Below, piece by piece: positions 1-64,000 of a stretch of DNA of 64,000 nt. Location: NCBI GenBank assembly GCA_965649765.1, contig OZ287757.1, positions 49,662,001 to 49,726,000 of the forward strand. Reading direction: 5' to 3'. The position numbers and the translations under genes were made by a program. The notes under the pieces were generated by a model. The model was not told where the DNA came from, did no database searches, and saw only the letters and a program-made list of their open reading frames with translations. The stretch comes from Bispira polyomma (Eukaryota). The number at the start of each line of letters is the position of its first letter. Positions within the stretch are counted from its first letter, which is position 1.

Positions 1-521
1 ACGAGTCTGAAAATCAGTCGCCGATACAAAAGCCAATATTTGGTTATCTCAGCAAGAGAGCGACTAATCCCTAATCGGTTGTGCAAACAGTCCCCGAGCT
101 GACTCACTACGTGTTGCCGATATGTCTATCAACAAAAGAAAATCCTCGATGGGTATTCATTGATCTCCATTCAGTCTCTAACCAGTCTGCAACTAATCCC
201 CAAGTGGACTTGCCACCACACACCACTTATCAAATTATCTGGAGCACGCTCTTCTATTATTTGAAAAACCTTGCCCACCGGTCGGCGACCAATCAGAAAC
301 CTCCTGCAGAACAACTAAAGAGCCAAAAAAGGCTGGTCGGCGATAGGTCTTACAGGGTATAAATAGAGGGTCTTTGCTATTAGGCGATCAGTTTCATGAA
401 GTCTTTTGTTGTACGTGGACGTTTTCTACTTCTGGATATTATAGATTTTGAGTTGTTTTGAGTTGTTTAAAAACTTTTATTTGGATAAAATAATGCTTCC
501 TAAAGTGATAACTAAAAATGG

Positions 522-1885
522 ATGGGGAAGGGGAAGAAGAAGGGAGACACTGAGGAAATTCTTCTCTCTCAGGAAACCATGTTTCAGACAGAAACTGAGT
601 TGGCTGGAGGTGTGTCAAAAATTACTGAAGCCAATATCACAGCTGAGGGTGAGGGTACTGGCACCATTGTACCAGAGGGTCCACCAGAAACAGCTCCAAC
701 TGAGGGAGGACCCACCACTGTCACTACAGAGACTGAAACCACTCTGGTGAAGGATACATTTACCTCTGGGAGTGTGGACCGGTCCCCTCCAGGGGATGAC
801 GAGGAGGAGGAGGACAAGGACAAATATGGAGGGTCACCAAGAAACCAAAGGTCACCGACCAAATGTCTGAAGAGCAAGAGCAGCAATTGATGGACTTCTT
901 TGCGGCATAGTCTATGTTCTATGACCAGTCGCTGTGGGACTTCAAGAACAGAGCCAAGAAGTCCCGGGTGCTGGCCAAACAAGGAGTAATTATGAGGCTC
1001 ACTGGTAAGTTGCATTTATATCTAATTAAAATTGTCACTGCATATATTTCAGCTTTGTAGTAGGCTTAGATTATAATGTTTGTAGTTTTAAAAAGTTTAT
1101 CAAAAGTCAAATGTGTAGTTATGTAATTCACTTTAGCTTTAAAATATCAAATTACTCTCAGTAAATTTGTTTTATATAATTTTCTTATCCTGCTTGTTTC
1201 TAGTAATAACTTACATTAATGTATAATTGTCTCTGCATGTATTTCAGTTTTACATTGGTTCAGATTGTATTTAATTTTAAGAAAGTTTTCAAATGTTATT
1301 CTCCGGTTACTGCTAGTAATAACTTGCATTAATGTATAATTAATACCGAATTTAATTTTAAGAAAGTCGTCAAATATTATTCTCCGGGTTTTTGCTAGTA
1401 ATAACTTGCATTAATGTATAATTCATACCTAATTACAAGTGTAACTGCATGTGTCTTAGCTTAACAATATTATTGGATTGACCAGTAACCAGTAATTGTG
1501 TACTATAACATTTTATTTACAGACCAGAGCTATTGCTGTGACTGAGTTTATTATGTACTTACACAAATACTTACCCAATACTTACCATTGTACTTAACAG
1601 CTGTACTTGATCTTTTTTCATTAGATAACCGGATTATCACCTCTTTCATCTTTATGAGGACCTCCTATGGCAAACTCAAAAAGAAAATCATGTCCGGCCA
1701 GGCAACCAAGGCTCCAACTGCTTGCAAGAGATGGACACTGGCATCATTCCAATTCCTTGAGGCGCATCTGGTGGCTCGGTCTGAGATTAGAAGGTTGGGG
1801 CTTGCGCCTCCCCTGCCAAACATAGGTGACTTGGAGGACGATGACGAGTTCTCCAATCTGGCCACAGCTTCTTCTTTTGATGTCA
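522..1885 (+). pseudogene. MADF/Myb-SANT DNA-binding protein pseudogene, PIF/Harbinger-transposon type (exon to 1004, intron 1005-1624, exon from 1625)
   Basis: Acidic N-terminal ORF 522-890 shifts near 830 into KKPKVTDQMSEEQEQQLMDFFAA*SMFYDQSLWDFKNRAKKSRVL; donor ACTG|GTAAGT (1004/1005) and acceptor TTTTCATTAG|AT (1624/1625) are both phase 1 and join to DNRII..MRTSYGKLKKKIMSGQ..RWTLASFQFLEAHL, a MADF-like pattern. One frameshift and one stop; truncated near 1900. Confidence 0.65.
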
Positions 1886-2320
1886 ACTTCTGGATTGTAG
1901 AAGAGAGTCTTTTTTTAAATGGTGTAATAGCACAAAGAGAGTTCCAGGCTACCTTACATTTTATTTTATGTTAAAAACTGACTCAGGACTTATATGTGAA
2001 AAAATTAAAATATAGATATTTTAAACATGACCCCAAACCACACATTTGTAAATTGTGTAATATCCAATATTTCTATCGGAATATTTTTACAATCTGTGAA
2101 TAAAAAAATTTTTTGCACAAAAGGTTGCCCATTTTATTATTTATTTAATTCAAATTTACCACATTCATTAAATTGCCTATTTTATGAATGGGACAAATTT
2201 TCTTGCCCTTTCGCCAAATGGGCAATTTCACGAATTGGGTGAAAGATATACATATGGTTATTGATATTTTATCAAATGATATATTATAATATTAAATGAT
2301 TATGCTTGTTTTCCCTGTAG

Positions 2321-2597
2321 TTATATAGCAAAAATGGAAACCACTAATGCTGATATGGAATATATCCTGAATACCACATTGTCGGGTTTAGGTACTACTA
2401 AACACATGGCAAAGAGTGCATCTAAAGACCACATTGGTGAACGGTTAACTTTATTCAACTTACTGGACAACAAGGCACTCTATGTCAACAAATTTAGCCA
2501 AAAATATCACAAAGACATGAAGCTATTTGGATATGATATTGCCAATGTAAATGGAACATGTTACGCAACATGCAAAGATGGAACAATGACATGCTGA
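2321..2597 (+). pseudogene. Orphan copy of the last coding exon of sulfotransferase paralogue B
   Basis: Acceptor TTTCCCTGTAG at 2320; reads YIAKMETTNADMEYIL...KDMKLFGY...TC*; 277 nt with 7 differences from 41076-41352. The upstream exons are absent because the arm begins inside the preceding intron. Confidence 0.85.
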
Positions 2598-3319
2598 AAA
2601 TAGGAAAAAGAACAATGTTGGGCCATATCAGTAGATTATCCGGGCATATTATATGTAAATATCTATGGGATTTTAAAGACCTCATTTTGTACTGGACCAC
2701 ATTATAATTGAAGTGACTCGAGACACATGTCCAAAGTACCAAAGTTGGGCAACACCTTTGGTTTACCGTGACCATTGTCATATTATTATACCTGGAAATA
2801 ATGTAAAAGTTCAAAATTGAAACTTGTGGAAAAGATAACTATTTTACAATTTTTAAGACATTCACCAGAATTAGGTTTTTCCTATTGGCCAACTTTTAGT
2901 TAAAAGATGAATAGGACTGTAAACTTTCACTGGTAAGAACTAATTTTCACTACCAAGCTCATTAGCTAGAATAGCCGAACATCACTTTTCCACCTAGTGA
3001 AAATTTCCAGTTGATTTAAAACAGATTGTACCAAATTATAACATATTTTGCAATGCAAAAAGTAATATCATACCGCCTGTACTAATCCAGGCTAGAATAG
3101 CTCAAAATTAATTCCCAATGAATATTGTTCCTAATTCAATATACTGAGATGAATATTTTTATTTTATTTATGACCGATTGTACTATACACATGATCATGT
3201 AAATAAATAATTTAAATCTCTCTTTAGGGGAAAGCATTACCCAGTTATTTCCCACAGTACTGTTTTTTAATATTAACTGATGGCAGCAGCAGCAGCAGCT
3301 TATTGGGAATAAGCCCTGT

Positions 3320-3505
3320 TTTACTGGCATCTCACCAATGTGGGTTTCGAATCCTGTCTGGTATGTCATGGGCAAAAGTTTGTCAATTACATGCTCTAGA
3401 TTGGTGGTTTACAGTGCTTTAGCATTGGTGTCTACCACCATTGAAACTGGCCGTCATTATATGAATTAAGCTTTTGAAAGTGACATAAAACCCAAATAAA
3501 TTAAG
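3320..3505 (+). mobile_element. Degenerate tRNA-derived SINE (mirror copy ~39340-39520, minus strand)
   Basis: B-box-like GGGTTTCGAATCC, and body/tail (gaaagtgacataaaacccaaat) resembling the SINE at 60867-61129. Confidence 0.55.
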
Positions 3506-4635
3506 GATCAAACTAACATAAAATTGATTTTAAGAAATTTGTAAAATAAAAAATGTATTTAATCTCAATTTGTTTTTTGGTCATTTCTGAATCACTACCA
3601 GAATTAAGAATGTTGCAAATTAAGAAAATTCCATTTTTATTGTATTTTTGTTTTGGCATTCTTGTATCATAAAGAGGAAGGTCAATAGTAGTGTCATATG
3701 ATAATCGTTTATAACAAAAAAATCACATATGAAGTATTACTTTTTGGTGCACATCCCAGTCAATATGCGAAAAATAGGCTGATAAAAGCGAGTTGATTCA
3801 GATGTTTTTTTAGCTTTTTCCTGAAGCCTGTAATCCTTGTCTCAGTGCGAAGATTAGTAAAGAGACTGGACAAAAGAAGTCGAGATGATTTTCTCTGGTA
3901 ACATTCCTGAGAAACAGCAAAGATGATCAGTAGGCTGGTTGCTGAACATTGACAGTCATTAAAATGAGGACATTTACCTTGAATTTAATACGGAACTCAA
4001 TAGCAGCCAGTGCATTTTTCAAGCAGAGGTGGCATATGTCAGCGGGAACCAGCATGGCACACAATTCTGCAGGTTGTTTTGAATGTTTTGCAGCTTGTTT
4101 TTAACCACACCTGTCCAATTACATACATTAGTGAGTTGTAGTAATTAAGTCGGCTTGTAACCAGGGCATTTGCAACCTACAACAGTATTTTACAAATTTA
4201 GGCATCAACAAATCCTAAAAATTTTTAGGATTTTGCAGCAGCAGGATTGACAGATGCTTTACACATTTCTTAAAGGAGAAATCAGAATTAAAAGTGTGTT
4301 TATCTGGGTTTTCATTTCATCCTTTTTTCAATTTTATCCTTTAAGTTTCTTTTTTCTTTTCGATCAACAGCATTTTTTTGTTATGGAGGTATCATCAGTG
4401 ACATAAGTCATATTTCAAAATCATTATTACCAACAGCTATGCCTATCATTTTTTCATTGTTTTGTATTAGTTTGGTAAATATTTATGTATAAATTACACC
4501 CCTTTTAAAATTTATTGAATTTAACACCACTCCCACTTGTGGCACTTTTGCTTCAATGTCTGTATTGACAATTATATCCATTTAAGGAATTTAGCACTGA
4601 TTCCAAATATATATATACCTACATAACATATTTGA

Positions 4636-4770
4636 GGCTGCGGTGGCCTAGTGGTTAGCAAGCATTGCGCTTCACAATCACTGGTCTCTCATCTCCAGGC
4701 GGAGTGAGTTAGACTCCTGTTGATGCCTATGTGGGAAAGGTGGCAGTTCCTTACTGTGGGCCACTGGTTA
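4636..4770 (+). mobile_element. 3'-truncated tRNA-derived SINE, same family as 60867-61129
   Basis: Aligns with the first ~135 nt of the 60867 copy (ggtggcctagtggttagcaagcattgcgcttcacaatcact...tatgtgggaaaggtgg); absent from the right arm. Confidence 0.85.
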
Positions 4771-5364
4771 AGGTACTGGGTCAGGGGGGTAATTTAAACA
4801 TAGGGGTTATTTAAACTCTTTGCACAATTATACAGCATAATTAATGTGTATTTTTAGTCTATGTCCAACTATTGACGTTATGCCCATGATATAAACAACT
4901 TTTCTCAAACACATTTCCTTAGCATTGAAATGTTTATAGATTTTTCAGAGTTAATTTGATGCAGTTCAAATTTTAAATGGATATTTACAACAATTCATCT
5001 GTAATTGCTATAATATTAACAAAAAAACATCTGTATGGATTTTAGTGTTTCCATTGATGAACATAAAGTGAAATAAATAGATTTGTCAATGCTGCCAATT
5101 CTTAATATATATATTTTGTTAACATAACTAAGAATTAAGTAAAAGTTGGGAAATATGCAAACGAGCCGAACAACATGACCAAGTATTCGAGGAATGTTTT
5201 CGCACAAACACAAATAATATCAACAATCGAAACTATTAGAGCAAGTATTGTGAAATTTACCGCAACAAAAAGAATTTGCCACTGGGGTCACCCCTTAAAA
5301 TTAAGCACCAAGAAGCAGAATTCACTAAAACTTTGTATTACATGAAAAAAATGGCCTAAAATTG

Positions 5365-5830
5365 TCACAGTTCCAGGTTAAAGAAGGTAAGCCCTAGAGG
5401 ACGCAGGAAAGAACATATATGCGGAATATGAGTTTATTTACAAAACACATCGATTGAAACTACTATTAAATATATACACATCCAGATTATACTACTACTG
5501 TATGAATGTTTTACTACAATAATAAAATAATAATTTACATAAAAATTATACATTACTATGACCTCAACTGAGTTTGAGGTGGGAGTTAAAAAACAGTTTA
5601 AGGTTGCCTAAAGTGACTTTACCATTACAAAAAGACTTAATTTAAGTGGCAACCACAATTTAAGTTTAAGCTGACCTTAAATAATTTAAGGTTACCTAAA
5701 GTTTTAACTTAAAGTGAAAACAATAAATTCTAAATTTAAGATTGACTTTAAATTAAATTTTTCTGGAGGTAGCCTTAACTCCAGGTTAGGGCAACTAAAT
5801 TTTTGATTAAAAGTTCGAGTGTTGCACTGC
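5365..5830 (-). mobile_element. Probable 3' UTR relic of a YR retrotransposon, inside a left-arm-specific 1.6 kb segment (~5320-6925)
   Basis: Repeated AAGGTTACC/GGCAACC/ACCTTAA motifs like the 3' UTR of the element at 34070-34380; minus-strand AATAAA followed by ..cctctagggcttaccttct, similar to that element's 3' end. Confidence 0.4.
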
Positions 5831-6618
5831 AACTTAGAGTACTCAGGTCCTAATGGGATACCTGAATACATTATGGAAAAGAGTTAATTACTTAGTTTTT
5901 TATAAGTTATTGCAGATATGCAATTAACTGAGAAGTAGTTCAGCACCCCTTTAAAAGTTACAAACTAAAATCATTAAAAACAATTAATACCAAAATAGTT
6001 GATACAACAGTTGTTAGCATAATTCATTATAACATGACATCATAAAAACATTTATTTTTGTCTAGAAATTTCCCTGATGTTATGCAAAATCAGGGGACCA
6101 CCCACATTCTAGCTAAATAAGAATACGACCCTTAAGCAGCTGTGCAATACAGCCCCTTACTCTAAATGGAAGTATGACCCTTAAAGGTGGTTGGTCATGA
6201 GTGTGTTTCTGTTGAGAAATTTCCTTGTTGATGTTCCCATTCTGATGAGAGCAAAGGTGACCAGAGTGCAGCACCTTGCCCAGGACTACTGACCCGACAC
6301 AATGATATTACACATGATCCACCATGTTTACGACTGACTCCATATTTGTGCCGCCAGCGGGTGGAAACGAGAAATTGACGTGGTGCACTCCGTGGCAGTA
6401 TAGACAGTGTTCCCCAGGCACACACTAAAATGATAACATTCCACCCAACAATCAGCTGAGCAGACACCAGGGACTTCCACACAGCCACATCTCAGCTGGG
6501 ACATTGATGTTTTGGTTATCTACTTCTGAACTTCATCATGCCCAGTTGCACAGGATCTGAAACTAACAGCTTCATTGGTTAGTGATGAATGACGCAGTGT
6601 TGCCCTGCGTCCACAAAG

Positions 6619-6807
6619 GAGGGGGGGGAACCACTAATGGGAGGGGAAATAAATAATTTTGTAATGTCACAAAAAAAGGACTTTAAAAAAATAATATTTA
6701 GTTAGGGTGGGGGGCGGGGGGGGGGAACCACTAATGGGAGGGAAAATAAATAATTTTGTAATGTCACCAAAAAGGACTTTAAAAAAATAATATTTAGTTA
6801 GGGTGGA
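6619..6807. repeat. Two-copy tandem duplication (~97 bp) bounded by G-runs; further G-tract at 6901-6926
   Basis: ggggaaccactaatgggaggg(g)aaataaataattttgtaatgtcac..ttagttagggtgg occurs twice. Confidence 0.9.
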
Positions 6808-7749
6808 CCAGGAACTGAAGAACAGTGACCCGTTGGGTAACAGCCCCCACAAAAATTACAAATCCTATAAGAATGTCACATAATTGAAAGCAAAGTTACA
6901 GGGGGCGGGGGGGGGGGGGGGGGGGATTTCACATACTGTGGTGAGTTTTACATTTGCTATTCTATCAACTAGACATCTAATACCAATAATGTTAGTTTGG
7001 TCAAATTTGACATTGGCCCGGTTTATTTGGGGTAATTAATGGGTGGCTTAGCTTACAAGGATTCTTTTTTTCAGATTTTTCATCAGTGCCTCACCTAGTG
7101 TTTTAAGTCAACATGCGCGGTCATTATGCATATTAATTTATTCCACTATGTTAGATCCAGTCACTATATAAAAACTTAAAATATATGTAAATAAAAGATT
7201 AAGGCCACCTTAAATTATTGGTTTAGCTTTTCAGTATGTGTTTAAGTTCACGCCTTTTACTTTAAGATCAGGTTACTGATTCATTGATTTAAGATAACCT
7301 GATACATTAAGGTTTACTTTAGGTAAAGTGGCCTTTTTTGACTTGGAGTAATTATTAGTTATTCTATAGTGTATACAAAATAGTATTTAAATTGTAGGAA
7401 CTAAAAGCACCAGTCATTTAAAAACATACAAAGATACCCTCAAGCTAAAAACCTAGTCTAGACTCACATACAGGGTCCACTTTCAATGGAAAGTCTTTTA
7501 AGTGCAACTACCTGCTTCCTACCTGGCTGAACCTTACGCTACTACTATTATGTACATAGTGCCATATGTAGGCAGCATGTGTAGAAACATGGAAAATTTT
7601 GACACTTTTAATGTATGTGTAAAAATTACATATGTAGTGCTAATAGTAGCATAGATGGTCATTAAAAGAAAATTTGCTGTGAAATTGTGATTAGTAGTGA
7701 CTGTCATTACAGCTGTCGTGTAGAAATGTGTGTCAAGTGGTACTTGGGA

Positions 7750-9920
7750 CAATTCACCAATGTTTCAATACACAAGAAATGGCATCTTAACAATAAGAGA
7801 TATTAAATCAGAAACTAGAATACATCAAGATATAACTAGAACTATAAAAAGCCTGGGGTTAAATGATAAATCAACAAGAAGTGGCAAAAGAGGAGGATTA
7901 AAAATATCACATCAACTGGAAAGACCTGGTGTTAATGAAAGCAATTTGAACATTAAATTTTAACCAGTCCCCAATCACCAGTCAAACTGTTATCCCATGG
8001 GAGTGTTCTTTCACGACTTCTGTGAAGTACTGTACATTATCTGTGCAAGGAATGAGCAGTTGCTTATACTAGGTGATTTTAACTTTCACTTTGAAAAAAT
8101 CAATGATGACAACTGCTGACATCTTGATGAGATATTAGACACATATGACCTAGTTCAACATGCACAAGGTCCCACCCACCAATCTGGTAATATTTTGGAT
8201 CGGATTATTACAAGGAAGGATGGTGGACTAATTTTATCCACTCCTGTAGATGATCTTTACATCTCAGACCATGTGTTACTCATCTATGATATTAAGCTCT
8301 GTAAACCTCTCCCTGAAAAGAAAAGAGTATCTTATAGAAAAATTAACAGCATTGACATTGACCTTTTTAGGTAGGACATACAGGCATCTGAACTTATTAC
8401 TAAACCTACCAAAGATGTGGATCTACTTGGTAATCAATACAATCAGTATTTATTTAACATTTTGGACAAGCATTTACCTCTTATTGACTGCTTTATATAA
8501 GAAAAAAGCCAAAACAACCATTGAACTGTGACCAAATCAAGATTAAAAAGCGGAATAGTGAAAACAGGATCTGGTGAATAGCTTCAGTAGTTTCTTTGTT
8601 GAAAAGATTGATAATATTAGAAAGAATTTTTTGGACTGTAGTCAAACAAAAGGAGGGGTCTGTATGGGAGCATCTGCAGCTCAGTTTACACAGTTCCGGA
8701 CATTGTCTCACAATGAGGTAGCTGAACTCATTACCAGATCTCCATTGAAATCCTGCTCTTTTCATATAAGCTATTGTCACACTAATTCTCAAAAAAGAAT
8801 GGGCTGATCCTGTGTTCAAGAACTTTTGCCCAATTTCAAACCTACCTTTCTCTTAAAGCTTGTAGAAAAGGTTGTATGCCAACATGGCAACAACTTTCAA
8901 AATTTATGGATTCAAATAGCCTAAATGAACCTTATCAATTCGTACAGACCCTGTCACTCCACTGGAACAGCGGTATTGAGGGTGGTAAATGATATTCTGC
9001 TTAAACTGGATAACAAGAAAGTTGTTCTGTTGACACTTCTAAACATCTAACTATAACTCTTTTAACATCTCTCAGCAGCCTTTCACACAGTCGATCATAA
9101 ATTCCTCTTAAACAGAGTAACGTGTATGGCATACAAGGCACAGCTCACAGGTGGTTTCACTTATACCTGGATAAAAGAAGTTAAAGTGTAGTGATAGATG
9201 GTGCTAAATCTAAACCACATACTTTGAAGTATAGTGTACATCAAGGGTCAGTCATGGGACCTGACTTCTACCGCAAATATACCAAGCCAGTGGCTGGGAT
9301 TATAGAACACCATACAATATGTCATTCAATATCACATTTTATGCTATAGACTCACAACTCCATACATCCCTCAGTCCCAGAATAGACAATCAAGCTGATA
9401 TAATATGCAATATTGAAAACTGCATTGATGCTATTAGCAAGTGGATGAGTAACAACAAATTGAAATAAAACCAGCATAAAACTGAATTTATATTACTCGC
9501 CTATTCCATCCACCGAGGTAAAATGTCAATCAAGTCCATAAAAGTAAGCGAGTCTCTCATTTCGAGTAAATATGTCAGGTATCTAGGAGTGTTTATTGAC
9601 CAAGCCCTCAATATGAAAAAGCATGTCAGTAAACTTTGCAGATCCTGTTACTTTCAGCTAAACAACATCCGATACATTAGATCAAATCTCTCAATGGATG
9701 CACCCAAAACAGTAGTTTAAGTCATGTCAAAATTAGACTATTTTAATAGTATTCTTTTGGCATATCAAAAAAAAAACTATTAGATAAACTACAAAGGGTT
9801 CAAAATTGTGCAGCTAGATCTGTGTTAGATTTAAATATGGACCAAAGACGTTCACTTAAATGCTTGAAAACACTGCTTTGGTTACCTGCCAAATACCGGA
9901 TTCAATACAAAATCGTTCTC
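7750..9920 (+). mobile_element. Degenerate L2/CR1-group LINE ORF2 (endonuclease + RT)
   Basis: RSGKRGG; ILGDFNFHFE; GPTHQSGNILD; ISDH; YRPCHSTGTAVLRVVNDIL; QGSVMGP; YLGVFIDQALNMKKHVSKLCRSCYFQL; LQRVQNCAAR; WLPAKYRIQYKI, broken by stops and frameshifts. Confidence 0.9.
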
Positions 9921-9929
9921 TCGAATAAT

Positions 9930-11420
9930 CAGACACTTTTACAATCAAACATTTCCCCTTTAGTCATACCCAACTCACAACCACAATTATACCCACAATT
10001 ATATATATATTTCATCTTGCAATCTTACCGCTTTCACCCATTATATTCTCGATCTTGCCATCGTTCCACTTTTTGCCCATATTACTTTTTCCGAGCCTGT
10101 GTCACAAAAAATATGTGTAATCAAATACCATAATATTGGAAACATCAACACTAACAAATTTTGTGATGACAATCTTGCATCTCATTTTATCAAACATCCA
10201 TGCATGAATGCATACAGCCTCAGTGTGCAATATATATATACTCTGTCCTCCATCCTTGACAGTCCTGCTCCATGGTTTTCCAAAACCCTTCCATTCTCAA
10301 ACACTGAATAACCTTACCCTGTCATCAAGGAAGATCATAAACACCACCTCATTTTTAACAGATAAACTAGGAAAATCCTCCATTGCTAAGATAAGCAAAC
10401 AAATAAACGTCAGCTTGAACGTCAATGGTGTTGCACCAAAACACTATTTAACAGAAAATGCTATAGAAAAGTCACACACTATTGTAATATGTTGATGGCT
10501 AAGGCCAAAGGAAAGCATTTCAACTTTTAAAAAAAAATGTTCACAGAGCCCTAAATGTTATGCTACTCCACCGTACATCTGACCAAGCTTCGCCTAATAA
10601 TCCCTGCCTTACATTTTAGCAGATCCATTTCAAAAATACGGGATGGCTTTTCAACAATGTCTTATTTCTGACCAACATCCCTGCATTACAAAGTTTCTAA
10701 TCTGCTCCAGTTCCACACATTTTCTGAGAATGATGTTCTCAAGCTCATAAAATCTTCTTCTATCAAATCCTGCCAACTAGATCCTATTCCTGCAATTATC
10801 CTAACTGACTGCCTGGACATTCTTATTACACCTATTACCAATATTATTAGCTGAATAATTATAGACTAGTCTCCAATCTCAGCTTTGTCTCTTGACTCTT
10901 TGATTAACCTGTCGCATAATAAATCTCAGTTCATCTTAGAACATTGCAAATTCACACCAATCTGCTAACAGAAAGTTCTACTCTACAGAAAAGTTCCTTC
11001 CTTTCCATCAATAATGACATAAACATTGCCTTTTATTGTGTTAAAACTGTATCACCTTTCTAGGTCCATCAGCAGCGTTCAATATAATTGACCTTAGTTT
11101 ACTATTTAGAAACCTTAAACAGTGGTTTGGACACTGGATGCCTGTATTGATATCTTCCTATAAACTTCAAAAAGTACATTGACTTACTATTCATCATTGA
11201 ATGTTTTTTACAATCCATGTCACCTCTATCAAAGCTGCTGTCTCTAATCAGCCCTCCTACCTTGCTACTTGTCTTTGGTTTAGTAACCTCAAGCGAGGAC
11301 AAAGACCACCTGTTTCGTCTATTAGACCCATCAATAGGGCTGGAGCTAGAGCTTTCGCAATTATTGCCCCAATGTTATGGAATATTTCACCGTTGATCAC
11401 TAGTAATAATTTTCCTTCAG
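9930..11420 (+). mobile_element. Second, more decayed L2/CR1-group LINE fragment
   Basis: SSSIKSCQLDPIPAIILTDCLDILITPITNII (10750-10850) and 3'-end motif GARAFAIIAPMLWN (11340-11385). Confidence 0.7.
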
Positions 11421-12043
11421 ACTAGTTTACCCCTGTAATTCCCTCCTTGTACACGCCCACATCCTTGCTAATGGCTTGGATGTGTTTTTGGACTTCTAGA
11501 TTGGTTAGCTAATTCTGTTGATGTGTCTTAGAAGGTGAGTCGCCTCAAACAGACATGTTAAAAATGTAAAATACAATTTTTTAAGTTATATATGGGTGGC
11601 ACACAAATCTAGCCACCATCATTTTCCAATATTAGCCAGGATTGATTTAAAAGCCACAAAGAACTTTTTTTCCAAGCTAGAACTTTTTGACATACAATTT
11701 GTAAACTAACCACTAATGAATGTATGACCATGCTCTGAAAGAAAATTATTTAACTTTGAAACAAACATAATATCATAAGAAAAACACGCCATGATGGTAC
11801 AGTGTTAACCACTTTTTACACTGCTCTATTATCAGTAAAACAATTGAAATCCTATAATGTTTGATTTGCCTCAAGTAACTTATTCAATCCATAACATGCC
11901 ACAAACATAAAAATATTGATTCTTTCAGCAAAGTACAACCTTGCCAACTAATCTTTGTGAAATTTGGAAAGGAAGTGCAATGTGTATATAGCTTTTAGGA
12001 GGTCTGTTGTTGTTTTGCTTTGTTTGTTAATTTGACACACATT

Positions 12044-15000
12044 ATGACTAATCGAGTTAACACTATTATTATTGGAGTTGTGATTTCAGTTGTGTGTGTT
12101 TGTGTACTAATGCTGTTAAGAAATATTGTAATTGTTTACTCAGATCAAGAAAGGCAAGGAACTGACCCTACGATCACAGGTGGTGTATATTTTTATCAGC
12201 TAGCATGTAGTTTGCTGGTACCAATATGACTTCCTTAACTCCACTTCAAAATTTTAACAAGAGGTTTGGGGGTACCCATCTTTTGCTGAACTATTTATAT
12301 TTAATTGCCATAAACTATCTATAAATGCTTACTTTGATCTTATTTGTGTAATATTTGCTTTGAAAGGGACACTTTAAAGCTACATTGTTTTTGCCATTTT
12401 GAAAAATGTTTTGAACAAACGAAATTGGTACTGGCAAAGTGCATTTGCTCCTTTTTATCTAATTATTTGTTATGAATTGTTGTATAAAAGTAAATAGTGA
12501 AAACAGATTTTTCTCTCAATTGTGCCTCAATTCACTATGTTTAAAAGTGAAAATTATCTTCTTTAATACATATAGATTACTATTTACCTATCAGAGCTAT
12601 CAGCATAATTACTATAGATAACAAATTCTAGTCATCATGTATCGACTGATTTTGCAGAATGACAGTAACATATACAAATGCAATCATTTATACTGGCTTA
12701 ACTGCCCAAAAATTTCAGCCAACTACTAATTGTACCAAATAATACATATAGACTTTTTGTGGCCAGTTAATTTCGATTGATTTATTTATAATATATAGTG
12801 ACATGTATTTTACTGTTACAATAATAAAATTTTTAAAAAGAATAAAAATTTAAAAAAAAAACATATAGCAAAAATACCTAACTCTATGGGTTTTGTATGT
12901 CACATTAAAGACTATAGACAACTTGGTTGATGCAATTGGTGGAGTCTTTAATTAGATTAAATGCCTACGGGTAAGATCCATTGCAAGCAAAAAGTATAGC
13001 TATGTGGATAAATACACACAGATAAATACTGAGATATATTAAATGTCCATAAGTAAAATTATATTTGGTCTCAGTAGGTTTCATTCTTTGGATCCATATT
13101 GTTTTAACAGATTGGGAAAGATATTTTATATTGGATTTTTATTTATAGAATAACAATAAACTTTTTATTCAAATAATAAAAGTTCATATTTATATATTCC
13201 TTAATTTTTTGCAATATAAAACTTATTCTCTCCAGAGTAGAGACAAAATTTGGGTAGGCCTTGGTGTGTGTATTTGTTTTGTATGTATAATTTATTGAGC
13301 ATTTTTTTCCAACGGATTTGACCAATTTAGCACAATCCAGTTCACTATTTTACAAAATTTTTGACTCAATGCAAAAATTCATTTTTTGGTGAATTTTTCT
13401 TTCAGATTGTAACTCTACTGAAAATTGTCATCTAGCTAATAATTTTAAAATGATAGACATTATTTTTTTTGTATATATGTATATATATTATATATATTTA
13501 CACACACAGACATTGAGCTACGTCAGAAAGCACGTCGAGAACACCGTCTTGAACAGTGTGAAAGACTGGGTCTTTTGGGAAAACCTGAGGACCTCTCTGA
13601 AGAACAGCTCCACCAAATAGACTTTCTGGTAGATGACTACCATCGGGTGCTGCTAAAACCCGTCCAGAAGACCGGCTGCACATCTTGGAGGACGCTGATG
13701 GTACACAATGCTCAGATCCAGCTTGAAGGCTTCACCCCTTTCGACAAGAGATTGTACAACCTGATAGGGATGGGTTTGCTCTCGGACAGTTCGCCTGAGG
13801 ACGCCATGCAGAAGGTGAAGGACTACTTCAGCATCCTGACGGTCAGGCATCCACTAAGGCGGCTTGAGTCCTACTTCATGAACAACCACCTGCATGATCT
13901 GTCGGATGAGGAGAAGCAGTCTGTGAAGTACAGAGAGGATAGCATAGTCCAGGTCTTCGAAGACTTTGTGGAGCAGGTCAAGCTAGGAAACAACAAGCAC
14001 TGGCACAGCATTTACAGAGAGAGTTACCCATGCAACATTGATTACAGGTATAGATCATACACATGGTATAACCATTGTACGAATTGATAGTCACCCATGC
14101 AACATTGATTACAGGTATAGATCATACACATGGTATAACAATTGTACAAATTGATGGTCACCCGTGCAGCATCAGTTACATGCATTGATCATCCACATGG
14201 TATAACCATTGTACTAATTGATAGTCACCCATGCAGCATTAAGTCCAGGTAGGAAGTGTTACATGGGTATAACTGTTGTAAAAACTAATAGTTACCCGTG
14301 CATTACACACATGGGTGTAAGCATTATACAAATTTTTGCATTTATCCACCTTTTATTTGGTTTTCAACGTGCAAAGTAAACCTGTCCCTGACTGTGCTAA
14401 CATTGCGAACATCAATTGGCAAGAACTGTAGAGAGAGAGAAAAGCTTGGAGGTGATCATTTATCAATGTTCCAAAGGATCCTTAGCCTGCCTCTTGGGAT
14501 AGCACCCAACAACAGTACATGGGACAATAGTTCAAATTTTATCATATCAGACCATTTCAAGTTGAGAGCCTTTCTCTAAAGGAAGACACTCAGACAACAC
14601 TGTAAATTACATCACTCTGTGTATTTTTATTATTAAAATTGATGGCATCACGAAATAGAAATGTAAATGTTATTTTAATGTATTTTGACTTTTGTGGGTG
14701 AATTAAAATAGGGATATTATCCAGTAACATTACATGGAAACAATTGTTCAAAGTTAATCATATCAAACCCTTTTAAATTTTCAGTTTTTCCCAGAAGGAA
14801 GACAGTCAAACAACACTCTATATTACGTCACTCTATATTACGTGTATTTTTTAATAATTAAAATTGGTTGCATCACAAAATAAAAATTAAAATATTTTAA
14901 TGTATTTGGTGAGTTAAAATAGCGATAGGACCCAGCAATAATACACGGAAAAAAATGTTCAAAGTTAATCAAATAACACCTTTTCAAATTTTCAGTTTTT

Positions 15001-15575
15001 CCTAGAAGGAAAACAGTCAGATAGCACTCTATATTACTGTGTATTTTTTTAATAATGAATATTAATGGCATCACAAGATAAAATTGTCAATGTTATTTTA
15101 ATGTAACTTCGCTTGTGTGGGTGAGTTAAAATGAGTTACCTTTCAGGCTTTGTTAGAAATTAACTTGTTTTAGACATACTACTACGATTTTGTAACAATA
15201 TGTTACACGGCCACATATCAAACTTATTACAGATATTGTAGTATATTTTGTTGTATTGCATTTATTTGTAGATTCATAGGCAGAACAGAAACAGCATCTG
15301 CAGACATGCAGTATGTGGTGGAAACCAAGCTCTCAGCACACGGAGGGGTTGAACACAAGAATGCAGGAAAACTTGTGGTCAACGTGACCAAAACTGAAAT
15401 GAAGAACAACCATGGAGAACTACTGGTACTCTTCAGCTCCCTGAGAAGGAGGGACATGGTCATCAAATACTTGACTGAAAAGTACTACCTAGACATGATG
15501 CTATTTGGATATAATGTCACTACTGTTGATGGCAAATTGTATGCCACGTGCAGAGATGGTGACATGCCATGTTAA
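12044..15575 (+). CDS. Carbohydrate sulfotransferase-like gene A1 (Sulfotransfer_2/CHST family), join(12044..12179,13510..14047,15272..15575), 325 aa
   Basis: Type II signal anchor (IIIGVVISVVCVCVLMLL), GT-AG introns with matching phases 1 and 2, 5'-PSB-like VQKTGCTSWR, 3'-PB-like TVRHPLRRLESYF, HW..C.IDYRFIGRTET, C-terminal YYLDMMLFGY; open frame throughout. Confidence 0.9.
14026..14340 (+). repeat. 67-bp tandem repeat, ~4.7 progressively diverging units spanning the exon 2 donor (mirror 22845-23157)
   Basis: Units start at 14026, 14093, 14160, 14227, 14294 (acccatgcaacattgattacagGTatagatcatacacatggtataaccattgtac..). Confidence 0.9.
14579..15135 (+). repeat. ~213-bp tandem repeat, 2.6 units, in intron 2 of gene A (mirror ~22048-22605)
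   Basis: Units start aaggaa(g/a)aca at 14579, 14795, 15006; full units end aattttcagtttttcc(c/t)ag. Confidence 0.85.
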
Positions 15576-17279
15576 ACCTTTTTGCCAGTACAACAAAATT
15601 CTTGGCTTTTGTGTCTACTTTAGTGACTCCAGCTATCTGTACCCTATTATTTTTCAAAAATATCCTTGAATTCTTAGGGATACTTTTCTCTTAGGACCAA
15701 AAAGGATTAAGCCTTGCTAATTAGTTTTACTTTGTTCCCAGAAAGGTGAAATATGAGAGGCATCACAGATTAAAGACAGTGACAGATGAAGTTTGAAATT
15801 TCATTTTGTACAAAATAAGTACATATGTAAGGGGTTACAGGAGCAAAGTACATTACAATTTTCCTGGTATAATTTTTTTTTTTTCAATAAAGCCACATTG
15901 GGTGAACCATTATTACAAGAGAAGTGCTCAGAGTGTCAGCATAATTACTAAACAAAAATTGTCATTTCAATAAGACACAGGTGCACAGTGTATATTCTCT
16001 AATGTTGATATGGCCACTATATACTCGATTGGCACCCCTACAAATATTAATATGACACCCCTCAGTTTGGCTGGTTCGATATGCTTCCAACCAATCCATG
16101 AAGGCCTTACATTATTATTTCTAAGATAGCTGTGCACTTATTAAAATTAAAATGTATGTGTATTTAGTAGTGACTGAACTGGATTAATGCTAGATTCTGG
16201 ACTTAAACATTATATTATTTATAACAAAAGGAGAATGGCCTGGCGGCTATATCATGATAATGCCACTACAAAGCAAATTACTGACAAGTTTGAAAATACT
16301 GAACCAGTCACTAGTTAGCTGTCGAAATGGAATTCGAGAACCATCTACTGTGGCTACCCAGTAAGATAAACCAAAAGCAAAATTAAAATCTGAAACATCT
16401 ATGTATAAACAATCGAATTGCCTTAAAAATGATTCGATAATTTATTTTTCACATGATTTTGTTTTGAAACCTGATAAAAACGATTTTTATATATTTTGGT
16501 AGCTCACAGACGTTAACATTTTAATATTTTCATATTCAGCTGTCATAGCTTGTAATATGTCCGAAATTAGTCCAAAGACAGTGAACCACTAGGTCAAATG
16601 GATTCCGTCTTCAGTGGGCGGCACTATAAATATCAGTGGTGACAAAAAAAGTTTATGCTTGTATAATAAAAGTTTATGCTTGTATAATAAAAGTACAATA
16701 AAGGTCAAACATATACGTTTTGTCATTTAGTTGTTACAATTTTTCAATTTATGGCCATTTTTGATACATCTGGTTTCCCATCAGGAAGTGCAGCATTTTA
16801 GTTTAAATTTTCATTTAGTCGTGACTGCTAACTTCTATCGCCCAACTTTTGTGTCGAAATCCGACTCTGTTTAATTGAAAAAATGTCTTCTTTTTTTTTT
16901 GATTTCTCCATAGTCAGTTGTTGTGTCGTGTGGTGCAGTGTAGATTAGTGTTACATAGGGAGCAGTCTATATAATCTGTATATATGATCTTATTTGTAGA
17001 TGTTTGTAGTGTCATGTATTTAGCAGTGTATAAAGCCCTTTACAGTATACAGATGTGTCAGATGTACAGAAAATGAGATCAGATGTCGGCAGAAGCATCG
17101 ATTTTTTTGGTATATCTGGCATATTTTTAGAAACGTTACAAACACAGATACTTATTTTTATAGCCTGCATCGAAGCATAAATCAGCCGCTGTCTAATAAA
17201 AAACTTATTTGATCGGCACATATGAAATTAGGCAATGTTTGGATTTGGACATAGAAGCTTAAGTTAACCTCTTATTTTC

Positions 17280-17870
17280 TAAAACTGAGTTTTTGACATG
17301 TTTTCAATAATAGATTTTTAAAAGCTGTCCTCAAAACAATTGAAGTATTTTTTAACATTTTCGGACTTAAAAATAAAAACTAATAATAATAAAGATGAGT
17401 TGAAGATTTCCTTCGAATTTGACTGGGGAACTACAAACTTTAATTTGCTAGGGATTATATTTTCAGTTGACCTAAATGAAATGATTACTTCAAACTAATC
17501 AAACGCATTAGAAAAGTTAACAAAGAAAAAGTTAACAAATTGTACAAAAACGTAATTAAACTCCTTTTGGAAAAATAACGGTTATAAAAACCTTTATGTT
17601 GTTAATTTCCAACACCTGTTTATGGTTATTCCTTCATCTGAACGTTTCTTGATACAGATGAATTCTTGTCTATTTGCATTTATATGGGGACCTGGGAAAA
17701 TTTAACGTGAATACATTACACAGGACTACAATAGTGATGGCATAAGAATGGTTAACTTAAGGTACTTCATCCAATCTGTGAAACTGACATGGATGAATCA
17801 CCTTTTTAAAAGTGAAAGACCAGCCTGGTAACAATTTTTAAAAAACAATCCTTCCAATTTCAATATATGG
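17280..17870 (+). mobile_element. Tx1/L1-clade LINE fragment (post-RT region)
   Basis: LLGIIFSVDLNEMI, TPFGKITVIKTFML, LFAFIWGPGKI*REYITQDYNSDGIRMVNLRYFIQSVKLTWM. Confidence 0.75.
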
Positions 17871-18319
17871 TTCATTGTGGTGTAAAACTCCAATTACAAC
17901 CTTACACAATGATTTGAGGGAAAGAAATTATGGTTTTATGGGCCAATATTTGTAAAATATACCCTATAAGTGACAATAATGTGTTGGTCACTGCCAAACT
18001 GAAAGTGGCATGGGACCTCAGTCGCCAAAGTTTCATACTTTACAGTAAACACCCTACAACACCTGTTGATTAGCTGGGCACCAATCATATTAAGCCAAAT
18101 GGGCTTTGGCAAAGGGGGTTTGCCACATTCAGTCATTGATTAACTGAAAGGCAAAGGTATAACAAGGAAAATTAAAAGTTAACCATCGCCATATTGGAAA
18201 AATGAAAATAAATTAACTTTTTATGTGTTTTATGAAGAAAGTTTTTAGTATTTTATGATTTTATATACAGTGTTTTTAGTAGAAAGTGTCATACAATAAT
18301 ATAGTGCTATTTGTGGGAG

Positions 18320-19549
18320 AAAAATGGAAAAAGTTAAAAAGTTTCCAGCAAACGGGCATACAAAGTATGCATGTTCTCGTTGTGAAAAAGATCACCAAAG
18401 ACCCCTTAGTGTAAAATGAAAGTAATTACTAAAGATGACTTCACTAGTGTTACAGAACAAGACCCAGAAAGTCAGTCTGCACAATCATCCAGGAGAACAA
18501 AGCAGTGCGTTGGTTCACAAAGAAATGTGTCAACGACAAGAGGTAATGATGGCTACTATTTTAAATTCTGTGACAAGCCTGCAGACGGATGTAGAGAAAA
18601 TAAAAGCTAAAGATACAGTTTCGATGCAGCCCCCCCCACGTTAACAGGTAACAATACAGCTGGCGCGATACTCTCGACTCAATTCAGTATAGACATCACA
18701 AGGTCGCACTGAAATAACAGTTGTACCCAAGAGAGCAGCTTGCACGGGTTTTGTAACAAACCCACTGCAGCCAGTATAGACAACTATGATAGAAGCAACA
18801 AACAGGTGTTCAGCAACCCGCAGTAAACAGTCATGATATCGTACCAACTACAGACGTGCTTCGATACTCGGCAATTATCTAGAATGAAGTAAGCGCGTTT
18901 ACAGGAATATGAGAGCCAAACAGCAAGAGACATATTACAGGCTAAGTCACTACTTAAACGAAAGTCTGGTCGTTTTAACATGACAGATACCTGTACCATG
19001 GATCCCATGTTTAGATGGCCCAATGAGGGGTGCCTATAAGGCATCAGGAAGAAACGAGTAACCTATGATGAGTTAAATATCGCCCAATTTTCTTCTGGCA
19101 AAATACAAAACATTTTAGAGGTGAAAAATTCTACTGTTGCAAACGGGATGTTGAGGCAGTTAGGGAAAACGCTCCGGGACGCAGCCAACGTGTCATGCCA
19201 AATAGCAATGGGTGCATACGAGAGCAATATGCACAATATAGAAGAGGGTTACCTCACTTGCTTAGACGATACTAAATGGACACTCAACAGACTGTCATAT
19301 TCCCAGGCTTTGATGTCCTTGTCTTCCACCACTACAGGTAATACGCCGTCAACTAAATCGGGAGTACCTTGTAGGCATTATCAGCGAAGTCAATGCCACC
19401 AGGAAGGAGTGCATGAGAATGCTACAACCATATTCAAACACATTTGTGCACATTGTTTTCGTGTGAACAAGAAGAAAATCTCGCATCCGGAAAGCATGTA
19501 CTTTAAACTTCAAGGAAAACCGTCGCATACACAGCACCACAGTCAATAG
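18320..19549 (+). mobile_element. Decayed gag of a YR retrotransposon related to the element at 47900-53935
   Basis: YACSRCEKDHQRP at the N-terminus; KRKSGRFN..RWPNEG..KKRVTYDEL..WTLNRLSYSQ..CRHYQRSQC..FKHICAHC..HPE aligns with gag 52429-53679. Confidence 0.85.
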
Positions 19550-19781
19550 GACAGGGAACCGTATGCAGGTACCAAATGAGGGAAATGAGTATTCTCATTA
19601 TGATGATGTAAAATGTATTCTATAAATAGACAACCTAAAAATAGTAGTAAAATAAATACCACAGTCAATAGGACAGGGAACCGTATGCAGGTACCAAATG
19701 AAGGAAATGAGTATTCTCATTATGATGATGTAAAAATGTATTCTATAAATAGACAACCTAAAAATAGTAGTAAAATAAATA
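19536..19781. repeat. 122-bp two-copy tandem duplication covering the gag stop region
   Basis: accacagtcaataggacagggaaccgtatgcagg... starts at 19536 and 19658; near-identical copies. Confidence 0.95.
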
Positions 19782-20540
19782 GCTTTGCTATTATTGACAA
19801 TGATAAAAAAACCAGTAAATATGATAAATAATTGTGTAATACATGTAAATATAAAGACAAAATTGACTGGTAAAACCACCCACAATGAACAAAAGTGTTG
19901 TATAGAAAAGAAGCAGAAAGTAAATGTTGATAATGCGAAATATACACAAGTCAAAACAGAAATAATGCAACAGTATATTGTCGACAGTAACGCCAACAAT
20001 GGACGAGAGCATTGTATTTGGAATAATGAGAAAAAACAAAATTCGGAAAAAAAATAATGCAAGAGTACATTATGGACAGTAACACCCATTAAGTTATTAA
20101 GTTAGGTTATACAAGCTTTTCATTATGCAGCATAAACTACATTTTAAATGCTTTACTGTCACTACTGATATTTATAACATCGCCCACTGAAGACGGAATC
20201 CATTTGACCTAGTAGTTCACTGTCTTTGGACTAACTTCAGGCGTTTTGCAAGCTATGACAGCTGAATATAAAAATATTAGAATTGGAGAATAAATTATGG
20301 TTTTGATGTTTTGCAAGCTGTCAAAAAACCCCGATTATTTTATTAGTAAACAGACCAACGTCTGTAAGCTACCAAAATATATAAAAATCGTTTTTATCAG
20401 GTTTTAAAAGAATATTATGTGAAAAATAAATTATCGTATCATTTTTTAAGGCAATTCGATTGTTTATACATAGATGTTTCAGATTTTAATTTTGCTTTGG
20501 TTTATCTTACTGGGTACCGACAGTAGATGGTTCTCGAATT

Positions 20541-21142
20541 TATAGATGCGCCCTTGCTGTTTCTGGAAGGCGCAACAGTTGATTGTGACGTCACAATGAC
20601 ATAACAGTGACGTCATAATGATTTGTTGACATCTTAAGGATTTGAAAATAGTTATACGTAATATTACCTATATTTAAACGGCTATAACTCAGTGACTATA
20701 AACACTACAAGATCATGCTTTATATCAAACTAAAGCTCCCAATCCAGGCTTTCCAATACTTTTTTCAAATCCATCCAGTACTTCCTGAGATATTTGCTCC
20801 CAAAGAATTTGGCTCTTCTTCTATGTTTAGATGCGCCAAATTAACGCCAAACGGCGCCAAAAAGACGCCAAAATCGGCCTGCGTACTGAAAAGACACAGG
20901 GCTATTCAATGGTGCGCCAAAAAAGCGCAAAACCTCATTTGCGCATGCGCAAATTGCTTTAACCAAGGACTCTGTCATATGCCCATATATGGAAACGCCA
21001 AAATCGGCACCAAATGCGCCAAAAAGACGCTAAATCAACGCCAAATGCGCCAAAAAGAGGTATGACGTCACTTCCGGTGCTCAAAAAGTCGCATGACGTC
21101 ACTTCCTGTCCCGTCTGGGGGGTTCTCAGGTCCCTATACTAC
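20541..21142. other. Right-arm-specific CpG-rich segment with clustered CGCCAAA, TGACGTCA and palindromic motifs (probable non-autonomous repeat)
   Basis: 9x CGCCAAA, 4x TGACGTCA, ATTTGCGCATGCGCAAAT, CCATATATGG; the flanks match the left arm but this segment does not. Confidence 0.65.
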
Positions 21143-21605
21143 TCATATTGAACCAGCCAAACTGAGGGGTGTCATATTAATATTTGTAGGGGTGCCAATC
21201 GAGTATATAGTGGCTATTCCAACATTAGAGAATACACTGTGCACCGGTGTCTTCTTGAAAAGACAATTTTTGTTTAGTAATTATGCTCACACTCTGAGCA
21301 CTTCTCTTGTAATAATGGTTCACCCAAGGTGGCTTTATTGAAAAAAAATTAAACCAGTAAAATTGTAATGTACTATGCTCCTGTAACCCCCTACATATAT
21401 ACTGATTTTGTACTGTGACGCCTCTCATATTTCACATTTCTGGGAACAAAGTAAGACTAATTAGCAAGGCTTAATCCTTTTTGGTCCAAAAACAAAACTA
21501 TCCCTAAGAACTCAAGGATATTTTTGAAAAATAATAGGGTACAGATAGCTGGAGTTAATAAAGTAGACACAAAAACCAAGAATTCTGTTGTACAGGTAAA
21601 AAGGT

Positions 21606-23985
21606 TTAACATGGCATGTCACCATCTCTGCACGTGGCATACAATTTGCCATCAACAGTAGTGACATTATATCCAAATAGCATCATGTCTAGGTAGTACT
21701 TTTCAGTCAAGTATTTGATGATTATGTCCCTCCTTCTCAGGGAGCTGAAGAGTACCAGTAGTTCTCCATGGTTGTTCTTCATTTCAGTTTTGGTCACGTT
21801 GACCACAAGTTTTCTTGCATTCTTGTGTTCAACCCCTCCGTGTGCTGAGAGCTTGGTTTCCACCACATACTGCATGTCTGCAGATGCTGTTTCTGTTCTG
21901 CCTATGAATCTACAATTAAATGCAATACAACAAAATATACTACAATATCTGTAATAATTTTGATATGTGGCCGTGTAACATATTGTTACAAAATCGTAGT
22001 AGTATGTCTAAAACAAGTTCATTTCTAACAAAGCCTGAAAGGTAACTCCTTTTAACTCACTCCCACAAGTGAAGTTACATTAAAATAACATTGACATTTT
22101 TATCTTGTGATGCCATTAATATTCATTATTAAAAAATACACAGTAATATAGAGTGCTATCTGACTGTTTTCCTTCTGGGAAAAACTGAAAATTTGAAAAG
22201 GTGTTATTTGATTAACTTTGAACATTTTTTTCCGTGTATTATTGCTGGGTCCTATCGCTATTTTAACTCACCAAATACATTAAAATACATTAAAATATTT
22301 TAATTTTGTGATGCAACCAATTTTAATTATTAAAAAATACACGTAATATAGAGTGACGTAATATAGAGTGATGTTTGACTGTCTTCCTTCTGGGAAAAAC
22401 TGAAAATTTAAAAGGGTTTGATATGATTAACTTTGAACAATTGTCTCCATGTAATGTTACTGGATAATATCCCTATTTTAATTCACCCACAAAAGTCAAA
22501 ATACATTAAAATAACATTTACATTTCTATTTCGTGATGTCATCAATTTTAATAATAAAAATACACAGAGTGATGCAATTTACAGTGTTGTCTGAGTGTCT
22601 TCCTTTAGAGAAAGGCTCTCAACTTGAAATGGTCTGATATGATAAAATTTGAACTATTGTCCCATGTACTGTTGTTGGGTGCTATCCCAAGAGGCAGGCT
22701 AAGGATCCTTTGGGACATTGATAAATGGACACCTCCAAGCTTTTCTCTCTCTCTGCAGTTCTTGCCAATTGATGTTCACAATGTTAGCACAGTCAGGGAA
22801 AGGTTTACTTTGCATGTTGAAAACCAAATAAAAGGTGGATAAATGCAAAAATTGTACAATGCTTACAACCATGTGTGTAATGCACGGGTAACTTTTAATT
22901 TTTACAACAGTTATACCCATGTAACACTTCCTACCTGGGCTTAATGCTGCACGGGTGACTATCAATTAGTACAATGGTTATACCATGTGGATGATCAATG
23001 CATGTAACTGATGCTGTAGAGGTGACTATCCATTTGTACAATTATTATACCATGTGTATGATCTATACCTGTAATCAATGTTGCATGGGTGACTATCAAT
23101 TCGTACAATGGTTATACCATGTGTATGATCTATACCTGTAATCAATGTTGCATGGGTAACTCTCTCTGTAAATGCTGTGCCAGTGCTTGTTGTTTCCTAG
23201 CTTGACCTGCTCCACAAAGTCTTCGAAGACCTGGACTATGCTATCCTCTCTGTACTTCACAGACTGCTTCTCCTCATCCGACAGATCATGCAGGTGGTTG
23301 TTCATGAAGTAGGACTCAAGCCGCCTTAGTGGATGCCTGACCGTCAGGATGCTGAAGTAGTCCTTCACCTTCTGCATGGCGTCCTTAGGTGAACTGTCCA
23401 ACAGCAAACCCAGCCCTATCAGGTTGTACAATCTCTTGTCGAAAGGGGTGAAGCCTTCAAGCTGGATCTGAGCATTGTGTACCATCAGCATCCTCCAAGA
23501 TGTGCAGCCAGTCTTCTGGACGGGTTTTAGCAGCACCCGATGGTAGTCATCTACCAGAAAGTCTATTTGGTGGAGCTGTTCTTCAGAGAGGTCCTCAGGT
23601 TTTCCCAAAAGACCCAGTCTTTCACATTGTTCAAGACGGTGTTCTCGACGTGCTTTCTGACGTAGCTCAATGTCTGTGTGTGTAAATATATATATACATA
23701 TATACAGAACAAAAATTAATGTCAATCATTTTAAAATTATTAGCTAGATGACAATTTTCAGTAGAGTTACAATCTGAAAGAAAAATTCACCAAAAAATGA
23801 ATTTTCACAATGGGTCAAAAATTTTGTAAAATAGTGGAATGAATTGTGTTAAATTGGTCAAATCTGCTGAAAAAAAATCCTTAATAAATTTTCATACAAA
23901 TCAAAACAAAAACACACACGAAAGGCATACTCACGTTTTGTCTACTCTGGAGAGAATACAAGTTTAACATTGCAAAAAAATTAAG

Positions 23986-24028
<43 letters not shown>

Positions 24029-25100
24029 CTTTTATTATTTGAATGAAAAGTTTATTTTTATTCTATAAATAAAAATCTAACATAAAATATCTTGCCCAAT
24101 CTGTTAAAATAATATGGATCCAAAGAATGAAACCTACTGGGACCAAATATAGTTTTACTTATGGACATTTAATATATCTCAGTGTTTACCTGTGTGTATT
24201 TATCCACATAGGTATTTTTTTGTTGCTTGAAATGCATCTTGCCCTTGGACATTTTATCTAATTAAAGACTCCTCTAATTGCACCAACCAAGTTGTCTTTA
24301 ACCTTTAATGTGACATACAAAACCAATAGAGTTTACAGTAATACAGTAAAATACATGTCACTACAATAATATAAATAAATAAATAAAAATTAACTGGCCA
24401 CAAAAAGTCTATATGTATTATTTGGTACAATTAGTAGTTGGCTGAAATTTTGGGGCAAACATTAAGCCAGTATAAATGATTGCATTTGTATATGTTACTG
24501 TCATTCTGCAAAATCAGTCGTTACATGATGACTAAAATTTGTTGTCTATAGTAATTACACTGATAGCTCTGATAGGTAAATAGTAACCTACATGTTTTAA
24601 AGAAGATAATTTACACTTTTAAACATAATGAATTGAGGCACAATTAGGAGAAAAATCTGTTTTCACTATTTAATTTAATACAACAATTCATAATAAATAA
24701 TTAGATAAAAAGGAGCAAATGCACTTTGCCGGTACAAATTTTGTTTGTTCAAAAACATTTATTAAAATGGTAAAAACAATGTACCTTTAAAGTGTCCCTT
24801 TCAAAGCAAATATTACACAAATAAGATCAAAGTAAGCATTAATAGATAGTTTACAATAGTTTAGCAAAAGATGGGTGCCTCAAAACCTCTTGTTAAAATT
24901 TTGAAGTGGAGTAAGCGAAGTCATATTGGTACCGGCAAACTACATGCTAGCTGGTAAAACTATACACCACCTGTGATCATAAGGTCAGTTTCTTGCCTTT
25001 CTTGATCTGAGTAAACAATTACAATGTTTCTTGAGAGCATGAGTACACACACAACTGAAATCACAACTCCAATAATAATAGTGTTAACTCGATTAGTCAT
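21606..25100 (-). CDS. Carbohydrate sulfotransferase-like gene A2, complement(join(21606..21909,23136..23673,24971..25100)), 323 aa
   Basis: Inverted copy of A1 with the same splice sites, exon 2 and 3 lengths identical, an in-frame 6-nt deletion in exon 1, and intact VQKTGCTSWR and TVRHPLRRLESYF motifs. Confidence 0.9.
23988..24025. repeat. (AT)n microsatellite in intron 1 of A2
   Basis: About 19 AT units; only a short AT run at the homologous left-arm site (~13190). Confidence 0.95.
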
Positions 25101-25749
25101 CGTGTGTGTGTGTCAAATTAAAAAACAAAGCAAAACAACAACTGACCTCCTAAAAGTTATATACACATTGCACTTCCTTCCCCAATTTCGCAAAGATTGG
25201 TTGGCAAGGTTGTGCTTTGCTGAAAGAATCAATATTATATGTGTGTGGCATGTTATGGATTCAATAAGTTAGGCGAGGCAAATCAAACATTATAGGATTT
25301 CAATTGTTTTACTGATAATAGAGCAGTGTGGAAAGTAGTTAACACTGTACTATCATGGCGTGTTTTTCTTATGATATCATGTTTGTTTCAAAGTTAAGTA
25401 AATGATTTTCTTTCAGGGCATGGTCACACATTCATTGGTGGTTATTTTACAAAGTATATGTCAAAACATTCTTGCTTGGAAAAAAGTTCTTTGTAGATTA
25501 TAAATCAATCCTGGCTGATATTGGAAAACGATAGTGGCTAGATTTGTGTGCCACCCATATATAACTTAAGAAATTGTATTTTACATTTTTAGCATATCTG
25601 TTTAAGGCGATTCATCTTCTAAGACACATCAACAGAATCAATTAACCAATCTAGAAGTCCAAAAACATATCCAGGTCATTATGAAGTATGTGGGCGTGTA
25701 CAAAGAGGAAATTACATGGGTAAACTAGTCTAAAGTGAAATTGTTTCTA

Positions 25750-28700
25750 GTGATCAACGGTCAAATATTCCATAACATTGGGGCAATAATTGTGAAAGCT
25801 CTAGATACAGTCCTATTGGTGGGTCCAACACAGGAAACAGGTGGTCTTTGTCCTCTCTTGGGGTTACTAAACCAAAGATAAGTAGCCAGGTAGCAGGGCT
25901 GATTAGAGACAGCAGCTTTGATAGAAGTGACATGGATTGTAAAAAAACTTTCGATGATGAATAGTAAGCCAATGTACTTTTTGGAGTTTATAGGAAGATA
26001 TCAATGCAGATACCCAGTAATTATGTCCAAACCACTGTTTAAGGTTTCTAAATAGTAAACTAAGGTCAATTGTATTGAAAGCTGCTGATGGATCTAGAAA
26101 GGTAATATAGTTTCAACACAATCAAAGGCAATGTTTATGTCATTATTGATGGAAAGGAGGGAACTTTTCTGTAGAGTAGAACTTTCTGTAAGCAGATTGG
26201 TGTGAATTTGCAATATTCTTAGATGATCTGAGATTTGTTATGCGACAATTTACTCAAAGAGTTAAGAGACAAAGCTGAGATTGGAGACTGGTCTATAATT
26301 ATTCAGCTAATACTATTGGTAATAGGTGTAATAAGAACTGTCCAGGCAGTCAGTTAGGATAATTGCAGGAATATGATCTAGTTGGCAGGATTTGATAGAG
26401 GAGGATTTTATGAGCTTGAGAACATTATTCTCAGAAAATGTGTGGAACTGGAGCAGATTAGAAACTCTGTAATGCAGGGATGTTGATCAGAAATGAGACA
26501 TTGTTGAAAAGCTATCCCGTATTTTTTTAAATTGATCTGCTAAAATGTGAGGCAGTGATTATTAGGCGAAGCTTGGTCAGATGTACGGTGGAGTAGCATA
26601 ACATTTAGAGCTCTGTGAACATTTTTTAAAAAAGTTGAAATGCCCTCCTTTGGCCTTAGCCATTAACATATTACAATGGTGTGTGGCTATTCTATAGCAC
26701 TTTCTGTTAAATAGTGTTTTGGTGCAACACCACTAACATTCAAGCTGACGTTTATGCATTTCTTTGCTTATCTTAGCAATGGAGGATTTTCCTAGTTTAT
26801 CTGTTAAAAATGAGGTATTGTTTATGACCTTCCTTGATGACAGGGTAAGTTCATTCATGAGTGTTGGAGAATGGAAGGGTTTTGGAAACCCATGGAGCAG
26901 GACTGTCAAGGACGGAGGATAGAGTTTATATATATTGCACACTGAGGCAGTATGCATTCTTGAACGGATGTTTCGGATGTTTATGGAAGGAGATGCAAGA
27001 AAGTCATCACAAAATTTGTTAGTGTTGATGTTTCCAATATTATGGTATTTGATTACATATATTTCTTGTGACACAGGCTTTGGAAAAGTAATATGGGCAA
27101 AAAGTGGATGGATGGCAAGATCGAAAATGTGATTGTAAAAGTGTCTGATCATTTAAACACCAAGAGAACAATTTTGTATTGAATCCGGTATTTGGCAGGT
27201 AACCAAAGCAGTGTTTTCAAGCATTCAAGTGAAATTCTGTGGTCCATATTTAAATCTAACATGATTCTAGCTGCACAATTTCAAACACTTTGTAGTTTAT
27301 CTAATAGTTTTTTGATATACCAAAAGAATACTATTACAATAGTCTAATTTTGACATGACTTAAACCATTGTTTTTGCTACATTAATTGAGATATATGATC
27401 TAATGTATCAGATGTTGTTTAGCTGAAAGTAACAGGATCTGCAAAGTTTACTGACATGCTTTTTCTTATTGAGGTCTTGGTCAATAAACACTTAACCTAC
27501 GCTTTGAGAGAAAAGGTAGGTTTAAAATTGTGCAAAAGTTCTTGAACACAGGATAAGTCGCTTCTTTCTTGAGAATTGGTGTGACAACAGCTTGTTTTAA
27601 AAGCTCAGGCATTTCTCTAGTATGCAGAGACATATTTATTATGTTAGTTATACAGTTTATAAGGTTAGACAAGCAATTCTTTAAGTAGGAATATAATCCA
27701 AAGAGCAGGATTTCGATGGAGTAATGAGTTCAGCTACCTCATTGTGAGACAATGTCCGGAACTGTGTAAACTGAGCTGCAGATGCTCCCATAAAGACCCC
27801 TACTTTTGTTTGACTACAGTCCAAAAACATCTTCCTAATATTATCAATCTTTTCAACAGAGAAACTACTGAAGCTATTCACCAGATCCTGGTTGTTACTG
27901 TGCGGTGGCAAGAGTTGAGGAGTGGGCAATTGTCATGAAAAGGGCTGATGGTTGCCTTTTTGAGAGTCTATGTAGGTGCTGAAATACTCTGATTTGGCAA
28001 ATCTTATAGGGCGCATTAACCCTGTTTCGATGAGTCTTGAATGAATCTCTCTTTTATTTTGAGACTTCATCCATACCATGCCCTTTGAAGTTTTTTTGAG
28101 ATCTGCTTTTCAATCTTGATTTGGTCACAGTTCAATAAGTAAATGCTTGTCCAAAATGTTAAATAAATACTGATTGTATTGATTACCAAGTAGATCCACA
28201 TCTTTGGTAGGTTTAGTAATAAGTTCAGATGCCTGTATGTCCTGCCTAAAAAGGTCAATGCTGTTAATTGTTCTATAAGATACTCTTTTCTTTTTAGGGA
28301 GAGGTTTATAGAGCTGAATATCAAAGATGAGTAACACATGGTCCGAAATGTAGAGATCATCTACAGGAGTGGATAAAATTAGTCCATCATTATTCCTTGT
28401 AATAATCCGATCCAAAGTATTACTAGATTGGTGAGTCGGACCTTGTACATCTTGAACTAGGTCATATGTGTCTAATATCTCATCAAGATGTCAGTAGTTG
28501 TCATCATTGATTTTTTTCATAGTGAAAGTTAAAGTCACCTAGTACAAGCAACTGCTCATTCCCTCCACAGATGATGTATAGTACTTCACAGATGTCGTGA
28601 AAGAATACTCCTATGGGATAACAGTTTGACACACATGTGTAAGAGGGGGGACTGGTTAAAATTTAATGTATTTCAAATTGATTTGATTAACTCCAGGTCT

Positions 28701-28870
28701 TTTCAGTAGCTAAGTCTTTACTCCTCCTCTTTTGCCACTTCTTGTTGATTTAGCATTTAACCCCAGGCTTTTTATAGTTCTAGTTATATCCTGATGTATT
28801 CTAGTTTCTGAGCCAATACCTCTTATTGTTAAGATGCCATTTCTTGTGTATTGAAACATTGGTGAGTAGT
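25750..28870 (-). mobile_element. Mirror copies of the two L2/CR1 LINE fragments
   Basis: Reverse complement of 7750-11420 with different internal deletions; ORFs 27481-27672, 27681-27929 and 28125-28415 are ORF2 pieces. Confidence 0.88.
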
Positions 28871-29599
28871 CTTAAGTACCACTTAACACACACATTTTTA
28901 CACGACAACTGTAATGACAGTCACTACTAATCACAATTTCACAGTAAATTTTCTTTTAATGACCATCTATGCTACTACTAGCACTACATATGTAATTTTT
29001 ACACTAAAAACGTTGTTTGTATATTTTTAAATGACTGGTGCTTTTAGTTCCTACAATTTAAATACTATGCGGGGTAGCGCCGTAGGGGATAGCAAGTTCA
29101 GTGCTACTAGTATTTTCTACCCTGGGTGCATGCCCTATGAACCCCTTCCTAATTGGTCACTTGTGTACTAATTAACCTCTGTTTTCCCGCTTTTTAGCTA
29201 GAATCCTCACTTATACTATTGAAGTCATTTAGGCAACAATGCCATCTTTAATATTTTACATTATTACTTTTATGTGTTTTTATTTTTACTTCACTGATTT
29301 TACTATTTGTGTTATGGAAACAAGAAATGCAACAAATGATTCACTAAGTTGTGCTACACACTAAGGAGGAACTGATCTGCAGTGTTTTTGCTGGATTCCT
29401 GTGTTCTACTCTACTTTGAGTCTTGCGATTATATGCTCGTTTGAGCGGTGGTAAAGGAACGTGGTCAAATCAATTATATTGCATCAAATTCACGGCTATT
29501 TGCCTGATTACATATAATTTAATTCAGATTATCGCGTTACAGTTCCTTTAGTATAGTTGCAGGTATCAAAGATACGAGTTCTTATATTATTCAGAGGCT

Positions 29600-30526
29600 A
29601 TGGCCCCCAGGAAACAATACTACTGTCACAAGTGTGAAACTAGTCATATTAAACCCATTGATGAAAACTGTAAATTATGTACCAGTGTGGGAACTTCCAA
29701 GCAGAACTCTGTGGCTAGCGATGGTGTAACTGCTGCCGACGTTAACCTACAAATTTTGACTGAACTCAAAGCATTAAGTGGGCGTATGACCCAAGTTGAG
29801 CAGCAAGTTTATCGCAGTTCACATGGAACCCAGGAGCAAACCACTTCTGAGCTACTGGTCCCGACGCTACAGACACTACGTTCATCCGACTCCCTACAGA
29901 CTGCAGTGGATTCACGTCTTAAGGAATTGGTGGCCATCAATGAATCAGGTACGTCAAAATCTCAAAGAGGGGGTCCCGACACTCTGTGGGTGAAGAATAA
30001 GGTGGCTTGGCCTCAGAACGTTATACTAGGGGGACAAAACAAAACACGAGTTACTTATGACCCGTTGTCAATGGCCCAGTGGGTCTCTGGTTTTGCCAGT
30101 ATAGCTAGAGATGAAAGTAGTTTAGACATTAAGAATCAAATGTTGGAGTATCTCACTGACCTCATGGAGGACGCTCATGACTTTTCCTGGACCTCGGCTA
30201 AGGCTAGCCATGCCGTTGTACTGTGTAAAATGGAAGAGGGTAAGGTAACCTGGGGAGATGCCCACAAGTTGGACAGGATTAGACGGGCTCATGCCCAAAG
30301 GGTTGTCATCCAGACTGCAAATAGTAATCATCAAACCAACACCAGGAAAAGTCATGAGAAGTCCATCCCATGTAGATACTTCCAGAAGGGTACTTGCCCC
30401 CAAAAAGGGGATCACGAATTCAAAGGTGTGTCATATAGTCATGTGTGTAACCAATGCTTTCAAAATGGGAGGTCTTACCCCCACCCTGCAAAAGACTGTA
30501 AAAAATATCCGTTAAAAAACGAGTAA
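29600..30526 (+). CDS. Gag-like protein of YR element 1 (308 aa)
   Basis: N-terminal CHKC...H...C knuckle, coiled-coil-like segment, WPQ..TYDPLSMAQWVSGF..W..AKASHAVVL..ME core, C-terminal CRYFQKGTC..H..HVCNQC..HP..C zinc fingers. Confidence 0.88.
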   Translation: MAPRKQYYCHKCETSHIKPIDENCKLCTSVGTSKQNSVASDGVTAADVNLQILTELKALSGRMTQVEQQVYRSSHGTQEQTTSELLVPTLQTLRSSDSLQTAVDSRLKELVAINESGTSKSQRGGPDTLWVKNKVAWPQNVILGGQNKTRVTYDPLSMAQWVSGFASIARDESSLDIKNQMLEYLTDLMEDAHDFSWTSAKASHAVVLCKMEEGKVTWGDAHKLDRIRRAHAQRVVIQTANSNHQTNTRKSHEKSIPCRYFQKGTCPQKGDHEFKGVSYSHVCNQCFQNGRSYPHPAKDCKKYPLKNE

Positions 30527-30548
30527 GGCACTGCAGTAATGCAGTGCC
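30514..30548 (+). promoter_or_regulatory. -1 programmed ribosomal frameshift signal (gag to pol)
   Basis: In-phase A AAA AAC (30514-30520), 6-nt spacer, perfect hairpin GGCACTGCA-GTAA-TGCAGTGCC; the -1 frame is ORF 30544-31164. Confidence 0.85.
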
Positions 30549-32993
30549 AGCCTATGTTTCTTCCACACTAGAGGTGGTCAGAAAAAAACTTGCACAAAAA
30601 GTTGTAAATAATTCTAAAGGTTTTTCCACTAGAACTGTGTATAATAGTCTTAAATGTAATACTGGCAGTACACATTGGAGGGCAGATTGGGCCAAATTTG
30701 TAAATAGATCTTATGCTGAGGTGGTTAAAAGAAAGGCTCCCTCCAGGTCTGCTGCCAAAAAGGTTTCTGTACAAAGTGCAAATGTGAATCAGAGGTGTCA
30801 AAGTCACCATGTTAAATGTTCACCATGTTTAAATAACAACAAAATTTCAGAAGTGTCCACAAAACATGAACTGGGGCACAGAGTGAGGGTTAAAACTTTC
30901 ACAAAAGGTGCTTCCCCTTTTACAAGTGCACAGAGGAATAATGTAATGTCAAAAATGGGTAAACCCCCTCCAACAAAAGGTGGTCAATTTGGCCAAAAGC
31001 TGGAAATCGCAAAATTAGACATTCAGGGCAAATGGCCCATTTCCACTCACAATAGGTTTTCCCCTTTGAGTGACAATGACCATTATATGGACACTAGTGA
31101 CAACTCTTTCACACATTTAGCAGATACTTGTAACCAAGGTCAAGGTCTTAAAACACTCTCTTGAGGTACTGGGGGAATAAAATCAGACAAATATGACCTA
31201 GAACTACAAACTAAATCGAAAAACAGGGAACTTATAAAACGTGCTTGCAACCAGCCTCAGTTCCAGCAATGGGATACTCAAACTACAGATAAGTATGGGT
31301 TTATTCCGCTAAATGACCTCCGAGTTCCCCAAACGGATAAACGAGTAAAGTCGGATAAGTCTCTGTTAGAGTTACACACTCAGATTAAGCAGGACAACTA
31401 CCCAAATTATATGGGGGCACAAGTTCAATTGAAATCTGAGTTGAACCCAGATGTATGGGAAAAATACTTGACTGACTACTGGGATAAACAACTCCCCTTT
31501 TTGATAAGATATGGGTTTCCCCTCGATTTTAATCCTGACAGCAAGTTATCTCATACAGAACAGAATCATTCATCTGCAACACAATTTCCAGATGATGTGC
31601 ATGCTTATTTAAAAGAAGAGACTGAGTTAGGTGCCATGTTGGGCCCTTTCCATAAGGCCCCATACAAAACCTCCATATTTCTCCCTTTATGACTAGGGAA
31701 AAGCCAGGTGCCGCACACAGGCGCGTTATCATAGATTTAAGCTTTCCTCATGGCAACTCTGTGAATTCGGCTGTAGTCAAGGATAAGTATCTCGGTACTG
31801 CATTTGCATTAACCCTTCCCACAATTGACACAATCACAAACAAAATATGTCGTATGGGACGTGGAACGCTCTTATATAAAATTGACGTAAGTCGGGCATT
31901 TCGTCACGTAAAAATGGATCCAGCTGATTACAATCTATTAGGCTTAAAATTAGACAAATACTACGTCGACTCCTGCCTCCCCTTTGGTTTTCGGCACGGG
32001 AGCGCAATTTTTCAGCGATTAAGTGACGCCGTCAGGTACATTATGAAACGTCACGGACATGACGTCACCAACTATATCGACGACGTAATCGGCTATGGTG
32101 ACGTCATAGAAAGTAAACATTCATTTGATATATTGCTCAACTTACTCCAGGAACTAGGCTTTGCGATTAGTCACAAAAAACTTGTTCACCCCAGCACATC
32201 AGTAACGTGTCTGGGGGTGTTAGTTAATACAAATGACTTGACAATCTCATTGCCAGATGAAAAGCTACTAGAAATAAACACACTTGTGCAAGACTGGCAA
32301 TTAAGAAACTGCTGCAGTAAGAGGGAGTTGCAGTCACTGCTAGGTAAATTGTTATATGTATCCAAGTGTGTTCGAGTTTCACATGCTTTCTTAAACCGAA
32401 TGCTTGACGTCCTAAGATCTGTAGGCCCGGATCAAAAAGTAAAACTTACACCTGAGTTTCATCAGGATGTAAATTGCTTTAAAAAATTTTTACCAACATT
32501 TAATGGAAAAGCCTTCTTTGAACACAAACCCACTACCGATTGTATTCAGTTGGATGTGTGCCTCCAAGGTCTGGGAGGCCGTTGTAATGATGAAGTATAC
32601 CAATTCCAAATTCCTCTAGGTTATCTAGATTTCACGATAGTTCATCTGGAGATGTTAAACATCTTAGTTGCCATTAGGCTATGGAAGTCAGCGTGGGCAG
32701 GTAAGAGGCTAATATTGCAATGCGACAATGCTGCCGTGGTCACTATCCTCAATTCAGGCAAAACTAAAGACCTCACTTTGGCAGCTATTGCCAGAAACAT
32801 CTTCATGGCCGTAGCCTCCCATGATATCAGTCTCAAAACCATTCACATTTTAGGTAGACTTAATACAGTGGCTGATCTCCTCTCTAGGTGGCAGATCACG
32901 GCCAGCAATAATGACAAGTTACTAGAACTGGTATCGAATCCCAAATGGGTAAAAGTAAAAGACACAATGTTAGAAATAGATTGGTCTATCTAA
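30520..32993 (+). pseudogene. pol (long spacer + RT + RNase H) of YR element 1, with one nonsense codon (31162-31164) and one frameshift (~31660)
   Basis: YGFPL, RRVIIDLS, KIDVSRAFR, LPFGFRHGSAIFQ, NYIDD, LQSLLGKL, HLEMLNI, QCDNAAV, NTVADLLSR; ORFs 30544 and 31411 are in the same frame across a single TGA. Confidence 0.9.
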
Positions 32994-33991
32994 TTGCAGA
33001 TGTACCTTCCAAGCTAAGAAAGATTGCTACACAAGCCTCATACAGAGCCCATCAGGCCTTTAGACCAGCCACTGAAAGGGCCTATACAAATATGTTTAGG
33101 ATATTCTTGGCCTATTGTAGTTTTGCTCAGGTCAGGCCTCAAAATATCTCCCCCCTCATTATATTGGCTTTCTTAGAAGTATTAGTGGTTAATCATGTCT
33201 CTTCCTCCTCCATTGCAAACTACCTCTCGGCGGTTAAAGCTAAATTGGCCCTCTATGGCCTTGACGTCTCTGCATTTGCAGATCCTAGAATTAAGTATTA
33301 CCAAAAAGCCCTTACACTCAATAGCCCCTTCAGGGCTAAAATTAAAGCTATTATTGACATTCCCCTGTTACTCCAAATTACTCAAATTTGTGACAGCATG
33401 TACATGGGGCAGGTCTTCAAGGCTCTGTACCTCATTGCTTTCTTTTCTTTTCTTAGAATATCGAACTTACTTCCACATGCTGTCTCTCAATTCTCTCCAC
33501 TAGTCCAACTGGCCTGGGGGGACGTACTTTTTGCCTCCCCTGGCCTCCACCTCATAATAAAGTGGTCTAAAACAATGCAGTCAAATAATGTAGCAAAAGT
33601 TATTAAAATACCGAGCCTAAGTGGCTCTAGTCTCTGTCCGGTGGCTGCCACAAGGGCCTTGCTAGCTATTACTCCTGGACACAAAAATTCTCCTCTCTTT
33701 CAGTTTAAAAAATACCATAAATGGTCCCCAATGATTGACACCCAAGCTAGACAAAATCTCACTCAAATTTTAAGGCGTCTTGGCCTTCAGCAATCAAACA
33801 TTTCTTTCCACACCTTCAGGCGTTCAGGTGCCACCTTGGCCTTCAACAATAATGTCCCAATTCAAGATATCCAGAGCCATGGCACTTGGACGTCTGATTG
33901 TGTGTGGAAATATATTGTACAGGATCACAATGCATCTGACCAAGTCGCCCTCACCTTCAAGGCCCTCCTTTCCCCTTCTACTACTTCCTAG
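32945..33991 (+). CDS. Tyrosine recombinase of YR element 1 (probably expressed from a splice acceptor at 32999/33000)
   Basis: FFSFLRISNL (R), KWSKT (K), LCPV, HTFRRSGAT (HxxR), HGTWTSDCVWKYI (H/W..Y); all catalytic residues present. Confidence 0.9.
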   Translation: MGKSKRHNVRNRLVYLIADVPSKLRKIATQASYRAHQAFRPATERAYTNMFRIFLAYCSFAQVRPQNISPLIILAFLEVLVVNHVSSSSIANYLSAVKAKLALYGLDVSAFADPRIKYYQKALTLNSPFRAKIKAIIDIPLLLQITQICDSMYMGQVFKALYLIAFFSFLRISNLLPHAVSQFSPLVQLAWGDVLFASPGLHLIIKWSKTMQSNNVAKVIKIPSLSGSSLCPVAATRALLAITPGHKNSPLFQFKKYHKWSPMIDTQARQNLTQILRRLGLQQSNISFHTFRRSGATLAFNNNVPIQDIQSHGTWTSDCVWKYIVQDHNASDQVALTFKALLSPSTTS

Positions 33992-35719
33992 TTGGGCTTT
34001 GGTGCTTTATTTACATACATTATATACAAATAAAATATAATAATGCTTAAATATAAATATTTTGGGGCCACCTTACCTTATACTAATTTAATCATTTTAC
34101 ATCTTTACTAAATCTCTTTTGGCAACCTCAAATAAAATCTAAGGTTACCATTTTTCTTAAACTTAAACTCATTCTAAGGTTACCCTAACTTCAAGTTAGG
34201 GTTACCCCTAAATTCAACCTTAAAATTTCAATCTTTGGTAACCCTAACTTTCAAGCTAGGGCTACCCCTTAAATTTTAAAATTCCCTTTGGTCACTTTGG
34301 CCTGTTGTCCTCAGGTTAAGATCACCTTAAACTCTTAACTTCTCCTAAACTCTTGGGGCTAAGGTGGCCCCTTACTACACAGTATGTAAATAATTATTAG
34401 TGATAACATAGTAAAATTTAAGCTAATATCCCCAAAGCCTACCTTTCTTGTTATTTTCCTTTGTTACACCACATCTACAAGTTTACTAGGGTAGGGCACT
34501 GTTGTGTATACACTACAGAATAACTACTAATGATTACTCTTTGTCAAAAGGGCCACTTTAACTATACTTAAATGTATCAGGTTATCTTCAAACAATGAAT
34601 CAGTAACCTGATCTTAAAGTGAAAGGCATGAACTTAAACACATGCTAAAACGCTAAACCAATAATTTAAGGGGGCCTTAATCTTTTAGTTTGACATATTT
34701 AAAGTTTTTCATATAGTGACTGGATCTAACATAGTTGAATAAACTAATATGCATAATGACTGCGCATGTTGACTTAAAACACTAGGTGAGGCACTAATGA
34801 GAAATCTGGAAAAAGAATCCTTGTGATCTAAGCCACCCATTGATTACCCCAACTAAACTGGGCCAATGTCAAATTTGACTAAACTAACATTTTTGGTATT
34901 AGATGTCTAGTTAATAGAATAGCAAATGTAAAACTCACCAAAGTATGTCAAATTCGATACTGAGAAAATTTTGCTTCTTGGTGCTTAATTTTAAGGGGTG
35001 ACCCCAGTAGTAAATTCTTTTTGTTGTGGTAAATTTCATATTGTTGATATTATTTGTATTTGTGCGAAAACATTCCTTGAATACTTGGTCATGTTGTTTC
35101 GCTCGTTTGCATATTTCCCATCAACTTTTACTTAATTCTTAATTTTGTTAACAAAATATTTATATTAAAAATTGGCAGCATTGACAAATCTATTAATTTC
35201 AGTTTATGTATGTCAAGGGAAACACTAAAATCCACACAGATGTTTTTTGTTAATATTGTAGCTCTTACAGATGAATCGTTGTAAATGTCCATTTAAAATT
35301 TGAAACTGCATCAAATAAACTCTGAAAAATCAATAAACATTTGAATGCTAAGGAAATGTGTTTGAGATAAGTTGTTAATATCATGGGCATAACGTCAATA
35401 GTTGGAGCTGAACTGAAAATACACATTTGTTATGTTGTATAATGGTGCAAAGAGTTTAAATAACCCCTATGTTTAAATTACACCCCTGACCTAGTACCTT
35501 AATATGGATTCTGTTGTACCCCCTTATGTTTATGGTACCCCTCTATTTTACTGTTAGTATGAGAGGGGGTAGCTTCAAATTAATTCTTAAGTTACCCTCC
35601 ACCTTAAGAGCTACCTTCCATTCATTTTGAATTTAAACATAAATCAGCCAACATCTGATAAAAAAATACTGATCAGTCCGTCCGAAGTTGGGATTAGTGA
35701 CATTGAAGCATAGGTAGGC

Positions 35720-36140
35720 TAAGTGATACAGTGATTTTTAAATTGGACAGTCACTATATACCTCCAAAACCTTCCATTCACTGTGAAATTTTGTTTAAAA
35801 TTCATGTTACAAAATTCACTCAACAGCCCGTCTAACTCGCCTCGCTTCTGCTCCAGTAAGCATAATAGAGTCAATAAACTATCTGTGTCTTCTGTTAGAC
35901 CCACTAGGAAGGTGGGATCCAGAGCTTTCTCCACTGCAGCTCCCTTGTTATAGAACAGTCTCCCAGACAACCTCAGATCAGTAGATACACTTATCGGATT
36001 TAGAAAAAAGCTCATAACCTATCTTTTAACCTTGTCTATTCACCCCAGTTCGCTCCTATATGCCCCACATCTTTCCTCAGGACCTTGCTATGCCCATTGA
36101 CTACACGATTGGATTAAAATATGCCTACCATCAATAAAGA
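35720..36140 (+). mobile_element. L2/CR1 LINE 3'-end fragment
   Basis: VGSRAFSTAAPLL*NSLPDNLRSVDTLIGFRKKLITYL, followed by a short UTR with AATAAA. Confidence 0.7.
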
Positions 36141-36659
36141 ACATTATAAATATATGTTGGTAATAGGCTTATACATTAGTTGTGGTGTAGTGGCAAAAAT
36201 AATTGTCTTTTATGTTATGAGTATGAATCACAGTCCTAGCATAATGGACAGTAGATTTGACAAAGGCCACTAGGTTCCAGAAGAGAAAACATTGACTACT
36301 CTATCGTAATTGCCTCCTCCAGTTTCCTTTACTTTCCATGTAATATTCAACAATCATGTTAAAAGTAATGTTAAACCACAACTAATCTATCAGTATTACA
36401 AGACTTTTACCGAAGGGTTAACGCTTTCTGACCGTCAATTTGCTATTATTACCTTTTTTAATTAAGCACAAGTACATACCATTTGTGTACTTGTGAATAA
36501 GTATTTACATTATGTTTAATATAATATTAATAATTAAAACATTTATAAAGTGCCAAATTGATTAGAACATCGTTTAAGATGCTGATATCCCAAAAGGGAA
36601 AGTCTAGGGGCAAACAAAAGAGCGTCCACTAAGGGAAAGGGGGATAAAGAAGGAGGGTA

Positions 36660-37380
36660 GGCCAGTCTAAAAAGCTAAGTTTTCAGATAGGTTCTGAAAC
36701 CTGTGATTTTATGCTGTGATGTGACAGCGTGTGGGTTGTTTCATTTGACAGAAGCCGCAATGGCTGAGCAGAGCCTACCCATTTTTTGTGTTTGGTCCGG
36801 TTGAGTAAATGGAAAGGCAGTTTCCCCAGGTAAGGCTACTAGATTTGAGGACAAATAATAAGGTTGGTGGAGTTTGATAGCTTTGAGCACAAGAAAGGTG
36901 TATTTAAAAATAATGCGCTGTTTGACAGGCAGCGAGTGGAGTTAGTTTAGGTATGGTGAGACATGGCTGAATTGGTCAAGCTTGTACAAAATACGACGGA
37001 GTGCATTTTGTACTCTTTGGAGCCTTGTTATATTGACCTTCTTTATACCTTACAGCAAGGAGTTGCAATAGACCAGCCAACTGCTCACCACTGAGACTGA
37101 AATATCTGTGTATTTTGCGTCGACTGTATAGATCGTAGTAGCATGCCTGGCAGACACTGGCTATGTGACTACTGGCTTGGTCGAAAATAACACCATCGTT
37201 CTAACTTTACTTGATAGTTACATATTTTTGTTTAAGAGACTGATCGGAAAGAATGGCTTGAAACTGTCTCGAGTAGCATTGTCACCTATAATAATAAATT
37301 TAAGTTTGTCTTTGCTGAGTTTAAGCTTGACACTTTCCATCAATATTTGCACAGAGTCAAGGCATTTTGCCCAGTAACCA
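36660..37380 (-). mobile_element. L2/CR1 LINE C-terminal fragment
   Basis: Minus strand reads KLKLSKDKLKFIIIG, YCNSLL, RLQRVQNALRRI, LN*LHSLPVKQRIIFK, FRTYLKT. Confidence 0.7.
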
Positions 37381-40300
37381 ATAAGTCAAGCTATTTTACC
37401 TTGAATTATACACAACGATAACACAATTTATCTTGGTATATTTTTTTATTCCATGTATTCATATCACATTTAACTACATGACAAAAGGCTACAACCTATG
37501 ATAAAATATGTGATTATTCAAACTGAATACTTGAGAATAATAACCACCCCTAACAACACCTTACATAAGGTAAATACCTAACATTATAAACCTTAACAAT
37601 AGCCTTTAGGGGAGGACAGGGTGGAACAAAATTATTTGTCCGTCCCAGTTGGTGCCAAAAATGAACTGCGATGACAAAAGCTGCATACGAAAGCATCCCG
37701 GCATTTCTGACCTTTTTGTCATTCAACATGCTTGCTACTAATCTGTGTTCTTACAACCTCACCACAGTGATCAATACGTCAAGCCATTTTGACCTTGAAT
37801 TAAACACAATGATAACAAAATAATCTTGGTATATATGATTTTCAATTGCATGCATTCAGATCACATTTAAGTATACGACAAAAAGCTACAAGTAATGATA
37901 AAATATTTGAAATATATTATTTGAAGTGAAATACCTGAAAATAATAACCACCCCAAGCCAAACAAAGAAAGTAAAAGTAAAAATACAATTACAATTAAAT
38001 ACAATTGTAATAAATTGTATACTGAAGTATAACAAAAACAACATTTGATCTTATAGGAATCTATATGATATGTAGGTACATATTTGGAACCAGTGCTAAA
38101 TTCCTTAAATGGATATTATTGTCAATACAGACATTGAAGCAAAAGTGCCACAAGTGGGAGTGATGTTAAATTTAATAAATATTGAAAGGGATGTAATTTA
38201 TACATAAATGTTTACCAAACTAATACAAAACAATAAAAAAATGATAGGCATGGCTTTTGGCAATTAGATTTTGAAATATGACTCAGATCACTTATGTTAT
38301 CTCCATAACAAAAGAATGCTGTGGATCGAAAAGAAAAAAAACTTAAAGGATAAAATTTACTGCAACTATGATTTAGAATGGTTCACTAAAGCAAAGTACT
38401 AGAATTCAGTGTGAATATATGCAAAATTCCTGACATAAATTATTTAATGGTTTTTTATAAAATTGATTAATAATTAATGATCTGTAGTAAAAGATTAATA
38501 ACACCATTAGGAACAATTACTAATTAAATCTCTTGTTTTTTGGATAAAACAAAAACCCAGATAAACACACTTTTAATTCTGATTTCTTCTTTAAAAAATG
38601 TGTCAAACATATGTCAAAATCCGAGACTTTTGTAGGATTTGTTGATGCCTAAATTTGTAAAATGCTGTTGCAGGTTGCAAATGCCCTGGTTGCAAGCCGA
38701 CTTAATTACTACAACTCACTATTGTATGTAATTGGACAGGTGTGGTTAAAAACAAGCTGCAAAACATTCAAAACAACCTGCAGAATTGTGTGCCATGCTG
38801 GTTCCCGCTGACATATGCCACCTCTGCTTGAAAAATGCACTGGCTTCCTATTAAATTCCATATTAAATTCAAGGTGAATGTCGTCATTTTAATGACTGTC
38901 AATGTTCAGCAACATGCCTGCTTATCATCTATGCTGTTTCTCAGCAATATTACCAGAGAAAATCGTCTCTCCTTCTTGTGTCCAGTCTCTTTACTAATCT
39001 TCGCACTGAGACAAGGATTACAGGCTTCAGGAAAAAGCTAAAATATCTGTATCAACTCTCTTTACGCCTTTGTCTGCTGGTCAACACTGACCTGTGATCA
39101 CCTTTTCTTCTATTAGCCTATTTTTCGCATATTGACTGGGATGTGCGCCAAAAAGTAATACTTCATATATACGATTATCATATGTCTAAATAAAAATACA
39201 TGGTACAAAAATGGAATTTTCTTAATTTGCAACATTATTGATCCTGGTAGTTATTCAGAATTGACCAAACAAATTGAGATTAAACATAATTTTTATTTTT
39301 TACAATTTCTTGAAATCAATTTTATGTTAGTTTGATCCTTAATTCATTTGGGTTTTATGTCACTTTCAAAAGATTAATTCATATAATGACAGCCAGTTTC
39401 AATGGTGGTAGAAACCAATGCTGAAGCACTGTAAACCACCAATCTAGAGCATGTAATTGACAAACTTTTGCCCATGACATACCGGACGGGATTCGAAACC
39501 CACATTGGTGAGATGCCAGTAAAACGGGGCTTATTCCCAATAACCTGCTGCTGCCACCAGTTAATAGTAAAAAACAGTGCTGGGGGAAATAACTAGGTAA
39601 TGCTTCCCCCTATAGAGAGATTTAGATAGACCAGGATACCACCAAAAATTTGATAGTGACAATGTTTTTAACAGACACACACTATAATCAGGTCATAAAA
39701 GGTAAAATTACCGCACAGCTTTGACTTCACCATGGTCAAAGTCAAAATGACCTACTAAAAGCTTTGTAACATGAATTTATGGTAACTTTAAACATATATA
39801 TTTCCAAAGAGACTATGTCAGTCTTTCCAAATGTTTTTTCAACCTAAATTAATTATTTTCGTGCTGCCTTACTCATTGTGCCCTTAATATTGTGCCTTAA
39901 AATATTGTATTTTTTATTTTTAATACGCCTTGTTGTTACGAGGAATTTTCTGCAACAACAGAATCAATTGAGCCATTTAGAAGTCCCAAAAAAACAAGGT
40001 TTACAGGGGACGGAACTAAGGGGGTTATGCGAGTTTTAGTCAGAAGAGGTAGCTTTAAGTGTTTGTAGCTCAAATCGCAGAATTTTCCTTGACATGGCTG
40101 CAGCAATTGAGAAAGCCATAAATAGATAATGCTTACACAATACTAGTTACCTCGATAGAGTTTAATATATTTATATTCTAGGGTTTAACACAGACATTTT
40201 AATTTTTCCCACAAAAGTATTGTATATTTTTTTTTTTTTTTTTGTAAATATGTGGCTAAATTTTAGGATGATCTAAAGCTCAACTCTGACTCATGCTCAA

Positions 40301-41075
40301 ATTTAAAGTCCCCATATCTTTGGCTAGGGTAAAGTTAAATAAAATGTGACTACATAGTCTCTAATAAAATAAGTGGTCACAAGTGGAGGTTATCCCCATA
40401 TACAAGATCTTCAACATAGCCTTCATTTGAGTTGAGTCTGAGTTTGAGTTTGTTTCGAGAATACAGCCCTTGGTCCAGATCCACCAGATTAACTACTGCT
40501 TATTTACATGATCATGTGTATAGTACAATCGGTCATAAATAAAATGAAAATATTCACTGGGAATTAATTTCGGGCTATTCTAGCTAAATGAGTATGATGT
40601 TACTTTTTTTATTGCAAAATATGTTATAACTTGGTACAATCTGTTTTAAATCAACTAGAAATTTTCACTTGGTAAAAAAGTGATGTTCGGCTATTCTAGC
40701 TAATGAGCTTAGTGGTGAAAATTAGTTCTTCCCAGTGAAAGTTTACAGTTCTGTTCATCTTTTAACTAAAGGTTGGCCAATAGGAAAAACCTAATTCTGA
40801 TGAATGTCTTAAAATTGTAAAATAGTAAACTTTTCCAATAAGTTTCAATTTTGAACTTTTACATTATTTTCACGTATAATAATATGGCAATGGTCGCTGT
40901 AAACCCAATTTGTGGCCCAAGTGGTACTTTGGACATGCAGAGCATTGTGTCTTGAGTCACTTCGATTATAATGTGGTCCAGTACAAAATGAAGTCTTTAA
41001 AATCCCCTAGATATGTACCTATAATATGCCCGGATAATCTACTGATATAGTCCAACATCATTCTCTTTTCTATTC

Positions 41076-44000
41076 TCAGCATGTCATTGTTCCATCTTTG
41101 CATGTTGCGTAATATGTTCCATTTACATTGGCAATATCATATCCAAATAGCTTCATGTCTTCGTGATATTTTTGGCTAAATCGGTTGACATAGAGTGCCT
41201 TGTTGTCCAGTAAGTTGAATAAAGTTAACTGTTCACCAATGTGGTCTTTAGATGCACTCTTTGCCATGTGTTTAGTAGTACCCAAACCCGACAATCTGGT
41301 ATTCAGGATATATTCCATATCAGCATTAGTGGTTTCCATTTTTGCTATATAACTACAGGGAAACAAGCATAATCAATTAATATTATAATATATCATTTGA
41401 TCAAATATCAATAACCATATGTATATGTTGCACCCAATCCGTAAAATTGCCCATTTAGGCGAAAGAGCAAGAAAATTTGCCCCATTCATAAAATGGGCAG
41501 CTTAATAAATGTGGTAAATTTGAATTAAACAAAAATAAAAATGGGCAACCTTTTGTCCAAAAAAATATTTGTTATTCATAGATTGTAAAGATATATGGTT
41601 TGGGGTCGTTTAAAAAATATCTATATTTGAATTTTTCACATATAAGTCCTGAGTCAGTTTTAACATAAAATAAAATGTGAGATAGCCTGGAACTCCCTTT
41701 GTACTATTACACCATTTAAAAAAATAGGACTCTCACTGCAGTCAACGATTTGATTGAACATGGACAAGTTGATACAATAGACATGCAAACCATGAACATT
41801 TGTTGTTGCCAGGGTTACACAGGTGTCATTGCCATAAAACTGTCTAGCTGAAAGGTGTTATTGTCTTAAAACAGACAAAAAATCACAGTGACAAAACATG
41901 TGACAATGTCCATAAATAGATGAATTTGACCAAAAATACTACAACAAATATAATATTGCATTAAAAGACTATTCACTTGTAATATAAAAAGTCGTATATA
42001 TACAAGGAAATGTTGTCTTTATGAAACAAATGAATGTTGTCTTAGTGTCTTAGAAAGTAGTTGTATTTTGTATGTGAAAGTTATATTGATGTTTAAAAAA
42101 AAATTCTAATCATTGTGTGAAAGATAAAATTTTGTGCATTTGCTTGCCCATTTTGTAAAATGAGCAAAGAATTTGTTGTCTATTTCATGAAATGTGCAAG
42201 TGAGTTGCCAATTTCACGAAAAGGCCAATTTCATAGATTGGGTTGAACATACATGCTTATGAATAGCAAAAATAGGGGCATACCTGTATTTTATAGTACA
42301 CAAGTAACTCTGTGCGTGAAAAGGTGTTGTGTGGATATTCACATCGAAATGCTTAAACAGGTCTTCAAGAAAGTCTTCGAAGGCACTTGCCATACTTGTG
42401 TGTGATTGCATCGCTGCAGACTTCCTTGTTTCCTCTGGTGGTGTACTTAAGTAGTTTGCCATGAAAACAGATTCCAGCCTCCTTAGAGGATGCATCACTG
42501 TAAGAATGGAATAATAGTAGGACACCTTGTACATCGATTCCTTGTGCAAACAGTCCGAGAGAAGGCCTAGACCAATACGGTGATAGAGCTCCTTGTCGAA
42601 CGGGTCAGTGAACGTATCCACTTTATGTGGTGCATTGTTGATCATTAATGACCTCCAGGACTTACAATTGGTTCCATCAACAGTGTTCAGTAATACCCTG
42701 TGAGAGTCATCCACCAGAAAGTCTATGGCACCAAGCACGCTGTCTGTAAGGTCCTTCAACTGTCCACGAAGATTCAACTCCTTACATTTCGACATAAATA
42801 ATTTCTGACGTTCATACTGACGATCAATAGTTTCTAAAAAGCATTGAAAAACATCAAAGAAGTTAAAACAAAAGGGCAGGTTTAACCATGGTAATTTATT
42901 ATCATAGTCAGTTGAGGTAGTGCAGGTAAGGTGCTGATAAAAAGGTAGCCAGTCAAAACCCAAAATCTACACCAATGTGATAGTAATTTGATTCTTATTG
43001 TTAACAAATGTTGTTTCATTTTTTACGAGGGATGGTTCTTGAGGCACATTGTGAAAATTATGCAAAAATTGTAATTAAAATTATAGAACTATTTAATGCT
43101 GAGCAGGTATTCACTGAATCCCTAGACAACTACTTCCAACATTCTCTTTAGCAATTACAATCTTTTAATGTCAAAGGGATAAAACAATTAACTTTGCCAT
43201 GAAATTGACCAAGGGTGAGTTTGTGCTAGAGCTTTGGTATGGTCAGATCCTACTAGATTAGAATAGAAGAAAGAATTTAATCATGTTTCTTTGATATAAA
43301 TTTGTAATGTTCCCCAGGCCAATTCCAGTGTTTATCAGGAGAGGGCGAACGCCACTTCGTGCAACTGGGGTGGCTTTTTACAGAGGTAACAAATAGAAGA
43401 GGAGCTAATTTATCCAATAAGATTTCAGTTATAAATGTAAGGAGAGCTGCTGAGCATTGTCTACTTTAAAGGCTAAAGTTGTTGTTTTTTATTGTCCCTA
43501 GGTTATTGATTGTTGACTATTATCAGAATTTGAAATCTCTCAAAGGATGTGTAATTAAATTGTTTGTAAATGCATAAATTACATGCAATGTATCACACAA
43601 TTTAGTTTGAAGTATACCAATAGAAAATAATGTAATAGTGGCATTATGGGTTGGCGATCTGATTGTCTGTTGACACAATAAAATAAGGTTAAATATATGA
43701 AAGCCCTACAACCTGATATTAACCAAGAACATTAAAGACTTTTTGAGACCAAAGACCTACTACATCATAAGTGGCAGTCACACAGGAATTTGGTTATCTG
43801 ACCAGTCACAGAATCATCGTAAGAACAGTCGCCAAATATGGACTACATATGTAAGGATTGGTCTTATGAAGGTCTTGTCGAGGTTTTGCAAGTGTGCAAG
43901 ATCGCCAAAGATAGGTTGGACAAAGATTGCAGACCACCGTACGTCCAAGTGCAATGTTTTAAAGATTTTTGAAGATCATGGAAGACTGGTTAAACTTTGT

Positions 44001-47000
44001 GTGAGTAATGCACTTTAGTTTGAGATGGATCCATGTGCAGTGTCATAAAGAAGATATAGTTTGTGTTGTAGGTCTTAGAAAGACTACACATAAACATAAG
44101 AATCCCTTTAAAGATCTGTCAATATCTTTAAGGACTTTTCTGGGAATATTAGGCATTATGTCAAACCTCTATGATTATTAGGTCCTAGGCTATTTGTAAA
44201 AGGCCTTAACCCTTGTGTAACTGGGGCTTTAGAAAATGGTAAAAAGTAAATGTTTTCTTTCGCATGGAAGCAAACAAAGGGATGTGCGTACTGGGTCCAA
44301 TCACTATTTAAAATAGTGTTCATGTTATTGGCCAAATCCAGTTTTTTCAGTCAAGTTTGGGATTTTTGTTCTATCTTCTGTATTTTGAAAATAAGAGTTT
44401 GTTTAGCTCACAACAATTATGGCAACAGTCAATATAATTTCACTTCTTGAGAAAGGTTTCCAAAATATTGGTATTATTTTAAGTATATCACTGCACAAAA
44501 TCTATAATTTGACACATGAAAAATTTTATTGATTGATCAATACAAAAAATGAGTGACAAAACACATATCTAAACAGTATTTATCAGTATATCAATTATCA
44601 ATACCTCTTAACTGATTTTAGACACTTATAAATAATAATTTCAAGTTTTACAGTCCATCATTTATTTGTTTTATACACTAAGATACATTGATCCATTGCA
44701 TTAATTTGTACTAAAGTAAAGTTTTTACTATTATTATTATTGGCATGTATATTATCGATTGTTTGTTTTGTTTTCCTTTGTGGGTACTGGTTTTGATAAA
44801 TCTATCATCAGCTGTTCATACTTTATACTTTTTGTAATATTGACTTAAACTGCTTCAGTATAATTCAGACTGTCTGTCATTGAATAGTCATTGACGTCAA
44901 TCGGTTGAGATATTCTATTCTGTTCACCCTGTTTTATAGAACTTTAAATTAGAAGATAAAGTGCTTAAAATATGATGTTCAACCTACTTCTTCCAAAATA
45001 AAGCAAGTTCCCATTTTATTTCCCCGGAAGCTTAATGTGGACATATGTGTTTCGCATTGAGAAGATACATAAATTCTTTCTTTTTTTCTCTGTAAAACCA
45101 ATATTTCATATACCTTATACTATACATGTTAGTGATGTCAGTATTGTATTTTACTGTTGAATATTGCATGTTTGTCTGTGAGATATTGTAATGTGTACAC
45201 TCTGGAACAATTAACTGCTTCAATATATTTTAGGAACTCTGTCATTAAATAGTCATTGACTTCACTCATTTGTGCTATTATATTCTGTTCACCCTGTTTA
45301 ATATAAGCTCATATAATAAGATAAAGTGATTGAAAGCTGTTTTCCCACCCACTTCTTCCAAAATATAAACAACTTTGGTGAAGATATATTCAAAAACCTA
45401 TTATAACATACTGGTTTGGTTTTGTAATAAAAGCCCCTTCTCTAATTATAGCCTTCCATTCAAAGTGAAGTGCAGATAACTAATATGCCAATATTGTTGC
45501 AGGTACTGCACTAAAATTTAATTTAAAAAATCACTAGCCTATTTCTCTTTGAGGCAGTGTTGTAAATGTTGAACAAATACTGTCTAGTGTCAGATAATTG
45601 TATGACAACGCAGATGAACATGTGATTTTTTTTTCTATGGTGGAGCATCTACGCATTTTGTGGATAGTGTCACTGCTTCATAGGAGTATGTTAGAGCACC
45701 ACATGTCAACATTGTTTTCTCAAATAATAGACCTCCCTTTCGTGAAAAAATGACTCTAGCTGTGTTTATTACAAAAATTACAGTATTTGTACACACCATT
45801 GGTATTAAACATTCGGCTCAACTATACACACATAACTACAACTCTTTATTTTTTACAGGGGTCAACCGTTGTATTTGTTTTTCGTGCCCTGTATGAAAGA
45901 GTATATGGGTTAATGTTCACCTTTTTGATTTGCCAAGGTATTTTATCTTAATTTATCAAGATATTATCTTGGCAATACCCCCCAAAAATAAATTAAGGTT
46001 GGCCCTTGTGAAAACAAAATTATAAAATAGGTTGGTCCGAATACTCTTCTGTATGCAAGAATATTTGGCTAAAATAAATTTAAACTATGATAACTTCAGA
46101 AAGGTATGATAGAGATTCAATAACCTATTCCCAAACCTGTAAACATCTTGATTTAAACACTGACATATGCTCTGTGTTCTTTCCTATTCCAGTTCCAACA
46201 GGTTGTTAAAGCTATTTTGAAAATCACATGAAAATTAAATACTATCTATGTATCATATGAAGTCAAATTGAACCACCATAGTTTAGTATTGCATTGTTAC
46301 TATTTTGTCTAGGTGTAAATCTACATATGTATATATAATGTGAAAAATCTGCCATAAAGGAGTTTGGGTGAGAGGTACAAATATTATGATTATTTTTACT
46401 GCCTGGGTATCCAGTATTTTGTAAACGAGTAGAAATTTAAATAACATCCAATGATTATTTTCTTTCTGGACTATTATTCTGACTGCACTAACACAAACCA
46501 ATACCAGTAAAGGAAATAACACTAGTAATAACCAATTTAATATATAATTAAACAACTTACAATGTTCAACTCATAGTAGTTTCATATGTCTACGACTGGC
46601 TGTTGCAACATGCATGGTTTTAAGGGGGAAAGCTGACATTATAAAGATATTAATTATGACATTTTTATGACCTATTTCAGTTACAGACTAGGTAAAAAGG
46701 TGATGTTTTGTCGACAAAACTGTTTTTTTGTGTGTAAATAAGAAGTCTGTGTACAAACATAACATCATATGAATGTCAGGAATGGTTTAACAAGATTCTT
46801 AGATTTTTATTATAATAAATGTGATTGGCTGAATATGATTTACCAAGCAATCTGATTGGCCGAGCCTAAGAAAATTCTAAGAATTGCATTCCAAGAATGT
46901 TTGTGAATATTGCCCAGGATTGAGAGGCAGAGGTGGTTGGAGGGGATTGTACACAAGTGAGACCTCACACATCATTTGAGTGTCAAATGGATACTTTTAG

Positions 47001-47527
47001 TCACACAAATACATAACATCACTGGCATTGCACTTGAAGGTGGCCTTTCTCACAATGCAACAAGCATCTATACCACTGGTCCATACCAAATTATACGAAA
47101 CAAACTCTGTGGGAATAGTATTTAGTAGCCAGTAGCCAGTAACCCTTGGAGTTTTCTAAGGACCAACACAATTTGCAATGAAGACATTGACCCTCTGTGG
47201 CTGTGTTCACAGTGTCTTTATGATAGAAATAATATTGTCATCCTTACGCATCAAAAAATGTCATAATTAATATCTTGATAATGTCAGATAACATATGCGA
47301 ATATGATAAAAACTGATAATAAATGCACCAAGAAATTTCTCCAATCTGTCTCTGTATATACATATATTTATATCATATACACCACCTTTAAAATATAGAA
47401 GCCCTTTTCCGGTGTCTAACTTCTTTTGAGTCAATGTCCCATTATTCCTTAAGTGTGTAAACAAACCCAGAAGTCCCATGACAATGACAATAGCAGTCAA
47501 TGCAAGAATTTTAGTGTAATAATTCAT
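41076..47527 (-). CDS. Diverged carbohydrate sulfotransferase-like gene B, complement(join(41076..41352,42284..42833,47386..47527)), 322 aa
   Basis: Exons 2-3 are homologous to gene A (IDFLVDDSHRVLL, HPLRRLES, DMKLFGY) with the same intron positions and phases. Exon 1 (MNYYTKILALTAIVIVMGLLGLF) is a type II anchor ending in the same AG|GTGGTGTATA donor as gene A; the exon 1 assignment is less certain. Confidence 0.8.
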
Positions 47528-48417
47528 AATGCTAATACAATAATGATAACCAAATTTTATATAAATATACTGCTCCCTGGGAAATATATCCACATTGTCC
47601 AGCACAACATATGTTTGTATTGGGCTTGTAAACGTATTGTAAAAATACTTTTTTTAATCTGACTGCATTTAGTATAGATGATAAAATTGATTGTAGATCA
47701 ATAGAATCATCTTGGCAAGTATTTAGTTATAAATTTGAGATGCAATTGACTTTTTTTAGTATTTGAATTCAATATTTGAAGGTTCTGAATAAAAGAAACA
47801 GAGTTTAAACATAACTAGAGTAGATCTTAGATGAAAAAAATAGAAAATACACAATTTGAAGTTATAAAAAAAATTGCTAAGGGAAAGGTTACATCCCTAA
47901 AGTATAATTTGTTAGGGTATCATAAAGGCATCTGGTACAGTTCTCCTTGGTGAAATGCGAGGGTCAAAGTGAAAGTTAGGTTTATTAAGAAGTGAAGTGT
48001 TTGAAGAAACAGTCAGAGTATAATTTGAGGTATATTTATTTTCTGTACATTGTTAGTAAAATGTATATATACAAGTAGGGATAAAATAAAGAAAAATTTT
48101 TTTAAAAATCTGATAATTTTTAAAATCACCCATCACGACGTGATATCAATAACACAACTAGACATCAAGAAAATCCCGAGGAATATAACCTCGTAGCAGT
48201 AAACAGTATATTGGTTACCCAATTATCTGAGGCCTATGCAAAGCATATTAAGTAAATCATAACAGCCCCCTACAGGGAATAGTCATATGCACTCATGCAC
48301 GACTTCAAAATCATAAGCATTCTGACTCGCTATATCCAGCCAACAATACCGTGGTAACTATACATTTCTACAAAGTTAAATCATCTTATTACATACATAT
48401 TAATATAATTTCACATA

Positions 48418-49271
48418 CTATGAGAACTGAGAACTAGGGTATGGAAGAAGCAAAGGTAAGGGGAACAGCAGAAATGGCATCAGAATTGAGATACCCACAT
48501 GTGTGAGCACTGAAGCTAAAGCTGACCTTACATGTGATTCTATGACTGGAAAGTGAGGTTGACAAGCATGTACAAACAGTGGATGTTGAGGTGGCAAAGG
48601 TCTTGAATGTAGCAGGTTCTTGAGAGCGGAAACTGGACATAACGCCGTTAAGTTTTTCAGTGAAGGAATTTGTATGACATGGAATTGTGACCTGTTTTGA
48701 AGGTTCTTAGCCCATTTAAGAATAATGTGGGCTCCTGGGTGGCCAAATACAATATCTTTCCTCAGAAAATGACGTGTAGGGTCAAATTTTGACCTTGAGT
48801 GAGGAGCTATATTGGAGATTCGGAGGAAACCGAAGAAGGCCATCATGACGATTGCCCTATATAATGGTGGGTCACTCAGAATATCACATGCCTTAGATAT
48901 GAGGATCGAATGGTGAATTTGGAAGATTCCCTTGGGGAAAGGTGTAAATGGTGAAGTATGTGATAAACTCCTTGTGAAAAGGGCCACAGAATTATTTTGG
49001 AATATGTTAATGTCCCAGTACAGCTTGTTCGCAACGTGATTTATAGCCGCTATATAATTATAGATCATGTTCACCGATGAACCTGTCTGTACCAGATATT
49101 CTAGGAAAGAAATGAAAGAATGTGTGGTGACACTTTCTACACCAGCATAACAGTTAAAAGCAACGAAAGTTCTGAACTGATTGTTATATGTTGCTGTAGT
49201 CTTTGGTCTGAGAGCACTGTTAATCCGCTTCCAAGCTGAAGCTGTGAACTTCTGAGTGAACTTGTTTGCAC
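48418..49271 (-). pseudogene. Tyrosine recombinase of YR element 2, C-terminal catalytic part deleted
   Basis: FFGFLRISNI, KWAKN, LCPV present; HxxR and catalytic Tyr motifs are missing after VGIS (~48490). Confidence 0.85.
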
Positions 49272-49277
49272 CTGGAA

Positions 49278-52200
49278 TTATATATTAAAATTAAAGTTGA
49301 AATAATGTAGTGGAATGTCTACCCATGTACATCGGTCCCTTATGATGTTAAACTGCTTTTTGTGTGGTGGTTGATCAGAAAATAATCTTGATAACAGGAC
49401 AGCTATAATGTTCTTCTTACCCTCAATATGTCTAATCTCTACAGTAATGTCGTAGGTTGCTGAGATCAACCAAATATTCCTTAAACACAGTGCTAAAAAG
49501 TCATCCTTAGTTTTATTGGACTGAACTACTAGGACTACAGCCATGTTATCACAGTGTAAAACTATGCGTTTATGGCTCCAGTGCTCACCCCAGGCCCTAA
49601 ATGCCAGAAGAATGTTGACCATTTCCAAATGCACTATGAAGAGATTTCTATTATAAATGTTATAAAAAGGTGTAGCGTATATCTGATCGTTATATACTGC
49701 CCCCAGTCCTGTGAGGCAAGAGTCTATGAAAACCTCATTCTCATGGCTTTGTACTATGGGTTGATATATGTGATACCGTTGTAGTTTGGAAGAAATTTGA
49801 CAAACCAAAGTAAATCCGCTTTTATTTCTTCCGATACCTTGAACCTTTTGGCATCACTATTATTTCTAAACGCCATTAGTAATCTATTTATAAAAACTCG
49901 AGCCGGCTTAACGCATTTATGTATATAAAGTAACTTGCCTAGAATAGACTGAAATTTTGTACGGGATATCCAGGTCTTATTAATAATGTCTACACATATG
50001 TCAAGCGTTTCTTTAATCTTGTTCGGTGTGATGCTTATGGTGCCTTTATCTATGTTAATATCAATACCAAGGCAAGTAATTTTTAAACTAGGCCTTGAAA
50101 TTTTGTCTGGATTTAAAGGGAAACCCAAGTATGTGACCAAGTTATGCACTATGTCGAAAGCTGCATCAGCCCGATCCATAGTCAAAACACCGATATAATC
50201 GTTGATATAACAGAATACTTTGTGGTTGCTTTTGTTTAAGGTGTAAGCTATGACGTCAGAGCAACGCTGAAAGGCGGCCAAGCCGTGGACCCAGCCAAAA
50301 GCCACCGCAGGATCGACGTACTTATTGTTGTTTTAAAATTAATACCTAGTGTCATTGCGTCAACTGGGTCCACCCTCAGGTTGCGGAACGCGCACGATAC
50401 GTCCAGTTTAAAAATTTTGGGGTTATGTGTAATTCGAATTTGTTCCACTATATCATCCATGGTTGGAAATTTTAGTACAAAATCTATGCCGTCAAATTTC
50501 GTTCTATCAACGTTGTCATTAACCGAGTTGTCTCGAGGATGTGATAAGTTCAAAATGACTCGCCTCTTGTTCTTATCCTTGGCCCTAGTGAGCAGTGGGG
50601 AGCAGTGAAAAAGTTTGCTGGCAATTGTTGGACTAGGGCCTAACATTGCACCGCATTGTTTCTCTTTGGCTAAGTATTTCTCGATGGCTTCCTTATGTTG
50701 AAGAGCAGAGTAATGGTTAACTGTTTCCTTAACTTGTAATATATCACTGTTCTTAAGGGATAAGGGGAAACCGAACTTAATGTACTGAATGAGTAGTTCA
50801 TCAGGGTAATCTTTCAAGACATCCTCCCAGGCTTGAATGTTCAAACCTGAGATCAAAGGAATCCTTGCACCCTTATAGTTAGGACATCCCGTGTCCCCAA
50901 TGATGTGTGCTATGTCTGACATTTGTTGTATGGAGGTAATGTGTATTGGGGCCCTATCCGGACCTATAAATTTGAAATTGGTTTTAGAGGTGGTCAAAAA
51001 CCCTCTATTCTTATGTGGAAAATTTATATCCCTAACCTGACTGTGATGCACAGTATCCTGTGGTTCAAATTTTTGGAAATTATCGAAGAAGTCGTACGAC
51101 GCCATCTTACCTTTATGACATGATTTAACTGTCTTAACCATTGCTGGTTTGTCATTGCTGACTTTACACATTTTATTTTCATTCAATTCAAGTGACATCT
51201 CATCAATAATATCAACTATATACTCTGTGTAATTGACATTAAATCTATTTTTACAGTTGACATCTCTCTGATAATCTAGCCAAACATTTTTTGCTAACCT
51301 TTTATCCTCATTACTAACATTACTCAACTCGTTTAAATTACCTCTGTATGCCAGTGTCTGACCAGTGTAAACCCGAGTTGAATAATATTCTATGATATTC
51401 ATGCAACCCGCTGGGGGGTGTTTACATTTGAAGTATTGTCCCCTTTGTCCAATGACCCCATCCCCCAAGATATAGAATCCCGAAAGGTGAGTTTGATGGC
51501 ATTGTATATATGCCACAGGCAAGCTGTGGTTTCTATCTGGTATATGATATGACCAACTGGTGACAGAGACAATTATTTCCATGTAAGACCCAACAGGGCC
51601 ACCATATTCAGCCTGTTTATCAACATTATGACAACTTGAGTGGTAACTTTTAAAGTTTTCCTCTTCATTACCATTAGCTTCAATAAAATGTTTACCTGTT
51701 TCAGTATCACTTGCATAATCCGAATTGTAACTGTCGGGATAACTATGATTCTGTGAATTATGTCCAATGTTGTGGGAAAACTCGTTTCCCCTACCCGAAG
51801 CCGAGTTGTGAATACTACCTGAATGTCTGTCAGTATCAAGACTGCACTCAGTACCTGTGAACTGTTTAGGGTTGATAAAATCAACGTGTTTATGATTGAC
51901 ACGCTTGACTGCCCTGTTACCGTTTATGACCCCTTGGCCATGTTGATACAGGTCAGTATGTGGTACGTGGTTTATATCATTATGACCACAATCGATTGAC
52001 AATTCATTTATAATTGCCTTCTCCCTTGACTCGAGTGGGACATTATTCGGTACACCTGTAAGAGGATTATTATTCCAGTTACTGTTAACACCAGATTCTA
52101 GCTTGTCCTTCACGACATTAACAGGATTATTATCCCTACATTTATTGTTATTACCAGATTCTAGCTTGTCCTTCACATCATTAGTTGGTGACTGACATTT

Positions 52201-52428
52201 GCTTTTCACACATACACTGCCCTTGGAGTTAATATTTCCAACGGGTTCTAATATGTCTTTTACAATTTTAACTAATGGTTGCTTATAACATTCGACTTTG
52301 GTATTTTTGTATAGTAACTTATTTTTATCTTTAACTTTTGCTAACTTATCTGTTTTTAGAACACTGTTCCTATTCTCAAACATACTGTCCCTAACTTGAG
52401 TTCCTAGTCCTAGTAGTTGTCCGTCGTC
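49278..52428 (-). pseudogene. pol (spacer + RT + RNase H) of YR element 2, two frameshifts
   Basis: FGFPL, RRVILNLS, KLDVSCAFRNL, MAFGW, CYINDY (YIDD mutated), FQSILGKL, FIDSCLTGLG, HLEMVNI, HCDNMAV; shifts near 50320 and 49780. Confidence 0.88.
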
Positions 52429-53679
52429 CTAGCGGCTAGACCCCTGAACCGGATCTGTCTGCTTGGCTGAATTTGCTTTGTGGCATTTAAATTCCGGATG
52501 GTATATGTCCTTGTTTAGAACCGTGGCGCAATGCCAACATACATGCTTAAAATTACTATGGTCAGATTTATGTGAGCATTTGCCTGAGTTGTAAAGTTTG
52601 CATATCTTCATCGCCCCGTTGTTACTGGGGGTAGAGCTAGTGGTTTTTGAATTCATCATAGCGAGTTGGGAGGCACTGAGGCGGTTTAGAGCCCACTGGG
52701 TAGAGTCGCCCCAAGCCAGCCGACCTTCCTCGACCTCTGTCATGCTGGTGGCCCATGCTGTCTGCACCACCTCCCAGGGCAACGAGGACGCGTCCTTAAG
52801 AGCCAGGATAACTTGTTGGATCACATCTTTAGAAGTGGCCGGATCTGTAACTTGTAGTGCGATGGACAACTGTCCTGATGTCCACTGGGGAAGTGATAAG
52901 TCATCGAAAAGTGGCTTTTTACGTAGGGAACCGCCCGTCCAGCCCTCATTCGCCCACCTGACATTGCGGTTGGCAGTGGGAATATCAGTGGCGTTAAATC
53001 TTCCGGACTTTTGACGTAAAGTATTCTTACCTTGGCTAAAAGCCATCTGTGCCTGGATGTTGTATTCAGCGAGTCTTGCGTTGACCATTGACTGCACATC
53101 AGGAAGTGACTTGAGCACGTCAGCTCTGGGAACGATCCTGTCTGTCGAATAAACCGCAGCAGTGTGAGACCCGGGGACATGTGTTGGTAGCTGATCCGTG
53201 GCTGCTGCCGGCAACGTAAGTTGTGGAGTAGGACGCTCTGCAATCGTGTTGACAGGTAACCTGGCATCATGGCCTGGTAGGGCTATCGTAGGTACTGCCG
53301 GGACAGTCATAGACGAAGGCATCTGCGACGCAAGATGCTGCTGGGGTACATTCGCTATCGGCGGATGAGTACTCAAATCTCTCGCCTCTACACATGCTAG
53401 TCTCTGGCCTAGTGCAGCGTTTAAGTCCTCCAAATGCTTCAAGATAACTAGCATCTGGGAGCTCTTGTCGTCGGGAACCGAAGGGTTGATAAGTTGGAAT
53501 TGGGTGGTTGTAGGTGATGTGTGCTGTGAAGCTTGGGCGAACGGGCCACTGAGATCAGTTACCAGACTGTCATAGACATGGCTATGCTTACCCGTCCGCT
53601 TTGAGGAGCTTTTCTTTGACGCTAACTTCTTGGCTGTCCCATTTGTAGCCGGAGTTTTGGTTGTGTGAGTTCTCCCCAT
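52429..53679 (-). CDS. Gag-like protein of YR element 2 (416 aa)
   Basis: QGKN..KSGRFN..WANEG..FDDLSLPQWTSG..WEVV..VEEGRLAW core and CKLYNSGKC..H..HVCWHC..HPEFKC fingers; intact ORF. Confidence 0.85.
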   Translation of the reverse strand: MGRTHTTKTPATNGTAKKLASKKSSSKRTGKHSHVYDSLVTDLSGPFAQASQHTSPTTTQFQLINPSVPDDKSSQMLVILKHLEDLNAALGQRLACVEARDLSTHPPIANVPQQHLASQMPSSMTVPAVPTIALPGHDARLPVNTIAERPTPQLTLPAAATDQLPTHVPGSHTAAVYSTDRIVPRADVLKSLPDVQSMVNARLAEYNIQAQMAFSQGKNTLRQKSGRFNATDIPTANRNVRWANEGWTGGSLRKKPLFDDLSLPQWTSGQLSIALQVTDPATSKDVIQQVILALKDASSLPWEVVQTAWATSMTEVEEGRLAWGDSTQWALNRLSASQLAMMNSKTTSSTPSNNGAMKICKLYNSGKCSHKSDHSNFKHVCWHCATVLNKDIYHPEFKCHKANSAKQTDPVQGSSR

Positions 53680-54099
53680 AACGACACACAGAACACATAA
53701 AATATATATAGTATAGTTAAAAACAAATAAAAAGATAAAAAAACTAAAATACTAAAACAGTGGAAAGCAACAGTGCCTTCATTAACCTGGCATATAAGAA
53801 AAAATAGGAAATGAATCTGATTGGCTGTGTGCTAGTATACCAGCCAAATAGTAGTGTAGCCCCATTCGCTAGGGGTTAAGGTAAAGAGTAAAATTTCTAG
53901 TGGGAGAACTGAACTATCAGACCCCTGTTGGGTCATGATGTGCACATGCTGCAAAGAAAACACAGAATGTACATGAGATAAACTTTGTTAAAGGAAGGGT
54001 CATCACTAGCGTATCATTAGTTTATACTGTAATTAGGTGTATTGGTTAACTGCTGCAACAAGAAGGCTGCTTTTGTTTAAACAAAGTTATTTAACACAC

Positions 54100-54720
54100 T
54101 CATATCGTTGAAACAGTTAATAATGAATTTTACAGAAAATTTATATTAATTGAAAAGCAAAATTTAAGTGTGCAAATTAGCTTTCCACTTGGTTTGCCAA
54201 AGCTATCCTTGTATCATTCTGACCAAGATATTAAAGACAAAATGTACTTACTGCAACTATCACAAAACGAAGAGACTTTTTCAAAGATAATACTAAGCTT
54301 GACATTTTTATGGAGAAAGAAAATATGAACATCTTTAATGACTATATAGTACAAATATTCTTAAATAGGAAAATTGCTTTAAAGTAGTAAGCCGTAACCA
54401 ATTAAAAATGACATGCATTAATAAACTGAATCTGTAAATGTTGTGTAAACATTCTTGAATATTATATTTTGTATGACACCCAAAACTGTATTATTTGGTT
54501 ATATTAGTGTTGAAAACAACAGAGTAATTACCCATCTGTTAAAATTGTTAAATGATATTTTTATGTTAAAAAATGTAGAGAAAATATGTTAAGCATTACT
54601 GTTTTAAAGAATACACTTTTATACATATATCAAATAGAAAAAGAAATACTTGAATACAGTCCAAAAGGGAAAAAAACATTCTTTCTGAATAAATGGAAGC
54701 CTGTTGTAAATATGCTGTAG
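54100..54720 (+). mobile_element. Highly decayed Tx1/L1-clade LINE 3' region
   Basis: KCTYCN zinc-finger remnant and terminal YQIEKEIL..FLNKWKP pattern. Confidence 0.45.
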
Positions 54721-54749
54721 TGAGTTGTATCAATAATTATCCTAAATGT

Positions 54750-57700
54750 TTTCTAGTACTAGTAAAGCCAAATAATTTTCCAAGACAAAAGTAGGGTCTG
54801 TGAGGTGTATAAGGTGTGTTTTTAGGCAACGACGACAACTTTAAAAGGCTTTTGTAGCAATTCAGAAGAAAAGAGTGTTTTACAATTGTTTCACAGCCCC
54901 CTCAGATCTAGTACCAGGCTAATGGGGCCAATTAGGCAACCTGAGGTCACAAAGAAAACTTTAAAAGGCTTTGGTGCCCAACCAGCGCCATCATTACTTT
55001 TGTAGCAATTCAGAAAAAAGAGTGTTTTACAATTGAGCTTTTACTACCCTAACTATTGTTTTGACCTCATTTTATGTTATTTGATCATGTCTAAGAAAGA
55101 AAATCAGTATAATGCCTGTCTAGGAAAGCATGCTCGTCCTGTGGGAAAGCAGGTCATTTCAACTTGGTGTACAGCGTTGCCAATGAAGTACCCATGGTTG
55201 GCCATGCTACTTTAGATGACATGTCTGATTGCTAGTAATGTAACTGAACCAGTAGTTGAGGCTGTTGTGCCCTCCCTAGAATTCCTAAGATCTCGGAGAG
55301 GTGGCTCCAATCAACTATTTGACAAACCTGATGGATGATGCCCATGATTTTTCGTGGGGCGCCGCCAAAGCATCCCATGTCATTTTGTTAACAAACATGG
55401 AACTTGACCGCCTTAAATGGACATACGTAGATAAAATTGACCGAGTGCGTAGGGCGCATGCTCAGTGTCATATTCCCCCTAGCTTAAGTGGGTCTAGCAC
55501 TTCAAAAACCAGTAGTGTTAGTAAAAACCAAACTTAGACGAAAACACAAGGGGTTACATGTAAATTTTACAAAGAAGGAACATGTAAGTTTAACGATAGT
55601 CACCGTACTTCTGGTCAGCTGTTTAAACATTGTTGTGAAAATTGTAACTGTCTGCATGTGACAAAATTGTGTCCCAAGAAAGGGGTCACAAAAAACTAAG
55701 TGGCCACTGCACAGTGGATATAAAAGGCAGACTGATAAAGTGTTTTCTAGGCTTGTATATAATTGTAATATAATGAGTTTACAGATTTAAAATTGTGTGA
55801 TAAAATGTATTTTAACCATTATGTATGTAGTAACAAAAATGTGAAAAGATCCAAAAAGGACATGGTTGAGAAGGGGGACAGCCATATTCCAAGTGGATTC
55901 ACAATAAAACTTGTTGTAGGCAAAATTGAGAAATGGTAAAGTGTCAGCCTGCCCTGTCCAACTTAAAACGAAAATATTCACCAAGGTGAAAGTTTCTAAT
56001 AAAGACAAAAGAGTCCCAAATAAGTGTGTAAACAAGCCTTTACATTCTGTCGACCAGCCTGTCAGAAAGGGAGACGTCAACCAAAACTAAACAATCACCA
56101 CCGGTTGGGGACATGTCAGAAATGACTCAGTGAACGTGTTGACCAAGAATGGGCCCTATATAAACCCCTCCGAGGTGGGGGCAGTCCTCCATTGTACTCC
56201 ACTACAAAGGCAATGAACTCAGGTAATGGTAACAATAGCTATGAGTATGGGGCCTTCCAATTAACTCCACAGAATAGATATGCCTTGTTAGACAAACCTT
56301 GTGTAAGAAGAAGTAATGACACAGGACACTGTGTGTGGGGGTTGGGACTTTAAAAAGGTGTTACCCTGTAAACAAAGACTGACCAACACTGAACCAATTG
56401 TGATGACAAGTATGATTTGGACATGAACAAATATTCCGATAAGAGACAGTGCCTCAATGTTGCTAAAGAATGTGACACATATAAATTGTGGGATGTGCAA
56501 AATAGTGGCAAATTCGGGTTTATCCCTCTTAGTCATTAAGAGTGACCCTCTACTTGATAACTCTGGTGACAAGTTACTAATAGACGCCTTCATTCTCCAC
56601 ATGTTTCTAATTATATAATTATAGAGGCCTCCAGGTACCTGTCATTTCACAACTTAATGCCTCTGTGTGGGCTAAATACTTGCAGGATTGCTGGGACTGG
56701 GAACTTTACTGGAAACCCTAATGATAAAGTTTAGGTTTCCCAATTACTGTGATAAGGAACAGTTTAAGTCTGAACTTAACAATCACTCCTCTGCTACTCA
56801 GTGTCCTCAACATGTGTCTCATTACTTAGAGGAAGAATGTCAACTGGGGTCATGTATGGGCCTTTTGCTGTACCCCCTATTGAAAATCTACATACCTCTT
56901 CATTTATGACTAGGGACAAGTCGAGCACCATTAACCATTGTGTTATATTAGACCTCATCTTTTGTTGGGACTGTACTGGGATGGTTACTCAGTCAGCGGA
57001 TTGCTACCCTTTGGCTACAAGGACGGCTTGGCGATTTTCCAGCGAATCTCAGATGGCATAAGATATATTATGCAAGGTGAAGGTCACCATATCTCGAACT
57101 ACATTGACGATCTCCTAGGTTGCGCAACTCCCACAAATAGATACTAGCCCTACAACCGATTACAGGCCCTCTTAACCGAACTAAGCTTGACTCTGAGCCA
57201 GAAAAAATTGGTCCCTCCTGCGACTCAGGTTACTTGTCCAGGCATTATTATAGATACGGTTAATTTTACTACCTCGATACTAGAGGTAAAACTTCAAAGT
57301 AAAAACAAACATGTACAAAAGTACTGGACAAACATTTCAGTTTTTGCTGGATTTCCTACTTTATGTCTCTGATTGTGTTAAATATTTAAGATTTTTCTTG
57401 AACAGAATGCTGCACATCCTGAGAGAAGTAATTAAAAAAGCAAAACCTTAAAAATTACCTCTGACTTTCATAATGATCTAAATTGGTTTAGGACTTTTCC
57501 AGTAAATTCAAGGGAGTTTCAGTATTTTTACCACAAACCCACAACTGCCATGATGGAGTTGGATGCTTGACTGACTGGTATGGGGGGGGAGTTATGGAAA
57601 AGTGTAGACACTGCCAATACTTGCTGAAATGCAGCATCGAAACATTGCTTCCCTAGAGATGTTAAACATTGTGGTTGCATTAAAGATATGGGGTGAACAG

Positions 57701-59360
57701 TGGCAGAGGCACGGGGTCCTCATAAAGTGACAACCAAGCTGTTGTCAGTGTCCTCACTAATGGTAGAACCCGGGATAGTGTCTTGGCCTTGTAACATTCT
57801 TATGATGGCAAGTCATTTTGATGTTGAATTAAAGGTTATTCACATATTAGGTGACGACAATACAACTGCTGTCCTGCTGTCCAGATGGACCAACTCCAAT
57901 CAAAATAATGTTTTTGTATAAATTTGTAGGACAGGTTCAGTGGTGCCCAGTTACTGAAAAACACCTTACTTTATGAAAACATATAATGTATCAATATGTC
58001 AATGTCTTCCTGGTAGTGTTTTGTTTTTCAGATAAAAAAATATTTTAACAGTTGTTATACAGAAATGCAACAAAAAACTGCACCTGGCTTTCTGTAGGTG
58101 CCAGATCTTACAATGCCATGTACGGAGTGTATTTGACTTATGCTGCATTTATTGATTGGCCTATAGATCAGGTGACTGTGTTTGACCTTCTTGCGTTTCT
58201 AAAATTATTAAAATTCAATTCTGTCAAATAAGCCTATATAGCTAACAATTTGTCTACCATTAAAGCTAAATCCATTGTGCATAATGTCCAAATAAAAGCC
58301 TTCAGTGACAAACGTATTACCTACTATCAAAAGGCTGTGCCAATGACAGCTCCTACATGTCAAACTGAAAAAAAAAGATTACAAATGTGCCCACCTTACA
58401 TAAACATCGTAGCCATTTGCCTTACCACTTACATGGACCTTGTATTTAAAGCTGTGTATTTGCTAAGCTCCTTCTGGGCCTAACTCACTTTTGTTCCAAT
58501 TTAAAATTAACCAAAACTGGACTCCTTTAACTGACACCTGGGTACATCGTCATTTTAATGATATCCTCACCAGGCTAAAATTAAACGATTCTGGTCTTAC
58601 CTTCCACGCTTTCCGTTGTTCAGGTGCCACTTTTGCTTTTAACCATAAAAAAGCATTCAAAACACTCAAAACCATGGCACCTGAACCTTGGATTGCGTAT
58701 GGAGGTATGTCACTGATACTGTGGATGCTGGCCACCAAGAGGCAGATACCTTTCGACAGCATCTTTCTGCTCTCCTCTTCCCTAACAACCTACTGCTTTG
58801 GGGTTTGGGTGTTTGTAGTCAGTTGCTAGGTTTACATATATGGATCCATTTCTTGCTTAATACAGTTATATAGTATCACTGTTAACTCCTTTCGACAGCA
58901 TTTACTTAATCAGTTACGTAACTTGCTAGTTAAAACTTAGATTGTGTTTGACTGTAAAATAGTGATACGAACATTCACTATTAGTTTAGCTGTCTGCTTA
59001 CTGCCTATAGTTGAATCTTCTAGTTAGAACTTTATCACAATATTACCTTTTTCTAAAGTGTTAAATATAATTTCTTTGGAATCTAAGGTCACCTGAGTTA
59101 TAGTAAACTGTCCAAGAGCTGCTTAAATGTTATATGGACAATGACTTGTGACCTTAACACAAAAATTATTAATAATTTTAATAAAACATTTATTACTTAC
59201 CTTAAGTTAAAACATAAAACAGTATATAGTAGCCTAACAACTCAGTCTAACAATAAATGTTTACCACATTCTGTTGAATATATACTTTTCTCATCTGAAC
59301 CTCCGACCCCTTTGGTCTGTCACTCGGGGAAATGATTGTCCCATATTAGGGTTACTTTTT
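54750..59360 (+). mobile_element. YR retrotransposon 3, heavily decayed, same family type as element 1
   Basis: YLTNLMDDAHDFSWGAAKASHVILL..DKIDRVRRAHAQ (gag), LPFGYKDGLAIFQRISD..NYIDD (RT), FHAFRCSGATFAF and DCVWRYV (YR); A AAA AAC at the gag end (55690-55696). Confidence 0.88.
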
Positions 59361-59559
59361 TTTCTTCTTGCCAAGGTACTAGCAATACCTATAAGATGTA
59401 GCAATGAAATAAAAGGTATATCTATAAATAGAGCTAAGTTCAAAATCATAATGCTTACTTATGATACTACTCTAACCTTGAACAGCATAAGAGCTATATG
59501 AGAAAAATAATTCCAATTGATCTAAACATGTTCACTGATCCAAGTAAGCCGTGTGCAAA

Positions 59560-59790
59560 ATAAAATTAAGAAAATGGCCATTTAAAACATTAGGTATTTG
59601 GTTTTTTCAATAAAATACATAAATGGTAGATCTAAATTTCAAAGGTAGGCTAGCTAATATGAAGAATATGCTTTACATTTGGAACTCAAGAAAATCACTT
59701 CAAGCGAGAATAGCTGTACTAAAGTCATTAATATTACCTCTGATTTTATTTCTGTTTTGTTTAATTTACGTTATTTATTATTATACCGGT
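59560..59790 (+). mobile_element. Tx1/L1-clade LINE fragment
   Basis: KTLGIWF, NMLYIWNSRKSLQARIAVLKSLILP. Confidence 0.6.
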
Positions 59791-60089
59791 AAAATGGTGA
59801 ACTGATGAAATTCAAATTAAGGTTAATTACAAAATAGTACCCCTTTGTAATCTCACATCAAACTTAACATATAATGATCCTAGAAAATTACAGTCTTAGC
59901 CAATAACGTCAATAGAAACTTGGATAAACCTATACTCCTTTTTAAAAGGACATATCTGGAATGATATCATTGATTTAATATCCATTTAAAGTGATAAAAT
60001 AGACATACATGCAGTATGCATTTTAGTATAAAGTATTATACAGAATTATTAACTCTAATTACAATATTTTTAAGTGTGGAATTAAAGAC

Positions 60090-62290
60090 ACCCCAGAATG
60101 TATCTTTATCTAGTAAAAATAAAACAAAAAAGAATTACAAAAGTCAATGCAACTACCCACAAGTGCATTAGCCAAAAACACTGTTGTATCCTGTGACAAA
60201 ACGCATTTTACATGTCTTAGATCTCTTAGACTGGCAAAACAGGATTTACAGACAGAAGTGACATATTTGCTGAACAAAATATCAGCGTCAAACATTAACT
60301 CAAGATTACATACATCTGACGGTGATATCGTATTCCCAGGGATGTTTATTGGGAAACAAACTGGATAAGTTGTTTATTCGTGCCCAAAACTATCAACTCT
60401 GTTTTGTCAGGATTAAGCTTAATTAATAACATACATTCATTCAAGGCAGGTTTTAAGAGTGTCAAAAGCAATGGTGGCAATCGATGATGAGAGGTGAATG
60501 TATAACTGTTTATTGTCAGCCTAAAAGCAATATTTAATTGAACTATATTCGCTGATAATGTGACTGGAGTGGTTTTGTATACAATGAAAAGAGAATTGCT
60601 TTAAAAACTGAACGCTGAGGGACACACAATTTGAGCTTTATAGAAGCAGAAAGAGATGAACCGATTTTAATTGCTTGATATCTATCTGCCAAATGAAATT
60701 TGAACCAAGCAAGGGCAGTACCACTGACACCATACCAAGAAGTAAGACAGTGTAGGGAAGTATGATGGTCAGTAGTGTAGAAAGCAGCAGAGAAATCCAG
60801 TAGAACCAGGGCAGTAGGATGACCATTATAGAGTGAGACATGTATCTTACATTCAATAGAGAGGTAGGGGCCACGGTGGCCTAGTGGTTAGCAAGCATTG
60901 CGCTTCACAATCACTAGTCTCTCACCTCTGGGTGGCGTGAGTTCGATTCCCGTCGATGCCTATGTGGGAAAGGTGGTAGTTCCTTACTGTGGGTCGCTGG
61001 TTTCAGTGCAGAACCTTGATCAACTGTACGCAGTGTTTCCTCCAGCAGTTCCAACTACCCGTCCCAATATAACCTAAAACAGGTACTAGAGTGGACGTTA
61101 AATATCCCAAATCAAAAAAAAAAAAAAAATTAATAGAGAGGCGAGCCTTATTAGCAGAGTAGCCATATTGGTATGTGGATCAAAACATGTTACTAAGACA
61201 ATGTTTATCAAGGTGAGTGGTAACCTAAGAAGTAATTATTCTTTCAACTAACTTCGAGATGAAGTATAAGGCAGAAACTGGTCTATAGTTTTTAAATGAT
61301 CTTTTGGCAGTGTTGACTTCCTAATAAAGGCGGTTTTAACAGTGCACTCAAAAGCTCCCAGAGTTTCGCTGACAAAGGAGAGATTGACAAGCCTAGTAAT
61401 GGATGGTGCAACAATATCTAGGCAACCATTGACCAATGAGGGATCAAGACTGGATCTTTTACATGGGAAATCTTTAATGAATTTGACTATTTTATCATTA
61501 TTGACAGGATTGAAAGCAGAAAACATAGAAGTAGGGATGTGGATGTCATACTTTTATCAGGAAAACTGTCTCTTATATTTCTAATTTTGTTACAAAAAGT
61601 CTAAAACATCACAGCAGGTTTTCACTGAGGCGTGGGAGGCAGGAATGGTGTCATGTTTTCTGTGTAAAATGTTTTCTACCATATAATTGTTACTATTGTC
61701 CATATCTTGTCTCATATAATTCATCTCTTGCCTTGCTTAATATGTGGTTGCATCGGTTAATTTGTCTGTGCAGCCAGATTCGGCTGAGCACTGACTTGTG
61801 TCTTCTCCATTTACACTCAAATTACTATGAAGGCATTTGGCAGTACAGTATTCAGTGGTTTTTGTTTTATGGGGGAGCATGCATACCTAAATTATGGCTA
61901 AGGACGGGGAGATATTGATTGTATAGTTCACCAATATCATTGGAAGGTGAAAGAACAAAGAAACAATTTTGTAAATAACTGTTTGAACTATCCATATTAA
62001 TTTTGTGCAGCTGCCAGAGAGTAATTGTACTACATGCAAAACATGAGGGAATTAAGGGATGTAGATCATATAATACCATAGAATGGTCACTAATAAAGCC
62101 TGTATGTGTCATATGTGAAGCGAGTTGAGCAGTCAGCTGGAGTGAGCAGTAAATCTAGGGTGTGGCTGAGTCGGAGAATTAACATGCTGAGATAAGTTGC
62201 ACGATTCCAATGAAGTGTTAAAATTATAAATTCATCCATACCATAAACATAGATTCAGAAAATTTGGACATTGACATAAGGGGTGTATTA
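60090..62290 (-). mobile_element. Degenerate L2/CR1 LINE (EN to C-terminus) interrupted by a SINE
   Basis: GFISDHSMV, KRSSLDP..CLDIVAPSITRLVNLS, LDFSAAF, LKLNPDKTE, YVTSVCKSCFASLRDL..ANALVGSCIDFCNS. Confidence 0.82.
60867..61129 (+). mobile_element. Full-length tRNA-derived SINE with poly(A) tail and 10-bp TSD
   Basis: A box TGGCCTAGTGG, B box GAGTTCGATTCC, A-tail 61114-61129, TSD AATAGAGAGG at 60855-60864 and 61132-61141. Confidence 0.92.
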
Positions 62291-63289
62291 GTGCATCTCA
62301 TATGGGTTTTTGTAAGGCCAAAATATCATATTTATTTTGCATATTGATATCGCACATAATTGAGTTGCTGAATGCAAAACTGATGAACCCAGGATTGAGA
62401 GGAATATCACCAGCAAGCAGAAGAAGAAGTAAAAACTGTGTGAGATTAACTTAGTGTCGAAATTCTGAAAAGCTGATTCCGAGGTTTTTGAGCAATACTG
62501 GAAATGGCAGCGACACCTCAATAGTAAGTGTCAATATTGTAATCTAGACTATGGTGGTCTGAAACACTTTTGTGTTCTGTAGTTGGTTGCAGCATGGAGC
62601 AGCACAACAAAAACAAAAAGTCTGATGACAAACATAGTTACCAATAGGGTTAAAACATGGGCATATGTACTAATGGGGTATGTGAGTGAAACACTAGTAC
62701 AGAGATGAAGCAGCCAAAGGACAAAGTATGTGTTAGATATTATTTGGTAATGTAAAAATTACATTTTTCGTGGTCAATTATAATACAATTCAGAAATTTA
62801 GTTTGACACTGAAAGATTGTACCCACCTGTCTTATTGAACACCAAAATAATGTAAGACCTACATTTAAGTGCAACTCATTAATATGTGCAATGGGTGGAT
62901 GGTCAATTCAGGCACATCTACTGAAATGTTTTAGAAATTGTAAGAACCAAGCCAGATCTGTCCACATGTTCTGCGTGACTTTGAACCGTTTGTTTTTCTG
63001 GGTTGTCATAAAAGGCCATCAGAAGCCTGTTGATAAAGCTTCTGGCTTATTGCACCCATCACCTACATAGCAAACTAATCATTTCTCAAAGGCAATTTTA
63101 CTGCCTGTTTTAAAACCTCTTTTGTTACTTTTATACTTGTCATAGATAGAATACTCAACGTTATAGAAGTCAAACTTTGATGTGAGCACACTAAAACATT
63201 TAGGTCTGTTTCTAGCCTTAGTTTTGTTTACCGAATTATTAAAAAGGCTGTTGCAAACCAGATGAATAAAGAGGCTCAAAAACAATAAG

Positions 63290-63790
63290 AAGCCAACACC
63301 TACAGTCTCCCTACAGAAAGCATCAGTCAACAGAAAGTACACTCTTACAAATATGTAATGACATCAACTTGACAAAGGTGAAGTTACTGCTCTGCCACTA
63401 CTGGACCTGTCAGCAGCTTTTGATACAACCAACCACAACATCTTAAAGGATATTTGGTTTGGCATTGCAGGCCTCGCCTTGGAGTAGATTGGTTCATTTT
63501 TGCACCCAAAGAACTCAAATTTTGTTACCAAGGAATTTGTTTTGTGACCCCTCTTGTTTACCTTTTATCCCTCTCCTCTGAGGTATGTTATTAACAAACT
63601 CAATATCAGACATCACATGTATACTGATGGCATCCAAATCTACCTATCAATAATGGCAACCAGTGCAGATGATCAGCCCAGTATCCAAGATTGGATGAAT
63701 TTGCCAAACTCAAACTCAATTCTGACAAAACTAAATTTACCGACAAGACCAATGTTACTACATACAAGGCTGTAAACCTTTGTCAGCCCC
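63290..63790 (+). mobile_element. L2/CR1 LINE RT fragment
   Basis: ALPLLDLSAAFDTTNHNIL, PLLFTFY, HHMYTDGIQIY, KLKLNSDKT. Confidence 0.8.
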
Positions 63791-64000
63791 CATATATACC
63801 GTCATTGCTGTATTTCGGCAGGATTACTAGGGGTAACATAATTAAAGTTTCTAATACCAAAAATTGGTTCTCTGAGAACTAAATTCTGGTACAAAATATT
63901 GACTTTTATGTGAAAAAGTAAGAGAATCATTATATATGTCATTTTAAAGGCACCACAGATGGTTAAAGCGGACTCCAGACACTTAACAACTTGCAGTTGT

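Follow-up and report, generated by a model that had tools for sequence, protein, structure and literature searches.

A conserved candidate -1 frameshift signal at the gag-pol junction of Ngaro-type tyrosine-recombinase retrotransposons in Bispira polyomma

The 64,000-nucleotide stretch of the Bispira polyomma genome analysed here (the window) contains a retrotransposon, element 1, in which pol overlaps the end of gag in the -1 frame and has no start codon nearby. This raises the question of how its pol is translated. The reading preferred here, to which a probability of roughly 85% is assigned, is that a conserved cassette at the junction is a -1 frameshift signal giving Gag-Pol in abundant Ngaro-type elements. 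Element 1 comprises the following parts:

29064..29263, + strand: split direct repeat A1, the 5' end of the element, a 200-bp block of which 7 of the 12 full-length sisters have a second copy behind B1
29600..30526, + strand: gag-like ORF1 with Cys/His motifs at both ends and a 48-nt in-frame deletion relative to sister copies
30514..32993, + strand: pol in the -1 frame, with N-terminal linker, RT (RVT_1, E 1.3e-11) and RNase H; broken at 31162-31164 and near 31656-31692
33000..33991, + strand: tyrosine recombinase (YR) coding region (Phage_integrase, E 9e-6, plus SAM-like domain hits)
33998..34501, + strand: split direct repeat B; the window copy is without the A2...B2 tail of complete copies

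The gag, RT/RNase H and recombinase ORFs follow one another in this order on one strand. Twelve full-length sister copies were aligned to window positions 29064-34501, one of them (L121) without part of the 5' region. The repeat order A1-ORFs-B1-A2-(about 900 bp)-B2 is seen in seven. The window copy stops after B; the A2...B2 tail, absent from this copy and from five sisters, was possibly lost via B1/B2 recombination. The gag, pol and YR frames are all unbroken in six sisters, and in 11 of the 12 pol is a single frame of 827-847 codons, which stops shortly past RNase H. In Pfam searches of three unbroken pol frames, with E values up to 1 admitted, no methyltransferase was hit. The gag of the window copy matched no Pfam family, and in the ESM Atlas it fell only into unnamed clusters, with recognition below threshold.

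Ngaro elements are defined structurally by the order gag, RT/RH, YR, by split direct repeats and by the absence of a methyltransferase (PMC9210276, PMC8547959, PMC3783388 and PMC4157794, in the sections consulted). Element 1 shares with published members this ORF order, the A1...B1 A2...B2 arrangement and the lack of a methyltransferase. In its complete copies A2 and B2 stand about 900 bp apart, with no long ORF between them (L128:7764-8662; also L122, L125 and L129-L132), which is a difference from the published members. The DIRS-like superfamily, with inverted terminal repeats, an internal complementary region and a methyltransferase, was considered and rejected, the repeats here being direct and no methyltransferase being hit. 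By its structure, element 1 is a Ngaro-type tyrosine-recombinase retrotransposon; structure alone can mislead in superfamily assignment (PMC4157794, in the part consulted). In the genome assembly (1.04 Gb in 75 contigs), each gag-like query returned about 7,500-8,500 first-look candidates, which indicates that YR retrotransposons are very abundant in this genome. Host reading frames with a Sulfotransfer_2 domain flank element 1 on either side (13449-14087, 23096-23725 and 42214-42966).

The junction of element 1 and its counterpart in a decayed relative in the window, element 3, contain the following features:

30514..30520, + strand: slippery heptamer A AAA AAC with fixed wobble bases, found unaltered in 96 of 108 aligned junctions
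30521..30526, + strand: 6-nt spacer holding the gag stop; the heptamer-to-stem distance is the same in 716 of 724 genome matches
30527..30548, + strand: 9-bp stem with a 4-nt loop, predicted to stimulate frameshifting; its inner 7 bp hardly vary, unlike the loop
55690..55717, + strand: decayed element 3, with the same heptamer, TAA, and a stem shortened by a 6-nt deletion

The gag frame begins with the ATG at 29600 and ends ...TTA AAA AAC GAG TAA, its stop occupying 30524-30526. The heptamer at 30514-30520 consequently has the X XXY YYZ phase relative to gag, in agreement with the initial annotation, which had also correctly described a 6-nt spacer (GAGTAA, 30521-30526, with the gag stop inside it) and a perfect 9-bp stem closed by GTAA (GGCACTGCA at 30527-35, loop GTAA, TGCAGTGCC at 30540-48). 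The predicted folding energy of the 30527-30548 hairpin is -16.3 kcal/mol, and the segment 30521-30600 has a z-score of -3.17 against 200 shuffles. Hairpins of about -16 kcal/mol without a pseudoknot may be modest frameshift stimulators. A search of 30300-30800 against Rfam at E up to 1 matched no family. In element 3, the arrangement reported earlier was seen again: the heptamer (55690-55696), TAA, then CCACTG CA CAGTGG, the 2-nt 'loop' being what remains after a deletion of 6 nt, as comparison with related copies shows.

Opening at 30502, the -1 frame has its first ATG at 30946, 144 codons past the heptamer, which bears out the remark that pol has no nearby ATG. The related claim that the -1 frame runs into pol holds as regards the frame in which pol lies, but not as an uninterrupted path, RT not being reached unbroken in the window copy: a premature TGA (31162-31164) and a frame break near 31656-31692 both precede it. 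Full Gag-Pol is impossible from this copy, which is a damaged member of its family.

An A/T-rich genome offers many slippery sequences, and the cassette might be a chance or protein-driven pattern at the A-rich end of gag. The window alone holds 886 canonical heptamers on its two strands. Only the one at 30514-30520 is followed, 5-9 nt downstream, by a perfect 9-bp stem with at least 5 G/C, and 100 shuffled windows yielded no heptamer with such a 9-bp stem at 5-9 nt. Genome-wide, the heptamer followed after 8 nt by the 7-bp stem core occurs exactly at 716 places, against 0 for a reversed-pattern control. Relaxing the gap to 3-14 nt gave 724 matches, only eight more, and the exact heptamer stands 8 nt before the stem core at 716 of the 865 places where that core occurs. 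With synonymous positions also fixed far above background, as set out below, the chance explanation has next to no probability left and is counted as already refuted.

Conservation was examined at two depths. A DNA search for close copies gave 322 candidates, of which 40 were scored (95-100% identity) and 30 of those examined; the heptamer was exact in 28 and the stem perfect in 26, with the loops GTAA (20), GTGA (9) and ATAA (1). Such copies are young and carry little information on selection, and diverged families were therefore sampled with the element-3 junction and gag protein queries, including 60 hand-picked hits in which open frames were favoured. The resulting 115 loci, 55 of them from DNA queries spanning the junction and so biased toward conserved junctions, fell into 29 clusters at 85% gag-core identity, with between-cluster gag identities of 41-81% (median 51%). 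The heptamer was exact in 96 of the 108 loci with an alignable junction. Twenty-five representatives were kept, after removal of two clusters without the junction and of L097 and L101, in which the junction is replaced by other sequence.

Within these representatives the nucleotides of the heptamer are more constant than the protein would demand. The base preceding AAA is A in 25 of 25, while the codon to which it belongs encodes eight different residues; the lysine codon is AAA in 24 of 25 and never AAG, and the asparagine codon AAC in 23 of 25 and never AAT. Elsewhere in gag the commonest wobble base reaches a median frequency of 0.50 at 31 four-fold sites (maximum 0.80), 0.60 at 12 lysine sites (maximum 0.91) and about 0.67-0.68 at five asparagine sites. 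The phase of the heptamer is right in 94 of 106 copies, and in 104 of 106 the gag stop, which may be TAA, TAG or TGA, comes directly after AAA AAC or one codon later. Among public contigs, many pieces of other families start to match the window exactly at 30514, indicating that the conserved island begins at the heptamer. A metagenome scan for relatives gave one locus (L181), which was rejected for its 23% identity and bacterial-looking neighbours; a scan of viral contigs gave none.

The stem was evaluated in a gap-free alignment of 25 sequences, in which L045 was exchanged for L047 and L148 for L143, in each case a family mate. Of its 225 stem cells, 94.2% are paired. Both sides change at three of the nine pairs (G-C/C-G/U-A; A-U/U-A), and the covariation score exceeds those of all 500 shuffles and all slid controls, figures that relatedness inflates. 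Taken by itself, the number of covarying pairs falls short of significance, since 35 of 500 shuffles match it. The commonest stem swap is probably one inherited event, and independent events appear to be few overall. RNAalifold, unaided, recovers eight of the pairs, and the outermost pair is broken in nine of the 25 representatives. The seven inner pairs barely vary and are therefore hardly informative on pairing; their constancy could also reflect a peptide or sequence constraint. The refuting condition named in the initial annotation, a lack of conservation of heptamer and stem within the family, was thus checked and did not apply, given the fixed wobble bases, the fixed spacing, the compensatory stem changes and, as shown below, the openness of the -1 frame. 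As judged from these alignments, the cassette is under selection. The GNRA tetraloop that the same annotation had listed as a feature does not hold up: the loop takes 19 different forms and is GNRA in only 8 of 27 family representatives, so its occurrence here is incidental. A pseudoknot was likewise ruled out, the 4-nt loop being free to vary.

If the cassette directs frameshifting, pol should be found in one fixed frame relation to gag and have no start of its own. Of the three frames past the stem, the -1 frame stays open longest in 97 of 106 copies, with a median of 211 codons against 16 and 3 for the other two, and the relation of the two frames is fixed at -1; the earlier suggestion of a Gag-Pol fusion made by frameshifting is supported by this pattern. 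Depending on the family, the -1 frame has its first methionine at a codon between 4 and 145, or none at all. Peptide motifs common to the families (RxVYNS, WRADW) stand 18-82 codons past the shift and, in several families including that of the window, upstream of the first pol ATG. The pol N-terminus has a pN/pS of only 0.66 (eight families; synonymous sites saturated), which counts as weak support. A short conserved peptide, RxVYNS...WRADW...SYA.VVK, lies at about 30620-30740 of the window; it belongs to no Pfam family, recurs in many families of the element and was present in 41 of 120 listed homologues.

Two further sets of sequences bear on the translation of this region. Four copies (L147-L150) have one extra base just upstream of the heptamer, and there gag continues straight into the same pol peptide, giving in L147 a fused frame of 1040 codons; since four copies share it, the extra-base variant has itself multiplied. 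At the protein level, RT homologues from other assemblies (120 listed of 865) include seven with an HC..AV start and ten with KK[RL]xx[HGS]C, two overlapping sets. These motifs correspond to what the cassette encodes when read in the -1 frame, and the homologues carrying them interleave with the families of this genome in the RT tree. The indication of conservation beyond this genome is thus indirect, coming from protein N-termini.

The same region can be read as one in which pol initiates alone, at a downstream AUG or a near-cognate codon such as the GTG of the 3' arm, either by re-initiation or from a transcript of its own, the cassette being an RNA packaging or protein-binding site. The gag stop adjoins the stem, the 7-bp core is sequence-invariant as a binding site would be, and some copies do have an ATG 42 codons in (four of the five copies read in one subfamily). 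The position of the ATG is not conserved, however, and independent initiation leaves both the fixed wobble bases and the phase of the heptamer unexplained; it is regarded as very improbable.

Splicing is a rival of a different kind. Two predicted splice sites are present in element 1:

29946..29954, + strand: predicted phase-1 splice donor CAG/GTACGT in gag, with the exon end at 29948
32991..32999, + strand: pol stop, followed by the predicted phase-1 acceptor TTGCAG/ for YR, junction 32999/33000

Among 120 copies that have the anchor motif, 116 retain AG/GT at the donor, and G/GTA is the majority form in 33 of 34 families. In each of the three lineages, a YAG acceptor of matching phase comes after the pol stop. 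In a survey of 24 families, with 10 loci left out and the AG of one family mis-picked by the script, the acceptor lay 6-82 nt past the pol stop, and YR occupied the -1, 0 or +1 frame relative to pol. The counterparts in element 2, a second element of the window, are a donor at 53031 and an acceptor at 49272. The phase-1 donor in gag, together with the phase-matched YAG past the pol stop, points to splicing as the likely source of the recombinase, as a Gag(N)-YR fusion, in each of these lineages.

Since the phase-1 gag donor is also in frame with the CAG of the 3' arm of the stem, splicing becomes the main rival for pol itself: joining 29948/29949 to CAG/TG in that arm (its AG ending at 30544) would give an in-frame Gag(N)-Pol, with the hairpin only regulating the acceptor. 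The conservation of the donor, the near-invariance of this CAG in a phase that matches it, and the apparent use of such an acceptor by YR in the same elements are all consistent with that route. The candidate acceptor, however, is purine-rich and base-paired within the stem; the sequence before it has a pyrimidine fraction of 0.39 and a mean of 2.3 upstream AGs, compared with 0.59 and 0.58 for the YR acceptor. The gag-pol frame is moreover fixed at -1, while the pol-YR frame varies between families as an intron allows, and the heptamer, its phase and the 6-nt spacer would be left unexplained. In the genome, gag continues past the gag exon in 30 of 30 copies examined (40 scored, from 115 candidates), and no processed, spliced copy occurs among them. 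Contigs of unrecorded kind from three public runs cover the whole element, and none of the 15 joints listed, out of 29, is a predicted splice, an outcome that carries no weight in either direction. Spliced pol is rated unlikely, though less so than independent initiation.

Frameshifting, as the preferred reading, would proceed as follows. The hairpin would stall the ribosome with tRNA-Lys on AAA and tRNA-Asn on AAC, and both tRNAs would re-pair at -1. Reading would then continue through K-K-R/L-x-x-H-C-x-x-A-V into the linker, RT and RNase H. A fraction of ribosomes would slip and produce Gag-Pol, the remainder terminating two codons later and releasing Gag, so that slippage would fix the Gag:Pol ratio.

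A simple stem-loop downstream of A_AAA_AAC is also the arrangement of the HTLV gag-pro and astrovirus ORF1a/1b signals. The cassette resembles these in having the same heptamer and a hairpin instead of a pseudoknot; its sequence is unrelated to theirs, and their hosts are viral. With canonical signals of retroviruses and LTR retrotransposons it shares the in-phase A_AAA_AAC, the 6-nt spacer, a 3' structure and pol in the -1 frame. It departs from them in its stimulator, which is a simple hairpin of 8-9 bp whose loop is unconstrained and which gives no hint of a pseudoknot, in the gag stop lying within the spacer, and in its host, a YR element of the DIRS order with neither protease nor DDE integrase. 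According to the portion of PMC5009743 consulted, A_AAA_AAC ranks with the heptamers on which mammalian ribosomes shift most, the spacer of -1 signals is usually 5-9 nt, and 28 of 51 animal LTR retroelements have pol in the -1 frame, in many cases with heptamers of this kind; that text makes no mention of DIRS, Ngaro or tyrosine recombinase.

For DIRS-order elements, no gag-pol frameshift or readthrough signal was found in the literature searched, namely in the accessible parts of PMC8547959, PMC6681497, PMC3266345, PMC3783388, PMC13003380, PMC9210276, PMC7192593, PMC9341512, PMC4157794 and PMC5009743; the 2004 paper of Goodwin and Poulter, that of 2005 by Poulter and Goodwin, and Poulter and Butler (2015) lay outside this search and may already propose one. 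Poulter and Butler (2015), as quoted in the part of PMC13003380 consulted, proposed that the YR ORF is expressed by frameshifting; in the present elements it is the gag-pol junction that has the frameshift signal, and YR has splice signals.

The window also contains a member of a lineage that is distant in the RT tree and has a different junction:

52408..52431, - strand: element 2, with the gag TAG (52431-52429) in frame with pol and a conserved 3' context; readthrough candidate

In this lineage the gag stop is TAG followed by G in all 44 loci (14 clusters; L056-L080 and L162-L180, L161, a duplicate of L068, being left out and the L080 stop assigned manually to the homologous site). The zero frame extends without a stop for as many as 1253 codons, neither of the others for more than 31. 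A short conserved motif lies 9-21 nt past the stop, and single-sequence folds of the lineage gave no conserved downstream pseudoknot or stem. Readthrough at a gag UAG-G is known from retroviruses of the gammaretrovirus type. The element-2 lineage resembles these in its TAG + G in frame with pol (44/44) and differs in having the short motif at 9-21 nt in place of a conserved pseudoknot or stem. Stop-codon readthrough is the likeliest reading of this junction and, from its sequence pattern, a fairly probable one. A phase-1 YAG ending 21 nt after the first base of the stop would also permit pol to be made by splicing, though this is the less likely route.

Overall, the mechanism proposed for element 1 is canonical, even textbook, and its Ngaro-type host belongs to a poorly studied class of elements. 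The expression of overlapping, start-less ORFs in DIRS-order retrotransposons appears to rest on suggestion, and the cassette provides a defined 35-nt signal, exact at 716 genomic places and accompanied by natural variants, that is directly testable. It places frameshifting at gag-pol and not at pol-YR, where a review had proposed it. To judge from the lineage with the in-frame TAG-G, these elements may move between frameshifting and readthrough in the way that retroviruses do. On a broader reading, for which the chances appear evenly balanced, Ngaro-type YR elements would draw on the whole retroviral toolkit from one transcript: -1 frameshifting would supply Gag-Pol in one lineage, UAG readthrough would do so in a second lineage of this genome, and splicing would yield the recombinase as a Gag(N)-YR fusion. 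The invariant 7-bp core may then be read by a protein or hide an in-phase acceptor, coupling frameshifting to splice choice.
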